Positions 1 through 64,000 of a stretch of 64,000 bases of DNA are shown in pieces. Position 1 is the first letter of the stretch, and every line of letters starts with the position of its first letter. The stretch is from Cirrosporium novae-zelandiae (Eukaryota): positions 186,001 through 250,000 of the forward strand of contig JAPETS010000028.1 in NCBI GenBank assembly GCA_026023565.1, written 5' to 3'. Made by a program: the position numbers and the translations under genes. The notes under the pieces are model-generated. The model was not told where the DNA came from. It worked only from the letters and a program-made list of their open reading frames with translations, and searched no databases.

Positions 1-777
1 TTGGGGTTTATGGTCAAAAGAGAGTGGTTTGGCCCGTCCCTTGACGCCCAGTACACTTCTTGAATCTCCAGCATTTCCCTGAGACATTCAGTACTGCTGT
101 ATGCTAGTAGCTAGATTGGAATTCTTACCACAAAGATCTTCTGGTTTGTTATAACGGCGACAGATGCAGTGCAGCCAGATACCTCCTCTTCGTATTTCGG
201 ATCTGTTCTCGTCAGTTTTGAACTCCTATAAACATTAAAAGTTCAGAAGTAATTACCGTTTAAAATGGCTCTATCTGTAGCCAGGAATCCATCTTTTAAT
301 GCCTGTTCAATGTCTCCCTTCTTAAAGGATTCTTGCTTTGAGACAATCTTGTGCACGTTATCCCCTGCGAATTGTGCCACCTTATCACCACCATGTCCAT
401 CGTAAACTCCGAAAAAACTGAGGCGATCTATTCCATCCGGTAATTTTGTGTTGTTGCTATCTTTGTGTAAATCTAGAACTGCCGCATGTGAATCTTCCAT
501 GCTGATCCGCCAGCCTTGCATGGCGGAGACTCCGTATATGACGCATTCATCTTCCCCCGAACCCGAAGTCTAGGAAATGCCCATCAGTTAGCAGGACATC
601 CCGAAGCTTAAATATGTGGCACTAAAGGCTTTTAGAAGATTGAACAGATGTCATCTCGGATGCGAAAATAATCAAATGTGGCATGTTTTCACAGATGGAA
701 GAAGGCGGCATATGCAACAAGAAATATTGAGAACCACAAACCTTTTCGGTAACGGGTTCCGAAAGTGTTTGTCCCAT
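1..777 (-). CDS. PTC2: Protein phosphatase 2C (Ptc2/Ptc3 type), 5' part; runs off the window
   Basis: Spliced translation MGQTLSEPVTEK|...MQGWRISMEDSH...FFGVYDGHGG...GNAGDSRSVLGVKGRAKPLSFDHKP. ATG at 777, intron 1 at 741-570, two more introns in the window. Confidence 0.92.
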
Positions 778-1371
778 CTTACTATCGAGCACAGTAAGCA
801 CAGATTCTTATATTTTCACGAAGTTCGCTCATCCAAAGGTAAGAGTCTGTCGGGATGCGGAGATTGCCAGGCGTTTATCGATTGTGGCCAGGTCACAATT
901 GGTGGGCTGAAAGAGGGGAGAATCAAGAGAGGACTATCGACAAAAAGGAATATTCATGCCTTTCCCAGAGCTATGCACCAAAGATATAGGACTATCGAGA
1001 ACACAGTGAAGTTTTCAGGAGAAGTCGCGTGGGCAAATTGTGAGATGACGCCCAGAGAAAGAGCCTTAGAAAGCCCTTTAGCTTCCAGGGAATTTCGTCT
1101 GGTACGTCAGCCTTAAAGTAACATAGGTGCAAATATCTGCCCAAAGCACCAAAAGTAATTTTCACAACCCTACAATTGGTACTCTAAGGCCTTCCAAGAA
1201 AAATCTACAGCACCACCCTGGATAAAAAAATCCATAAAACCCAGCTGATATCATGGCCTGATTAGTGACTCAATTTCCGAGACATTCATCGAATCATTTA
1301 TGCTTATATCTAATTGTTGAATTTGGTCATTTTTATTTTGCTTCCACCCCCCTGCTTTGTCATCACCATCA

Positions 1372-4300
1372 TCATAAAAAGGCCTCCGAGATCTTGCCTC
1401 TCTGACTATTACCCCTTCTGCCTGATACACTGCTTTCTTCGACGCTCACAGGTCGTTTCCCTTTAGGCTCCACTACTCTTAAATTATGCTCATTTCCTCC
1501 CCCAAACATACTAAACATCCCGTGATTGGTCCTAAGCATACTCAGTCGTTTTGCTCGAGATTCATGTCCGCCTTCCCCTGAAGCGGTTGTTACACTATCT
1601 TCAGCCAATGGATCTCTGCCTCGCTGGTATCCCGCCCCATTTGCTTGGCCAGAGACATCTCGTACATGTGCAATATGTGCGGGGCTTGGTTCACTGAGAG
1701 GGGCAAGAGGGTACCACTGGTGTCGCCCTTCCTCGTTGGTATACTCATCCACCATATTATCGTAATCCCCCGCATCTGTCGACGATTCTGCTTCATCAAA
1801 TCGCCCACTACTACTCGCACTCAACTGGCTTGGAAAACGAACCAGTTTCGTAAACCCATAATTGATTCGAGAACGAAATTTTTGGACAGGTGATCCTCGA
1901 GCCCTAACTGACACTGGTTCTAGGCTGGAGGATTGAGAGTACGATCGATCTCCGCGCTGCTCTGCAGTATCATTCTCTACATTTGTATTCAGATCATCTG
2001 TATAAATAGAACTTGATGGTCTCATCATCCTCTCCCGGGCTCGTGAAGACGACGATAACCTTAAAGGGGAAGCCACAACTGCAGAAAATAACGGATTCTG
2101 GGATTGCCGATTTCTCGCCCGATCTTTCAGAAAGTGTTTTCTTCGAGCACTAAGTGTTGAGAGTCGGCTTGGACTTGGTGGATTCACGACACGAATGCTT
2201 GGTCGTGGCTCTTCAATAGCGTGATTGCTGTCAGTTTCAAATATGCCTCCTTCAGGCGGGAGGGGAAACGATTCCATCAGTTTCGAGTCCGAAAGTTCTC
2301 TATCCGTAATAGTCGACCAGGTTTGATCCCTCCAGGATTTTGCTATTAGACCATATCCTGGGGGGCCAAAACCTGTTAAACCTGTCAAGCCTGCTCCATG
2401 TCCCAAGCCACTCAGTCTTTTGTTTATAGGCGGTAGTCCGGAATGCCTATTTGAAATAACACTCGATCGCTTCGTGGGACTCTTTGTTGGACTTTTTGTA
2501 GGACTTGTGCTATGTGGGAATTCAATGTGGTGATTTGGCACGGTGAAACGAAGAGGCAGAGTTCTCTTACGAGAATAGTTTAGTGTATCTCTTCGAAATG
2601 GAGCAAATTCCTTAGGAATGGCATGGACCTCTGTGTTACCATTTTTAGTTAATTTCTCAGAACTTTCGCCTTCCAGCTGCTTCGGGGGAGAATGAACAGA
2701 ACCCCTTCTAGGCAACCGCACTGGAGAGCCAGTCTCCTCGTCTACGGTTGTTCTAGATAGGTTAGTCCGCGGTCGTCTGGGTGATAACCACAATGGAGTG
2801 CTAGACAATTGCCATGGTATTTTCGGGGCTTGAGCCGATGTATTCATTTCTTGAACTTGATTGTTTTCATGCGGTCTTTGCTCGATCTCTTGTTCGTCAT
2901 TCACATTGGCTGCTGAGGGATAATCTCCGATAATTGGTCTCGATATTTCACGCTTAATTGTACCAGGATGTGATATCAACCTTGTTGACCGGCTCTTCCT
3001 AGCTAGTAGAAATAGCAAAATAGCGATTAAGATGATTAGCAATGGCACAATAACGGCAAGGACAATAGTCCGTGTATTTATATTAGCAGTCATAGCCAGT
3101 GATGACTGAGATGATGAGGGATTAGCCGAACTAGATTCAGTTGCTGAGCTGAAGGAACCCGAAGAAACCGGGAAGTCAGCAGTAGGAGAAATATATATCG
3201 TAAACTGCTTTGACTCATTCACTGTTCCTTTTGTGGCTATAAGGTTGAGTGTTGCATTCTGAGCATGAAGGTTTGTTGGGACATGGCCCGAGAGCTGCAG
3301 TTTGGAGGGATTAAACGATAGCCAGGATGATGTGCTTCCGAGATCTATACTCACTACGGCCTTCGGATCACTCAACAATGATCGACTGATAGTATAGTTG
3401 AAGTCCTGGCCGGCTTGGGCGTTGATGGTCCCAATATGTTCCTTCAAAAGGGGAGGATTAACCAGCATATCCACCGCGAGATGTGCCATGTCACCATATC
3501 TGTCAACTACCGATATCGTAAAATTGGTTGAGTCCACATTGGGAGGTACATCGCCTTTTAGCATCAGTTTCTGCTGATCAAAGCTCAACCAGTCCGGGCT
3601 ATCCGCCGTAGCCTCCGTCAAGTCTTGACTCTGTGCGGATTGACCATCGAGCTGAAGCCAGCTCAGAAACTCCATAGCAGGAAGCTTTGCGCCTTTAGAA
3701 ATACCAAATGTATATCGAGTAGTGTTGAATGCCAGTTCATGTGCTCCGACAGTGATGTCAAAGGTCACCACAGGTCCTGCAAATCCAACCACATCTGACG
3801 CCGTAAATTTGATCCCAAAGGTTTGCGGAGGAGCAATAAGTGAGGTTATATCAGGGGTTGTTCCCGAGAATTCCAATACTTGCGGATCAAAGCCAATCCA
3901 TGAAGGAAGTGGTGTACCATTTCTAGAAATCGCATAGTAATCAGTATTCAAGTTTGTATGGGTGAAAGTATCGTGAGAAAATCCAAACGAAAACTTTTGC
4001 GAAGGGTATAAGAGTAAAGTCGAGAGATCGGAAGTCTTTCCAAAAGATGGCAGCTGCTCAGAGACTACCTTTCCTAATCCTGGGCCCGAATCTGCCGACA
4101 CCATTAGGGTCGAAGAGAGATTTGTCGAGCCAGAGCTATCTGTAGCGACCAGTTGAAACACTGACGGGCCTACATCAGCAGCTTGTGGAATCCCTGTGAA
4201 AGTTCTTGTATTTCCATCCAGATGCAACCATTTAGGGTAATTTGTCATTGAGTAGGTGATTGCAGAAGAGGATGTAAAAGTAGACTCGGAGAACACAAAT

Positions 4301-4416
4301 TGGAAGGGCTTTGAGACGCGGGCAACTGGGGGCACCTGAGAGTTGATGGGAAACGTAACAGCGGGAATCCCAACAGCGAAATTGACAAGATTCAATCCAA
4401 GCAACAGAGGCTTCAT
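1372..4416 (-). CDS. AXL2: Axl2-like polarity/bud-site membrane glycoprotein (cadherin-like/He_PIG repeats, one TM helix, long cytosolic tail)
   Basis: Signal peptide, then 'FPINSQVPPVARVSKPFQFVFSESTF'; repeated PxWLxFD motifs; TM IVLAVIVPLLIILIAILLFLL. Intronless; first ATG at 4416. Confidence 0.88.
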   Translation of the reverse strand: MKPLLLGLNLVNFAVGIPAVTFPINSQVPPVARVSKPFQFVFSESTFTSSSAITYSMTNYPKWLHLDGNTRTFTGIPQAADVGPSVFQLVATDSSGSTNLSSTLMVSADSGPGLGKVVSEQLPSFGKTSDLSTLLLYPSQKFSFGFSHDTFTHTNLNTDYYAISRNGTPLPSWIGFDPQVLEFSGTTPDITSLIAPPQTFGIKFTASDVVGFAGPVVTFDITVGAHELAFNTTRYTFGISKGAKLPAMEFLSWLQLDGQSAQSQDLTEATADSPDWLSFDQQKLMLKGDVPPNVDSTNFTISVVDRYGDMAHLAVDMLVNPPLLKEHIGTINAQAGQDFNYTISRSLLSDPKAVVSIDLGSTSSWLSFNPSKLQLSGHVPTNLHAQNATLNLIATKGTVNESKQFTIYISPTADFPVSSGSFSSATESSSANPSSSQSSLAMTANINTRTIVLAVIVPLLIILIAILLFLLARKSRSTRLISHPGTIKREISRPIIGDYPSAANVNDEQEIEQRPHENNQVQEMNTSAQAPKIPWQLSSTPLWLSPRRPRTNLSRTTVDEETGSPVRLPRRGSVHSPPKQLEGESSEKLTKNGNTEVHAIPKEFAPFRRDTLNYSRKRTLPLRFTVPNHHIEFPHSTSPTKSPTKSPTKRSSVISNRHSGLPPINKRLSGLGHGAGLTGLTGFGPPGYGLIAKSWRDQTWSTITDRELSDSKLMESFPLPPEGGIFETDSNHAIEEPRPSIRVVNPPSPSRLSTLSARRKHFLKDRARNRQSQNPLFSAVVASPLRLSSSSRARERMMRPSSSIYTDDLNTNVENDTAEQRGDRSYSQSSSLEPVSVRARGSPVQKFRSRINYGFTKLVRFPSQLSASSSGRFDEAESSTDAGDYDNMVDEYTNEEGRHQWYPLAPLSEPSPAHIAHVRDVSGQANGAGYQRGRDPLAEDSVTTASGEGGHESRAKRLSMLRTNHGMFSMFGGGNEHNLRVVEPKGKRPVSVEESSVSGRRGNSQRGKISEAFL

Positions 4417-4740
4417 GATGCTGAAATCTAGTGAAGATATCTCCAAGAGGTCAATTGGCAGCACAAGATCTTGTCCAAAACAGTTGGATTGAATGGCCTC
4501 AAAAGAGATAGTGGTCAGGGGAGAATTGCCATGGACATTATTGCAGGCTTTCCAAGGAAGAGAATCAGTGAGTAAGAAATTGTGGGGTCATCAATAGCGA
4601 AATGCGATACGAATTATGCAACCACTTAAAGGCATGTTCAGGAGGTGGTTCAAAGGGTGGCGGGAAGTTGGAACGACATTCTGCAAGGGGAGCAGCATAT
4701 GCTCGTTCCTCATCCAGGTCGGCCAGTATATGCCATTGTT

Positions 4741-5238
4741 TTAACAAGGAAACTGTCGACTCATTTTAATTCCTGTCCGGCCTGGCCCATAGTAGTTAGG
4801 TACCAGACCAACCTCATGAAACCCGTTAGATGAGTACAAGGCTCGGGCATTTGTACGAGCCTCGTCTACCCAAAGATGAATGTTTCCGCATCCTTGCTTC
4901 TGTAAATCATCACTGAGGAATTCTAACAAATGTCTTGCTATTCCATGCTGGCGAAATTGTTCCACAACGCATATTTTATGAAGAAATGAATTTCTTCGTA
5001 CACGGGCGTAGACAAGATAGGCGACAATTGAAGAATTTGAAATGCTGCCGTTGGAAATGAACAAGAGTTTGGTGTTTCGCTTTTTGGTGACTTCGGCATC
5101 AAAATCCAGAGCCTCCGTGGCAGGAAAAGTCTTTTTCTCAATGCGCTTTATTGATGTCAAAATATTCTGGATGGAAGAACTGTCAAAGGTAGACAGATCA
5201 TGAATTGCCATCCCCAAAGGTAACATGTTTTGCCACAT
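4741..5238 (-). CDS. GNAT-family (RimI-like) N-acetyltransferase
   Basis: Acetyl-CoA motif FRQHGIA, 'LWVDEARTNARALYSSNGF', 'NYYGPGR'. True start may be 5226 or 5211. Confidence 0.85.
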   Translation of the reverse strand: MWQNMLPLGMAIHDLSTFDSSSIQNILTSIKRIEKKTFPATEALDFDAEVTKKRNTKLLFISNGSISNSSIVAYLVYARVRRNSFLHKICVVEQFRQHGIARHLLEFLSDDLQKQGCGNIHLWVDEARTNARALYSSNGFHEVGLVPNYYGPGRTGIKMSRQFPC

Positions 5239-5387
5239 TGATCAGTAGAGTCGAAAATCTCGAGTTTTAAAGAATTTTTAGCTGTTTGATTGTTTCGCGG
5301 TTTGGCTCTGAGACTTTTTGGACTGACACAATCGACCCCACCCCACAAACAACATTCAACCGTCTGCGATACACAGGTGCAAAAAAC

Positions 5388-6310
5388 ATGGATAAAGAAT
5401 CCTTGAACGACTCAGACGACTCTTCCGAGATCAACCCTACCCAAATCGACGAATCATTAATCCCTGCCCCAACACGAAAACAAAACTCTACCACGGACGT
5501 TACCTTTGACGGCTTATTGTCACCACCACTCAGAGTCCGAGAGAATCTAAAGAATGGCTGTGGAGGTCAGATATGGGAAGCGGGAGTAGTGTTAGCTAAG
5601 TACTTGCTTCGCTATCATCGAGATGATCTGAAAGACAAGAACATGTTTGTACAATTCCAAGCCGATGGTGTCGGTGCATGTTAGCATGTTGGTTGGTGCA
5701 TTGGGGCTAACACGAACCGTTCTTAAGCGTCGAGCTTGGCTGTGGAGGAGGGCTTGTGGGGTAAATAGAATCCTTGACGGCCTACATGTGTATTTTCATT
5801 ATTGTCAGGTTATCCAAGCTGATCATGTCTCCCCTCAAGACTTGCTGTAGCCCAAGGTTGTCGGATTAACAAACCTCTGTACATCACAGACCAAAAGGTT
5901 ATGCTATCACTAATGCGTGGAAACGTCGAATTAAATCAACTCCAGAGCAAAGTGAAAGCAGAGATCCTAGATTGGTTTGTTCATCCTCATTCCTATCCGG
6001 AGTTCAATTAATATTTTACTCACGAGACAGGGGGTCACCTATATCGGAGTCGATTCCCACAGCAGATGTCATCCTAGCTGCAGATTGTGTCTACTTTGAG
6101 CCCGCATTTCCACTACTGCTCGAAACCTTGCATGCATTGCTCGTACCTGGAACCGTATGCTACTTCTGCTTCAGGAGACGCCGCCGAGCGGACATGAAGT
6201 TTATCAAGGCACTACGAAAGGCCTTCCTCGTAAAGGAGATTGAAGAGGATATTGACAAGGAAAATTACAGTAGACAAAACATACACTTGTATGCTGTCAG
6301 TAAAAAATGA
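5388..6310 (+). CDS. EFM6: Seven-beta-strand protein-lysine methyltransferase (METTL21/Efm6 family)
   Basis: GCGGQIWEAG, spliced motif I IVELGCGGGLVG, DVILAADCVY. Three introns (5645-5727, 5761-5839, ~5975-6030). Confidence 0.85.
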
Positions 6311-6335
6311 TAGCATTAGCAGACATTAGGCATTA

Positions 6336-6365
6336 GACAATAGACGATAGACAATAGACAATAGA
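6336..6365. repeat. Short (GACAATA)n tandem repeat between convergent EFM6 and MPP10 3' ends
   Basis: gacaatagacgatagacaatagacaataga read directly. Confidence 0.7.
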
Positions 6366-6440
6366 TGAAACCAAGAGTTAGATGGGTATAGATTTGTTCG
6401 AGTCTTGATGCATATAATATTATTTTCCAGGGAGAAACAT

Positions 6441-8633
6441 CTAAAGTTTATAACCTCCTGCTCCCTTAGGCCCGTCTTGGGACTTGATAGCCTTACCCTC
6501 AACATCTTTCACATCACCCTTTTTACCAATGACCTTAACACCGCCACGCTTGAGATCACTAAGAAGTTCACCCTTCTCCTTAGCACGTGTATTCGTTTTT
6601 TCGGGAGGTTTAGATGCAAGAGACTTTTTTGTGCGTTCCTTCTCCCTTCTCCTCCTCCTCAGTTTCTGTTCTTTGGTCATCTCTTCTTTAGCTAGCGGTG
6701 CACCTGTCTTTGGCACTATTTCTCCTTTACTTCGATCCTCGCCAGGGGCATACACCTCCTGAGGAGCAAGCATACTAGCCCCAGCTTCAGCGCCAGCAGT
6801 AGGTCTAGCGTCTTCCATGCTAATAGTTGCAACGTCAGAAATAACATTAATGGATGCTTGTGGCGGCTTCGGCTTATAGCGCCAGTTGCTCAAAGCATCC
6901 AATTTGGCAGAGACGTCGTTCCACAGAGCTTCGATTTCAGAATGCTCTTTTTTTAACTTCTCGTCCCTCTTATCGATAAAGTTAGGATCGTTAGTACGAA
7001 GATGGTCTTCTTCGTAGAGTTCTGCAAGGCTCTTCTGATTTTTGGTGTCTTCAAGTTCGAAGCGACCTCTCCGTGTATCTGGCGTAGTGAGAGAGTCGAG
7101 TCTTCTCCGAATAAGTTCATCAAAGTCTTGTGCAAGAATACGACGCTTGATCAAAGCTTCAAGGTCCTCGCTTACTTCATTCGTGATAACGGGCAGAGGC
7201 TTCCCCCCACGCTCAAAATCCAAATCTTCCTCCAGCAATGCATTAACTGGGCGATCTACGGCGCGGGCTTCCCCAGAAAGAGTCCAGTCTCTTTTCGCGA
7301 CGTTTGCTGCTTCTAGCCGACGTATCTCTTCTGCGAGCTTTGCCTTTTCTTCTTCATGAGTCGATCTCTGTGGTGGTTTCCCTTTCGAGTTATCGTCCGA
7401 AATATCTTCATCCTCTCCATTTTCTTCAGATAGGTCATCCTCGAATAGATCTCGACGCACATCAGACATGGCTCGCTGGATATCACCTTGCTCTATACGT
7501 GGATCTTTTCGGTTCGGTTGTGTCTTTGGCAAGGCCCGCATCCGTTTTGACTTGGTAGTCTTGCGGGGAGGTGGTTCAAAGAAATCTTTATACATGATAT
7601 TGTTCGTATTTTGCATAGCACCAAGACCATCAATATGCGAGAGCTCTTCACCGTCATCGTCCTCAGAATCGGGATCAAGGTCCATGTCGTCAAATGTAGG
7701 TCCATCGTCTTCCTCGTCATCATCGGCATTATCATCGTCCTTCTCATGAGTTTTTTCATGGGCCTTACTGGAGCCCTCCATTGCCATTGAGAGTGGGTCA
7801 GCCGTCCAATCGATATCCTCGTCATCACTTGCAGTACTATCATCGGGGTCTCCTCGTGCGTCCTGCTGCTCTAGGAATTCACTTTGCTTATTGAAATCAT
7901 CAATAGAAAAAAATCCATCGTTTAGATCATTGGGATCCTGCACATATTCCTCTTGTGGACCGTCCTCGGCTGATATCTCTGAGCCAAGTTCGGAGTCTTC
8001 AACAATTAAATTTTCCAGGGCCTCTTCCTCTTCTTCATAACCTGCTATATTATTCTCTTTTCTTATTTCAGATACTTCGTTTATACTGTCATCATCGTGA
8101 CTTTCGCTGTCACCAGAGAGAATTTCGTCATCCGAATCGTCCATCTCAAAGCCATCATCATCGAACCTGAGCATCTTTATATCGTTGTCCCTACTGATGT
8201 TTGTTTCTTCCTTGTCCTCTATTATTCGGCCGCCTTTAAGGTTATCTGATACCTGAAATAGATCTCGGTCCACTTCTGCTTCGGCGGCATCCAGAACTCT
8301 TCTTGCTTGTTCCCAAATTTGAGATATTGCGAATCCATCGCAGTAGATCTGGTTAAGCTGCAAAGTCTGCTGAACATCATCAATATCATCTTGCCCTCGC
8401 TTTCTCTTTTTCCTTGCTTCTTTCTGTCGTTGGGCCTGCAACTCGGAAATAGTGGATGCTAAAGGATCAAGAAATCGTTTTGCGCACACCAGAGAAGCGG
8501 AATGGAGACCTGGTGGGGCTTGAAGAAAAGTAGATGGGGATACTGTTAGGGTGGTGAGAAGCGCGGCCTCGGATGATTGATTCATGTCATCCATAGCGGG
8601 ATGAAGATTGTGGAATAAAGACGTAGAAGCCAT
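6441..8633 (-). CDS. MPP10: U3 snoRNP protein Mpp10
   Basis: 730-aa acidic ORF with 'DGFFSIDDFNK', 'WTLSGEARAVDRPVNALLEEDLDFE', 'LEALIKRRI', 'MEDARP', 'LAPQEVY'. Confidence 0.93.
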   Translation of the reverse strand: MASTSLFHNLHPAMDDMNQSSEAALLTTLTVSPSTFLQAPPGLHSASLVCAKRFLDPLASTISELQAQRQKEARKKRKRGQDDIDDVQQTLQLNQIYCDGFAISQIWEQARRVLDAAEAEVDRDLFQVSDNLKGGRIIEDKEETNISRDNDIKMLRFDDDGFEMDDSDDEILSGDSESHDDDSINEVSEIRKENNIAGYEEEEEALENLIVEDSELGSEISAEDGPQEEYVQDPNDLNDGFFSIDDFNKQSEFLEQQDARGDPDDSTASDDEDIDWTADPLSMAMEGSSKAHEKTHEKDDDNADDDEEDDGPTFDDMDLDPDSEDDDGEELSHIDGLGAMQNTNNIMYKDFFEPPPRKTTKSKRMRALPKTQPNRKDPRIEQGDIQRAMSDVRRDLFEDDLSEENGEDEDISDDNSKGKPPQRSTHEEEKAKLAEEIRRLEAANVAKRDWTLSGEARAVDRPVNALLEEDLDFERGGKPLPVITNEVSEDLEALIKRRILAQDFDELIRRRLDSLTTPDTRRGRFELEDTKNQKSLAELYEEDHLRTNDPNFIDKRDEKLKKEHSEIEALWNDVSAKLDALSNWRYKPKPPQASINVISDVATISMEDARPTAGAEAGASMLAPQEVYAPGEDRSKGEIVPKTGAPLAKEEMTKEQKLRRRRREKERTKKSLASKPPEKTNTRAKEKGELLSDLKRGGVKVIGKKGDVKDVEGKAIKSQDGPKGAGGYKL

Positions 8634-9829
8634 GCTAGTAGAAAGATGCTAGTCACAGTGTCGCATAGAACTCCCTTTTCAATAATGGCTACCCGATGTC
8701 ATATTACCAAGGCAGAGGTACGACGAATGATTTGTTTTGGATATGATGAGACGCTGCATGGGTATTCATTCAACGATTCAATAACTATGGGCTTGGAACC
8801 TTTGATAGAATGTAAAAAAAGAGACGAAAAAAAAGATTTGTTAGTGGCAGAATTTGAATTGGAAAGAACCACCTAGGTAATTATTGGTTGTGTTTGTCCC
8901 ACCATGGCAAGCTTCGGCACTTCGATAGATGAGGCAACGTCTCTTCGGTTTGCTCTTTAGTTCAATGAGCGGTTGTCTCGGGGACGTGATGATTGGAACC
9001 GTATGAACCTGAACCAGTACAGGCTAGTAACGAACTAAAGCTATACATACATTTTAGTTGCATACCAAGTACCTTAGTATCATGTACTAAGTAGGTACTG
9101 TATATACAAAATTGACAAGGATCGGTCAAGCACCAAATAGATAACGGCCTGTATCATGAATCTTGATTCCTCTGAATCCTGTATTCATATAGTCAACTTG
9201 AACTAAAAATTCAAATCCCTAGCCATTTGTCTTTTCAAGAAGAAGAAAAAAAAAGAAGAAAAAAGCTTATGATAATGAGCAAACTTTCCGACCTTAAGAC
9301 GTCTTCTGTTTCTCCACCCTCATCATCCACTTACTTTCTCCATGTACTTGCTCTCGTGCTCTCCTACCATTTTCCGTCGTTGATATTATTTGACATCTTG
9401 ACATCAGAAAGGACTAATTAGATTCGAACCATCTACGTACGCTACCTTCTCCTCCTTCCTCAGTTTCCCATCGATCCATTCGCATCCATCCTCGCCTAAC
9501 GACTTTTTGTCTTCTAGCCAACCAATTGCAAAAGTAAATCATTATCTTCTCAATCGTCTTGGCACTTTCAGGTGAGATATTTGCCCAGATAGATGCGTCT
9601 TTCAGATGCTTGTACCGTGTTTATTAATTCCCCAATTGCTTATCAGCTTCTTTTCTTCTTTCCTCCCTCCTAATTCCCTATCTATCTCTTACACAAACCG
9701 TCTATTCTCAATTGCTTTATTGAATCACACGCATATCCCAACATTCACAAACTGACGCAATACAAATTTAATTAGATTAGCAAGTACACCAAGCGCCTTA
9801 ATTGCGCCAAATAATGTACCTTGTCTGTT

Positions 9830-12750
9830 ATGAAATACGGCGACACTTTTGCCCAGTGGTCAATCCCAGAATGGGCAAATTGTAAGTCCTATCTATGCCT
9901 GATAGTTCTATGCTGTTATATATGCATTCATGGCACTAATAGTTATTAACCGTTAGATAATGTGGATTACAACGAGATCAAGCGCTTTATCAAAGACGGC
10001 ACCACTAAAACTAAAAAGCCCGTTTCTATTCCTGGTAGATTTTCTCAGGAAGACAGACAAAAAGCATTCGAGGATGAGTTCTATACTAGGCTGTTGGAAC
10101 AACATGAACAAGTAAATCTCTTTGTCAAGAGTAAATCTGGCGAGATCAGAAGAAGACTTGGTTAGTGACCGTCCTGTTGATCTGATTTCTTTGGTAACTT
10201 CTGACTGTATTCCTATAAGAACATATCGGGAGGCTACTAAGCTGCCTTCTGGGTGATGGGTTGCCGAAAGATGGAACTCCCATCTCGATTAGACGCATCG
10301 AGCGTTTTGGGAAGATTGAAGAGCTTGCCTTGAAGTGAGTCCACTATTTATTTACTTTAATCAATATGGTAAGCGCTGAGTGTTTATTAGTATTGGTGAA
10401 GAAATAAAAAAACTAGCCCAGTTTGTGGCTGCCCAACGACTTGCATTCCAGAAGCTGTTGAAAAAATACATTAAATGGACAGGTTCAAATAAAATAGGGT
10501 CCCGTTTTAGAAGAACGGCCTTAGACAAACCGACTAGCTTCTCCCGAATTGATTTGGATCCTTTGCTACAGCAATTCGCTGAAGTACTCAACGCCGTTCA
10601 AGCCCCCTTCATAACAGGTGGTGTGTCATGGAGAGCAAATAGCGACCCCCACCTTCTTCGTACAAGTGTGAATTCGGGTAAAGTATCCACTTATAGTATT
10701 GACTTTCAGGAGGTTGAACCGACTGGATCTCTCCTCCAGGCCGCATTCAAAGGAAGCTCCGAGGTCGAATTCGATGCGTGTCTTGCCACTGTGCCATTAG
10801 GGAGATCTTCAGGACGAGCCGTCTACTGGGTTCACCAAGATAATATCGTCCAAGTCCAAGTCCTGTTGGTGCAACATATGAGAATCCGTCCCTCGGTTAG
10901 TCGGTCACGCAAAAATTCATTATCCGGAAGTGTAGCCCATGGTCAACGGCTATCGCGTCGATCATCAATAAGTGTGCTAACAGGAAACACCCTTGGCCCT
11001 TCTGCGGATAACTTGAGCATGGTTATCCTTGATGATCTACAAAGATTTTCCAACGAACAAAACGGGTTGACAATTAGCGATTTCGAGGATACCGCCGGAC
11101 GATGCCCAGAAAATGCTGCAGTAAGTATCAGATGGGGTGCTTCAGGAGAGGCCCTTGTTCATTTGAGTCCGAAGTTCTCAAATGATGAAAGTACTGAGCA
11201 TGCCCCACAAACGATCAAGATCAACCGGAAGAACATACCAAAATTTCTTGACGTAGATTATGATGCTGTACAAGAGCTTATTAGCTCTGACGACCAAGAA
11301 CCTGAAATTCAAAGGGTGAAAAACTGGCTAGCGAGCCATCAGGAAATTCGGCCACTTGTCGTGGTTCGTAGTATACGAACAAGGTTCTCCGGACTGAAAA
11401 ATGAAGAAGATAATGGGGTCTGGGCTGCCCTCGACCAGGATGTCAAGATGATGCCTCCTTATCCAGAACTTCTTGGAAGCTCCCATCCAGATTCGATATC
11501 ACAACTACCCCAAAATGAGGTAATTACCTTCCCCCACGCCGTATTGGACGTACGGTGGGAAGGGGGGATTGGGAAAGAGCTTGTTGATGAACTGGACAAT
11601 AGCTACCTGGTGAATATTTTCTAATTATTAAACAAGCACGTTTTAGTCAGGTCTAACCTATGATATATCCTATTAGGTTAAACGAATTCGAGGCTTTTCT
11701 CTCGAGACACATGCTATTGCTACCGTGTGCAAGCTAACGAGTACACGGAACCCTCTTTGGGTAAGTTCTGCCAGGTCTTTTCTGTTGGGGTGGCTTCATA
11801 ATTGTTTACAGATAGATTCACTCGATACCGACATTCGTAAGGTTCCATCAAGGAATCCATCTTTTGGCAACGTAGCTAGTCAGATTGCCTCGAACTCTTC
11901 TCGAACTCCTGGAGAACATACTCCACGGTCAGCAACTTCTACGTCAGCGGGTCCTTCCACAGCAGTCTTTTCTGCGCCTGAGCATGATTCCTCAACGACA
12001 TCAGACTCCGACCACCATGGAGACATACGATTTTGTGTCTCCTCAAAGAAAGCTACGAAGCCCATGCCGATTTCAATACCTTATCGCAGAGTCATTTCAG
12101 ACGAAGAAGGGTACTGGAATGAGCTTACTCACGGCGAAGATGTCACCAACCAGGACGTTTATACTATATACACGGACCCAAATGTCGAGATATTCCCCGG
12201 ATGGGAAGCTATGTCTCGGTTTTTCACATCCATTGCTTCAAGGCTAAACAGATCGACTATGAAGGTCAAGAGATGGCTTAATATAACAGAACCGCACCCC
12301 TTACAAAGCGGAGAAGCTGACCCCTTACTCGACGACGAACAAAGACCTATCTCTGATCACAGCACTGATGTAGCAGATGCTGATATTGAAAACCTCCATC
12401 GCCGTTACGGCACCCTACCCCACACAAGCCACAATATTATTGCCCACCTCGACGCCCAACTCTCTCGTGAAACTGCTGTCGTCTTCTATTTGGAGGTCGT
12501 CTGCTTCAGCGTCTCCTTCGTGCTCGATTTTGTTGCTACAGTCCTGAAAATGACTGGTCGTCGCAAAGAAGCTGTACCTGTAGACATAGGAGTTTGCATT
12601 GCTACGACCGCGAGCTTGTTTTTGGCCGTTTCAGGGTTGGGCTTGATGCTAAACAAAAGGGACCGATTAAGCTGGATACATCATATCGCGGTGATGTTAG
12701 CCTTTGGTATGGTGTGTGGATGGAGTATTTTCTTGTTGGTGACGCTATGA
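9830..12750 (+). CDS. SPX-domain protein with VTC-like domain and C-terminal TM helices
   Basis: SPX start MKYG...IPEWAN|YNVDYNEIKRFIK, 'VNLFVKSKSGEI', 'AFQKLLKKY'; VTC-like 'FPHAVLDVRWE'; three C-terminal hydrophobic helices; five coding introns. Confidence 0.82.
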
Positions 12751-13310
12751 ATCCATCTAAGCAACCAACTACACCTTTCTCTAGGGGAGATGTCATGTTC
12801 CAATCCAATCTGGTCTGTTGCAGTCTGTCAAAAAGATAGCGATATTGAACGCCGGATTACCGACTCCAGGTCGTTCCAACGGTACCCTCGACGTTGGTTA
12901 CGACGTCCGTGAGTTGACTGTCCTGAACTAGGTGTAAGGGAGGGCAGACAAGAGAGGGACAATGGATGATTTGGGTGTTTCTGCACATTTTAATCTTTTA
13001 TTATAGCCCACAGGTTTAACATGGTGTACTTTTTAACCATGCTAGTGTTGTACAGGAACTAGTTCATAGGATGAAAGCGTGTACCGTTTGTATAGGAACG
13101 ATTGTGTGTTATAGATTTGAGCAAGATGCGGGGATAGGCGGTGATAGGTAGACTAAATGTGTATAAAGCAACAAGGCTTTAATAATAATAAAATGTTCAG
13201 TAATAATTTCATAACATTTCATAGCATCGAAAGTACAAAGTAGCAGGGCAGGCAAAAAGACTGTGGCATTCCTGGTAGAGTAGCCATACGTGCCACAGGA
13301 TTCTACGTCA

Positions 13311-13385
13311 GCCAAGGCCAAGGCCAACATTCAACATTCAACATTATTTGCGCCACAAAATTTCCTAATCAGGTTTTATGCCAGG
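13311..13385 (+). promoter_or_regulatory. Candidate PacC (GCCARG) sites next to CRE-like half-sites upstream of the small basic protein gene
   Basis: GCCAAG at 13311 and 13317, GCCAGG at 13380, TACGTCA just upstream, TATAAA at 13611. Confidence 0.4.
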
Positions 13386-13774
13386 CTGACATGGCACCAA
13401 GATCTACCAACCAGGTAACATTGATGATGTCAACCTTCAACACCGCTTGGTGAATGATTAAAGAAGCCACACAATGAACAAGGCTGTTGTGATGTCAGGG
13501 GCATACCGAACCCTCACAACAACAGGTTTGGATCATTATTCATTCACTCACTGTTATGATGTATGTTTTATGATGATGTTGATGAGATCTGATAGGCAGG
13601 AGTAGGCGACTATAAAGAGACATGTCCATTTCCCTTTTGATTCTTCTCTATCCAAACAAATATTTTACTATCTTACTACAAAATATCCAATTACCACCCA
13701 TAAAAAACAAGCTTACTACATACTACCTATACCCCCAAGAGAAAAGGAAAACAAAAACAAAAAACTCCATCAAA

Positions 13775-14151
13775 ATGCACGGAGCAACCACGACAACCAC
13801 GACCACCCGCACAACTCGCACCAAACCCTCCTTCATGTCCCGCCTCACTCATCGTCGCCGCCGCAGCCCTCGCACCACTGCCACCACAACCCACCGTGTA
13901 CCAGTAACACATCATCACCGTCGCCGCCCCTCCCTGGGAGATAAAGTCTCCGGTGCATTTCTCAAGCTTCGCGGCTCGCTTACGAGAAGGCCTGGGAAAA
14001 AGGTAAGAGATATAGTCCTGCGGGTCTAGTCTGGTTCTAATTATGGGCATGCGAAGGCTAACGAGTACTTAATTTTTGATAGGCGGCAGGCACTCGTCGC
14101 ATGCATGGGACTGACGGGAAGGGGAGCCACATGCGTAGACGATACTACTAG
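13775..14151 (+). CDS. Small basic Thr/Arg/His-rich conserved fungal hypothetical protein (~98 aa)
   Basis: Strong context CAAAATG; intron 14003-14082; C-terminus RRPSLGDKVSGAFLKLRGSLTRRPGKK|AAGTRRMHGTDGKGS, which I recognise as a Pezizomycotina hypothetical-protein motif. Confidence 0.82.
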
Positions 14152-16000
14152 ACCTACTAAGCCTAGACCGACTGGGAGTGGTTGTGTTGGGGAGGGGAGA
14201 GAGAGGTGGTGGTGATTTTTTTTTTTTGGTTGTTGTGGTGTTGAGGAGGGCAATAAATACATACGGTTGGAGTCTGTACGATATGAACATGGACGTGGAT
14301 TGATATATGGGCATGCACGTGGAGGAGAGGGAGGGAGGGAAAGTGATGACGATGACGAACGATGATATGCGATACCCCCTGGAGTGGAATTTCGAATACT
14401 ACTTCTATTTTCTATTTCTATTTCTATTATTTTTTTGGGACTCCAGCATTGATATGATATGACGACGATTATTAACTATGGCACAGGATGTTTAGTTAAT
14501 TAGTCAAAAAAAAGGAAAGAAAAAAGAAGAAATATCTATTATGATTCATGATTCCCTTGAAATGATTATTGATTGTTTACATACATACATATATACATTT
14601 TCTATATCTATGGCCTATGGTCTATTATATCTACATCCGAGGTCTAAGAAATCATAACCTTTCACTTCTATAAAAACTAAAACCCATTTTGAATAAAATA
14701 TAAAAATAATGTTTCTTGTTTGCTTGCTTGTTTTTTTTTTGGCTGGTGAGCTATGTTATAGATACGTGCGTGTATATATATGTGCAAGACCGTCCTTGGA
14801 GGGGTGAGACTAACGAACGGGGACAATATCTAAAGAAAGGAGACTGGACTAGAAATAGAAATATATCTAATAAATGTAGGTAGGTTACCTAGGTATTGTA
14901 CTGTACGTATAGATAAGCCAAAACAATCAAGGAGCCAGCCAGCCAGCCAGTTAATACCTATCTGTATACAGCATAATTCCATAACTATAACCATATATTA
15001 AATATGAAATATTAGATGTTAGAACCTTGATCTTGTTTAATATTTCTACCTTCTCTCAGTTCAGCTCACCTCGGCAGAGTTCAACCTTCTTCTTCTTCCT
15101 TCTTTCTCCCAGGTCTTTCCTATACACATGGGAATAGTTAATTTATTAATCCATCACTTCATCAATTCATTTGCTAAACCCACGAGCTTCTCAGTTTGGT
15201 TTGTGGTTAATTAAGGAAGGTAGGTAGATAGGTAATTACTGTAATTACGAGTATTGGTAATTTGGTAATTAATTACTATGGCTAATTAAGAAATTGGGAA
15301 ATTGGGAAATTAGAAATCAGAAATGGGGGAGGGTTGGTTGGTTGGTTGGTTTGTTGGTTAGCACGCTGGTTTATTTCTGGACCGGGGGAAGGGTACCTAG
15401 GTAGTTAATTATGTGCGGGTCGTCCGCTTTTGGGATAATATAGAAGCGTCAAGTTAGTACGTTGGATCATCTATCAAATAATAAAATCGTCGACACTTAT
15501 ATCTAGCCACACTGATTCCACACTGATTCCCCTACCCCGAAATAAATCCAGATTTAATAATTGTAAATGTACAATCTATATACACAAATATACTACAGTT
15601 GAGAGGAGTATAACGAACGACGGATTCTCATTTGTACAGCGAATCTAATCTATCGACATCCTGTGGTAATGCATAGACCAAACGAGCTGCTAGACAAAAG
15701 AGATGATCCCAAGCCCGGCAACTACAATGGCATAGGCAGAATGTCGGAAAAAGCGAGATGTCATCACATGTGCACATGATAAACATACTCGATGCAATGT
15801 AAGAAGGGTAATATTTTTCACCGGAAGAGGAGTGCAATACCGAATACCTCTAATGTTGTCCCATTCGAATGCACCTCCTTCATTTTGACCATTAATAAAC
15901 CACGTATTATTTTGCCGTCCCCATATACCATGACTAAGATCGGTTATAGCAATAGGACGTCCTGACGCTTTCTAGTGCGCGTTCAAGATCAGTATTCAGC

Positions 16001-16815
16001 TTATAGGGCAACAGCCAAACCAGCAATAGCAACAACAGCCGCAGCGAAAGAGGTGAGCTGCATCTGGACGGCACCACCGGTAGCCAAGGCACTCGATGAT
16101 GAGGAGCTTCCAGTAGCTGTGGAAGAGGAACCGGAGCCTGAAGAGCCAGTAGCAGCGGTACCACTGATGGTAGCGCTAGAAACTGTACCGTTAGAGCTTG
16201 AACTGAAACCAGCAGATGGGGAAATAGTGCCAGTGACGAGGCCAGTTCCAGAAGCGCTGAAATTATTAGCAGGATAATTCATCTCCAATAATCTTCGGAT
16301 ATACTCACGCAATAGCAGCAGTCTTTGTGCACTTGCAAGAAGCATCATAGTAGGTCGTCGTATAATAAGTAGAGCTACCTGTGCTGTTGTTGTAGCCTGA
16401 CCCAGTAACTTTAGCGCCGGAACCAGTACCTGTTGCACTTGCAGATCCACTTCCAGTTGAAGTTGCAGAGGCTAGAACAACCAGTCAGTTCAAGAAATTA
16501 GATTTCTCAAAACGAAAGAACTACGTACAAACACCGGAGCAAACACTGGAATAGGCGGTCATGGCGGCAGCGAGGTAGCTATCACACTTGCTCGAGATCT
16601 GGGCTTTAACTTTGGAAGAGTCCTTGCCGCAGATGGTAGTAAGGTCGGATGGGTCCGATTCGGTGCTGGAAGCCTGATCAGTATAAGAACCATTTAAATC
16701 AGAGAAATCATATATCTTACTTGACAGCAGCCAAAAGGCATGCTGGAGTGGTTGCACTTGCGATCTGTGCAATGGCAAGGAAAGCCAGAACGATGGTAGA
16801 CTTGGAAGCAAACAT
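16001..16815 (-). CDS. GPI-anchored Ser/Thr/Gly-rich cell-surface protein with Cys-rich N-domain
   Basis: Signal MFASKSTIVLAFLAIAQIASA, 'TPACLLAAV|NTESDPSDLTTICG', S/T/G-rich stalk, hydrophobic C-terminal tail. Three introns. Confidence 0.85.
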
Positions 16816-17172
16816 TTTGAATAATTTGTCGTTATTGAATAGTCGATTGTTAAACCTGGTTTGGTGAGAGTTGTTCAATGGGAATGCAGTAAAGTATTAT
16901 TCGTGAAGTTTGCACAAGCGTAAATGAAGGTGATGGTGGTGTCCTAAAGAGTGACTAGATGACTTCAAAAGACTGTGTTGGTTATTGTGTATTAAAATAA
17001 AAGTAGAAGATGAAAGTTGCAGATGAAGCAAGAAGGGAGCAACTTAAAAGGCTTTGAGGTTGCCAAGGCCGTTTCTTTCGTGTCAGTCCAATTCGAGCCA
17101 ACTCAGGAACCCGTTGGTCGCTTAGCCTTTAGCTTGGATGCCATAAATAACCGCCAAATTAGCCATCAGTAA

Positions 17173-17212
17173 CCCCCCAGTAGCCCCCCAGCAGCCCCCA
17201 GCGAGCCCCCGG
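17173..17212 (-). promoter_or_regulatory. Tandem CreA/Mig1-type SYGGRG sites upstream of the GPI protein gene
   Basis: On the minus strand, three CTGGGG and one CCGGGG at about 10-11 bp spacing. Confidence 0.45.
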
Positions 17213-17689
17213 TAAGCCTACAAGAGCCACCAAGAGCCACCAAGGAGTCCTTCGATAAAGCCACTAACGTAGATCACATTCAGGGGAAATAACATCCTCT
17301 AACATAATATGGGATCAAAGCCGATGGATCCAACGAAATTAAGGAAATTTAAGATGAATATTGCGCATGCTTTCCCCACTGAAAAACTATTAATTGTCCT
17401 CTACAATACTATTACTCGAGTAGAAGCCTCACATAGAAGGAATATCCCCCCCCATTCTCCACTCTTCTAGAACTTTTCTACTCCATCCATCAATCCATCT
17501 ATACAACTTCATACTTGTGCTAGTTTATCAACAATAAAAACATCTTTTAATCTTACGAATTCTTAATAAATCAGTAGGACCTCGTTCTCCAATTATTAGA
17601 CGTTTTTAGTGCTATTGGTCATGGTCCATTTCACCCCGGAATTTCCTTTCGTATCAGATATCAGAACTTAGATACCTTCTTTAGATGTC

Positions 17690-18945
17690 TTAACCTCCTG
17701 TGGCTTCCCTAAAGAACGATAGACTCCTATTACCACCAGCTATCGCAAACAATTCCGTCTTTCCTGTCTTTGGTAGCCATTTCACACTCCATATGGTTTT
17801 GTCCGACGCCGAGTGTGTTGCTACGCAGGTTCTCTGATCAATTGACCATACCTTAGCCTTGCCATCAAACGCCCTGTTTATGTCTTAGCAAAAGGTCCCT
17901 CCGAAGGGAGGAATGTGATCATACCCGCTAAGAAGATATTCTCCCATGAAGCTCCAGTCTAGGGACATGATCCACGCCGCATGCCCTGTAAAGTTGGCTA
18001 CTTGTTCTCCAGAGGCAACGTCATGGAGTGCAATTGTCCTAGCATCACCAGCACTGGCAAGAAGTTTCCCGCCAGGAGAGAATGCCACCGCACGAACAGG
18101 CTTGACCAGACCTAATATCAATCAATACGATTTAGATAGCAAAGATGCTATTAAATTTACCTAGTAGAGAATGTACCATGCGACCTGTATCGTTGTTGAA
18201 AACATAGACACTACCATTTTCATGGCCGCTGGCTGTTAATCGTCCATCAAGAGACTGATACATAGTAATTTAGTCGCATCACCATTGTAGACATGGTCGG
18301 AACATAACTCACCAAGTCTATGCACATCCCAAAGCTCCCCTTGGTCTCATACTCGCGGATTTTGGTTCGATCTGCAATTGTGTCCCAGACATTGATCCTC
18401 CCATCATATGTGGTACTGGCTAGATATTGTCCATTTTCGGACAGAGCGATAGCCCACATCTCACCAGCTTTATTGCCATCTAGCTAGAGTTAGTTCTGAG
18501 ACACATATTTAGAGGCTTCGAGTGCCATACCAACGATAGCACCTTCTTCAACCCAATCTCCATGTTCTGAAATGGTCCACACCTTGGCTTCTCCTCCAAA
18601 GCCAATGCTCGCACCTTTCCCCCCGTTTTTGCTTACTACGACATGATGACAACCGAGTTTGTGGACATGCTCCAACGATTTTATTAGAGGAAAGTCTGAT
18701 TCTGTTGTGGAATGGATCTTGAGAGAGGAGGAGCCAGAAGCTGAGATGATCTGAGTTGGGGTAACAGCAAGAGAAAATATATCAGTGACGTGTGCTAAGA
18801 GTAAAGTTAGGAAGTAATTTCATGGGGTCAGAAACTCGGTACTACTAACCGTTGTCCACTGTATGGACTGTGAGGTACTGTTTGGACTATAGCACCATTA
18901 GATATCAATAGCAAACGAGAAATTATCAATGAATTTTCTTACCAT
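17690..18945 (-). CDS. SKI8: WD40 protein Ski8/Rec14
   Basis: Exon 1 is the ATG alone, then SKQYLTVHTVDN|AHVTDIF...; 'EYETKGSFGMCID', 'VKPVRAVAFSPGGKLLA', C-terminus SLSFFREATGG*. Confidence 0.88.
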
Positions 18946-19372
18946 TGTGACATTTGTAAATGGTAAGCAAATATCAAGGTACCGATTATCCAAGCCAATA
19001 ATATAAGGTCAACCCTTTATAAAGCTAGAAACATATTGAACAAGGTCTGCTCAGTGTTATCGTGTGGTGGGGTCTTTTTTCTTCTACAGAGTAAGAAATT
19101 GAAATTGGTGGAAAATTACACAACGTCATAATGGACATGGGCATATTGGCCGTGCCATTTGAGATATATATCATGTACAGGTCAATATCTATAGATTTAC
19201 AAAGTTTCTAATTGTCTCTGCTCAATACAAGTTAAGATCATGGAGCCAGGAATCCGTAACGCCTTCACAATGCCTCATAGCTTTCACCATTGTACGGATA
19301 TAGTACAACTAGGCAATCCCACCAGCTCCTTATACATCATTTCGACGTCAACACTTGGGTCGCTGTACCTAA

Positions 19373-19829
19373 TCATACTTCTTCCTTTTCTGCCTCGTGC
19401 CATCTCTTCTGAATTTCTAGATTCAAGTATTAGCAGGTTAAATCTAGCATGCACCACGAACCTCCATTACTCACTTGCTAGACAATGTTCGCACAGAACA
19501 TGCGCTCTCTTCATGCTTCCACATGCCGGACATCTTGTGAGATTTGTCACGTCCTTCAAGGCTTTTCCAGCCATCTGCCTATGGCGCTTCTTCATATGAG
19601 ATGTTTTCTTCTTTGGAACAGCGCGGAGAACCGACTCCCATAGACCTGCTAATATTGACGGTACATTGAGTGAGATTGCTGGTAATAAAGAGATCGGTAG
19701 AGACGGTAGAGAAAACTGGATGAGGGAACTGGAGAAGAGGGCAGGTTGTCGGCCAGCCGGAGAGGCGATTGTGAGGCGTGGAAGTAGGGTTGACAGCATT
19801 GAGTTGAAGGGAACTTGGCGGAGAGCCAT
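19373..19829 (-). CDS. MRPL32: Mitochondrial ribosomal protein bL32m
   Basis: Long presequence then RAVPKKKTSHMKKR and zinc motif CPACG...HVLCEHC; one intron. Confidence 0.92.
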
Positions 19830-20183
19830 ATTTGGTTATCTGGAAGTGGAGAGTTAATAGCAATGGGCCGGGTGAATATTGATAAATTCAAATGTCCTGA
19901 GGCTCTGTATCCGCATTTCTCAAGCTTGAACTTTGTGAGGTTTCAAGGTTGGTCAAAGCTTTTCGCATTGTTGGAGGAGGTGTCGGCTAACCGTGTCTGT
20001 ATTAGGAACCTTGCTACCCTGAATAGGGGCACGGAAATTTGGCAACTTCAAACCCTTTGACCTTCTTCTGCGTAAACGACCATCTCGATAGACAATTCTT
20101 CGAGTGTCAGTCTTTCATTCAACTTCTTTCTTTCCACCTGTTTTGTCAGACTCTGAAAAGTCAAAGTTCGAACTATCTTCACA

Positions 20184-21658
20184 ATGGCTCAAGCACTTCA
20201 CCCTCAAACAGCTCACGCTCAAGCTCGCTCCCAATCACCCCATCCTCAATCACCTCGTCTTCAAGCACACCCTCCAGGACCTCATGGACAAGGACCTCAT
20301 GGACAAGGACCTCACCCTCAAGTTCCTCACCCTCAATCTCCTCACCCCCAAGCTCCTCACTCTCAGGCACCTCGCCCTCAACCGCAGTCAGTCTACCCTC
20401 AGACTCATGTCGGTTTTGACAGTATCACCTCGCAAATCGAACGAAAGCTCTTGAAGCGTGGTTTTCAGTTCAATGTTATTTGCGTCGGTATGTTGTAAAC
20501 AACTTCAAGGATGGACACAGGATTGAACATGCTAACCATCTGTAGGCCAAACTGGATTGGGAAAGTCCACCTTGATCAACACCATCTTCGCTTCCCACCT
20601 CATTGACTCCAAGGGACGTATGACACCGGATGAGCCTGTTCGATCTACGACGGAGATTCAAGCCGTTTCACACAGTGAGCCACCCTTTTAGGAAACACGA
20701 GAGAATAGTCAAGTACTAATATATTTTAAGTCATCGAGGAAAATGGCGTTCGTCTGAGACTGAACATTGTTGATACCCCAGGCTACGGAGACCAAGTCAA
20801 CAATGAAAGATGGTAAGATTCTACTCTCTTATTTAGGCTGTTGGGTTACATTATCTAACGTGAGCTAGCTGGGACCCTATTGTCAAGTATATCAAGGATC
20901 AACATTCGGCATACCTTCGAAAAGAGCTCACCGCTCAACGAGAACGCTATATCCAAGACACTAGAATTCATTGCTGTCTTTTCTTCATCCAGCCTTCTGG
21001 CCATGCGTGAGTAGAGAGTAGCTCTATTGGATATTATGACAGCTACTGATTTATAATAGGTTGAAGCCAATCGATATCGTTGTCTTGAAGAAGCTGACTG
21101 ATGTTGTTAACGTGGTACCGGTTATTGCTAAATCGGACTCTTTAACATTGGAAGAGCGCCAAGCCTTCAAGGAGCGGATAAAGGAGGAGTTTGCTTTCCA
21201 CAATCTGAAGATGTACCCATATGATAATGATGAGTCTGATGACGAAGAACGTGCATTAAACTCCCAGATCAAGGTATGCATTGTTATGTTCTAGGTCACT
21301 ACTTCTTATTTACTAATTGTTGCAGAGCATCATTCCATTTGCTGTTGTAGGCTCAGAGAAGACTATCATTGTCAATGGGAAGCAAGTCCGTGGCCGTCAG
21401 AATCGTTGGGGAGTGATCAATGTCGAGGACGAGAACCACTGCGAATTCACTTACCTCCGTAACTTCCTTACTCGCACACATCTTCAAGACCTCATCGAAA
21501 CTACGTCGCAGATCCACTACGAGACCTTCCGTGCTAAGCAATTGCTTGCTCTTAAGGATCATAGTGCTGCAGCTCATTCCGGCAGCAGACCAATCAGCCC
21601 TGCGGCGGATAGGGAAATGAGCCGAAACTCGCAACGCGTGACGATGAATGGTTATTAA
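20184..21658 (+). CDS. CDC10: Septin Cdc10 (AspD)
   Basis: HVGFDSITSQIERKLLKRGFQFN, P-loop GQTGLGKST, DTPGYGD, AKSD, no C-terminal coiled coil. Five introns. Confidence 0.95.
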
Positions 21659-22055
21659 GCGGTTAATCGCATCAGAGGTGGTTGAGTCGTGAAGATTGAC
21701 TGAGATTGAAGCTATCCAAACTAGACGCTGAGGGGGTCTATATTTGGAAGGGGAATTGTCTAAAATTCTAGTCGGTATTTCATTTGGCCTAGTGATACTT
21801 GCTCTCTTAGAGTTCTTAATGATTGTTTAGCGTGTGAAGTCATCTTGAAGCAGGAAAGGATGCTAGGGCAGACATCAGCGAATTATTATTGCTTTTCTTT
21901 GTATATTTCCCCAATAATCAGAACTTATTCGAATGTCCCCTCCTTTTAGGAGATGGTTTATGTTGGTTGGCCTCTATATTGAGTAGTCAATTCTATCCTC
22001 TATCTATGATCTTAGCACCGTTATCTGCAAATCTTTTTAGGTCTTTTATGTGCTA

Positions 22056-23099
22056 TCAAGACCTGTCTCCGAATTTTCCGCCATCAAGGATCCATTCTTC
22101 TAATTGTTTATATGCAGTGTCCAAATCGTCATTCACGATCTACGTGATTCATGTTAGCGACTTATCTTTCCCTTATGTCAATGATACAAAAGTAATGGAC
22201 AGGAATCCCAAGGAGTAGCGGCAACATACAATCGTCTCATGCACACCCGGCGTTTTCGAATACTCGAGCTCCTTCTCCGCCTGCTTCAGCCGCTGCTCCA
22301 CCTTCTCCTGATCCTCAGTGCCCCTCGACTCCAGTCGTTGCCTAAGGACCTGAAGGGACGGTGGGCTGACGAAAGCAAAGCGAGCATTGAGATCAGTTTT
22401 TTTCACCTGTTTAACGCCCTGCAAGGTTTTTGTTTTATTAAAGTTAGCATGTCTAGCTTTGTAGAGTTATCTTCTCAGACACCTCGCTAGGAGAGATTCT
22501 TGGGAATCTGTGGAAATGATGTTAGGGGGAGGGGAGGTGAGAGTGTATGCAATGCAGACGTACCTCCATTTCAATATCCAGGATGCAAATTCGCCCGGTT
22601 TCTTGGATGACCTTCACGGCCATAATACTCGTGCCGTAATGATTCCCTGGAAGCCAAACAAAAACCAATTAGCCCACTCTATCTCCTCATCAAGGGCCTC
22701 AACCCCCCCCAAAGAAAAAAAAAAAACGCAACTACCCAATCAATCAATTGCTCCAACAAACATACATACCCCCAAACTGCGCATGCTCAATGAACCCTCC
22801 CTCATCCACCAATTTCAAAAACTTCTCCTTGGTCGTAAAGTAGTATTCCCTGCCATCCTGCTCGCCAGGACGGGGCTGGCGCGTGGTATGCGAGACGGAG
22901 AATTGGAAGAGTGAAGGGTAAGCGGCGAAGAGACGTTTGAGGAGGGTGGATTTTCCAGCGCCTGAGGGTCCTGAGAGGACAATTGGGCGTGGGTTTGGTG
23001 GGGGGTGGACTGCTGGAGGGAGGGAAGGAGGGGGGGGTTGGTTAGTTTGGTTGGTTGAGGGGGTTTTGGGGGGGACTGGGACGTACGAGTTGGAGGCAT
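22056..23099 (-). CDS. GUK1: Guanylate kinase (upstream in-frame ATG at 23207)
   Basis: [57 protein letters not shown]. Four introns. Confidence 0.93.
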
Positions 23100-23738
23100 G
23101 ATGGTGGCAGTGAGGGATCTGAAGAAAGTGAACTGAGACTTTGGGGTCAATGGTGTAGTTGCTACTCTGTGGAGGATTGGATATGGGATTTTATTAAAAA
23201 TATGCATAGGAATTTAGATATGAAAAGAAGGTACACCTGAGGTACCTAAGATAGGTAGGTACGCCAGCGTAGCAGCAAATTAAAGTAGAGAGATGTGCAT
23301 GTGACCAATGGGAACTGTACACCTCACAGAAGGACAAGAGGAAATTGTTGTTGCGTAAAATGCCACTGCAACACCGTGACACCGCCTGGTCTGCAAGGTT
23401 CGACTGTTGACTTGCGCCCGAACGTTTTTAATCTTCCGATGGTACTACTTGGAGAGGGACCTTGTTCCATGTTAACAGCTAATTACGCTAAGCTACATTT
23501 CATCCGCCCATGGTTTAAGAGGGTGGGGTCGGTATCCTCTAATCAATATCTATGTATCGAACACTCCTTTGGAGGATTATGTATTCCCGAGTTCAATGGC
23601 ATGTTGCTTGTAAAATCTTGCTATTGGTACAATACTGCTATTAGTCTTGCATGTAGCTTCTACAGTAAGGGACATCCTTCACATTAGTCCCTTACTTTCC
23701 AAAAACCTGGGACAGCTCATTCCGTCTTATAAATTATA

Positions 23739-25789
23739 TCAAATTTTAAGCCCTCGAACCGCTTGCCATACTTCCAGATCTTGACGTCTTACCGCCTTCC
23801 CGTGACTCGCGTTCAAGGAAGGTGGACCAAAGTTCAGCGAGGGATTCTCTAGTTGAACTGTTATCTGTTGAGAAGTCCGACGACAAGGTTGGGGTGCTGG
23901 GTGCTCGATGGAATGGAGACGTCGAGCCACGAATAGATCCGATGGCTGCACCTGGTCTAGCTAGCCCTGCCTGCTCACGTTGCTCTGCTTACTTTAGTAC
24001 AACCGGTCAAGTATGTCCATTTGAGAATAGCCTACCTTCGGTCCAGCCAAGTAATGCAGCAATGAGTTGAAGAATCTGAAATTTCTTTGGATCAGACCGG
24101 TCAAGGGCTAGGAAATGTAATAAATGATTGGTAACAATTTGCCTGTAACAGTAAGTGTTAAATTCTGGGAGCAGTGTTCAAGTGTCTTACCTATCAACAT
24201 TATCTTCCGGTTTACCCTTCTTCAAGAAACGTAGAGCCTTCGTGAGATGGTCATTGAGGATGACAGCTTCGTGCCGAAGTTTGCCAATCTGCAGGTTCTT
24301 CTCCTTGACCTCTTTTTCAAATGGCAATACTCTCTCAAGGTCATTTTTAAAATTCTCTAAAGCCGCATTAGACTCTTTGACACGTTTCTCCGAGTCTGTA
24401 TTTTTGTTGGTTAGCTCAGTTATCTGAGATTCATAATTCTCCACAAGCTCGCGTAGCTGTTTAGCACGTTCTATAAAGACATTAGCAATTTCTTGGGGGA
24501 TATGCTAGGGGGAATAATACCGTCTTGTAGCTCACGCAGGGCTCGTTGTAGGCCTTCAACGGTGTTCGTCAGAGTGTCTCGATCCAGGGCAGCCTTTTCA
24601 TAGGACGCTTGAAGAGTGGAAACTTGCTCCTCAAGTTCTGCAGCTTTTTCAGTCAAGTTGGTCCGGATTGTTCGCTCTTCCATGGCCAAAACCTCCCAAT
24701 CATGCATGGCCTGCTTGGAGGCTTCATATTCTTCTCGTAGATATGTTTCCCTGTCTATAAAATCATCTCTCTCTTTAGCCCAATTTTGAGAGGATAGGTT
24801 GGTTCGATTTCGTAGGCTCGACAACTCCTTTGAATGTTGCTCGTTTTCCTCCCCTAACTGCGTAATCTGTTCGGCACGCGCCTCCAATATCTCCTTTATT
24901 TGCGCGTTTTCCTCCTCAAGTTCGTCTATTCTTGTTCTAGCTTGCTCCATTTCTTCCTATAAAATATGTAAGTATTTGGAGTCATAGAGACACCAGATAT
25001 CTTACCGCATCGGCCTTTAAACGCTCACCCAGAGAAGATTTGATACTATTCACTTTGCCAAGTAGATTTCTGTATTGATTCTCGGCATGGTCCTTCCCGC
25101 TTTCTGTGTTCTCTAGCTGTTCTCTCAAATCTTCAACTTCGGCTTCATGTTTTGCTTGAATTTCCTCTAAAGATTTCCGTAGCCCCGAAACCTCCACCCT
25201 CAGATTATCTCGATCTTTGACCAGGGCATCAAGCCGTTGGCTAGTGTCTGCCATGTTCGAAGCTGTTGTAGGGGTTGGGGGTGTTGACTGAACACCATTG
25301 GAGGTTTGTTCTAGCTTTTGTGAGCTGTTGGATGCTATTACCATTCCATCACTTTCTCGGCTCTGATCTGGTTCGGGGGCATTTGGTTTGGGAGCATTTG
25401 ATTCGGGAGCTTTAGGTTCGTCGTGATTATTATTGCTTCCGGAATTTGGGGCGTCGATCAAGTCAGAGGCAGATGGTTCCTTTTGCAGCAGTCAGTAAAA
25501 CCCCTGAACCTTGGCCGCTCAATTAGTATGATCGTACTGAAGATTCCTCTTGACCCTCTATTTCTCCTTCATGATCTTCCTTGTCTGCTTCAATCGGAAG
25601 TCCATTGGTTTTTGGCTTGGAATTGTTCTTTCTTTTCTTATTCCTTTTGGCCTTGGATGCTGTGGCACCAGAATCATCAGCTAATTCGGCGACTCGTTGT
25701 TGCTGGGAAACGAGGAAGCCTTGCAATCCAGGGAATTGCCTACCAGTAGGAGTAGGAGGTAAAGCGCTTGAACCCTGGGAGCTCGACAT
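23739..25789 (-). CDS. RUD3: Coiled-coil golgin with GRAB domain (Rud3/Grp1-like)
   Basis: Long coiled coils; 'EKEVKEKNLQIGKLRHEAVILNDHLTKAL', 'DNVDRQIVTN...FQILQLIAALLGWTE'. Four introns. Confidence 0.8.
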
Positions 25790-26752
25790 TTTGTGTGGTG
25801 CTATACGGAGGCCTAGCTGTTGGTTGTCATGAAGGTCCTATGCTAGCGTCGGCGATCCTCGAGCCAAGTCCGAAACCGTGTCGTCTTTGCTTTTGAGTCC
25901 GTGGCTTCTTCCCCAGAGGACGTGAGAGATAATGGTGCATGAAAACCTAAAAGGTGTAAATGGTTGTAAATGGTTGTAAATGATTGAAAAATTATTGTTT
26001 ACTGCTGCCTTCGCTCGGAATAATCCTCATCAGGCATCGCAGTTTTTAAACTCTTCTCCGCGATGTCTTGATAGGAAAAGGTGAAATGGTGGGTGTACGT
26101 AAGGGAGAATTGATTATTGGTCAGTCCAGGCTGAGTCATCCAACCGTCAGAATAGCTTTAAAAACATCATCCACCTCCGCTCTTGCAAATTTTCTTCTTC
26201 TTCATTAGTTATTATTAAACCAAGATCCAGTAAATACCCTTGTTGTCGCATTTACTCCGTTGCGTCTACATATTCCCCAGGTGATCGAGATCAACTTAAG
26301 CCTTTCTAATCCTGCTATACCTTTGAGCTTGCTGCCATCTGGCAATAATCTCTCTATGGAATGATGGGTTCGCTTTGGCTTACAAGCACCTCTGTAGTAA
26401 CACCCTCTTTGTAGTACTGAGGCTTAATACTTACAGTGATTCATATGTATTCCTTATCATTGTATAAAAATGCCATGTATTGGAAAGGGAAAGATAGAGA
26501 AAATTTGATCTCTTTGCTAGCCAAACAAGGACATTGAGTGAATCACACTGCGTCTAACGTATGGTCTCGAGTTCTCAAGATTTAGGTAATACTTTGAGTG
26601 CCCAAGAGAGCTGATAAAGGTTGGGCAGGATAGTAACGGGCCGTTTATACAATGTAAAGTGCAGCACTTTTACTTTCCTAAATGTCCATAGGTGATTAAC
26701 CCGAAATTGAAATCCATTCATATACACCGTAACATTTTTTAAGGAGAGCACG

Positions 26753-27911
26753 CTATAATTGACCCTTTTTCCCCTTCTTCGCCTTTTTCTTTTTAGGTTT
26801 CTCTTCAATCTCAACGATAGCTTCTGTCTTCGATGCAAGCTCTGGTGCAGGCTCTGGTGCAGGCTCTGATGCGGGCTCTGATACGGGCTCTGGTGCGAGT
26901 TCTAGTGCGGACCCCGGTGTAGATTCTGGTAGCGCCTTAGGTTTAGCATAGATTGGAACCTCATCCACGCTCTTCAAAGCTGGAGCTTCGAATTCATAGC
27001 CGATTGCCTTCAGCTTCTCCAGCTTGGATTTCCTTCGTTTTGTTTCTTCATTGACCTTCTTTCGCCATCCGTCCCTAGTCTTTCCCATCTGCAGCTTCTT
27101 TCCTTCTAATCGGTTCCAAGGGATCTTCTTAAACCTCCTGTTTGCACCAGCCCACAGATTCGAATGAATATTTTCTTTCGGGACGTACTTGCATTTGAGA
27201 ATGTGCCCAAACATAAGATAGTTATCCATTGCCTGTGCTACAATCTTGGCAACCTCTGCAGATGCGAACTCAATGAAAGCAAAGTGTTTGGATTGACCTG
27301 TTTTGCGGTTCCGAGATAAGCGGAGGCGTGTGATATCGCCATACTGATTGAAGTAGGCACGCATTTCGCGTTCGTAAAAACCATGAGGTATGCGACTAGA
27401 ACACACTGATTAGCCCTACTACGAATCAAGTGGGAAACAAAGATGACGTACCCAACGTAGACAACGCCTGGCTCGTCTTTCCCCGGCTCCCCTCGTTTTT
27501 TTAGTTGCTTCCGTAGTTTCTTTGCGTCCGGAATTTCTGGAATGTCCTGGCCCTGCTCAAAGCCTTGATCACTGGGCGCATCCTCTCCATCTTTATCTTC
27601 GTCACTATCAAACCCTTTCAACAGCGCAATGGTCTGTTCATCGATACTAGAATCGCTCTCATTGCCGGAGCCTTCTGCAATTAATATTTCTTCTGCCTCA
27701 ATTTCTTGTTCTTCAACAGGCTCTGGTTCTGGGACCGCCTTTGGTTTCTTCAAAGCTGACTTGAGAGGCTTTGCCGGGACTGAGGATGATTTTACGACTT
27801 TTGCTTTCTTAATCGTCCGGGAGACTTCAACAGGAGCTGTAGAATATTATTAGTACGTTCTTTAGTAAAATTGTGAAGCACCATACCCTTGCGCTTCTTT
27901 TCTGTTGCCAT
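26753..27911 (-). CDS. NOP15: Nucleolar RRM protein Nop15 (60S biogenesis)
   Basis: GVVYVG|RIPHGFYEREMRAYFNQYG...LRLSRNRKTGQSKHFAFIEF...MDNYLMFGH. Two introns. Confidence 0.92.
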
Positions 27912-28189
27912 GGTTTCTAACTTTCGAATGATAATAATTCCAAATGTAGTTCGAGAAGTGTCTAAATTCTCCCTCAAGTAGATCGTACCTTCGTGCGAAA
28001 TTTTGGTGGTTCACCGCCTTCGCAAATGTTATTTTCTGCCGGTTAACGAAGCTCTGGCAGCCCACCAATCAGAACCAGGACTTTCTTCAAATGCACCGAG
28101 CTCCAGCTCTCCCTTCCATACTTACTCACATTTGATCAAAGTGCCTTTCAATCTCATTTTGAAGACATTTATGTTCTCCTGAAGCTGAT

Positions 28190-28937
28190 ATGGGGAAACG
28201 AAAGAGAAAGAATCTCTCGGAAGCTGAAATATGGGACGACTCGGCTTTGATCGAATCTTGGGATGCCGCCTATGAGGAATACAAGGTTAGTATTAATTTA
28301 TAATCTCTATATTATATTTTTGCTGACTATGATGTACTCACTATAGCTATATCATAGTATCGCAGCACGAGGTGAAAATGTCGAAGATGTACTGAAAAAG
28401 GCCGAACTCGAAGACTTGACGGGAGATGGAAACGCGAACGTTGAGGGTACAGGTGCTCAAGCTGCCATCCCTGAAGAAAATGGAGGTTCCGAAGATGGTG
28501 AAATTGAAAATGAAGAGAATATAGTTGATGCGCCACAAGTTACGCGTCCAGAAGGCAGCCTTGTAGCCAAGGTATGAGATGACTAGCAAACATCAAATGT
28601 CAAGAATCATACTAATCCACATTCTGCATAATAGGATACAATCTCTAATATACCGAATGGAGTCGATGCGAATCCAAGTGTGGCAGGGAATCTCAACGGT
28701 CAACCTACAGTCACTGTTCCCATGCCACAGCTTCCAGTTGGAAGTCAGTCTAAGCTTTATCTACACCCGTCAAGTTTTTCATTACTAACCGGGATAGTAG
28801 TGCAAGATGAAGGACTCAAAAATCTTATGATGTCTTGGTATTATGCTGGCTACTACACGGGTCTGTATGAGGGGCGGCAACAAGGTCTCCAAGAGATATC
28901 ACAATCACTTGATATGAATAAAGCCAAGACAGGGTAG
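28190..28937 (+). CDS. SMN1: Survival motor neuron (SMN) homolog, Tudor-less fungal type
   Basis: Gemin2-binding 'EIWDDSALIESWDAAYEEYK' in exon 1; YG-box 'LKNLMMSWYYAGYYTGLYEG' in the last exon. Three introns; not visible as one ORF. Confidence 0.9.
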
Positions 28938-30111
28938 ATAACCATGGCAAGGTCGGTCTGGTCTGGTCTAGCCGATGGTTATCTTCATGCAACCAGAACT
29001 TACTCGTCTAATTGACGTCAAGCGTGTCGGGGGCAAGTTGGGCAGGAGGCTAATAGGTGTCCTTCGTGAGCCATCTGAGACGCCTTATAAGCGCGTATAT
29101 GCCGCGGTGAATCTACTATTTTAGGACAGGTATGTGGTGGAAAGCATATTCTGGGACTGAATTATTCAGGAAGATATAGGCTAAGTATTGGTGATGGATA
29201 AAATGCATGGGTTGAGGCAAGCGTGCTCTGATCTAGGATCTAGTTTCTGGCTTGTTCCAACAATATTAAGGCTACAACTATGGTCCCATCCAACTGGTGA
29301 AAAAAAAATGATAGAAAGCTATGTGAAGATTCTGTATCCTAATATCTTGGCGCAAATTTGCCCGCTGAACATGTGGCATGTGGCTGGTTATTTGTCCATG
29401 CTAGAAGCGCAGGTCTCTTGCAGGTCGGGTATCAAAATTCAGGTAGCCAACCAGCATCAACGAAAATTGAGGCTTAGACTTTCGTTACGGTACATAGGTA
29501 CTTTATACTTAACTATATTTTGTTGCTAACGCTGCTGGCGAGACGTTCGATCAACAAGGCTTCATCGCCAAACGCATCTGTAACAGGGACCGAGACACTA
29601 CGAACTTCACCCAAAATTATGCATAACCAACATCTTGTGGGGAGTATTGCTTAAGTTTGTTAAGCTTCTATTATCAGACAATATTATATCTTTTATCACT
29701 CTCCAGTCAATGCCATTTTCGGGAATGGCTGATCCGATGTGCCCCTCATGTCTGATCTTGGGCCCCTCATGTCTCTTGATACAATTTCTGTACCGTTATT
29801 CACCCTATTAATTTCAGGTCCAGATCTCATCTTGGATTTAAACTTGAGTGTCCCCATTGGAGACCCATTCGTTCATTGTTGTTGATATCCACATTGCTTT
29901 TGGAATAGATTCAGGCCATTCATTCCATATCCCTCCTTCCAGTACTTGCAACTGTCCTTCTCTTCTTGCTTCGGATATTCAATCCTTATTTGCACCATTC
30001 CACGCTATCTGTTATAACTTCAATCTTCAATTATACTCATTGAAGGTTAAGAAAACGCCTCTTCACTACAAAAATCTCAACCGACACCAGCAGATATCCT
30101 AGATATCGAAG

Positions 30112-31057
30112 ATGAAGCTCTTAGCATTGGCCACATTCTTTGTCGCGACGCTTGCCATCCCAAGCAGTTATGACTATTCAGGTTCTAACGTCATTACCAT
30201 TGCCAGTACTGTTCAAAGCAGCAGTAACTTGCAGGTAATAATAATAGATTGGTTTGGAGGAGGATCGTCAACGGTGAAGAGCATGAATAGTCCAACAGTG
30301 TCTGCAGGAACAACACACGCAGTATGTAGACAGACTTTTGTTAGTGTAGGGTCTTTACTAACGTTTATATAGGTTACCGTTGGTGGTTCAGCTGGCTTGG
30401 TCTATTCTCCATCTTCAATTGCGGCCAGTGTTGGTGATATGGTGAAATTTACCTTCATGTCGGAGAACCACACACTCACTCAATCGTCTTTCACGGAGCC
30501 GTGCGTGGGTGTGAAGAGTGGAATTAATTCTGGATTTATGCCAAATGCGAATAATTCTGTTTCCCCACCACCATATATGACATTCCAAGTATTGACGGCT
30601 GATCCAACTTGTAAGTACAGTTCTCTAGAGGTTTCGGAGTTGTAATGTCTAACGAAGATTAGGGTTCTACTGTGCCCAAACAGGTCACTGCGGAAAAGGG
30701 ATGGTGTTTTCCATAAACGCAAGTTTAAACAAGACATTCTCCCAATTCCAATCCCTAGCGATCGCTCAGAATGGCACCTCTAATGCCGCCTCTGCGAGTA
30801 CTGCTGTTTCCGCCAGTTCTGCGGTTGCAGTAGCGTCGTCGACGGCCAGCGCAGTTGTTGCTTCAGGGTCTGGAACATCGGCAAATGGCCAAGTCTGCGC
30901 TTGTTCTTGCCTGTGTGGAGTTAATGCGTTTCCAGCTAATGCTGGGATTGGATCGTTTGGCGGTATGTCGGGTAAGTTTTGTCACCTCATATCTAGACAT
31001 CTGGACATCTAGAGGCTTGTTACTAACTCAACCGCAGGTTCAATGTTGTTGACATAA
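30112..31057 (+). CDS. Secreted serine-rich cupredoxin (phytocyanin-like blue copper protein)
   Basis: Signal peptide; 'VGDMVKFTF...NHTLTQSSF...PC'; spliced 'WFYCAQTGHCGKGMVFSIN' supplying the His/Cys/His/Met ligand set; C-terminal CACSCLC. Three introns. Confidence 0.85.
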
Positions 31058-31516
31058 CGTGCGGTGGGTGGCATCATGGGAGAGGAGAGACTGGATACAT
31101 TCACTTGTTACATGTCGACTCCTATTCTCCTATAGAATGGGCCGAAATATCTGGGGCCATGTGTATTTCTGGAAGATACCAATCGCAAGCTAGGACTGGC
31201 GATATAATGTAGTAAATACCCTCTGTTAGTGATGATACTGTGTTAGGCGTTTTGTACGAAATTTTGAAAGCTTGTGATAGACTTTAGTCATATATCAATT
31301 CTAAAAATTTCTCAAATTCTCGGATGAAGAATAGGGCCATGTATTGCCGTACACTGAGCCCTAGGAAAACCGAATGGTCAATATGCGCCACCAATTTCGC
31401 CTTGCTAGAATCGCAGCAATCGTGAGTTCGTTCGATCACAGACGAGAGATGCCCATATATCATCTACTTCCCATCTGTCCCTCTCGATCGGATCGAGAAT
31501 GGGGTATGTTGCGAAT

Positions 31517-31878
31517 CTATTTCTTCTTGCCACCTGCAGCTTCGGCCTTCCTTTTCTCATCAGCTATCATAAATTAGCGTCCATATCTAGATATAAGATG
31601 TGCGTGATCAGGACGGCTTACCCAATTTCTGTTTCTCCTGCATGATCTTGGCTTGCTCTTCTTTCGTACGAGCGAACTCGGTGCCAGATTGCTGTGACAA
31701 GAATAAGCGGAAATGTATAAAAAAGAGATGAGATGGTTCAACATACATTGTTCCTCTTTTTCTGAAATGATTGTCAGCACAGTAAGACCAAGAAGTAGAT
31801 AAGCGGCGAACATACCACAGAAGAGGCAGCCTTGAGAGTCTTCTCACGAGCCTTATCACGTTGATTTCCACGAGCCAT
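31517..31878 (-). CDS. SERF: SERF/4F5 family small EDRK-rich protein
   Basis: Four exons giving MARGNQRDKAREKTLKAASSV|KKRNN|QSGTEFARTKEEQAKIMQEKQKL|ADEKRKAEAAGGKKK*. MARGNQR is the 4F5 signature. Confidence 0.88.
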
Positions 31879-33118
31879 TATTATTGTGATATAAATGAAA
31901 GAGAAATATATTTCTGGATTGTTGGGTAGGTGTCAGCAAAAGCAAAAGCAAAATCTTTCTGTTAGCAGACGATTGTGGAAAAAGAAGACAAAAAGAAGAG
32001 CGGGAGAAGAATAAGGATTAATGACCATAAATACCTAATAATACCTAATTATCGGTGGCTAAGAAGGGAGTTTTGACCAATAAAAGATTAGACCCGATTA
32101 AAGTGCGCAAACCTTCAGATGAGTCTAGACAAACTCGGTGCTAATGCCATTCCCACAGCACAGCATGAATGTTCATGGCCAGCTCACAAGTCATCAAGAA
32201 TTTACTTATTAGACTACAGCACCCTACTCGAGTACACGTTAGTTATGTTAATTATGTAATCCAATAGTTCATTGTCTGTCCGTAATTATGTCTGTTGGGT
32301 TAGCCGCTGAGACATGTACAACCCCAAAACTGAAACAATTGAATTCAGAGTCTCTTAACCACTCATTCATGTCCATCCCGAAGCTTGAAGACAATTCTCT
32401 GAATTTGGGCTGCAAAGGCTTTTCTTTTGCCTCATCGAGCCCAAATCCTTTAGCCGTTATGCTTCTCTTCTTCCTATCAAATGTTCCAATTGATCGTCTT
32501 CTTCAACTTTGATCCTGGACCTGCTCGAAACACCCAGGTTTGACTGTGTAGAAGGTGACCACCTGCGGCACAAAAATAGCTGCATCCAATCATGGAGCAG
32601 GATTTTGGCAATCTGCATCTTCAATAAGACAAATATCGACTCAAAAGAATGATTCAGCAATAGAACAATAGACTGGCCTTTATGTGTTTCGTAACCCGAG
32701 ATCTAGTAGTCATTTTATTGATCATAGCTTCAATATCTTGACCATTCTCCTTCTTCATTTTTCATTTCGAATTCATTTCTCTTTATTTCTTCAACGCATC
32801 TTGAATATCTTCAGCCTTTCCGGCAAGGCATCTCTTTTCAACCTTTGTACTCACACAACTCTCCTTCAAATCAGCTCCTTTCTCCAACTCCAGCTTCATT
32901 TTCTACCTGCACGCCGGCGTGACATCACTGCTACCTAGCATCTTCTTGAATACTTTCAGCACCTATTGAGGTCTGGTCCTTTCCAACACTTGTATGTACA
33001 TGGTTTCTACCTCTGCCTCTCTTCCAGTTCTATCGCACTAACAAGTTTCAAAGAAATCCACTATTTGACTTATTTATCATCCTAAAGACCTTATTCAACA
33101 TCTGTGCTGGTCATCAAG

Positions 33119-33970
33119 ATGCCTTTCTTTAAGAAATCCTTGGCCGGGCCAGGTTACATTATTCTCAACGTCATCCGAGTCATGAATATAATCGCCCTCC
33201 TAACCGTTGTGGCAGCAAGCGCTGTCATGCTAGTCAAGACCTTTGTCGTCAGCAAGTTTTTCTTTTTCGATGCCTGCAGCCATATTATCACGGCTAGCCT
33301 TGCAAGTGGGTGAGCGCTTCAAGATCCATAACACTGTTTGCTAATGTAAGACTAGCATTCCTTATCTTGTCGGAGATTTCTTTATTTCGAGGTTACTTTG
33401 AACGAAATTGGCCACTCTACAGTATTTCCTCGGGTCTAGTTGCTCTTGGACTCACAATGGTTTCTCTTGGCGTTTTGATTCTGGGTAATCTCAACAAGCA
33501 GGCCACGAGCCAGAAGTCTTTGGGTTTACCATTTTGGAGGATAGTTATTTCATCTGGAATCATAGTTTCGGTGTTGGGGATTGCCAATATCTTCGCAGTA
33601 AGGTTATAGGTACCAAGTTAGTATTAGACTTGACTAACCCGAAGCCTAGAGCTATATTTTCCGAGACAACAAGATGGGTATACCAGTTACTGCCCGCCAA
33701 GTTCGCTCCTATGGAGCAGAGGCTACCCAGAAAGTCTGCTCTACACCTTCTAGCCCTCGTAGATCATTCCTCCTTCGACGCGCGAATACCTCCGCCACTT
33801 TACCATCTTACAGCTCATCAGAAACGAGACAGCAGCCTCCAAGATTACCGCTCCAAATATCCAGGCCTATGAACACCAACCAAGAGCAATTCGCTAAGTT
33901 TGAAAAGAGTCCCGAGGCCTACGCGCCAAAGACCCCCGACCTGGCTTATCATCCGGCAAATATGGTTTAA
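33119..33970 (+). CDS. Conserved fungal four-TM membrane protein of unknown function
   Basis: MPFFKKSLAGPGYIILNVIRVMNII..., four hydrophobic segments, tail with 'LPSY' and 'ISRP'. Two coding introns and a probable 5'UTR intron near 32992-33052. Confidence 0.8.
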
Positions 33971-35568
33971 AATGCTGAAATTTGTTTGATGGCGGGATTG
34001 GGTGTTCAAAGGTGCAGGGTCTAGGAGGATATCACGTAGGACTGACCTAGACCTAGAGAGATATTCTGGTATGGAGGTTTACATGAGTAAGTAAGCAAGG
34101 GAGAATTGGAATTTTATAAGCCCAGGCGGGGCATAATCATTTTGTTGGAGGAGGAAACACGGGTTTCTTGAAGGGTAGGATGATGCATGTCCCAACTCAG
34201 GAGATGCATATTTTTCTCTGGATGTATTATGGGGAGGGGGGGGATTACGGAGTTTTGGCTACAACATATGTTATACCCATGATGATCTCTTATGATCTCT
34301 CCATTAATTAGCCCTGATTAATTGGAGACTATTAAAACAATTACGGTATTTCTCTATCTTAGAAATCTAGCTTGATTTCCTTAGGTCGTAGCAATAATCC
34401 TAATTCGAAAAAAACCCCCATAGAAATGAAATTTCCATAGCATACCACAACCCCAGCAACAACATTCCCAAAACAAAGCCTACTTACCTACTTACTTATT
34501 CACTCAGCCTCTACCTACCTACACCATCCACCCATCAACCCCCTCCATACCCCACCCATTTACATCTACACCTAATACTTAAAAAAACATGTATCTCATC
34601 AAATAGACGCAAAGTCCTCACAGCCACACCTAAGGCATAAGCTAAGACCCTGCAACACGAAGTGAGAAAAACAAATCCTTCTCGGCAATAATTTTGATCT
34701 CGGGGATCATGGGGGAAGTAGATCGGCCCGAGTCTTCGAATGTGCCTTTATGGGGGAGAGGAGGGGGGATGAGATTGGGGGGGATGGGGAAGGGATTTCA
34801 TTTCATATCATCGTCATTGTAGGTTGTGTTGGTAATATCTTCGAAAACATTTCATTTCATTGTTTTGATGAGTGAGAGTGAATGTTGGATGTTGGATGTT
34901 GGATGTTGGGTTATTTCATTTCATCATTGTCATCATTTTTTCACATCATTATGGGTTAGATTTGATTCGAGCTCTGAGAAGATCTGAGGTCCAAGATCCA
35001 AAATCGGGGTTGGATGGAGTTAGGTAGTAGAGAATTATCTTCGAAAATATTTCATTTCATTTCATTGTTTTTTTGACGACTGAGCTGGGCGAGAATGAAT
35101 GTGTGAGTGTTGGATGAAGGAACGAGAAAAGAGAGCGAGGGAAAAAGAAGAAGAAAAAGAAGAAGGAAATTTAAAGACCCTTGGTCTTTTGGTTGTGTGT
35201 GGCTGGCTGTTTTTCTGCCGTTGGGGTCCGCCTCTCTGTCTGTACGGTAGGACTGGCCAATCGTGTGTTAGGTTGCTCGTAGGACATATCTAGACATTTT
35301 TCTCTCTCCAGGCCCCATTTATTTATATTCATACTCGTACTCATATCTATTTCTATACTGTACTGTACTATACCAATATATATGAAACTTTTTCCTCGCT
35401 AATTTTAAATTAAAACTCCCAATCTTTCTTTTCTGGATACCTAGGTATGATGGAATGCTGGTTGGTTTAGGGCATAGGCTATGAAAAAAAGGCCGACACT
35501 TTCTGTGGTAATTAGAAGATGTATGGAGTATATAAACTAAGCGATACATGAACATAAAACAATGAATT

Positions 35569-35570
<2 letters not shown>

Positions 35571-35603
<33 letters not shown>
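35571..35603. repeat. (CAT)11 microsatellite
   Basis: Perfect trinucleotide run; produces the spurious poly-Met ORF in the track. Confidence 0.95.
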
Positions 35604-36021
35604 AGAGTATATAATTGATTAATCGATTTTTGGTTTTTTGGTTTAAATAACAAAGCTCAAAATCCCCCAGTTATCAAGATAATGGATGGGATCAGGAATT
35701 ACTTACTTACCAGAACTAAGATAGGAAAATATAGACTAATTAGATGACCTGATCGTCTCTGTGAAGATGAAGTTGGAAAAGTGAAAGTGAAGCTGAAACG
35801 GAAACGCTCAACCTAGATTGAGTCTTCATCTTGAGGTAAGCTGGATCTGTCTTTTTACTACGGTAGCTATTGAGAATTCTGATGGTGTCTTTTTTCGTGC
35901 ACTGGATGATGGGTTAAAATCTGGCATACGATATGTATAGTACTAAGAAATCTAAGATAATGTGAAATTGGCGTCAATTGCAGATATTATACTTTTCCAT
36001 TGCAGCTGCCTGATAAACAAA

Positions 36022-38038
36022 CTAACCCAGACTTCTCCACTCCACATACCGCTCACACCCACTATGGCCAGACGCCTGCAAAATATCGAACTCGGTTTGT
36101 GTCGTATTCTTGCTCAGCCGCATAGGCCACGGCTGCACAATAGTATTCTTCGACTTCATTTCTAGTCCCGCGACTTTACCGATATCCCGGAAACGACATT
36201 CGTGCATGTAACGCTGAAACGGTTCATCCAAATCTCTAAACATGACGCACGCATCCATTTGCTTTAAAAAGTCTGCGTTGTAGTGACTGTTTTGTTGTTG
36301 TTGGGTGATGTTTGAATTAATTGGTACGTATTGACGCACGATTGCCATCTCTGAGGTCATTAACTTTATGTAATCAGCCGGGATACACACCTCGTGGATA
36401 GCGTTGAGGAATAGGGCGACTAGAGTGGCATTCGGATTCTGGGTCTTTTGTTTGAGCAATGGGCCGAAGGACGTGAGGGTTGCGCCCAACCCGAGATAAC
36501 CACGATCTACGATGTTTGAAACCTGTAATTGTCAGCATATAGCCTCCGGAATGGGAGTAAATACGTCAAATTATAGAGGCCGTACCTCAATCCTATCAAA
36601 TGAATGTTGGCCCATCCCATATTGTTTGATGATGTTGGGTAATTCCAGGGCATCAACCTGGAACAGCTTGAAGGAGACGTCGAGTCTACCTATCTGTTGG
36701 CAGAATTGCTGAAGAGCATCTTGGACATAGAAGAATAGACTTCCATACATATCGTTTTTTGCAGGTGGTGCTTTACGCACGATCTCATCAATTGGCCAAC
36801 CCTGAAGAGGGTCTGCGGAATCAAACATTGGCCAGCGATCGTTGGTTTGATAGAATGTCCTTTATTCAGTCAACGGACAATCTGATTGACTTTGAGCCTC
36901 AAGAAACTTACGGATTAGGTGTATCGAAAGCTTCTCGAGACGACCCGAAGGGTAGAAGAATTCCGTCTTGGCGGAATTTTAATGAGCAAACCCGCCATGC
37001 AGGCGGTTGGGTGTATAAAGAACGGTGAAAATAATCTTCCCTTTCTGGAGCTAATGTTGTTAATGTGCGGATAGACTGTGCTTGAACTGTTGATAAGGAG
37101 TCGGGAACTTCAAAGTATGAAAGGATATCATCCCATTGTTGTTTTCGAAGAACTAGACGTAGCGATCGTGTGCCGTATTTCCATATTTTAGAAAGAAGAG
37201 TTGCAGCTGGTTTTGCTTGAATTTTTGCGCAGACTTCCTCGATAAGAGGTAGGACATCCCTTCGAAGTAGTTGCAGTGTTGCTGCAGGTATCAACGTAGA
37301 ATACCATACATGGACCATGATGGTAGCAGCTACGTCGGGGCTGAAATTTAATGCTGTCAAAAGGAGGATCACATTTCTGGCTACAATGTCAGGGTCTCTA
37401 TCATTAATTACAACATCGCATTGGCCTGTGTAGGTGGCCGGTAGACCTGATAATGATTTCACTACATTTCTCAGGTCGCCAGATGCTGTGCTTGAGTCAG
37501 CGGCAGACGAAGCTAAGTTTGTAGAAATTTTAAACAAGGCATACCGGCAAAAAGTATATAAAAATCTTTCGCAATATGGGTACCTTCATTTTGTTCGATA
37601 TTGACGAGATCCAAGGCTGGTACATTTCCCCAAAGATATTTGTGCATACCATATGCCGCGATGTCCTGGATATTTGAGTTATCATGATCAACGAACGCGG
37701 GCTGACGACCCTTTTTATCCCAAGAAGGCCTCCAAGCGTTTGACATGAGTGGAGATTTGCAATCGGATTTGTGCACAGGCCAATGATCTTTCTGGCATTC
37801 CTTACTACAATACTGCGTAGTTTTTATATCAGTACATGAGCCTAACAGTACTAACGATGGGTCTCGGCGAAGAATATCTAAAACCGACCTGGACTAGTAA
37901 ACAGCCTTTGCATACGTGTGGCGCTCGTTCTAGACAGGGAGAGCTTCCATCATTGCAAGCACGTTTTGTGTTAGCGCATTGAGTTAATACAGTACTCATC
38001 AGCCCGGATGCTGGCGGACTTGGACAACGGTCGACCAT
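36022..38038 (-). CDS. zf-MYND plus DUF4470-type protein
   Basis: CKGCLLVQ|YCSKECQKDHWPVHKSDC (MYND), 'YLWGNVPALD', 'LFA|ASGDLRNVVKS', 'DIVARNVILL', 'FDRIE|VSNIVD'. Four introns. Confidence 0.85.
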
Positions 38039-39255
38039 GACGGCAGATGAAAAGTGATTTTGTAGAAGTGGTTTCGTGTCTGGCCAAGGGAGGAGTAGCA
38101 ATCAAATCTACTTAAATCTCAATGGGTCTGAAGACATTGATGAATTGAAACATATCTGTACTGTGGTTGAAGAAAGAAGAAGCTGTCAGAGATTTCTTAA
38201 TGTATATAAAAAATATGATTGGAATTTACAAAGCCGTTATTCGTAACATGATATACATCATGAGGGGTAGCAGCGGCCAAATGACATATTCTTAAAAGAC
38301 GTGTCAGATGTTTAAGGGCTCATGTCGAAAGGCACATTCTGGAAAGCAGTACAACTATTACCATGCATGGAATCAGCACAGCAATCCTTGAATCAAATGA
38401 AAAAGCCCAACGACTCATAAATTGAGCCACTCCTTGAGCACACCAACTCATGAAATTCGACAAATGATATTGAATCCCGAATGCTTCATACCACATAATG
38501 CTTCTAAACCAAAGGAATGTAGTAAAGCAACGATGACTTAAAAAAACTCACTGATCCTCACCTAACTAGGGTCGTTGCTTGATGATAACCCTGCTCCATT
38601 TTCACCACATTTTTGATTAACGATTCTGATTTGAATCTCAATACCCCAGAGCATGCTAATCTTAGATAACAAGGATTCATCAGTAGGAAAACGCATCCGT
38701 ATCTTCCTGGCGGTTAATCATTTGTTCCCAAGTAACTGGTCCGTAGGATATTTATTACCCAAACAAAGCTAAAATCATTATCTACTTGAAGTCTAAGTAG
38801 AATTAGGCGACTTAACCGCCGAGCGGCCGAGGCAAATTAGGAGCCACCGCCTTATCAAAACTCAAGGCTCATACCACAGTAATAGGAAATGTGTTACGTG
38901 CTTAATGGATTTTGGGAATTTTTTTCACTCAATATTTATTAAATAGTAATGACTATCTAGGGGGTAGTGTGGAAGAAAAGGAGGGCGGAAGAAGAAAATC
39001 GTGCAAGCGGTCACGTGCATTATCTAACTCACCATGCTAGGGCGGCGTGGGCGGCAGTGTCAAAGTAAGGGCTTTGTATTGAGTAAATAGATGTTCGGTA
39101 CCTACTAGTATCCAAGTACAACGTACAGTGTTCTTTATTACGTTTCCAGATAATATTTGGCGGAGAAGAAGAAGAGCTCTTCGGTAGCTCTACGACCATC
39201 GAACACTCGCTAGGGATTGAGGTGATAATGTCTCTTGCGGGCTCTATATAACGCC

Positions 39256-40375
39256 ATGGTGTCATTATCAACGTATGAAGCTTCACCACTCACCTCCATC
39301 ACTCTAACTAAATACTAAACTTCTTGATTCTAGTATAACCTCTCTCCTCATCACCTTCGGGCCTATTCTCCTACCAAAACTCCTGAATTATTATCGTGGA
39401 CTTCGTGCCAGTACTGCTTCTCAATCACAACCCATTCGCCCTGTTCCTCCAAAGCCCCAATCTGCTCTGAATATCCTCTTCACCAGTTCCCTATTCTTTC
39501 TCCTCCTTAGTACACCGTACTTCTCACCACCAAACATATTTCACCTTACATCCTCTCGATTTATGACACCAAATGATGTCCTTTTCAACCGTTTATCTAC
39601 CCTGCGCCCGCTGACACCTCTTGACGAAGCTTTGAGAGACCGACTCAAGTCGATTGATAGCCGATTCTTATATTTTAAGTATGGACCAGACGCGATTGCA
39701 TATTGTTCTTTCTGTGATGCTGAGGAACCATCATATTATCTGATGTACTCGCTCCCTTCCCTACTGTTGCCTCATCTTATTCATATGATTATTCTCGGTC
39801 TGGCAACCTCCCTTCCTTTCTCTGGCCGGGAGGGTAGTCGATGGCGAACATTCTTCACTATAGTTGGCCTAGTGCTTGCAGCAGGAGATCTCTTTTATGT
39901 CATGTCCTACGACCATGCGACAAATTCAGCTGCTATGCGAGGAACAGTTACCGATATCTACCCATTCTTCTGGCGCATACACTCAATAAGATATATGATA
40001 TTGGCGATTACGGATATTGCCGTAGCTTATATCTTGTATCTCTCTTCCACCAATAGACTGTTTGTTGTACCGCCCGCTCTAGCAGAGCGACTGGAGTCTA
40101 GTACCAGCACGTTAGAAGTCGCTTTGAGGAAGCTACATGCTGTTGGCATCACAAGAAATGTGATTGCAAGGGACAAGGTCTTGCGGAAACGGGAGGAAGC
40201 ATATTGGGAACAGGAGAGGGACGTGATGACACAAGTCTTTGAAGATAGAGATGTGTTGGATGGAGTGAACAAGGCAATTGCCGAAGGAAGAGTAGATCTA
40301 ACAAAGGTCGAAGATGAAGCTGGGAAATATGCTCATCTCGTGACGGATGGTCTGGCGGAATCAGCAGCAGGATAG
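39256..40375 (+). CDS. Conserved fungal multi-pass membrane protein of unknown function
   Basis: MVSLST|ITSLLITFGPILLPK (intron 39273-39332), continuing into the 270-aa ORF with 'LYFKYGPDAIAYCSFC' and several TM segments. Confidence 0.8.
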
Positions 40376-40677
40376 CGTATATAGATATATAGAGCATCCT
40401 CACCAAACTAAATTCAAATCAGATCCAACCTAAATAAAGCTAGAAGTCTGAAAAATCGCTAGAAATTTATGTGATGCTATGGGTGGTCTCTAGTAAAATT
40501 GGTAAAAGCTAGATTTATGGGAATTGGGATTTACATATCAAGCCAAGAGTAATACTCAGTAAACTGGATGAGATGTCGGTCGGTTTACTTTAAACTGTTG
40601 AGAATATTTATGGACTGTTCCTTGGTAACTATTATATATCATATCAAAAATGGGTTCTTGGGTATATCATCTAATCA

Positions 40678-41373
40678 TTATTCGTGGTTCTTTTCCTCTG
40701 CACCAGCAGTCTGAGGTCCAACTTTCACCGGCTCCTTGTTCTTTCCCCTGTTCTGTTTTGGACTCAAAGCAAGGCCCAAAACCCCAGAGATCGCATCGAT
40801 AGCCAACTTAATCACATTTGCACAAGACCAGCTCCATATAAGCACGCTGACGCTGCCAAGGGGAGCCCTCGGGAATGAAAGCATATTCTCCACAGCCCAT
40901 GGTAAACCCCACTCCTCTGGAATCCAAAAGGCAGCCTCTTTGTTATTATACCATTGATATATCATTAGGAATCCGGTTGTAAGCGTCCACCGCACGACCG
41001 TTAGTTTCGAGTTGAACTGTGTCTGGGTAGATTGCACCGATGTCACTAATGCGTCATGGTCGACTTGGACTTTGTCATGTTGGCGACGAAGTTTTGCCCA
41101 TTTCGCGAATTCATCTTGTGATGATGTGGTGGCGAGAGAGCGTTTAAGCTGCAGGAGGTCTTTCCGTAAGATGCGAAGTTTGTTGGCAGAGCGAGCTGTG
41201 TTTGTTGGGAATTTTGTGTAGAGGAGCCAGACCTAGGAGGAGGGGTTAGCGAAGATTGAAGGAAGTGGGGGGAAATGAGATCGTACTAGATCATTAATGG
41301 TATTTGCACCGATGGTATTGAGGATGTGTATAATGAGCTGGAGGAGGAAGATGATTAAAAGGACTGACGGCAT
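40678..41373 (-). CDS. GET1: GET pathway insertase subunit Get1/WRB
   Basis: TM1, 'SSQDEFAKWAKLRRQHDK', 'LSFPRAPLGSVS'. One intron. Confidence 0.9.
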
Positions 41374-41814
41374 GATGAAATATGACTCTAATGGCCTGAA
41401 TATCTCATCGGAAATATGTGTAGCAGAGACCGTAAAAAGTACAGGTATATGCACAAGACCATTGACGTGGGTTGCGTTGTGTAGCCTTAATTCGGAATTA
41501 ACCTTAGAAGACAACTTTACAATGCTAAAATCATGCCAAGAGTTTCAAGCCTCCAAAATTGTCAAAATTGGCTGTCGAAGGATTTCACTGAGCCAGCAGA
41601 GCCTCATATTACCGGTCTCCCGCTTCTTCTGATCCCACTTTTCTCTTTCTCCTTTCCATGGATCATAACTAATAGATATAAGTAGCTAATGGTTTTTGTT
41701 CCTTTAATTTTGTTTCGAGTCTTTTAACCACTGTCATTCCCTTTTGTTCACTCGAATAACGTCTCTCATTTGCTTGTTTATATAGATATTTGTATTTATT
41801 TTCCCTTCTTCACT

Positions 41815-42836
41815 ATGGGATTCCCTAGTCTCTCCTCGGCATCAACCCGCCTAATGGTCTTTACTGTCGTCTTCTCATTGCCTGCATCCGCATCCTTCAG
41901 TCTCGATACCTCCGGCGAAGATTGGGATTACACGACCGCAGACCTACTTGACACGACGTCTCAGGCCTGCAAAGATGCCTACAGTGCCACTATTAATTGC
42001 GATTATACCCTCGTTGGACTTGTTGCTTCTATGCGTTCGGCTTTCAGCCCGTCCTCTTCTGATCTTGCCAATACCTGCACAGATACTTGCAAAGCCTCCC
42101 TTGATGCGTGGGTTGCCAATGTGACTTCCGCTTGTTCAGAAAAGGGCGACAAAGCTCAAGAATCCCTTGGTGGACGTAGCAACGAACTTACAACTGACCC
42201 TATCCAACTTGTTGGTCAGATATTCCAGTATGAGTTCGCTAAAGATTGCGCCGTGGATAGGTATTATATCTTGTACTCACCCGTTGTTCAACAAATATTT
42301 CACTAACATTCCGTCCCCCCTGTGATAGTGATGGTTTATATTGCTACAACAAAGACAAAAGTTACGGCTCAACCGACTTTTCCTGTAATGACAAATGTTC
42401 CATGAATTTTTACACCGTGGCACATGAGTACAAGGCCTCCTCATGGGAGTTCAACTATTATTATCTTATCGCTCGTAGCGAGTGGTGGATAACCCAATTC
42501 AAGGGAGGATGGCAAACAGTTGAGAAATGTGGTGGTATTGCAACTTTAACATCTAGCACTGCCCAAGCTACCAAGACAGTCTTTTCAAGCATCATATCCT
42601 CAAGTGATATATCTTCAGCCGCAACAGGGACCAGTCAGTTAAACAGTCACATGAATTCTACGAGTACGGTTACCGGCACCTCAAATGTGATCGCATCAAC
42701 TGGTATGCCGTCGTTAACATTAGCTTCGGCTTCGGCCTCATCCTCTGGAACTGGTGAAAGCTCGAGTAGTCAACTCGTTACTAAGATGATATTTCTCACA
42801 TTCTCTTGTCTAACTGGTTTGTTAGCTCTAATCTAG
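41815..42836 (+). CDS. Secreted Cys-rich protein with S/T-rich tail and probable GPI signal
   Basis: Signal peptide, 'SQACKDAYSATINC...CTDTCKASLDAWVANVTSAC', one intron (~42261-42328), hydrophobic C-terminus. Confidence 0.75.
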
Positions 42837-43780
42837 AACTTATCAGTCCAGGAAAGTCAATATAGAATTCAAGCAAAATAGGGTTTGTGATCAACGATCC
42901 CGTCATCTAGTCTTGGATAATATATAATTCAATTGGTTTGCTTGACGTCATGGATGCCATAGCTAATATTCAACCTCTAGCTGAGAAGCCGAGAAATGCT
43001 TCTAATTAATTGGATAGCTAGCATTGTTCATCTATTTGAAATGCTATGACCTTCAGGCATCCGCGTTCGGACTCGGTTCTCAAAATTGGCTCAAGTTCCT
43101 ATCAGGTTATCACTCCTAGCCCCGACTGACAGGGATCTTTGTTATCAGCAACTTTCCCCATGTATTCGTGGTATCCTACATACAATTGAAACTTATTGTT
43201 GTTACTGTTTCATGCATCCGCAATCGGAATATTTTGTGGAGAAATCTACCTTTTTGTAATAGTCCTTAACAGATATTACCATTTACGCCATGGTTTCATT
43301 CGACTGAACCCCGCAATCCCCAATCTCCAATTTCCCATCTTCCCACCTTCCCAACTCCGCATTGGTTTCTACAATCCATCAAATGACAACTTTATGTTCC
43401 TGCATATTCCGGTTGCAATCTATAACATGGGTACTAGCATGGATGGAATTCAAACCTCGCCAATTGCCGAAAGGCCATGTTTATTCCTATCCCTCTAACT
43501 AACAAAAGCCATATCAAGTCCATAGTTATCGCACGAACATCGGAATACGGGAAGCTCCAACGGACTACTTACCTTTCTGTAGAAAGATTGTTGGATAACA
43601 TCCCAAGATGCCATCTTATGCTCCAATTCCCTGCAACGTTACGTCGGTTCTTTACGTAGTCTCATCTGATGTATATTGACCTTACATTCTTAGATACCAA
43701 GATAGTTCCTATAAGACGAAGGATTTCCAGGAACATGGGGTTCCAGTCGTCTGCCAGTATCATCCCGACAGGCTTTAACC

Positions 43781-45980
43781 ATGTATTGCATTAGATTTGC
43801 TGGGCTGCTGGTAACGACATGCTGCTTCATCTCATTTGGTACGTGCACGCCATCTACCCGCAAGAACCAGAATTTATGACTAAACTTAGAAAGGACATGC
43901 GCGCTTGCTTGGGATTCCAACTGTCCCGTTTAACAGTTCTGTTACTGGTACCTCTTATTCATTCAAAGATTTGCAGGCGATCATTGTTGATTCACGCTAT
44001 GCCAACTCCTCGGATTCTAACGGATATACTCTAATCCCACCGACATTGAGTGACTTTGCAAACACCTTTAGTTCTAACTTTGCATTTGTTGTTGGCTCGA
44101 ATATATCCGTTTATATTGGATCTTATGCTCAGAAGAACTCGGTTTTTTTGACTATTGGTTCCAACTCTGCTTTCCAAGATGCTGCTGGCCGCTTTACTTC
44201 CGAAGCCTATTCTCTGGATATTACCAACCAAAGTATTACCGTTACTGGTGCCAGTCCACTTGGTACTTGGTGGGGTACAATCACCCTTATCCAGCAGGCT
44301 GTTCTCGGGAACCTTTCAATTCCATTTGGATCTGGCGTTGACTCTCCTGGATGGGGAACACGAGGTGTGATGATGGACATAGGACGTCACTATTATCCTC
44401 CAGATTTCTTAGTTGAGATGTGTTCCTATCTCTCTTTTTTCAAGCAGAACGTGTTCCATCTTCACATGAGCGACAATTTGTACAATAACGTTGACATTTA
44501 TTCTCGCGAACGGTCTCTCGATCTGTACAGTGCTTTTAGACCCTACTCAGAGGATGAAGCCGTCGCCGGTCTTAACTGGAGAACCAACGAATCCTACTCT
44601 CGCAGAGATCTTGACTACATTCAAGAGAAATGTGCTAGCCGTGGTGTAACCATTATTCCAGAACTTGAAGCTCCAGGCCACGCATTAGTTATTGTCCAAT
44701 GGAAGCCCGAGTTAGGTCTCGATGATCTAAGTTTGCTTAATATCAGTTATCCCGATACTATCCCGACAATGAAAACCATCTGGAATGTCTTCCTGCCTTG
44801 GTTTCATTCCAAAGTCGTACATATTGGAGCTGACGAATACACCGGTCCAGAGGCCGACTATATTACTTTTGTCAATGACATAAATGAATACATCCAAGAA
44901 ACATCTTCGAAAGACATCCGAATTTGGGGAACTTTTACTCCATATACGAACGGTAGTACGAACGTAAACACATCTGTATCCATTCAGCATTGGGAATTTT
45001 TTGAAGCAAATCCTTACTGGGGGTTTATCAAGAATGGATATGACGTTTTGAACAGCGATGATGCTTTTTATGTCGTTAATAAATGGTCCGGATCTTACCC
45101 ACAAATCCTGAATTTGACTCGTGTTTTCAAGGGAAGTCCATCGGGAGGGCCATATGCTCCTAACATATTCGATACCAGTAACTCTACAAACAATCCATCT
45201 CGCAATAATGAACATGTTCTTGGGCAAGCTGCTGCGCTATGGAATGATTATGGCCCGAATGCAACCACTGTGCTCGAGGCTTACTACGCCCTAAGAGATG
45301 TTCTACCAGCACTAGGTGATAAGCAATGGGGCGGGGACCTTACTCTTGATGAGTATTATCAGATTTTTGACACACTTCAAGCAGCTGTTCCTGCCCAGAA
45401 TCTAGATCGCCGAATCACGTCCAAGTCCGATACGATCTTGCAGTACACCTTTGAGGGAAACAGAACCTCTAAAAATGTCATGGACTCATCGGGTAACGGA
45501 TATAACGGCGTCATCCATGGCTGCTCAGTTAACGGCTCGACCCTCTTCCTCTCAAATGGGTGTTATATAGAGACGCCACTCAAAAGCAAGGGAAGAAATT
45601 ACACCCTCTCCTTTTCTATCAAACCCACATCCGACGAACCTGGAACTCTTTTCTCAGGCCCCGACTCTTCCCTCCTAGCAGGAAACGGCTCCATTACCAA
45701 CGTCACCATGATCAGCGGCGGTAATGCATATAGTTTAAATTACTCCCTCCCGGTCGATTCCTGGACTGATGTCAGCCTCATCGGAAGGGGCAATGCCACA
45801 TATTTTACAGTTCAGACTTCAAACTCCTCGAGCCTGGAGGTGATGGAGTTTTCGACAAAGATGGGGATCAATGGAGAGTATTTTGTTTGGGGTCCCATGG
45901 GGATTGAAGCGCCGCTGGCTAGAATTGGAGAAGGATTTGAGGGTCAAATGAGAAATGTTACTTTGTTAGGTAGTGCTTGA
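43781..45980 (+). CDS. Glycoside hydrolase family 20 beta-N-acetylhexosaminidase with C-terminal ConA/LamG-like domain
   Basis: RGVMMDIGRHY, FHLHMSD, IIPELEAPGH, catalytic HIGADE. Signal-peptide exon from ATG 43781, intron 43839-43893. Confidence 0.92.
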
Positions 45981-46759
45981 TCGGTTTTTTATCTCATCGA
46001 TGAACATAATCGAGACTGGGTGACTTTATCCTCGTAAAATATGCTGTTAAGCCCGTTCTCACTAATCATCTTTCAACCCACTTTTGCTAATTTCTTGACA
46101 AAAGAAGGAAGAAATATAAGATAATGCATGAGAGAATGTGAAGATTGAAAATCTTACGGTTGTCACTTGCTTATTTGTTCGTTTATCTCCTTAAAAATAT
46201 ACACTGAAAAATAGTACTTGAGGAAGATACAACTTGGCACAAAATTATCCAGCCTTTATGGGTGACTAGACCAATGAACGTCCACCGATTCTTGATGCAC
46301 TAGTAGAATCCTTGGACGTGGACGCTAGGTGTAGTAAGAGGCGACCTGATTAGACAGACTGGAGGATCGCTTTCATTTTACTGCATGCTGTCCTCTATTC
46401 GCCAAGTTTAGAGTGTCGAAAAATATGAATATATGGAAAAAAATATTCTCGGATGAAGGAGACTGGAAAGGCATCGTATAGTTTAAAGTGGGCGTTATAA
46501 AATAATCCCTGTGGGACAAGAAGGGTGAGAAAGTTAATTATATCAAGCTTTATGCATGTAATGGTTTTATTGGCCCGTGCATTGTTTATGCCCATCATTT
46601 ACATGAGAAGCTCCTCCGCGATTCTATCCTCCCACCCTTCCATCATCCAAGCCTATTCGAGGACTTTGTAAAGTAGAGACTAAGATAGGAAGGTTATTGA
46701 CTAAATTATCTTCCGAATTTTCTACGCTTGCAACTTTCCTTTCAGGCCAAACCGTCGCG

Positions 46760-47385
46760 ATGGCTCAAGATACCCCTCAGTCTCCCCCTCCGGCCGCTCA
46801 ACCAGTTAGTACACTCGTATAGTCCAAGTGGAAAAGCGTTTCAGACTTGGACGAGGCTAATTGCAAGCATGTTACAGCCATTATCATTCCTCAGACTTAA
46901 GCAAATCACCAATGATGTATGTTTCTATTGACTCCTTGTTGTACGTTCCGTCTCTAATAGTACGCAGGCTTGCGAATCCACCTTCAACTCTGTTACAAGC
47001 TACGACCACAGCCGGGTGAAAGCATGGAGCGATAACCTCATTGTATGTTTCTGCATGTATCTACACCTTTGCTATACCTAATACTTTCGGCGCAATTCAG
47101 AATACAATTCTACGATCGCTCGTCTCTGAAACTTCCAAGCCTCCAAGCAATGTACCTCCATTTAAATTTATTGTTCAAGGCACCATCATTCAACACCAAA
47201 CACCACTTTCGAAAGTTGAGCCGGGCTCGTCGGGAAGTCGAAGAGGCATGTACTCGGCATGCGGCGCACACTGGTGTGAGACGGCTGATGGGATGTGGAG
47301 TTATATGTATGAGGCTGGTGCGGCCAAAGGATTAGATGTTATCATCAGTATCATCTGGATCCCAATTGGCATTCCAGGAGTTTAA
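46760..47385 (+). CDS. Tctex-1 family dynein light chain
   Basis: Spliced 'ACESTFNSVTSYDH...W...NTILRSL...FKFIVQGTIIQ...RRGMYSACGAHW...DGMWSY'. Three introns. Confidence 0.85.
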
Positions 47386-48211
47386 GAGTATGGTGAACAA
47401 AATCCATGGTTACTTGATTACTTCGACTGATGGCTGAGGGTAGGAGTTGGGCGATACTTTCCCTTGCTGGGTATGGCGTTAATCTTTGAGAGACAAATCT
47501 ACAAAACAGCTGGTGGGAAAACAAGTATTTTTTTAATTGGGTTTAGGGAAGGGGGGGGGGGGGGTTCCAATCACTTGATAGTTTGATACTTTGCTCTTGA
47601 AGCTGGACAACATGACTAATAAGGATGACTGGAATCGAAGGATAACAAGTATGGTGGTACCAGTAACTTTGTGGTAGAGTAGACATGGTAGAGAAGGATA
47701 TCATAAGGCTGGGCTCCATTAACACGTTGGGCCACTGGATCATCAGGCAACAATTAAATCCGCTCGTCCTTCGACCCAAAGAAACGTTCAGAAAAAGGTT
47801 AATAATACGATGTACGAAGTACGAATGACGATCCATCCACTACCAACCGTCTGATAGATAGTACTCCAGTAGCTTCCATCTCGTCACCACTTTAAAATCA
47901 TAAAAAGGGATCGACTTTCAAATCATTCTTTCTGTTGCTGTATTTTCGTATATCTATTAAGTATTTTCACCTCTCTTCCTTTCCTGGAGAGAGAATCCTC
48001 GGCCGACGACTTTGCGACTAGACCACCTGTAGTCTGTTATCGCCGTGTCAGCACAGCCTCGTACATTTCAGTACAAAAAGTACTGCCTGATTTAACTTGG
48101 TCGTTTTTCTTCATCTTTTCAACCCTTAATCCACCAAAAAAAGGTTATATTGTGAAAGACTCATTGCTTGAATTAATTTCCTGATTGTCCGGGTCTATAG
48201 CTTACTAAACC

Positions 48212-50302
48212 ATGGATGAACATGACCTTGGCCCTCCACCACCATACTCTGCAACTGATCCCTTAGCTGCTACTCCGAATACCCCGAATACCCCCAGGAT
48301 AATACCGCCCGAAACATTACACGTCTATCGTTTGCACGATATCACAACTACAGATCCTCCTCTCCAGGCTCGTCCCGCCACCCCTCCAAGGCCAAGCTCG
48401 GCCCGTTCTTCTTTAATCCTAACTCCTAAATCGAGTATTGCCAGCTCCATAGATGACCTCTTCTCGGCCGCTGAATACTTTGAAGAACGTTCGGGGAATT
48501 TCCCAGTCTACGATGACCTAATAGACCATCATTTAAGCATCTCTTCCGAGACAAAAACCCAACAACTGATCAAAGTGCCTATTTGCTTGTTAACCCGGCC
48601 TACCGATCTCACACAGCAGGATTGGAATACTTTCATCAATTACCTCCTTCCACCTGAAATATATTCCGAGGATCTTCCCTCAAACTCAAAAGCCCAAGGC
48701 AATCAAGAAACCGAAGAGAACTTCCATCGCCGGATCGATGGCGTGATATCAGAATGGAACGAAGGTTTCTTCGGCCCACGCGGTATGAAAATAACGATAT
48801 CTCTCGTGCTCGGTTCCGGATCTGTCCCATCACCCTGGGTGTGTCCTCTTTGCCTTCAACTTGATGAAATCCCACCAAACCTGGATCGGAAACCAATTCC
48901 TGGCGCATACCCGGCATCGGAAGAGGCGGGTCCATCTACTGAGCCCGCCAACGGTGCCTCGTTCCCCGCCATCGCCGGGGGGCTCAACTGGCTTCTCCGT
49001 CTAGCAGACACGGCACGTCAGCGTGGCGAGGCTTTTGGCGCCGCAATGGAGGAGCGAGGCCAGCGGCTCGGTGAGGTTATGGAAGCTCGAGGTCGTGCCT
49101 TTGGTGAAATGATGGAAGAACATGGTAGGAATATCGAACGTGCTACGGACGAGACGATCAACAATGGACGAGAACGAGGACGACGTGCTCGAGATGGAGT
49201 GAGGGGATTTGGACGTGGACTAAGTCCGAGCTTTCCACCACCACCACCCTTCTGCTGGCCTCCATCACCAGGGGGTTCGTTCGATAATTCTGGTTCTGAT
49301 CCCGCGGCTTCTGGATCCGCATCCGCAGGGCCCTTTGGTGCAGGTCGAGGCTTCGGCCAGGGCCAGGGTTGGGGCCAGGGCTGGGGGCAAGGCTGGGGGC
49401 AAGGCTGGGGGGGGCGAGGTTGGGGCCGAGGTTGGGGCCAAGGTTGGGGCCGTGGTTGGGGTGGGGGAGCCGCCCCCCGATATAATCCGTGGCTTGCTCG
49501 AGGTCGTGGCTGGGATCGTACACAGTTTTCACCCTGGGCATCTGGCTTTGGCGGAGATCCACGAGATGGCCGTACGCGCTCTGACCCTTCTGTACATCAC
49601 CAGCAACGCTCACGTAGCTCTTCAACTAGCTCATCCTCCTCCTCATCCACCTTTTCCTCAGCCGCCGGGCCCCCACGACCAACCCGTAGCACTTCATCCG
49701 GGCTCAACGATATCGATAACACCATCACCGACTTGGGATCCACCATTGCAGCGTTCTCACTCGACCCCACACGCAGGGAGCGGATCGTGGATGCTGTGAA
49801 TGCGCTGAAAGCGGAGCTGGTGGAAAGCAGATCGGATCCGAAGAAGAGAAAAGCAATGGTGAAGGAGCTGAAAACCCTAGGGAAGGAGATTAGAGATGAG
49901 GCTAGGAAAATTAGGAAAGAGTCGAAAAGGGTGAGGAGGGAGAATAGAAAGGAGGAGAGAAATAAAAAGAAAGAGAAGGGAAAAGGAGAGAAGGGGAAGG
50001 GGGAAAGAAGAGGCATAAGCAGAGGCGAAAGAGTAGAGAATCGAGGGGAAAGAATGGAGAATAGAGGAGAAAGAGTAGAGAATAGGAGGGAGAGGGCCAC
50101 ATGTCCCAAATTCGAGAGAAGAAATATGGAAAGGGAGAGGAGTAGGACATATGAATTGGGCACACGGAACATTGGAGGCGAGAGAACCGGGCTGCACGAG
50201 TTAGATTCACGGGAGTTGCTTTCATCGGAACAAGGTATCCAGAGACAGCAGAGTAGTGATATCGCAACAGCGCAGGAGACAGGAGTCGCCCCAAGGGTTT
50301 GA
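48212..50302 (+). CDS. 696-aa modular low-complexity protein (PPxY motif, folded N-terminal block, GW repeats, charged coiled coil)
   Basis: Intronless ORF with good context AACCATGG; globular-looking block 'QDWNTFINYLLP...ISEWNEGFFGPRG'. Confidence 0.82.
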   Translation: MDEHDLGPPPPYSATDPLAATPNTPNTPRIIPPETLHVYRLHDITTTDPPLQARPATPPRPSSARSSLILTPKSSIASSIDDLFSAAEYFEERSGNFPVYDDLIDHHLSISSETKTQQLIKVPICLLTRPTDLTQQDWNTFINYLLPPEIYSEDLPSNSKAQGNQETEENFHRRIDGVISEWNEGFFGPRGMKITISLVLGSGSVPSPWVCPLCLQLDEIPPNLDRKPIPGAYPASEEAGPSTEPANGASFPAIAGGLNWLLRLADTARQRGEAFGAAMEERGQRLGEVMEARGRAFGEMMEEHGRNIERATDETINNGRERGRRARDGVRGFGRGLSPSFPPPPPFCWPPSPGGSFDNSGSDPAASGSASAGPFGAGRGFGQGQGWGQGWGQGWGQGWGGRGWGRGWGQGWGRGWGGGAAPRYNPWLARGRGWDRTQFSPWASGFGGDPRDGRTRSDPSVHHQQRSRSSSTSSSSSSSTFSSAAGPPRPTRSTSSGLNDIDNTITDLGSTIAAFSLDPTRRERIVDAVNALKAELVESRSDPKKRKAMVKELKTLGKEIRDEARKIRKESKRVRRENRKEERNKKKEKGKGEKGKGERRGISRGERVENRGERMENRGERVENRRERATCPKFERRNMERERSRTYELGTRNIGGERTGLHELDSRELLSSEQGIQRQQSSDIATAQETGVAPRV

Positions 50303-50621
50303 GCTGTTGTCTTGACGTGATTGGAGATTGGTTTCTTCTTTTTTTGTCTTTTCTTTCAATTCTCCCTTGGATATTTTATTATGACCTAATGAATTGATGA
50401 TCTTTTGGTTGGTTGGCTGGACCAGGAATCCAATAAGAAGGGAGGGGGGGGGGCATTTACATAGCAAAACTTCGATTACACCTAGGTAGGTAGTTAGTTG
50501 AAAATTTATAGTTGAGCAGACATTTAATAAAAAGTTTGCTATTCCCATAGGCTATCTATCTAACGAGAATTACTCCCCTTTTCACGGCTTTTTTCCTCTT
50601 AACACTCTCTCACCAAAAGCC

Positions 50622-51564
50622 CTAACTAGCATCCGCATGCACACTCTCATTCCTCTCCACCAGATCCCCCACCCCCAGCCCCCTCCCAACCTTAACCCTC
50701 CTCTTCTTCCCCCCTCCTCTTTCCTTCCCCCCACCCCCACCTTCTTTCTTCCCCACCTCCCCCACCGCATCCCCCTCATCCTCCGCCTCACTCTCACTAC
50801 TACTACTACTACTCTCCTCCCCAGGTTTAATCATGAGATGTTCCAGGTTGAGACGCATCCCGAAGGCATCTTCACCGTCGGCGTAGTATTTGGATTCTGT
50901 GTTTTGGACTTCGAAGCCCAAAGTGTCGCGGTAGAGGTGGAGGGCGGCGGTGTTAGAGACGCGGACGTGGAGGGATACGTAGTGGGCGGAGTAGACTTCG
51001 GCCATGGCACGTTCTTATTGAGGTAAAAGTTGTTAGTGATATTAAGGAAGGCTTGTGGGGCTTGAGATGATGGGGGGGGGGGGCTTAGGTGCGAGTGATA
51101 TGATCTTCTCTAGGCATAGTCATAGTGCAAAAGAGCTCCTCCTTTCTCCAAAAAGTCAATTGGCCGCACCCACACCCACACCCAACAAACAGCCTTCTAG
51201 AAAAAAAAAAACACATACGACTCATCCTCATCAACTTCTCCGCCAACCCCAACTTCCTATGCGTCCTCATAACACTCAAACTAGTAATATGCCCATGCGG
51301 AATCCCATCCGACGGCTCCTCCTCCATCTTCGCAAGCACATATCCCACAATCTTATCGTAGTCGTGCCCATTACCACTACCACCATTTTTGGAATTGGCT
51401 TTGAATCGCGATTTTTTGGAAACATCGACGGCGACAAAGGAGAGTTGGGGCCAACAGAGGGCGTGGTAGAGGTAGTATTTTAGTTGGTAGTTTTCGGGTA
51501 GGTTGGTTAGGTTGCAGAGTTGGACTGAGGGAATGTCGGAGGAGTGGAGGAGGCGGATGTCCAT
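50622..51564 (-). CDS. ARD1: NatA catalytic subunit Ard1/Naa10
   Basis: [67 protein letters not shown]. One ~200-nt intron. Confidence 0.95.
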
Positions 51565-53539
51565 GGTGTATGTAGGAGGGAGGGGTTGGATTGTGGAATG
51601 AAGGAGGGCGAATAGGTGGATGGGAGCTTGGAGGGATTGACTAAATCAGAGTTCCCTTTTTCTTTTTCTTTCGTATATAATAATCGTGGGGGGGGGGTTC
51701 GTTCCTCAAGGTACTAGAAATCTGTTTATTTGTTTGCTAGTTAGTTAATTAGTGGGGGTGGGAAATATATATTATTCACTTTGATAACCGCCTAAGCTCT
51801 CTCTCAAGCAACCAATTAATCAAAACCCCTCTATTAACTAGAGAAACTCATAAAAATTTACCTTTCTAATAAAAAAATTCTCAATTGCATGAAACTGAAA
51901 ACTAAAAAAATTGTTACATGTGTATATGGCTTTGCATGGTAGCTAGGTACACGAGCCTTAAAATAATTGATGGATAAGAATTTAACCACAACACAATCAT
52001 AAATAATTACACTTAACGACGGTAAATTAATAAACAATTATTAAACTAGTGTATGCCGTTGTTATAATTATTTTAAAAAATTGTGGCATAATAGATGTCT
52101 AGGGGAATAAAGAAAGAGGGAGGGGTGTGTCCAACTACAGGCTTCCTTCTCCAAGGTACAGTCACGCACTTCATTCGTTCATTTACCCAAGGCTAATAAT
52201 ATCTTTTACTTCTAGGAAACGCTCCTTTCTCTAAGCTCATCATCATCTCTAAAACACGACCGAAGCTTATTTTCTTTCTTTCTTTCCTTCTTCCTTTTCT
52301 TCCCTTTTTTGGAAAAAAAAAGAGCGAGATCGAGAACCTAGCTAGCTATAGCTACAACTACAAAAACACCGACAACGACAAAAAGGAGCCCTCTCCACGA
52401 TTCCTTGAACCCTTCTTCTAAGCTTAATGGCCTATACATAGATGCCATCATGAGTTAATTCGAGAAGCAGGCCTTCGGAAGAGGATAGAGCTTTGAGGTC
52501 GAGGAAGCAAAGATATCACCTACACCAACTAACTCCTCCAGCTTAGCCCTTTTCTTCCTGGAAGTGGCTAAGAGATCGGCCAGCTAGTAGGCTGAGGACC
52601 ACCACCCTAGTGACACTTATCAATTTATATAAAGCATGTTTGGTTTAGTTGGTGGCGATGACACTCCCAAGAAAACTCGAACGCGTGAAGAAGAAGAAGA
52701 AGCTATCCAAATGTGACGATGAAGGCTGAAGGCTACCCTCAAGTCCAAGTTCCTGTTTATCGACTTATTTCAAAGCATGCTTGTCTTGTTGAAAGAAAGT
52801 GTCTTTCAAGGAAATCAAAATGATGTTCTTCATCCACAACACAAGGTGCTTTGGATAACCAAAAATGAGTCGTTCTTTTTGCTATTCTTCGGACACTATA
52901 TATATATATATATCAATACCTCATACTTGATCAAGTCCTTGCCACTCGATTTACCGATTAAATATCAACCCTTAAATACCCAACAGCACTATATACATAC
53001 TGGAATGGAAGTATACAAGGAAGTTCTCAAGATCCTATATATAACAATTATGAAGAATAGAGGCGTTCATGGCATACTATGCGAGGTTCGGTCGGAGGGG
53101 GTTCGAAGAAGCTCCTTGAGAGTTGAGAGATCCCTAGGTCTAGGGGCGTTGAGGATTTATTTGAGAGTGGCTCTTTCTCTCTCTCTCAACTGTAGTGTGC
53201 TGTGTCGTGATATTTGGAGACGAAGGGGATTGCATGTACGCAAAGATGTCTTTCGAAAAACCTTAAGGGCCAAACCCAAGCTGAGAATAATAATAACCAT
53301 GTGGTTTTTGTTACGGTACGCTACTGCTTAGGGTTGGAGTTGGGAATCTAGTCTCCGAAGATCCAAACATCCCACTCCATGTCTCCATTCTCAAAGCAGC
53401 AACTATGAAAAAACCCCTTCAAGAAAGAAAGAGAGGAAATGACTCCTTACTTGACTCTACTCTTTGCCTAGTTTTACCGAAGACTGGGGAATCGACGATG
53501 CAAAAGGAGTGGAGAAAAGGTAGCTATGGAGTACAAGAC

Positions 53540-55000
53540 GACAAGGAAATATACGTATACAAAAGGGAAAAGGAGGATGATTCCAGAGGCGGGTTCGGAT
53601 GGGTCTGGTCGGAATGGGTATGGGGAAAGGTCCAACGACTCCAGGTGGAAAGAAAAGAAGCCAAGAGGAAAGAAAAGAAGCCAAGAGGAAAGGAGAAAAA
53701 AAGCATGAGACGAGTGTTGACTACTCCACTGGTTTCTCAAACACCCAAATACCACCCCCCCTCCCTCCCAAGAAAGACCTTTACAAAGCCAAGAAGAAAA
53801 CGCAAACATGGTATCTAGCTAGCCAGTTAGTTTTTATCAGAATCTCGAATTTGGGCTTGAATACTGAAAGATTCAAGCACCAACCCACAAAATACAAATC
53901 CCAGAAAGAATTACAAACCACGATACAATAAAGAAATATATATATAAAGGAGGAGGGGGTTCTTCAAGGAATAAGTAGAAAACGGCATTCACCATTTATT
54001 GGGGATTTTTGATATTGGAAGGCCATTGAGGGGAGGGGTGGAGATAGACGTGGCCAGCCAATTGGAATGGTCATGGGAAAGAATTCCTACCTAAGAGAGT
54101 GGAGGAAAAGAAGAGAAGAGAGGTAAAGGGGAAGAAGAAAAGGCATGAGACCAATTTTGACTGCCTAGTTGGTTCACCAAATACCCCAAAAACCAAAAAG
54201 GAAAACCCAAACGAAAGATCTAGCTAGCTACTTGGTTCCATCAGCAACCCGAACTTGAACTTGAATACTGAAACCCACAACCCCCAACCGCCAAACAAGA
54301 CTTCAAATATATATATATATAAATAAAGGGAGGATATTTTTTTTTGTTCGAGGAAAAAGCAGAAGAGGGAAATTCATTATTTCACTATTTATTGGAGATT
54401 TTCGACATTGGAAGACTATCCAAAGAGGAAAGGGAAGATTCAGATAGGCGTGGCTATCTAGCTAGTTGGCTACTTAGTTTACCAAAAACCCAAACTCGAA
54501 TACTGAGATCCTCAACCCCCCAAACCCCAAACAAGGCTATATACTATAAAACAAGACAGCAGATATATATATATATATATATAAGCAAAAAGAGTTTTCT
54601 TCTATTCTTCGAAGAAAAGAGCGAAAAGCGGAACCCACCATTCCACCATTTATCCGAAATTTTTGATATTCGATATTGGAAGGCCCCATTTGAAGAGGAA
54701 GGAGGAGATTCGGATGATAGGGGTGGCTATTTTGGATTGGAATGAATGGTCATGGTTATGATCATGGGGAAAGACCACTCCTTTTTTTAAGATCTAAGAG
54801 TCAAGAGCTAAGAGCCAAGAGAGGAGAGGAGAAGAAGAAAAGGAGGGGGGAGGGAAAGTTGGAGGGTTGAGTGAGATGGGTGATCGTGGGTGGTCGTCTA
54901 GGTTAGTTGGCTAGTTGGATAGGTAGTTGGCCAGGTGCATAGGTGGTTTGTCTATTCAAAAACCAGACACTACGAACTGAACACCGAGAACTGGCAACTG
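53540..55000. repeat. Degenerate tandem array of ~235-440 bp units in non-coding DNA
   Basis: Anchors recur in the same order: CTAGCTAG (53815, 54220, 54458), GAATACTGA (53859, 54263, 54498), (TA)n, ATTGGAAG (54014, 54407, 54675). Confidence 0.75.
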
Positions 55001-55961
55001 GAAATCGAACGCGGCATATCCAGCTATGGTCGGAGGATGTCCATGTGTCTATATTTCTATACTATATATAAGACTCCAAGACGGACAAGGTGAAAGAAAA
55101 AAATCAGAAAAAAAAAGGGGGGACCGGAAAGAAGGGGAGGATTTGGATGGTGTGGAGTATTGATAGATTATGTCGCGTCATGTCATACTCGATTTGGATG
55201 TCGATTGTCCTGCTACACCATGCACCAGAATCACAAACGAAGGATAAACATACAGACGACCCAGAAATACCTATACCTATACAAATACAAACACAAATAC
55301 CTATCCATGCAGATTGACAATTCGCATCTAAGACCTCGAACGTGCTGAGGATATATATATTCAAATATTCAAGGAAACAAAGCAAAGAGAGGATATAGAA
55401 TGTGGGATATGGGAGAGATTCTTTAGGGATTGGATTTAATAAAAAAAGGGGGGGGGGAGAAGGTTGGATGAGATGGAGATGGAGAGAGGGAGGGATACAT
55501 TTACATTGCATTCATGAAGTATACAACACCAATCCTAAATATAAATAACAGATAATGCACAATTAGAAAAAAAAAAAAGGAATCCAATTAGGATAAGGAT
55601 AGAGATGGAATTCAAAATACTTAAATTCCCTTTGACGTACTTTGTGCCCCTGTCCAGCCGTACCATTTTTTTTTTGATAGTAGACTAAGGACACGAGAAA
55701 AATAGAAAAATGGAAAGGAAAAGAAAAGGTATAATACAAGATACAAAATAAAAAACACAATAATGCCATAACCTATACATCCCGCCCCTATCCCCCTATC
55801 CTGCCATTTCATTTTTTGTTCTTTAGGAAATTTGTGATCGTAGATCAAGGACCCGAGGAAAGGAAAAAATAGAAAAAAAATGGAAAGATATGATATAAGA
55901 CAAAAGATACAATCAACAACACTATCCCCCTTTTTCCCTATCACCCCCCCCACAAACCTAC

Positions 55962-56906
55962 TCAATGATTATCCACCGCCTCCACCCCCTCCAAAAACGC
56001 CCCACAATCCATCAAAAACCCCCAAGTCCTTTCACAATTCCACTCTATACCCCTCACCGCCGCCTTCCCGCCTTCCTCCTTTTCCTCGCTAGAGCTCCCG
56101 CACGCATCCCTCAACAACACACAGTCCCACCCCATACAAAACGCATCTACAAGCGTCGCCGCAACACACTGATCCGTATTGACCCCCGCAAAAAATAACG
56201 TCCTGATCCCTTCTCGCTTCAAAAAAGTTTCGAGCTCCGTCGTTGCTTTGGAGCCGGAGCTGGAATTCTGGCTGCACAAACCACCCATACGGTTCTTATG
56301 GATTAGAACGTCGGGTTGGGAAGAATGGAGACCCTCTTGGCGGGCTGCTTCGAGGGGGGCATAGAGAGCGGCGTTCCATTGGTCGAGCATTAGGGCTTTG
56401 CCTGCGGGGATGGTTTGGGGTTTTTTTGGGCTTGAGGGATTAGTTTCGTCGGGGAGGAGATTCACATCCCCTATGTCAGCACCCAGGCCATTATACAACC
56501 TCTCGAGTTTATTTTCCCCAGGCGGAGCCCGCGTAAATGCCCTCATAGTCCCCGCATCCATACCCGCGACTTCCATCTCCGTGAGTCCCCAATTCACCCA
56601 CACGATCAGCATTCCCGCTTTTCTTGCCGCGGGGATCGCTTTCTCGATTAAGTTTTTCGAGGCTGTGAGGCCTGCGGAAGAAGAGGGACGACCTAGGGAG
56701 GGAGAGAGGAAGAAGTTTTGCATGTCGATTATTAGGAGGGCGGATTTGGCCGGGGAAATGGTTATGGGGGAGGTGGTGGTGGTGAAGGTTAGGCGCGGCT
56801 TTACGGCGGAGGAGAAGGGGCGGGATGGGTGCGTTAGGTCGTAGCCTGTGCTGGGGTGGTGGAGCCAGAAGGAGTGGGGGCTGCCGATTAGAGTTGGTTG
56901 GGCCAT
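55962..56906 (-). CDS. Isochorismatase-family cysteine hydrolase
   Basis: SALLIIDMQNFF, HKNR, LFFAGVNTDQCVAAT, VLLRDAC. Intronless. Confidence 0.9.
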   Translation of the reverse strand: MAQPTLIGSPHSFWLHHPSTGYDLTHPSRPFSSAVKPRLTFTTTTSPITISPAKSALLIIDMQNFFLSPSLGRPSSSAGLTASKNLIEKAIPAARKAGMLIVWVNWGLTEMEVAGMDAGTMRAFTRAPPGENKLERLYNGLGADIGDVNLLPDETNPSSPKKPQTIPAGKALMLDQWNAALYAPLEAARQEGLHSSQPDVLIHKNRMGGLCSQNSSSGSKATTELETFLKREGIRTLFFAGVNTDQCVAATLVDAFCMGWDCVLLRDACGSSSEEKEEGGKAAVRGIEWNCERTWGFLMDCGAFLEGVEAVDNH

Positions 56907-57921
56907 TTTGAGGGTGGTTGTCGTGTTGGAGATATAAGATGGGAAGGGGGGGGGGGTTGGTTTTTGAGTAGGAGAGGGGAGGGAGGGGATGTTGAGGTTG
57001 GGTAGTAAGTCCGGAAAGGATGATTAAATGGGGTTTCGATTGAAGTTGAAGTTGAAAACTTGATATCGAGAACTCGATTCTGGAGCTCTTAAGAAAAACA
57101 GGATAGATAGATAGCTATCAACCGTAAAGTAGACGACGAAAATATCTCTCCAGAAGAAAAAAAAACAAAACCACAAACTTTGACAAAGAAGAGGAACAAA
57201 CGACGTTATTAAAATAAAACCCTCCTTCTTCTCAACAACCCCGTAAAAAGCCTGTCCTCGTGCTCAACTACCCTCTTTCTCTTTCTTCCCTCGAATCAAG
57301 AATCAAAGACCTCGCAATGATAGATACTTGACTACAAAAAAAAGCTGCAACAATCATATGTTCGTATACAAGTAGCCGGTGTCCTCCGGGGTAATTATGC
57401 ATCCATTGGATCATAAGCTTGTAAGTCAGATAAAATATTACATGGCCGGTTGGGGAATGAATGTGATGGGCTGTGGCAGCAGCCAGAAACCCCGCAGTTG
57501 TACTTTTGTGGGATCGCCATCTGGCTTCCTGTTTAGATCGTGTGGATGGGATGGGATGGGATGGATTGGAATGTGAACGGGTGTGTGGCTGGGTTTGCTT
57601 GACATGTAACTCGTCCGCATCAGGTACGGAGTTCGGGGATGATTGTTGTGGGAGGCTTCGGGAATTATGATGCAATGTTGTTACACATGTTGCTTGCTGT
57701 AATGTAAATGTTGATCAAGGTGGAACAGCTCCCAAAGGATTTGCGGTATTTACAAGGATGTACTATCATGAACATGTAAAATATGTCTATTTAGTGTCTT
57801 CATCAATTTTCATTCATTCGAACTATCTGACTTTTATGGCCGTTACAGATCATTCTAGGCCATTATATTAGGAAGACCAGAAATCCAGAAATTCAGAAAT
57901 TATCATTCAACATGGCTAAAT

Positions 57922-58904
57922 CTACTGGGAGATGCCGATGACTCCTATATAAATCGTCAATTAGCCAATTGCTCTACTACCTCATACTTTATTGATAAAG
58001 CTTCAGAAAACTTACCGCAAGCAGGTCGTCCTCCAGCATTTCCAGTGGTTTTGCTCTGCTCGTGTCCACCCTTACCCAAATCATCAGTGCCAGCGTGAAC
58101 CACAATGGTTCGTCCGAGAATACTCTGGGGGCCGATCAGCTTGATGAGCTTGTCAGTGACCGTGCCCTTGGCATTTCCTTGAGCATCGGTCTTGAAGTTT
58201 CCGAGATCGCCGACATGACGTTCTTCATCAGTTGGGGCACCGTGGGTCTTGCTGAAAGGGTTGACTGTATCAAAACGTTAGCATTGTGTTGCTTTGGATT
58301 GATAGACAAATATAACCGAGGAAACATACAGTGAGGGCCAGCAGAGGTGCAGCCATTGGTGTTGTCACCAAACTGATGAACGTGAATTCCACGCTCGGCG
58401 TTTGCGTCGTTGCCAGTAAGATTATAAGAAATAGTGGTAGGATCAGACTCGGATGCCTGCTCGAAGGTGACGGTTCCGCCAACCTTGGAGTCACCACGGA
58501 GTACTGCAACTATTGTCCCGAATGGCTAGTTAGTAATGTGATTCTCAATATAATCATGGATATAGAAATGGTACATGGATCAAGGAGTAGGTACGGCCAT
58601 CAAGGGACTCGGAAGACCTTCTCAGCCAACAAAAAAAGTTGCCCACAAGGGACGCAAAAGGATGATTGACCTGCATTAACAGGACAAGTGACAAAGGCTT
58701 AAATGGTTCCAAGAAGAGCATTATCCATGTTCTCGACGTTCCAGGAGGTCAACCAGCATCAAATTGATGAATGCCAATTGATGTCAACAGATATCAATGG
58801 CCATCAGACTGAAACTTGCTCATCTTTGGCTTGGACGCTAAAGTCATGCGGGCATCCACCAGAAGACTAAATAACGACTAGGATAGCTTACCAGCTTTAA
58901 CCAT
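57922..58904 (-). CDS. SOD1: Cu/Zn superoxide dismutase
   Basis: Exons 58904-58892, 58509-58330, 58264-58016 and 57944-57922 give MVKAVAVLRGD...[21 protein letters not shown]...RHVGDLGN...[13 protein letters not shown]. Confidence 0.97.
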
Positions 58905-59503
58905 TTTGACTTCTGATATCTGAGAACTATTTAATCCAACTTGAGGGGAGTTTTTCTGAATTGATTGATTCAAACCAACTTGAGATGAGTGAAAGCAAGA
59001 GATGTTAATAATAAAAAAAGGATGAGAAAAGGATTAGAGATGAAGAAGCAAAGATGATCCAGGCTTGATGACTGATGCAGTTAAACGCCGAGGGGTAAAG
59101 TACAAAGGTGGGGCAGGAAGAGTAAAAATGACGTTTGATTACAACAATCTGATGGGCTAGAATCCCCCTCGTTTCCACAATTTCAAACAAACCAAAACAC
59201 AAACCCCTCGCTTCTCGGCCCTCTATTCCCTTCCATCTCCGAAAAATCCGTTGAATATTTCTTCTTCTACTACTCTCCACACCCTTCCAGTCATCATCAT
59301 GTTCTAGCCATCTCCTGTCAAAGATTCCTTGGTAATTATCAATAAGCAGTTATTCATCAAAAGTTTTGTATTTGCTCGAAACTATCTTAACTAAGCATAG
59401 ATTCACACGGCGAATACAATTTTATCTTCTATCGGAAATTTCATTCGTTCATTGGTCATATCAATCAAAACTCCTGTACCATCCACCAATTTCTTTATTA
59501 TAT

Positions 59504-60871
59504 TTATAGAGCCTGGATCTTTGCCTTGAGGATAGCCTTGAGGGTTACCGCATCAGCAGCGAATTTTGAGATACCCTCCCGGAGCTTCTCGACCGCCATG
59601 GCCTCCTCGTTGAAGTCAAATCGGAACGTGGCTTCATCGGAAATGTACGCCTTCTTTGGGATATCAAGGGTGGCAGCCTGAGCAGCATCGAGCTTCTTGG
59701 GGACAGCCTCCTTGGAGTTGTAGAGGTTTTCGAGGAGGTTGGGGGAGATGGTCAGGTAGTCGCATCCGGCCAACTCGGTGATTTCACCAATGTTTCGGAA
59801 TGAGGCTCCCATGACGATGGTGTTGTAGCCGTACTTCTTGTAGTAATTGAAGATGCTCTGGACGCTCTTGACGCCAGGGTCTTCGGTGGGGGCAAAGTCC
59901 TTCTTCATGGCAGCTTTGTACCAGTCGAGAATTCGGCCAACAAAGGGTGAGATGAGGAAGGCACCGGCTTCGGCAGCAGCAATAGCTTGGACGAGAGAGA
60001 ACATAAGGGTAAGATTGCAGTTAATACCCTTCTTTTGAAGGATCTCGGCAGCCTTGATACCCTCCCATGTTGAAGCAATCTTAATCAGAATACGCTCCTT
60101 GGGAATGCCAACGGATTTGTAGAGCTAGTGGTTCGTTAGTGTGGGTTCACTGAACAGGAGAACCTAGCGATTGCGCACCTCGATGATGTGAAGGGCTTTG
60201 TCGACAGAAGCTTGGGTATCGAAAGAGAATCGGGCATCGACTTCCGTCGAGACTTTTCCTGGGACAATCTCCAAGATCTTGCTGCCGAATTCTACCAATA
60301 GACGGTCGAGAGCGGCGTCAACCTGGCTGTCAAGGTCTTTGCCCTATTTATAAATAGACTTTAGCTTCACCGCCATTCTAATTGTATCGTCTATCGTCGA
60401 GTTTACGATAAGACCTATGTTGAGGGTGACTAACGTGTTCCTTGCCATACTTGACAGCAGCGTCCGTGAGGGGGGCATATTCGGGTTTCTTGGAAGCAGC
60501 CAAGATCAGGGAGGGGTTGGTGGTAGCATCTTGAGGCTTATATTTGGCAATGGCTTCAAAGGATCAGTTGACATTCGAAATGTTATATCGCAAATGTGGG
60601 GTACTCACTAGCAAAGTCACCTAGCAAATTGTTAGCAATCAAGTCAAGGAATTGAAAGATGGGAGATGGGATCAGATAAACTTACCAGAGTCGCAGACGA
60701 CAGTCTAATTAATAGAAACAGAAAAATCAGCAAAAGATTCCCAATATCAAAAGAGTGTATTTTAGTTGAGGAAAAAGGTGTTGCGTGTGGCAAGAATCAT
60801 AGGTGTCATGGAGGGGTAAAAAAGGAACATACGGTGCCGCTGGCTTTGAGCTGATCTAAAGAAGAGGACAT
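59504..60871 (-). CDS. TAL1: Transaldolase
   Basis: [23 protein letters not shown]|...[35 protein letters not shown]. Five introns, with 19- and 12-nt microexons. Confidence 0.97.
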
Positions 60872-61640
60872 TGTGTTGTTTGAGGACTGAATTTTGAAGA
60901 GATTGATTGGGTATCAATGGAGTAAATAGATTTGTTGTTTTGAGTTTTGTTGAAGAGAATTGAGGGAGTACAGAAGAGAGAGGACAGGTCTTTTATTTGT
61001 TATTTTCGAGATACCCTTGAAATTTGCACCAAGTAGCTGTAGAAAGGCAAATAGAGGGATTGAGGGGGGGCGAGGAGGAAAAGTAAGGTGAGGTGAGGTG
61101 GTGGGGTGGGGGAAGTAAGTAACATGTTCGCTATGTCAGCCCACACTAACTTTTACGTCAGAGGCCAGTGAAGGGCCCTGGAGGGGCTGAATGATCAAGC
61201 CCGAAAGGCCATAGGCTCAGGCCAGCCTTAGGCCTTCTCTAGGCTTTCCCTGGCCGACCTTAGATCTCCTTGGTGTGTGTTGGAAATTGTGGTTCACCGG
61301 TTTACCTCTTCCACTCTCATCAAACTCGGGTTAGGCCTCCGCTTTGCAACTCATAAGCTACCGTAACATGCAGATAATCGGAAAGAAAACAAAAAAGAAT
61401 AAAATCTTATTACTTTTAGCACAAAAGTCGTCGTCTACTTGGTACAGTGACACTGCACCCTCTCAACCATGGTACTGAAAAAAATTGGAGACATGGCTAC
61501 ACAAACCTACCAGCCTCACAAGCTATACGATGATCAAAACTTCATAAACACCATCTCCGAATCCCTTGTATCCTCTCGGTGTCTTCCGTAGCTATGGATC
61601 CCGAAATGGAAGAAATTAAATAACAAAAGAGAAAGAATCA

Positions 61641-61695
61641 GAGAGACCCAGAGGGACCCAGAGGAACCCAGAGAGACCAAGAGAGACCAAGAGAG
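61641..61695. repeat. Decamer minisatellite (GAGRRACCMA) x5.5
   Basis: gagagaccca gagggaccca gaggaaccca gagagaccaa gagagaccaa gagag. Confidence 0.85.
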
Positions 61696-61876
61696 TTTTT
61701 AGCCACAGCGGACATTCCTACCCGACTGACCAAATCCGGACATCCTCACCCGATATCTACATGGTCTAAATCCTGGAGATCTCAAATCATCTCACATGAG
61801 ATCCGATGTATAGCCAGATGGTTCCCTTCAAATATCAAAGCCTCCAAATGAAACCTACCTTTTTCTACGAAGCCTT

Positions 61877-63819
61877 CTAAAGAGACGGGCGAAGGAGATC
61901 CAGTTTTGCTTCTTCCCGCAATATCCTCTTCAAGATCTTGCCGCTCGCGTTTTTGGGTATCGCCTCCATAAATCTAACTCCTCCAGTGAGCCGCTTGAAA
62001 CTTGCCAACCGCGATCTGGTGTAGTTTATCACTTCCTCCTCTGTCAATTTTGCTCCCTCCGGACTTGGTCTCCTGACTACATATGCCCTCGGGAATTCCG
62101 TCTCATGGCGATCGAATTGCACTCCGATTACCGCCGCGTCAACGATATGAGGATGAGATAATAGAATCGCTTCAATTTCAGGAGGGGCAACTTGGAACCC
62201 TCGGACTTTGATGAGTTCCTAAATATCATCTCAGAACTTGTCTATTTATCTGTTGCATATTATAGCATCTGAGCTTGACTAACCTTTTTCCTATCAATAA
62301 TGTACCATAGTTTACTCTTGCCGTCACAGAAACCTATGTCTCCCGTTTTGAAGAATCCTTCCGAATCAAATGAATCTGTATTCGCCTTGGGGTTTTCGAA
62401 ATATCCGTTGGTCACCGTAGGACCGCGAAGACAAATCTCTCCTTGAACATCATACCCAGTGATGTCTTTACCATCGTCGTCTATCAACCTAGAGTACTAT
62501 GTTAACAACCTGAATGCCACAACAAATGAAACTCTTACTTTGCATCAAGGTTGGGTAAAAATCTACCCACACTACCTGTGCTATCTCTTTCTGGATATGC
62601 AATGCGGGTAGCAATACAGCTTGTTTCAGTCATACCCCAAACCTGGGTAAATGGTGCGCCATCTGCTAATAGAGCCTCGAATCGACCCTGTGGTTCTTTG
62701 CCCAAAGGAGCCGCGCCACAGGTGGCAGCACGAACGGATCTGAGACTATATTTATTCGTGATTGGAGACATGATGGTGGCGATTACGATTGGAGGTACAA
62801 TTCCAAGATCGGATATCCGATATTTTTCTATACTCGCCAGAAAGTATTCAAGTTCGAATCGACGTAAAACATAACCCGTGGCTCCCTCGCGAAGACATGC
62901 AGTATGGGCGGATGGGAATATTGCTGCATGAAACATCGGCATGCATAGTATTCTCGAACGCTAAGCCAGGTAAGCATGGAGACCAAGCAACATTCAAAGG
63001 ATTGTCGAAATTACCTCATGGGGGCAAGGAACTATCTCCACAACCAGCGTGTGTTCAGCGATAAGATTGTGGTGAGAAAGCATGGCTGCTTTGGGTAACC
63101 CAGTTGTCCCCGAGCTAAACAGCCTGGCAGCAGTCGTATTTTTAGACATTTCTTCATCATCAAAACAAACCCAGTCTTGCTCCCCATGCTGCATCAATGT
63201 TGTCCACGAGCAGAATCCCTTTGGTAGCTGTTGTCCGGAATTATCAAATACCCATATGTTTTCCGTCGGGATATGACATTCCTTGCCTGCTGCAAGCAGA
63301 GGTTCAAATATCTCCGGTTCTGATATCAAATATTTTACCTTCGCGATCTTGATATTATGAATCAATTCGTGTTGCGTATACGCGGGATTGGTCCCAGTGA
63401 AGACACCTCCAGCGGCAATAACACCGAGAACCACCATCGGATAATTAACCTAGCGAACATTAAGTGAGCGCTTCCATAGCAATCATAACCAATGCCAGAA
63501 AAAGCGCGCAAGATAGCAATAAACATACATCGTTAAAGCCATGCAAGCAAACGCAATCACCCCTTTCCAATCCCGCAGCCCTAAATCCAGCAACGAGCTT
63601 TCGAATAATGGACCGAGCCTGTTTAGCTGATATCGACCTAGTCGGATTTTTGGCATCGATATATATCTTTACTAGAAAGTCAGACGGATTGATTCGATGA
63701 ATATCAAATTAACAACTCACCGGCTTATCCCAATCATATCTCATACCAGCATTATCAAACATCCAACTAACAAGATCCTTGGTGGGAATCGAAACGTGTT
63801 TCTGTGCCAAAAATACCAT
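61877..63819 (-). CDS. 4-coumarate-CoA-ligase-like AMP-binding acyl-CoA synthetase
   Basis: FSSGTTGLPKAA, QVWGMTE, FFKTGDIG, IIDRKK|ELIKVRGFQVAPPEIE, PKNASGKILKR. Five introns. Confidence 0.92.
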
Positions 63820-64000
63820 GATTAAACGTAATGATAGTATAATGAATCTTAAAAAGAAAAATGAGATTCTAAAAATCAACGACAAGACAGGATTGCATGT
63901 ATGTATGCAACTATCATAATTCTCCTAACTGTAGGATACACCCTGCAAGATATACTTGGTTGTGCGTGGACTGTCTATCTCGCAGTTCTCATCCAGCCCA

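What the first reader, a model, noticed from the sequence alone, without database searches (positions are those of the whole stretch)
49355..49515. GW/WG repeat tract in an uncharacterised protein: candidate Argonaute hook or prion-like module
Seen: the tract GQGQGWGQGWGQGWGQGWGGRGWGRGWGQGWGRGWGGG has 8 GW dipeptides at 4-5 aa period, plus a ninth in RGRGWD, inside a disordered G/S/R-rich region. Known: GW/WG repeats bind Argonaute PIWI domains (GW182, Tas3, NRPE1), and GWGQ is the core of the mammalian PrP octarepeat. Inference: this may be an undescribed fungal RNAi effector scaffold, or an aromatic-sticker condensate protein.
Basis: partly seen in the sequence, partly recalled or inferred. 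Interest (0 to 1): 0.72.

Follow-up and report, generated by a model that had tools for sequence, protein, structure and literature searches.

The report
Lineage-specific tryptophan repeat in fungal scaffold
A fungal protein really carries eight closely spaced glycine-tryptophan repeats, but its relatives lack them and instead share a ubiquitin-ligase docking motif and a small fold like that of palmitoyltransferase helper proteins, so the repeat is more likely a locally expanded sticky tail than a conserved hook for RNA-silencing proteins.

The parts
48212..50302 (+). Host gene: one open frame, 696 aa, single copy in the genome; member of an uncharacterised filamentous-ascomycete family related to DUF4646
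   Evidence: homologues; collinear with P0006 and P0016 (BLASTP E 2e-27 and 7e-30)
48236..48247 (+). PPPY (PPxY, PY motif), aa 9-12: candidate ligand of Rsp5/HulA WW domains
   Evidence: PPxY in the first 40 aa of 166 of 185 homologues; shuffled mean 8.8, maximum 16. A three-WW HECT gene exists in the genome at C37:516277-518226
48434..48865 (+). Folded domain, aa 75-218: DUF4646-related, GCP16/Erf4-like alpha/beta fold without the hydrophobic hairpin
48842..48853 (+). CPLC (CxxC), aa 211-214, marker of the query's subclade
   Evidence: All 38 rows of the query's clade (SH-aLRT 98, quick tree) carry it, and no other row of the 155 does
48980..49171 (+). Amphipathic 11-residue repeats (GEAFGAAMEER-type), aa 257-320, probably helical
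   Evidence: Sequence; aligned to the same repeats in P0006 and P0016; helicity inferred
49355..49468 (+). The finding: (GWG[Q/R/G])8 tract, aa 382-419, inside a Gly/Arg/aromatic disordered region (aa 373-450)
   Evidence: no equal among 185 homologues
49508..49513 (+). Ninth GW in PWLARGRGWD; a like stretch (PWARGRGYD) stands at the same place in homologue P0016
49607..49660 (+). Arg-led serine run (RSRSSSTSSSSSSS), aa 466-483, family-wide; candidate phosphorylation tract (inferred)
   Evidence: Consensus; a Ser run in 126 of 154 long homologues
49712..50161 (+). Conserved helical segment followed by a Lys/Arg/Glu-rich predicted coiled coil, with a 21-nt (RGERVEN) three-copy repeat at 50021-50085
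   Evidence: (aa 546-650: 41 K/R, 22 D/E); helicity inferred, not modelled

Best explanation
The tract is a lineage-specific tandem expansion of a G-aromatic-G-x unit inside an RG-rich disordered region that the whole family carries in variable form. It most likely works as a multivalent sticker for RNA or protein (cation-pi and aromatic contacts), with no single dedicated partner. The protein is a soluble scaffold whose conserved business end is N-terminal. A PPxY motif docks the Rsp5/HulA ubiquitin ligase. A DUF4646-related, GCP16/Erf4-like domain that has lost the membrane hairpin probably binds a partner or cargo. Shown here: tract, non-conservation, RG enrichment, PPxY conservation, DUF4646 kinship. 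Predicted: the GCP16-like fold. Inferred: Rsp5 binding, sticker behaviour, and whether the protein is an adaptor or only a substrate of Rsp5.
For: No equal tract in 185 homologues: Gly-adjacent Trp per 50 aa is 0-1 in 124, maximum 6; GWG count is 0 in 143, maximum 4. The aromatic is exchangeable: G-aromatic-G-x-G-aromatic-G occurs 16 times in 12 of 154 proteins (1.6 shuffled) as Trp, Phe, His or mixed versions, and GRGF (20 vs 5.0), GRGH (27 vs 6.0) and RGRG (107 vs 14.8) are enriched alongside GRGW (32 vs 3.0); plain GW is not enriched (151 vs 141). Tri-RG in 55 of 154 (8.25 shuffled), di-RG in 85 of 154 (47.6); the query has four di-RG and no tri-RG (definitions from PMC8327145, passage). 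PPxY in 166 of 185; both DUF4646 genes of the genome also hold a PPxY; PPxY motifs bind Rsp5/HulA WW domains (PMC8050425, passages). 23 of 56 members match PF15496 at E<=0.1, best 1.6e-4; hhalign of the domain profile to the two DUF4646 proteins gives probability 96.7-97.1. GCP16 ranks first for both models.
Confidence: 0.55

Rival explanations
1. Near-neutral repeat expansion: slippage of a G-rich 12-nt unit in a tolerant linker, with no function of its own.
For: The tract is the second-strongest G-run signal of the window (G4Hunter 1.89 per 100 nt; a G-quadruplex pattern at 49360-49425). The same gene has a second young repeat (21 nt, three copies). The segment varies freely in homologues.
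Against: Both Gly third positions vary across the eight units while no Gly or Trp of the GWG core changes, which suggests protein-level constraint; this is biased because the tract was picked for its GW identity. Trp makes up 11 of 75 residues.
Confidence: 0.24
2. A lineage-specific Argonaute hook: the Trp residues insert into PIWI pockets and tie the scaffold, and through PPxY perhaps Rsp5, to RISC.
For: My re-implementation of the Karlowski 2010 composition score gives 82.7-96.7 for the query; 0 of 185 homologues reach it (top 56.6); listed Arabidopsis candidates such as SDE3 score 74.5. The genome has four Piwi-domain loci. Fungal GW proteins in RNAi exist (Gwc1, Gwo1; PMC4778953, passages). 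GRGW is enriched in the family. Hooks are known to diverge in sequence.
Against: Not conserved. Composition is Gly-heavy (0.40 against 0.21 in the reference set) and poor in Asn, Asp, Lys, the bias that paper names as its main false-positive source; 95-99 of 185 homologues pass its 6.99 cut-off, so the score discriminates little. Trp pockets are described as variable in fungal Argonautes (PMC12477606, section 35). In the alignment of L007 to human AGO2, 4 of 13 pocket residues are identical and 2 similar (residue list recalled; one of four Argonautes). No RNA-silencing domain was detected in the protein.
Confidence: 0.12
3. A PrP-octarepeat-like or prion-forming module.
For: GWGQ occurs four times. 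A review reports that the PrP octarepeat binds Argonaute (PMC7583789, passages; the original paper was not read).
Against: The core has only Gly 55%, Trp 21%, Gln 16%, Arg 8%: no His for copper and no Pro (octarepeat PHGGGWGQ, recalled). Asn+Gln is 10% of aa 373-450, far below fungal Q/N prion domains (recalled). GWGQ occurs only 3 times in 154 homologues.
Confidence: 0.05
4. The tract is not translated: it lies in an in-frame intron.
For: A GTGAGG donor-like site at 49199, a CTGAC branch-like site at 49581 and a CAG ending at 49603 would frame a 405-nt, in-frame intron.
Against: The stretch is stop-free and codon-structured; homologues have coding Gly/Arg/aromatic sequence at this place, one with PWARGRGYD; the neighbouring acetyltransferase gene has a gap of only about 70 nt between its frames.
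Confidence: 0.04

Closest known systems
DUF4646 (Pfam PF15496), fungal domain of unknown function
   Same: Shared core (DW..F helix, W-N-x-x-F-F-x-P-R-G, final strand); profile hits to both DUF4646 genes of this genome; nearest named Atlas clusters, scores 0.82-0.85, a lead only; PPxY before the domain.
   Different: The hydrophobic insert of the DUF4646 proteins (hydropathy maxima 1.54 and 1.68) is replaced by a short charged loop; long RG/Ser/coiled-coil tail; the query misses the Pfam cut-off.
GCP16/GOLGA7 and yeast Erf4 (Pfam PF10256), accessory subunits of DHHC palmitoyltransferases
   Different: No membrane-inserting helix pair and no RDYS-like motif (RD[YW] in 2 of 158 homologues, not in the query), both needed for DHHC binding (PMC12528901, passages). 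The genome has its own Erf4 gene elsewhere.
Rsp5/HulA PY-motif adaptors and substrates (alpha-arrestins, Bsd2, Tre1/2)
   Same: PPxY motif conserved across the family; ligase with three WW domains present.
   Different: No arrestin fold or transmembrane helix; a single motif at the extreme N-terminus in the query (55 of 185 homologues have two or more [PL]PxY).
GW/WG Argonaute hooks (GW182/TNRC6, Tas3, NRPE1, SPT5L, Cryptococcus Gwc1/Gwo1)
   Same: Repeated GW in a disordered Gly-rich region; high composition score.
   Different: Four-residue period with Gln/Arg spacers in place of Ser/Asn/Asp/Lys-rich ones; not kept in homologues; no silencing-related domain detected.
RGG/RG-motif low-complexity regions (FUS, hnRNP, Scd6 type)
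   Same: Di-RG motifs with interspersed aromatics; tri-RG enriched in the family.
   Different: The aromatic is Trp rather than Phe/Tyr; no RRM or other RNA-binding fold detected; the query has no tri-RG.

Membership tests
GW/WG Argonaute hook | Several GW/WG dipeptides in a disordered region | tested here: met
   9 GW in 50 aa; disorder inferred from composition
GW/WG Argonaute hook | Composition like proven hooks (dos and ics scores of Karlowski 2010) | tested here: inconclusive
   dos 82.7-96.7 in my re-implementation, decay value unknown; Gly twice the reference, Asn/Asp/Lys low; ics not computed, its normalisation could not be calibrated
GW/WG Argonaute hook | Trp array retained in orthologues | tested here: not met
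   0 of 185 distant homologues equal it; close relatives were not available
GW/WG Argonaute hook | Argonaute with Trp pockets in the same cell | tested here: inconclusive
   Four Piwi loci; pocket positions only partly kept in L007 (residue list recalled)
GW/WG Argonaute hook | Trp-dependent binding to Argonaute | not testable with these tools
   Needs co-precipitation with Trp-to-Ala and Trp-to-Phe controls
PrP octarepeat / fungal prion domain | PHGGGWGQ unit with His, or Q/N richness (both recalled) | tested here: not met
   No His or Pro in the core; N+Q 10%
DUF4646 (PF15496) | Match to the Pfam model above its cut-off | tested here: not met
   Query has no PF15496 match at E<=1 and is not among the genome's two matches; 23 of 56 members match weakly
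DUF4646 (PF15496) | Homology by profile | tested here: met
   hmmsearch E 2.2e-11 and 2.6e-4; hhalign probability 96.7-97.1
Erf4/GOLGA7 (PF10256) | GCP16-type fold | tested here: inconclusive
   [not shown]
Erf4/GOLGA7 (PF10256) | Membrane-inserting helix pair and RDYS motif | tested here: not met
   Charged loop in place of the hairpin; RD[YW] absent
Rsp5/HulA PY-motif partner | Conserved PPxY in a disordered segment | tested here: met
   166 of 185 against 8.8 shuffled
Rsp5/HulA PY-motif partner | Binding to WW domains and ubiquitylation of itself or a cargo | not testable with these tools
   Needs pull-down and ubiquitylation assays
RGG/RG-motif protein | Di-RG or tri-RG motif | tested here: met
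   Four di-RG in the query; family enrichment

The most novel reading that the evidence does not exclude
Filamentous ascomycetes have a family of soluble GCP16/Erf4-fold scaffolds that dock Rsp5 through an N-terminal PPxY, in many members beside a ubiquitin-tail-like LRGG (a possible deubiquitinase cleavage site or decoy), and reach RNP condensates through an RG-aromatic tail. In this lineage the tail has become a true Argonaute hook, which would make the protein an adaptor that delivers RISC to Rsp5 for ubiquitylation and turnover.
Probability: 0.06. Interest if true: 0.82.

Novelty: new variant of a known kind. Interest (0 to 1): 0.34.

Why it matters
The tract itself is probably ordinary and shows that a GW count alone overcalls Argonaute hooks. 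The by-product is more useful: it suggests a fold (GCP16/Erf4-like) and a pathway (Rsp5/HulA ubiquitylation) for DUF4646 and for a widespread unnamed family in filamentous ascomycetes. A full-text search for 'DUF4646' found 0 papers in the held library, which lacks most subscription journals. The LRGG motif in a quarter of the family is unexplained and directly testable. If the tract did bind Argonaute, it would link fungal RNAi to Rsp5-dependent turnover.

Tried and rejected
Complex prediction of the L007 Argonaute MID-PIWI part (aa 75-507 of its frame) with aa 374-448: no verdict, score 0.00 in two runs, controls not folded; neither for nor against. RNA runs: no RNA holder listed, so expression and splicing are untested. 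Word-based homologue search with aa 60-240: none of 482 candidates scored. Search with the tract among longer proteins: none of 3016 candidates scored; weak evidence. Exact look-up: not in the collection. PDB by sequence: two chance-level rows for the domain, compositional rows only for the full alignment, none for the short-homologue alignment. Foldseek: no match at E<=0.001 for either model. Yeast Erf4 was not among the rows listed. Domain profile against the genome's Erf4: hhalign probability 6-19, hmmsearch E 4.4. Pfam hits DUF5986, RAP1, HsbA, Macoilin are under their cut-offs. The UniRef label 'RING finger' on P0176, P0182, P0187 was rejected: they hold 3, 1 and 3 Cys. An antisense gene (PQPW repeats, 192 aa) was rejected: homology on both sides of the tract is on the + strand. 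The careful tree did not finish; the quick tree was used. Earlier findings by sequence and by place: none. Literature searches for LRGG with fungi and deubiquitinase and for Erf4 paralogues with Rsp5 listed two papers each, none on this family by title or abstract start.

Full report
Observation. The window is fungal DNA: a GH20 hexosaminidase, a Tctex-1 gene and a GNAT acetyltransferase flank the locus. The finding lies in a 696-aa open frame at 48212-50302 on the + strand, single copy in the genome. The quoted tract is at aa 382-419 (nt 49355-49468). GW starts at aa 386, 390, 394, 398, 403, 407, 411, 415 and 433. It is unique in the window and beyond composition: 8 GWG against a maximum of 6 in 20,000 shuffles of aa 340-460. 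At DNA level it is a 12-nt repeat with a 51-nt duplication. Third positions vary and every GWG core is intact.

Homologues. A search with aa 70-320 against 1.84 billion representatives found 177 proteins; the best 150 were returned, 29-52% identical over matched stretches. I dropped three (P0035, P0086, P0148) that matched only the helical repeat. A profile search added 38 new proteins out of 44 hits, giving 185, of which 154 are 400 aa or longer. Named hits come from Emergomyces, Xylographa, Sticta, Gyalolechia, Letrouitia, Xylaria, Diplogelasinospora, Trichoderma, Fusarium, Colletotrichum, Madurella, Claviceps and Seiridium; their only informative-looking label, 'RING finger' on three, is not borne out. 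The architecture is collinear: PPPY, folded domain, variable Gly/Arg region, Arg-led Ser run, helical segment, basic coiled coil. On a quick tree of 155 domains the query falls in a 38-member CxxC clade (SH-aLRT 98) on a long branch (0.75), so no close relative was seen.

The tract is not retained. Gly-adjacent Trp per 50 aa is 0 in 68, 1 in 56, 2 in 34, 3 in 17, 4 in 6, 5 in 3 and 6 in 1 of 185; the query has 9. GWG is absent from 143 and never exceeds 4; the query has 8. Within the clade, the 110 aa before the Ser run could be delimited in 28 of 37 members: 12 have no Gly-adjacent Trp, the maximum is 5, and P0047 has a Phe version of the same four-residue unit with no Trp.

What is kept instead. 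Against local shuffles of the 154 long homologues, RGRG (107 vs 14.8), GRGW (32 vs 3.0), GRGH (27 vs 6.0), GRGF (20 vs 5.0) and GWG (65 vs 24.7) are enriched, while plain GW is not (151 vs 141). Tri-RG occurs in 55 of 154 (8.25 shuffled). Two-unit G-aromatic-G repeats come in Trp, Phe, His and mixed forms and at different positions. This is an RG/aromatic low-complexity region (definitions: PMC8327145, one passage) that is prone to expansion. Against my reading: Trp is the most enriched aromatic after GRG, short GWG-x-GW cores recur in P0173, P0174 and P0176, and these shuffles ignore kinship.

Argonaute-hook scoring. Using Table 1 of Karlowski 2010 (PMC2910046; sections 5, 7, 13 part 1 of 2, passages and supplement 3 read), the query scores 82.7-96.7 depending on the decay value I assumed; no homologue reaches that. 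That is in the range of listed plant candidates. But about half of the homologues (95-99 of 185) pass the paper's cut-off, and the query segment is twice as Gly-rich as the reference and poor in Asn, Asp and Lys, the bias that the authors name as the source of false positives. I could not calibrate their second score. The genome has four Piwi loci; the one I examined (L007) is closest to QDE-2 among solved structures. A 2025 survey calls the Trp pockets variable in fungal Argonautes (PMC12477606, section 35 and passages). In the L007-AGO2 alignment 4 of 13 pocket positions are identical and 2 similar; that residue list is recalled. Fungal GW proteins in RNAi do exist (Gwc1, Gwo1; PMC4778953, passages). 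The hook is possible but has no support from conservation.

Mechanism. Most likely (0.55) the protein is a soluble scaffold or substrate that docks Rsp5/HulA by its N-terminal PPPY, binds a partner through the DUF4646/GCP16-like domain, and carries an RG-aromatic tail, a Ser run and a basic coiled coil that favour RNA contact and condensation. The Trp tract is this lineage's expansion of that tail. Rivals: near-neutral G-rich slippage (0.24), a lineage-specific Argonaute hook (0.12), a prion-like module (0.05; PMC7583789, passages, reports PrP-Argonaute binding at second hand), an in-frame intron (0.04). All functional steps are inferred.

Novelty and limits. The tract is an ordinary kind of feature. 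The family is uncharacterised as far as I could search: 'DUF4646' is in 0 papers of the held library, and searches listed nothing on it by title or abstract start; subscription journals and bioRxiv supplements were not seen. Earlier AI notes of this scan describe several lineage-limited GW arrays on unrelated fungal proteins; I did not check them and they are not support. I rate it a new variant of a known kind, interest 0.34, most of it owed to the PPxY, LRGG and GCP16-like features and not to the GW tract.

Noticed in passing
Homologues P0002-P0189, first 130 aa: LRGG, often LRLRGG like the ubiquitin C-terminus, lies between the PPxY and the domain in 46 of 154 long homologues (shuffled 0.14), twice in P0002; the query has RLHD at a similar place. 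Possible deubiquitinase site or decoy.
   Followed up: partly
[not shown]
   Followed up: yes
window 48842-48853: A single CxxC after the domain marks one clade (38 of 38 rows) and no other row of the tree; metal half-site or acylation site, untested.
   Followed up: partly
Homologues such as P0014, P0024, P0053, P0055, C-termini: One clade ends in 11-residue amphipathic repeats (WGERFGRDMEA-type), like those that the query carries at aa 257-320; the WG there looks like part of a helical repeat, not a hook.
   Followed up: no
window 49360-49467: The coding strand of the tract is a strong G-quadruplex candidate (G4Hunter 1.89 per 100 nt), as a by-product of Gly-Trp-Gly codons.
   Followed up: partly
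window 50622-51645 (-): Naa10/ARD1-like N-terminal acetyltransferase (name recalled; GNAT by Pfam) in two frames separated by about 70 nt, convergent with the host gene, with an acidic Ser/Glu tail.
   Followed up: no
window 43890-45980 (+) and 46760-47385 (+): GH20 hexosaminidase with a possible laminin-G-like C-terminal part, and a Tctex-1 dynein light chain gene, upstream of the host gene.
   Followed up: no
L029:2546-3478 (+) (G000:C96): An EPQP/EP repeat protein whose opposite strand reads as a false GWG-type repeat in pattern searches.
   Followed up: yes
L008 (G000:C38): The fourth Piwi locus has stops inside the match and is split over several frames: introns or a decayed gene, not resolved.
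   Followed up: no
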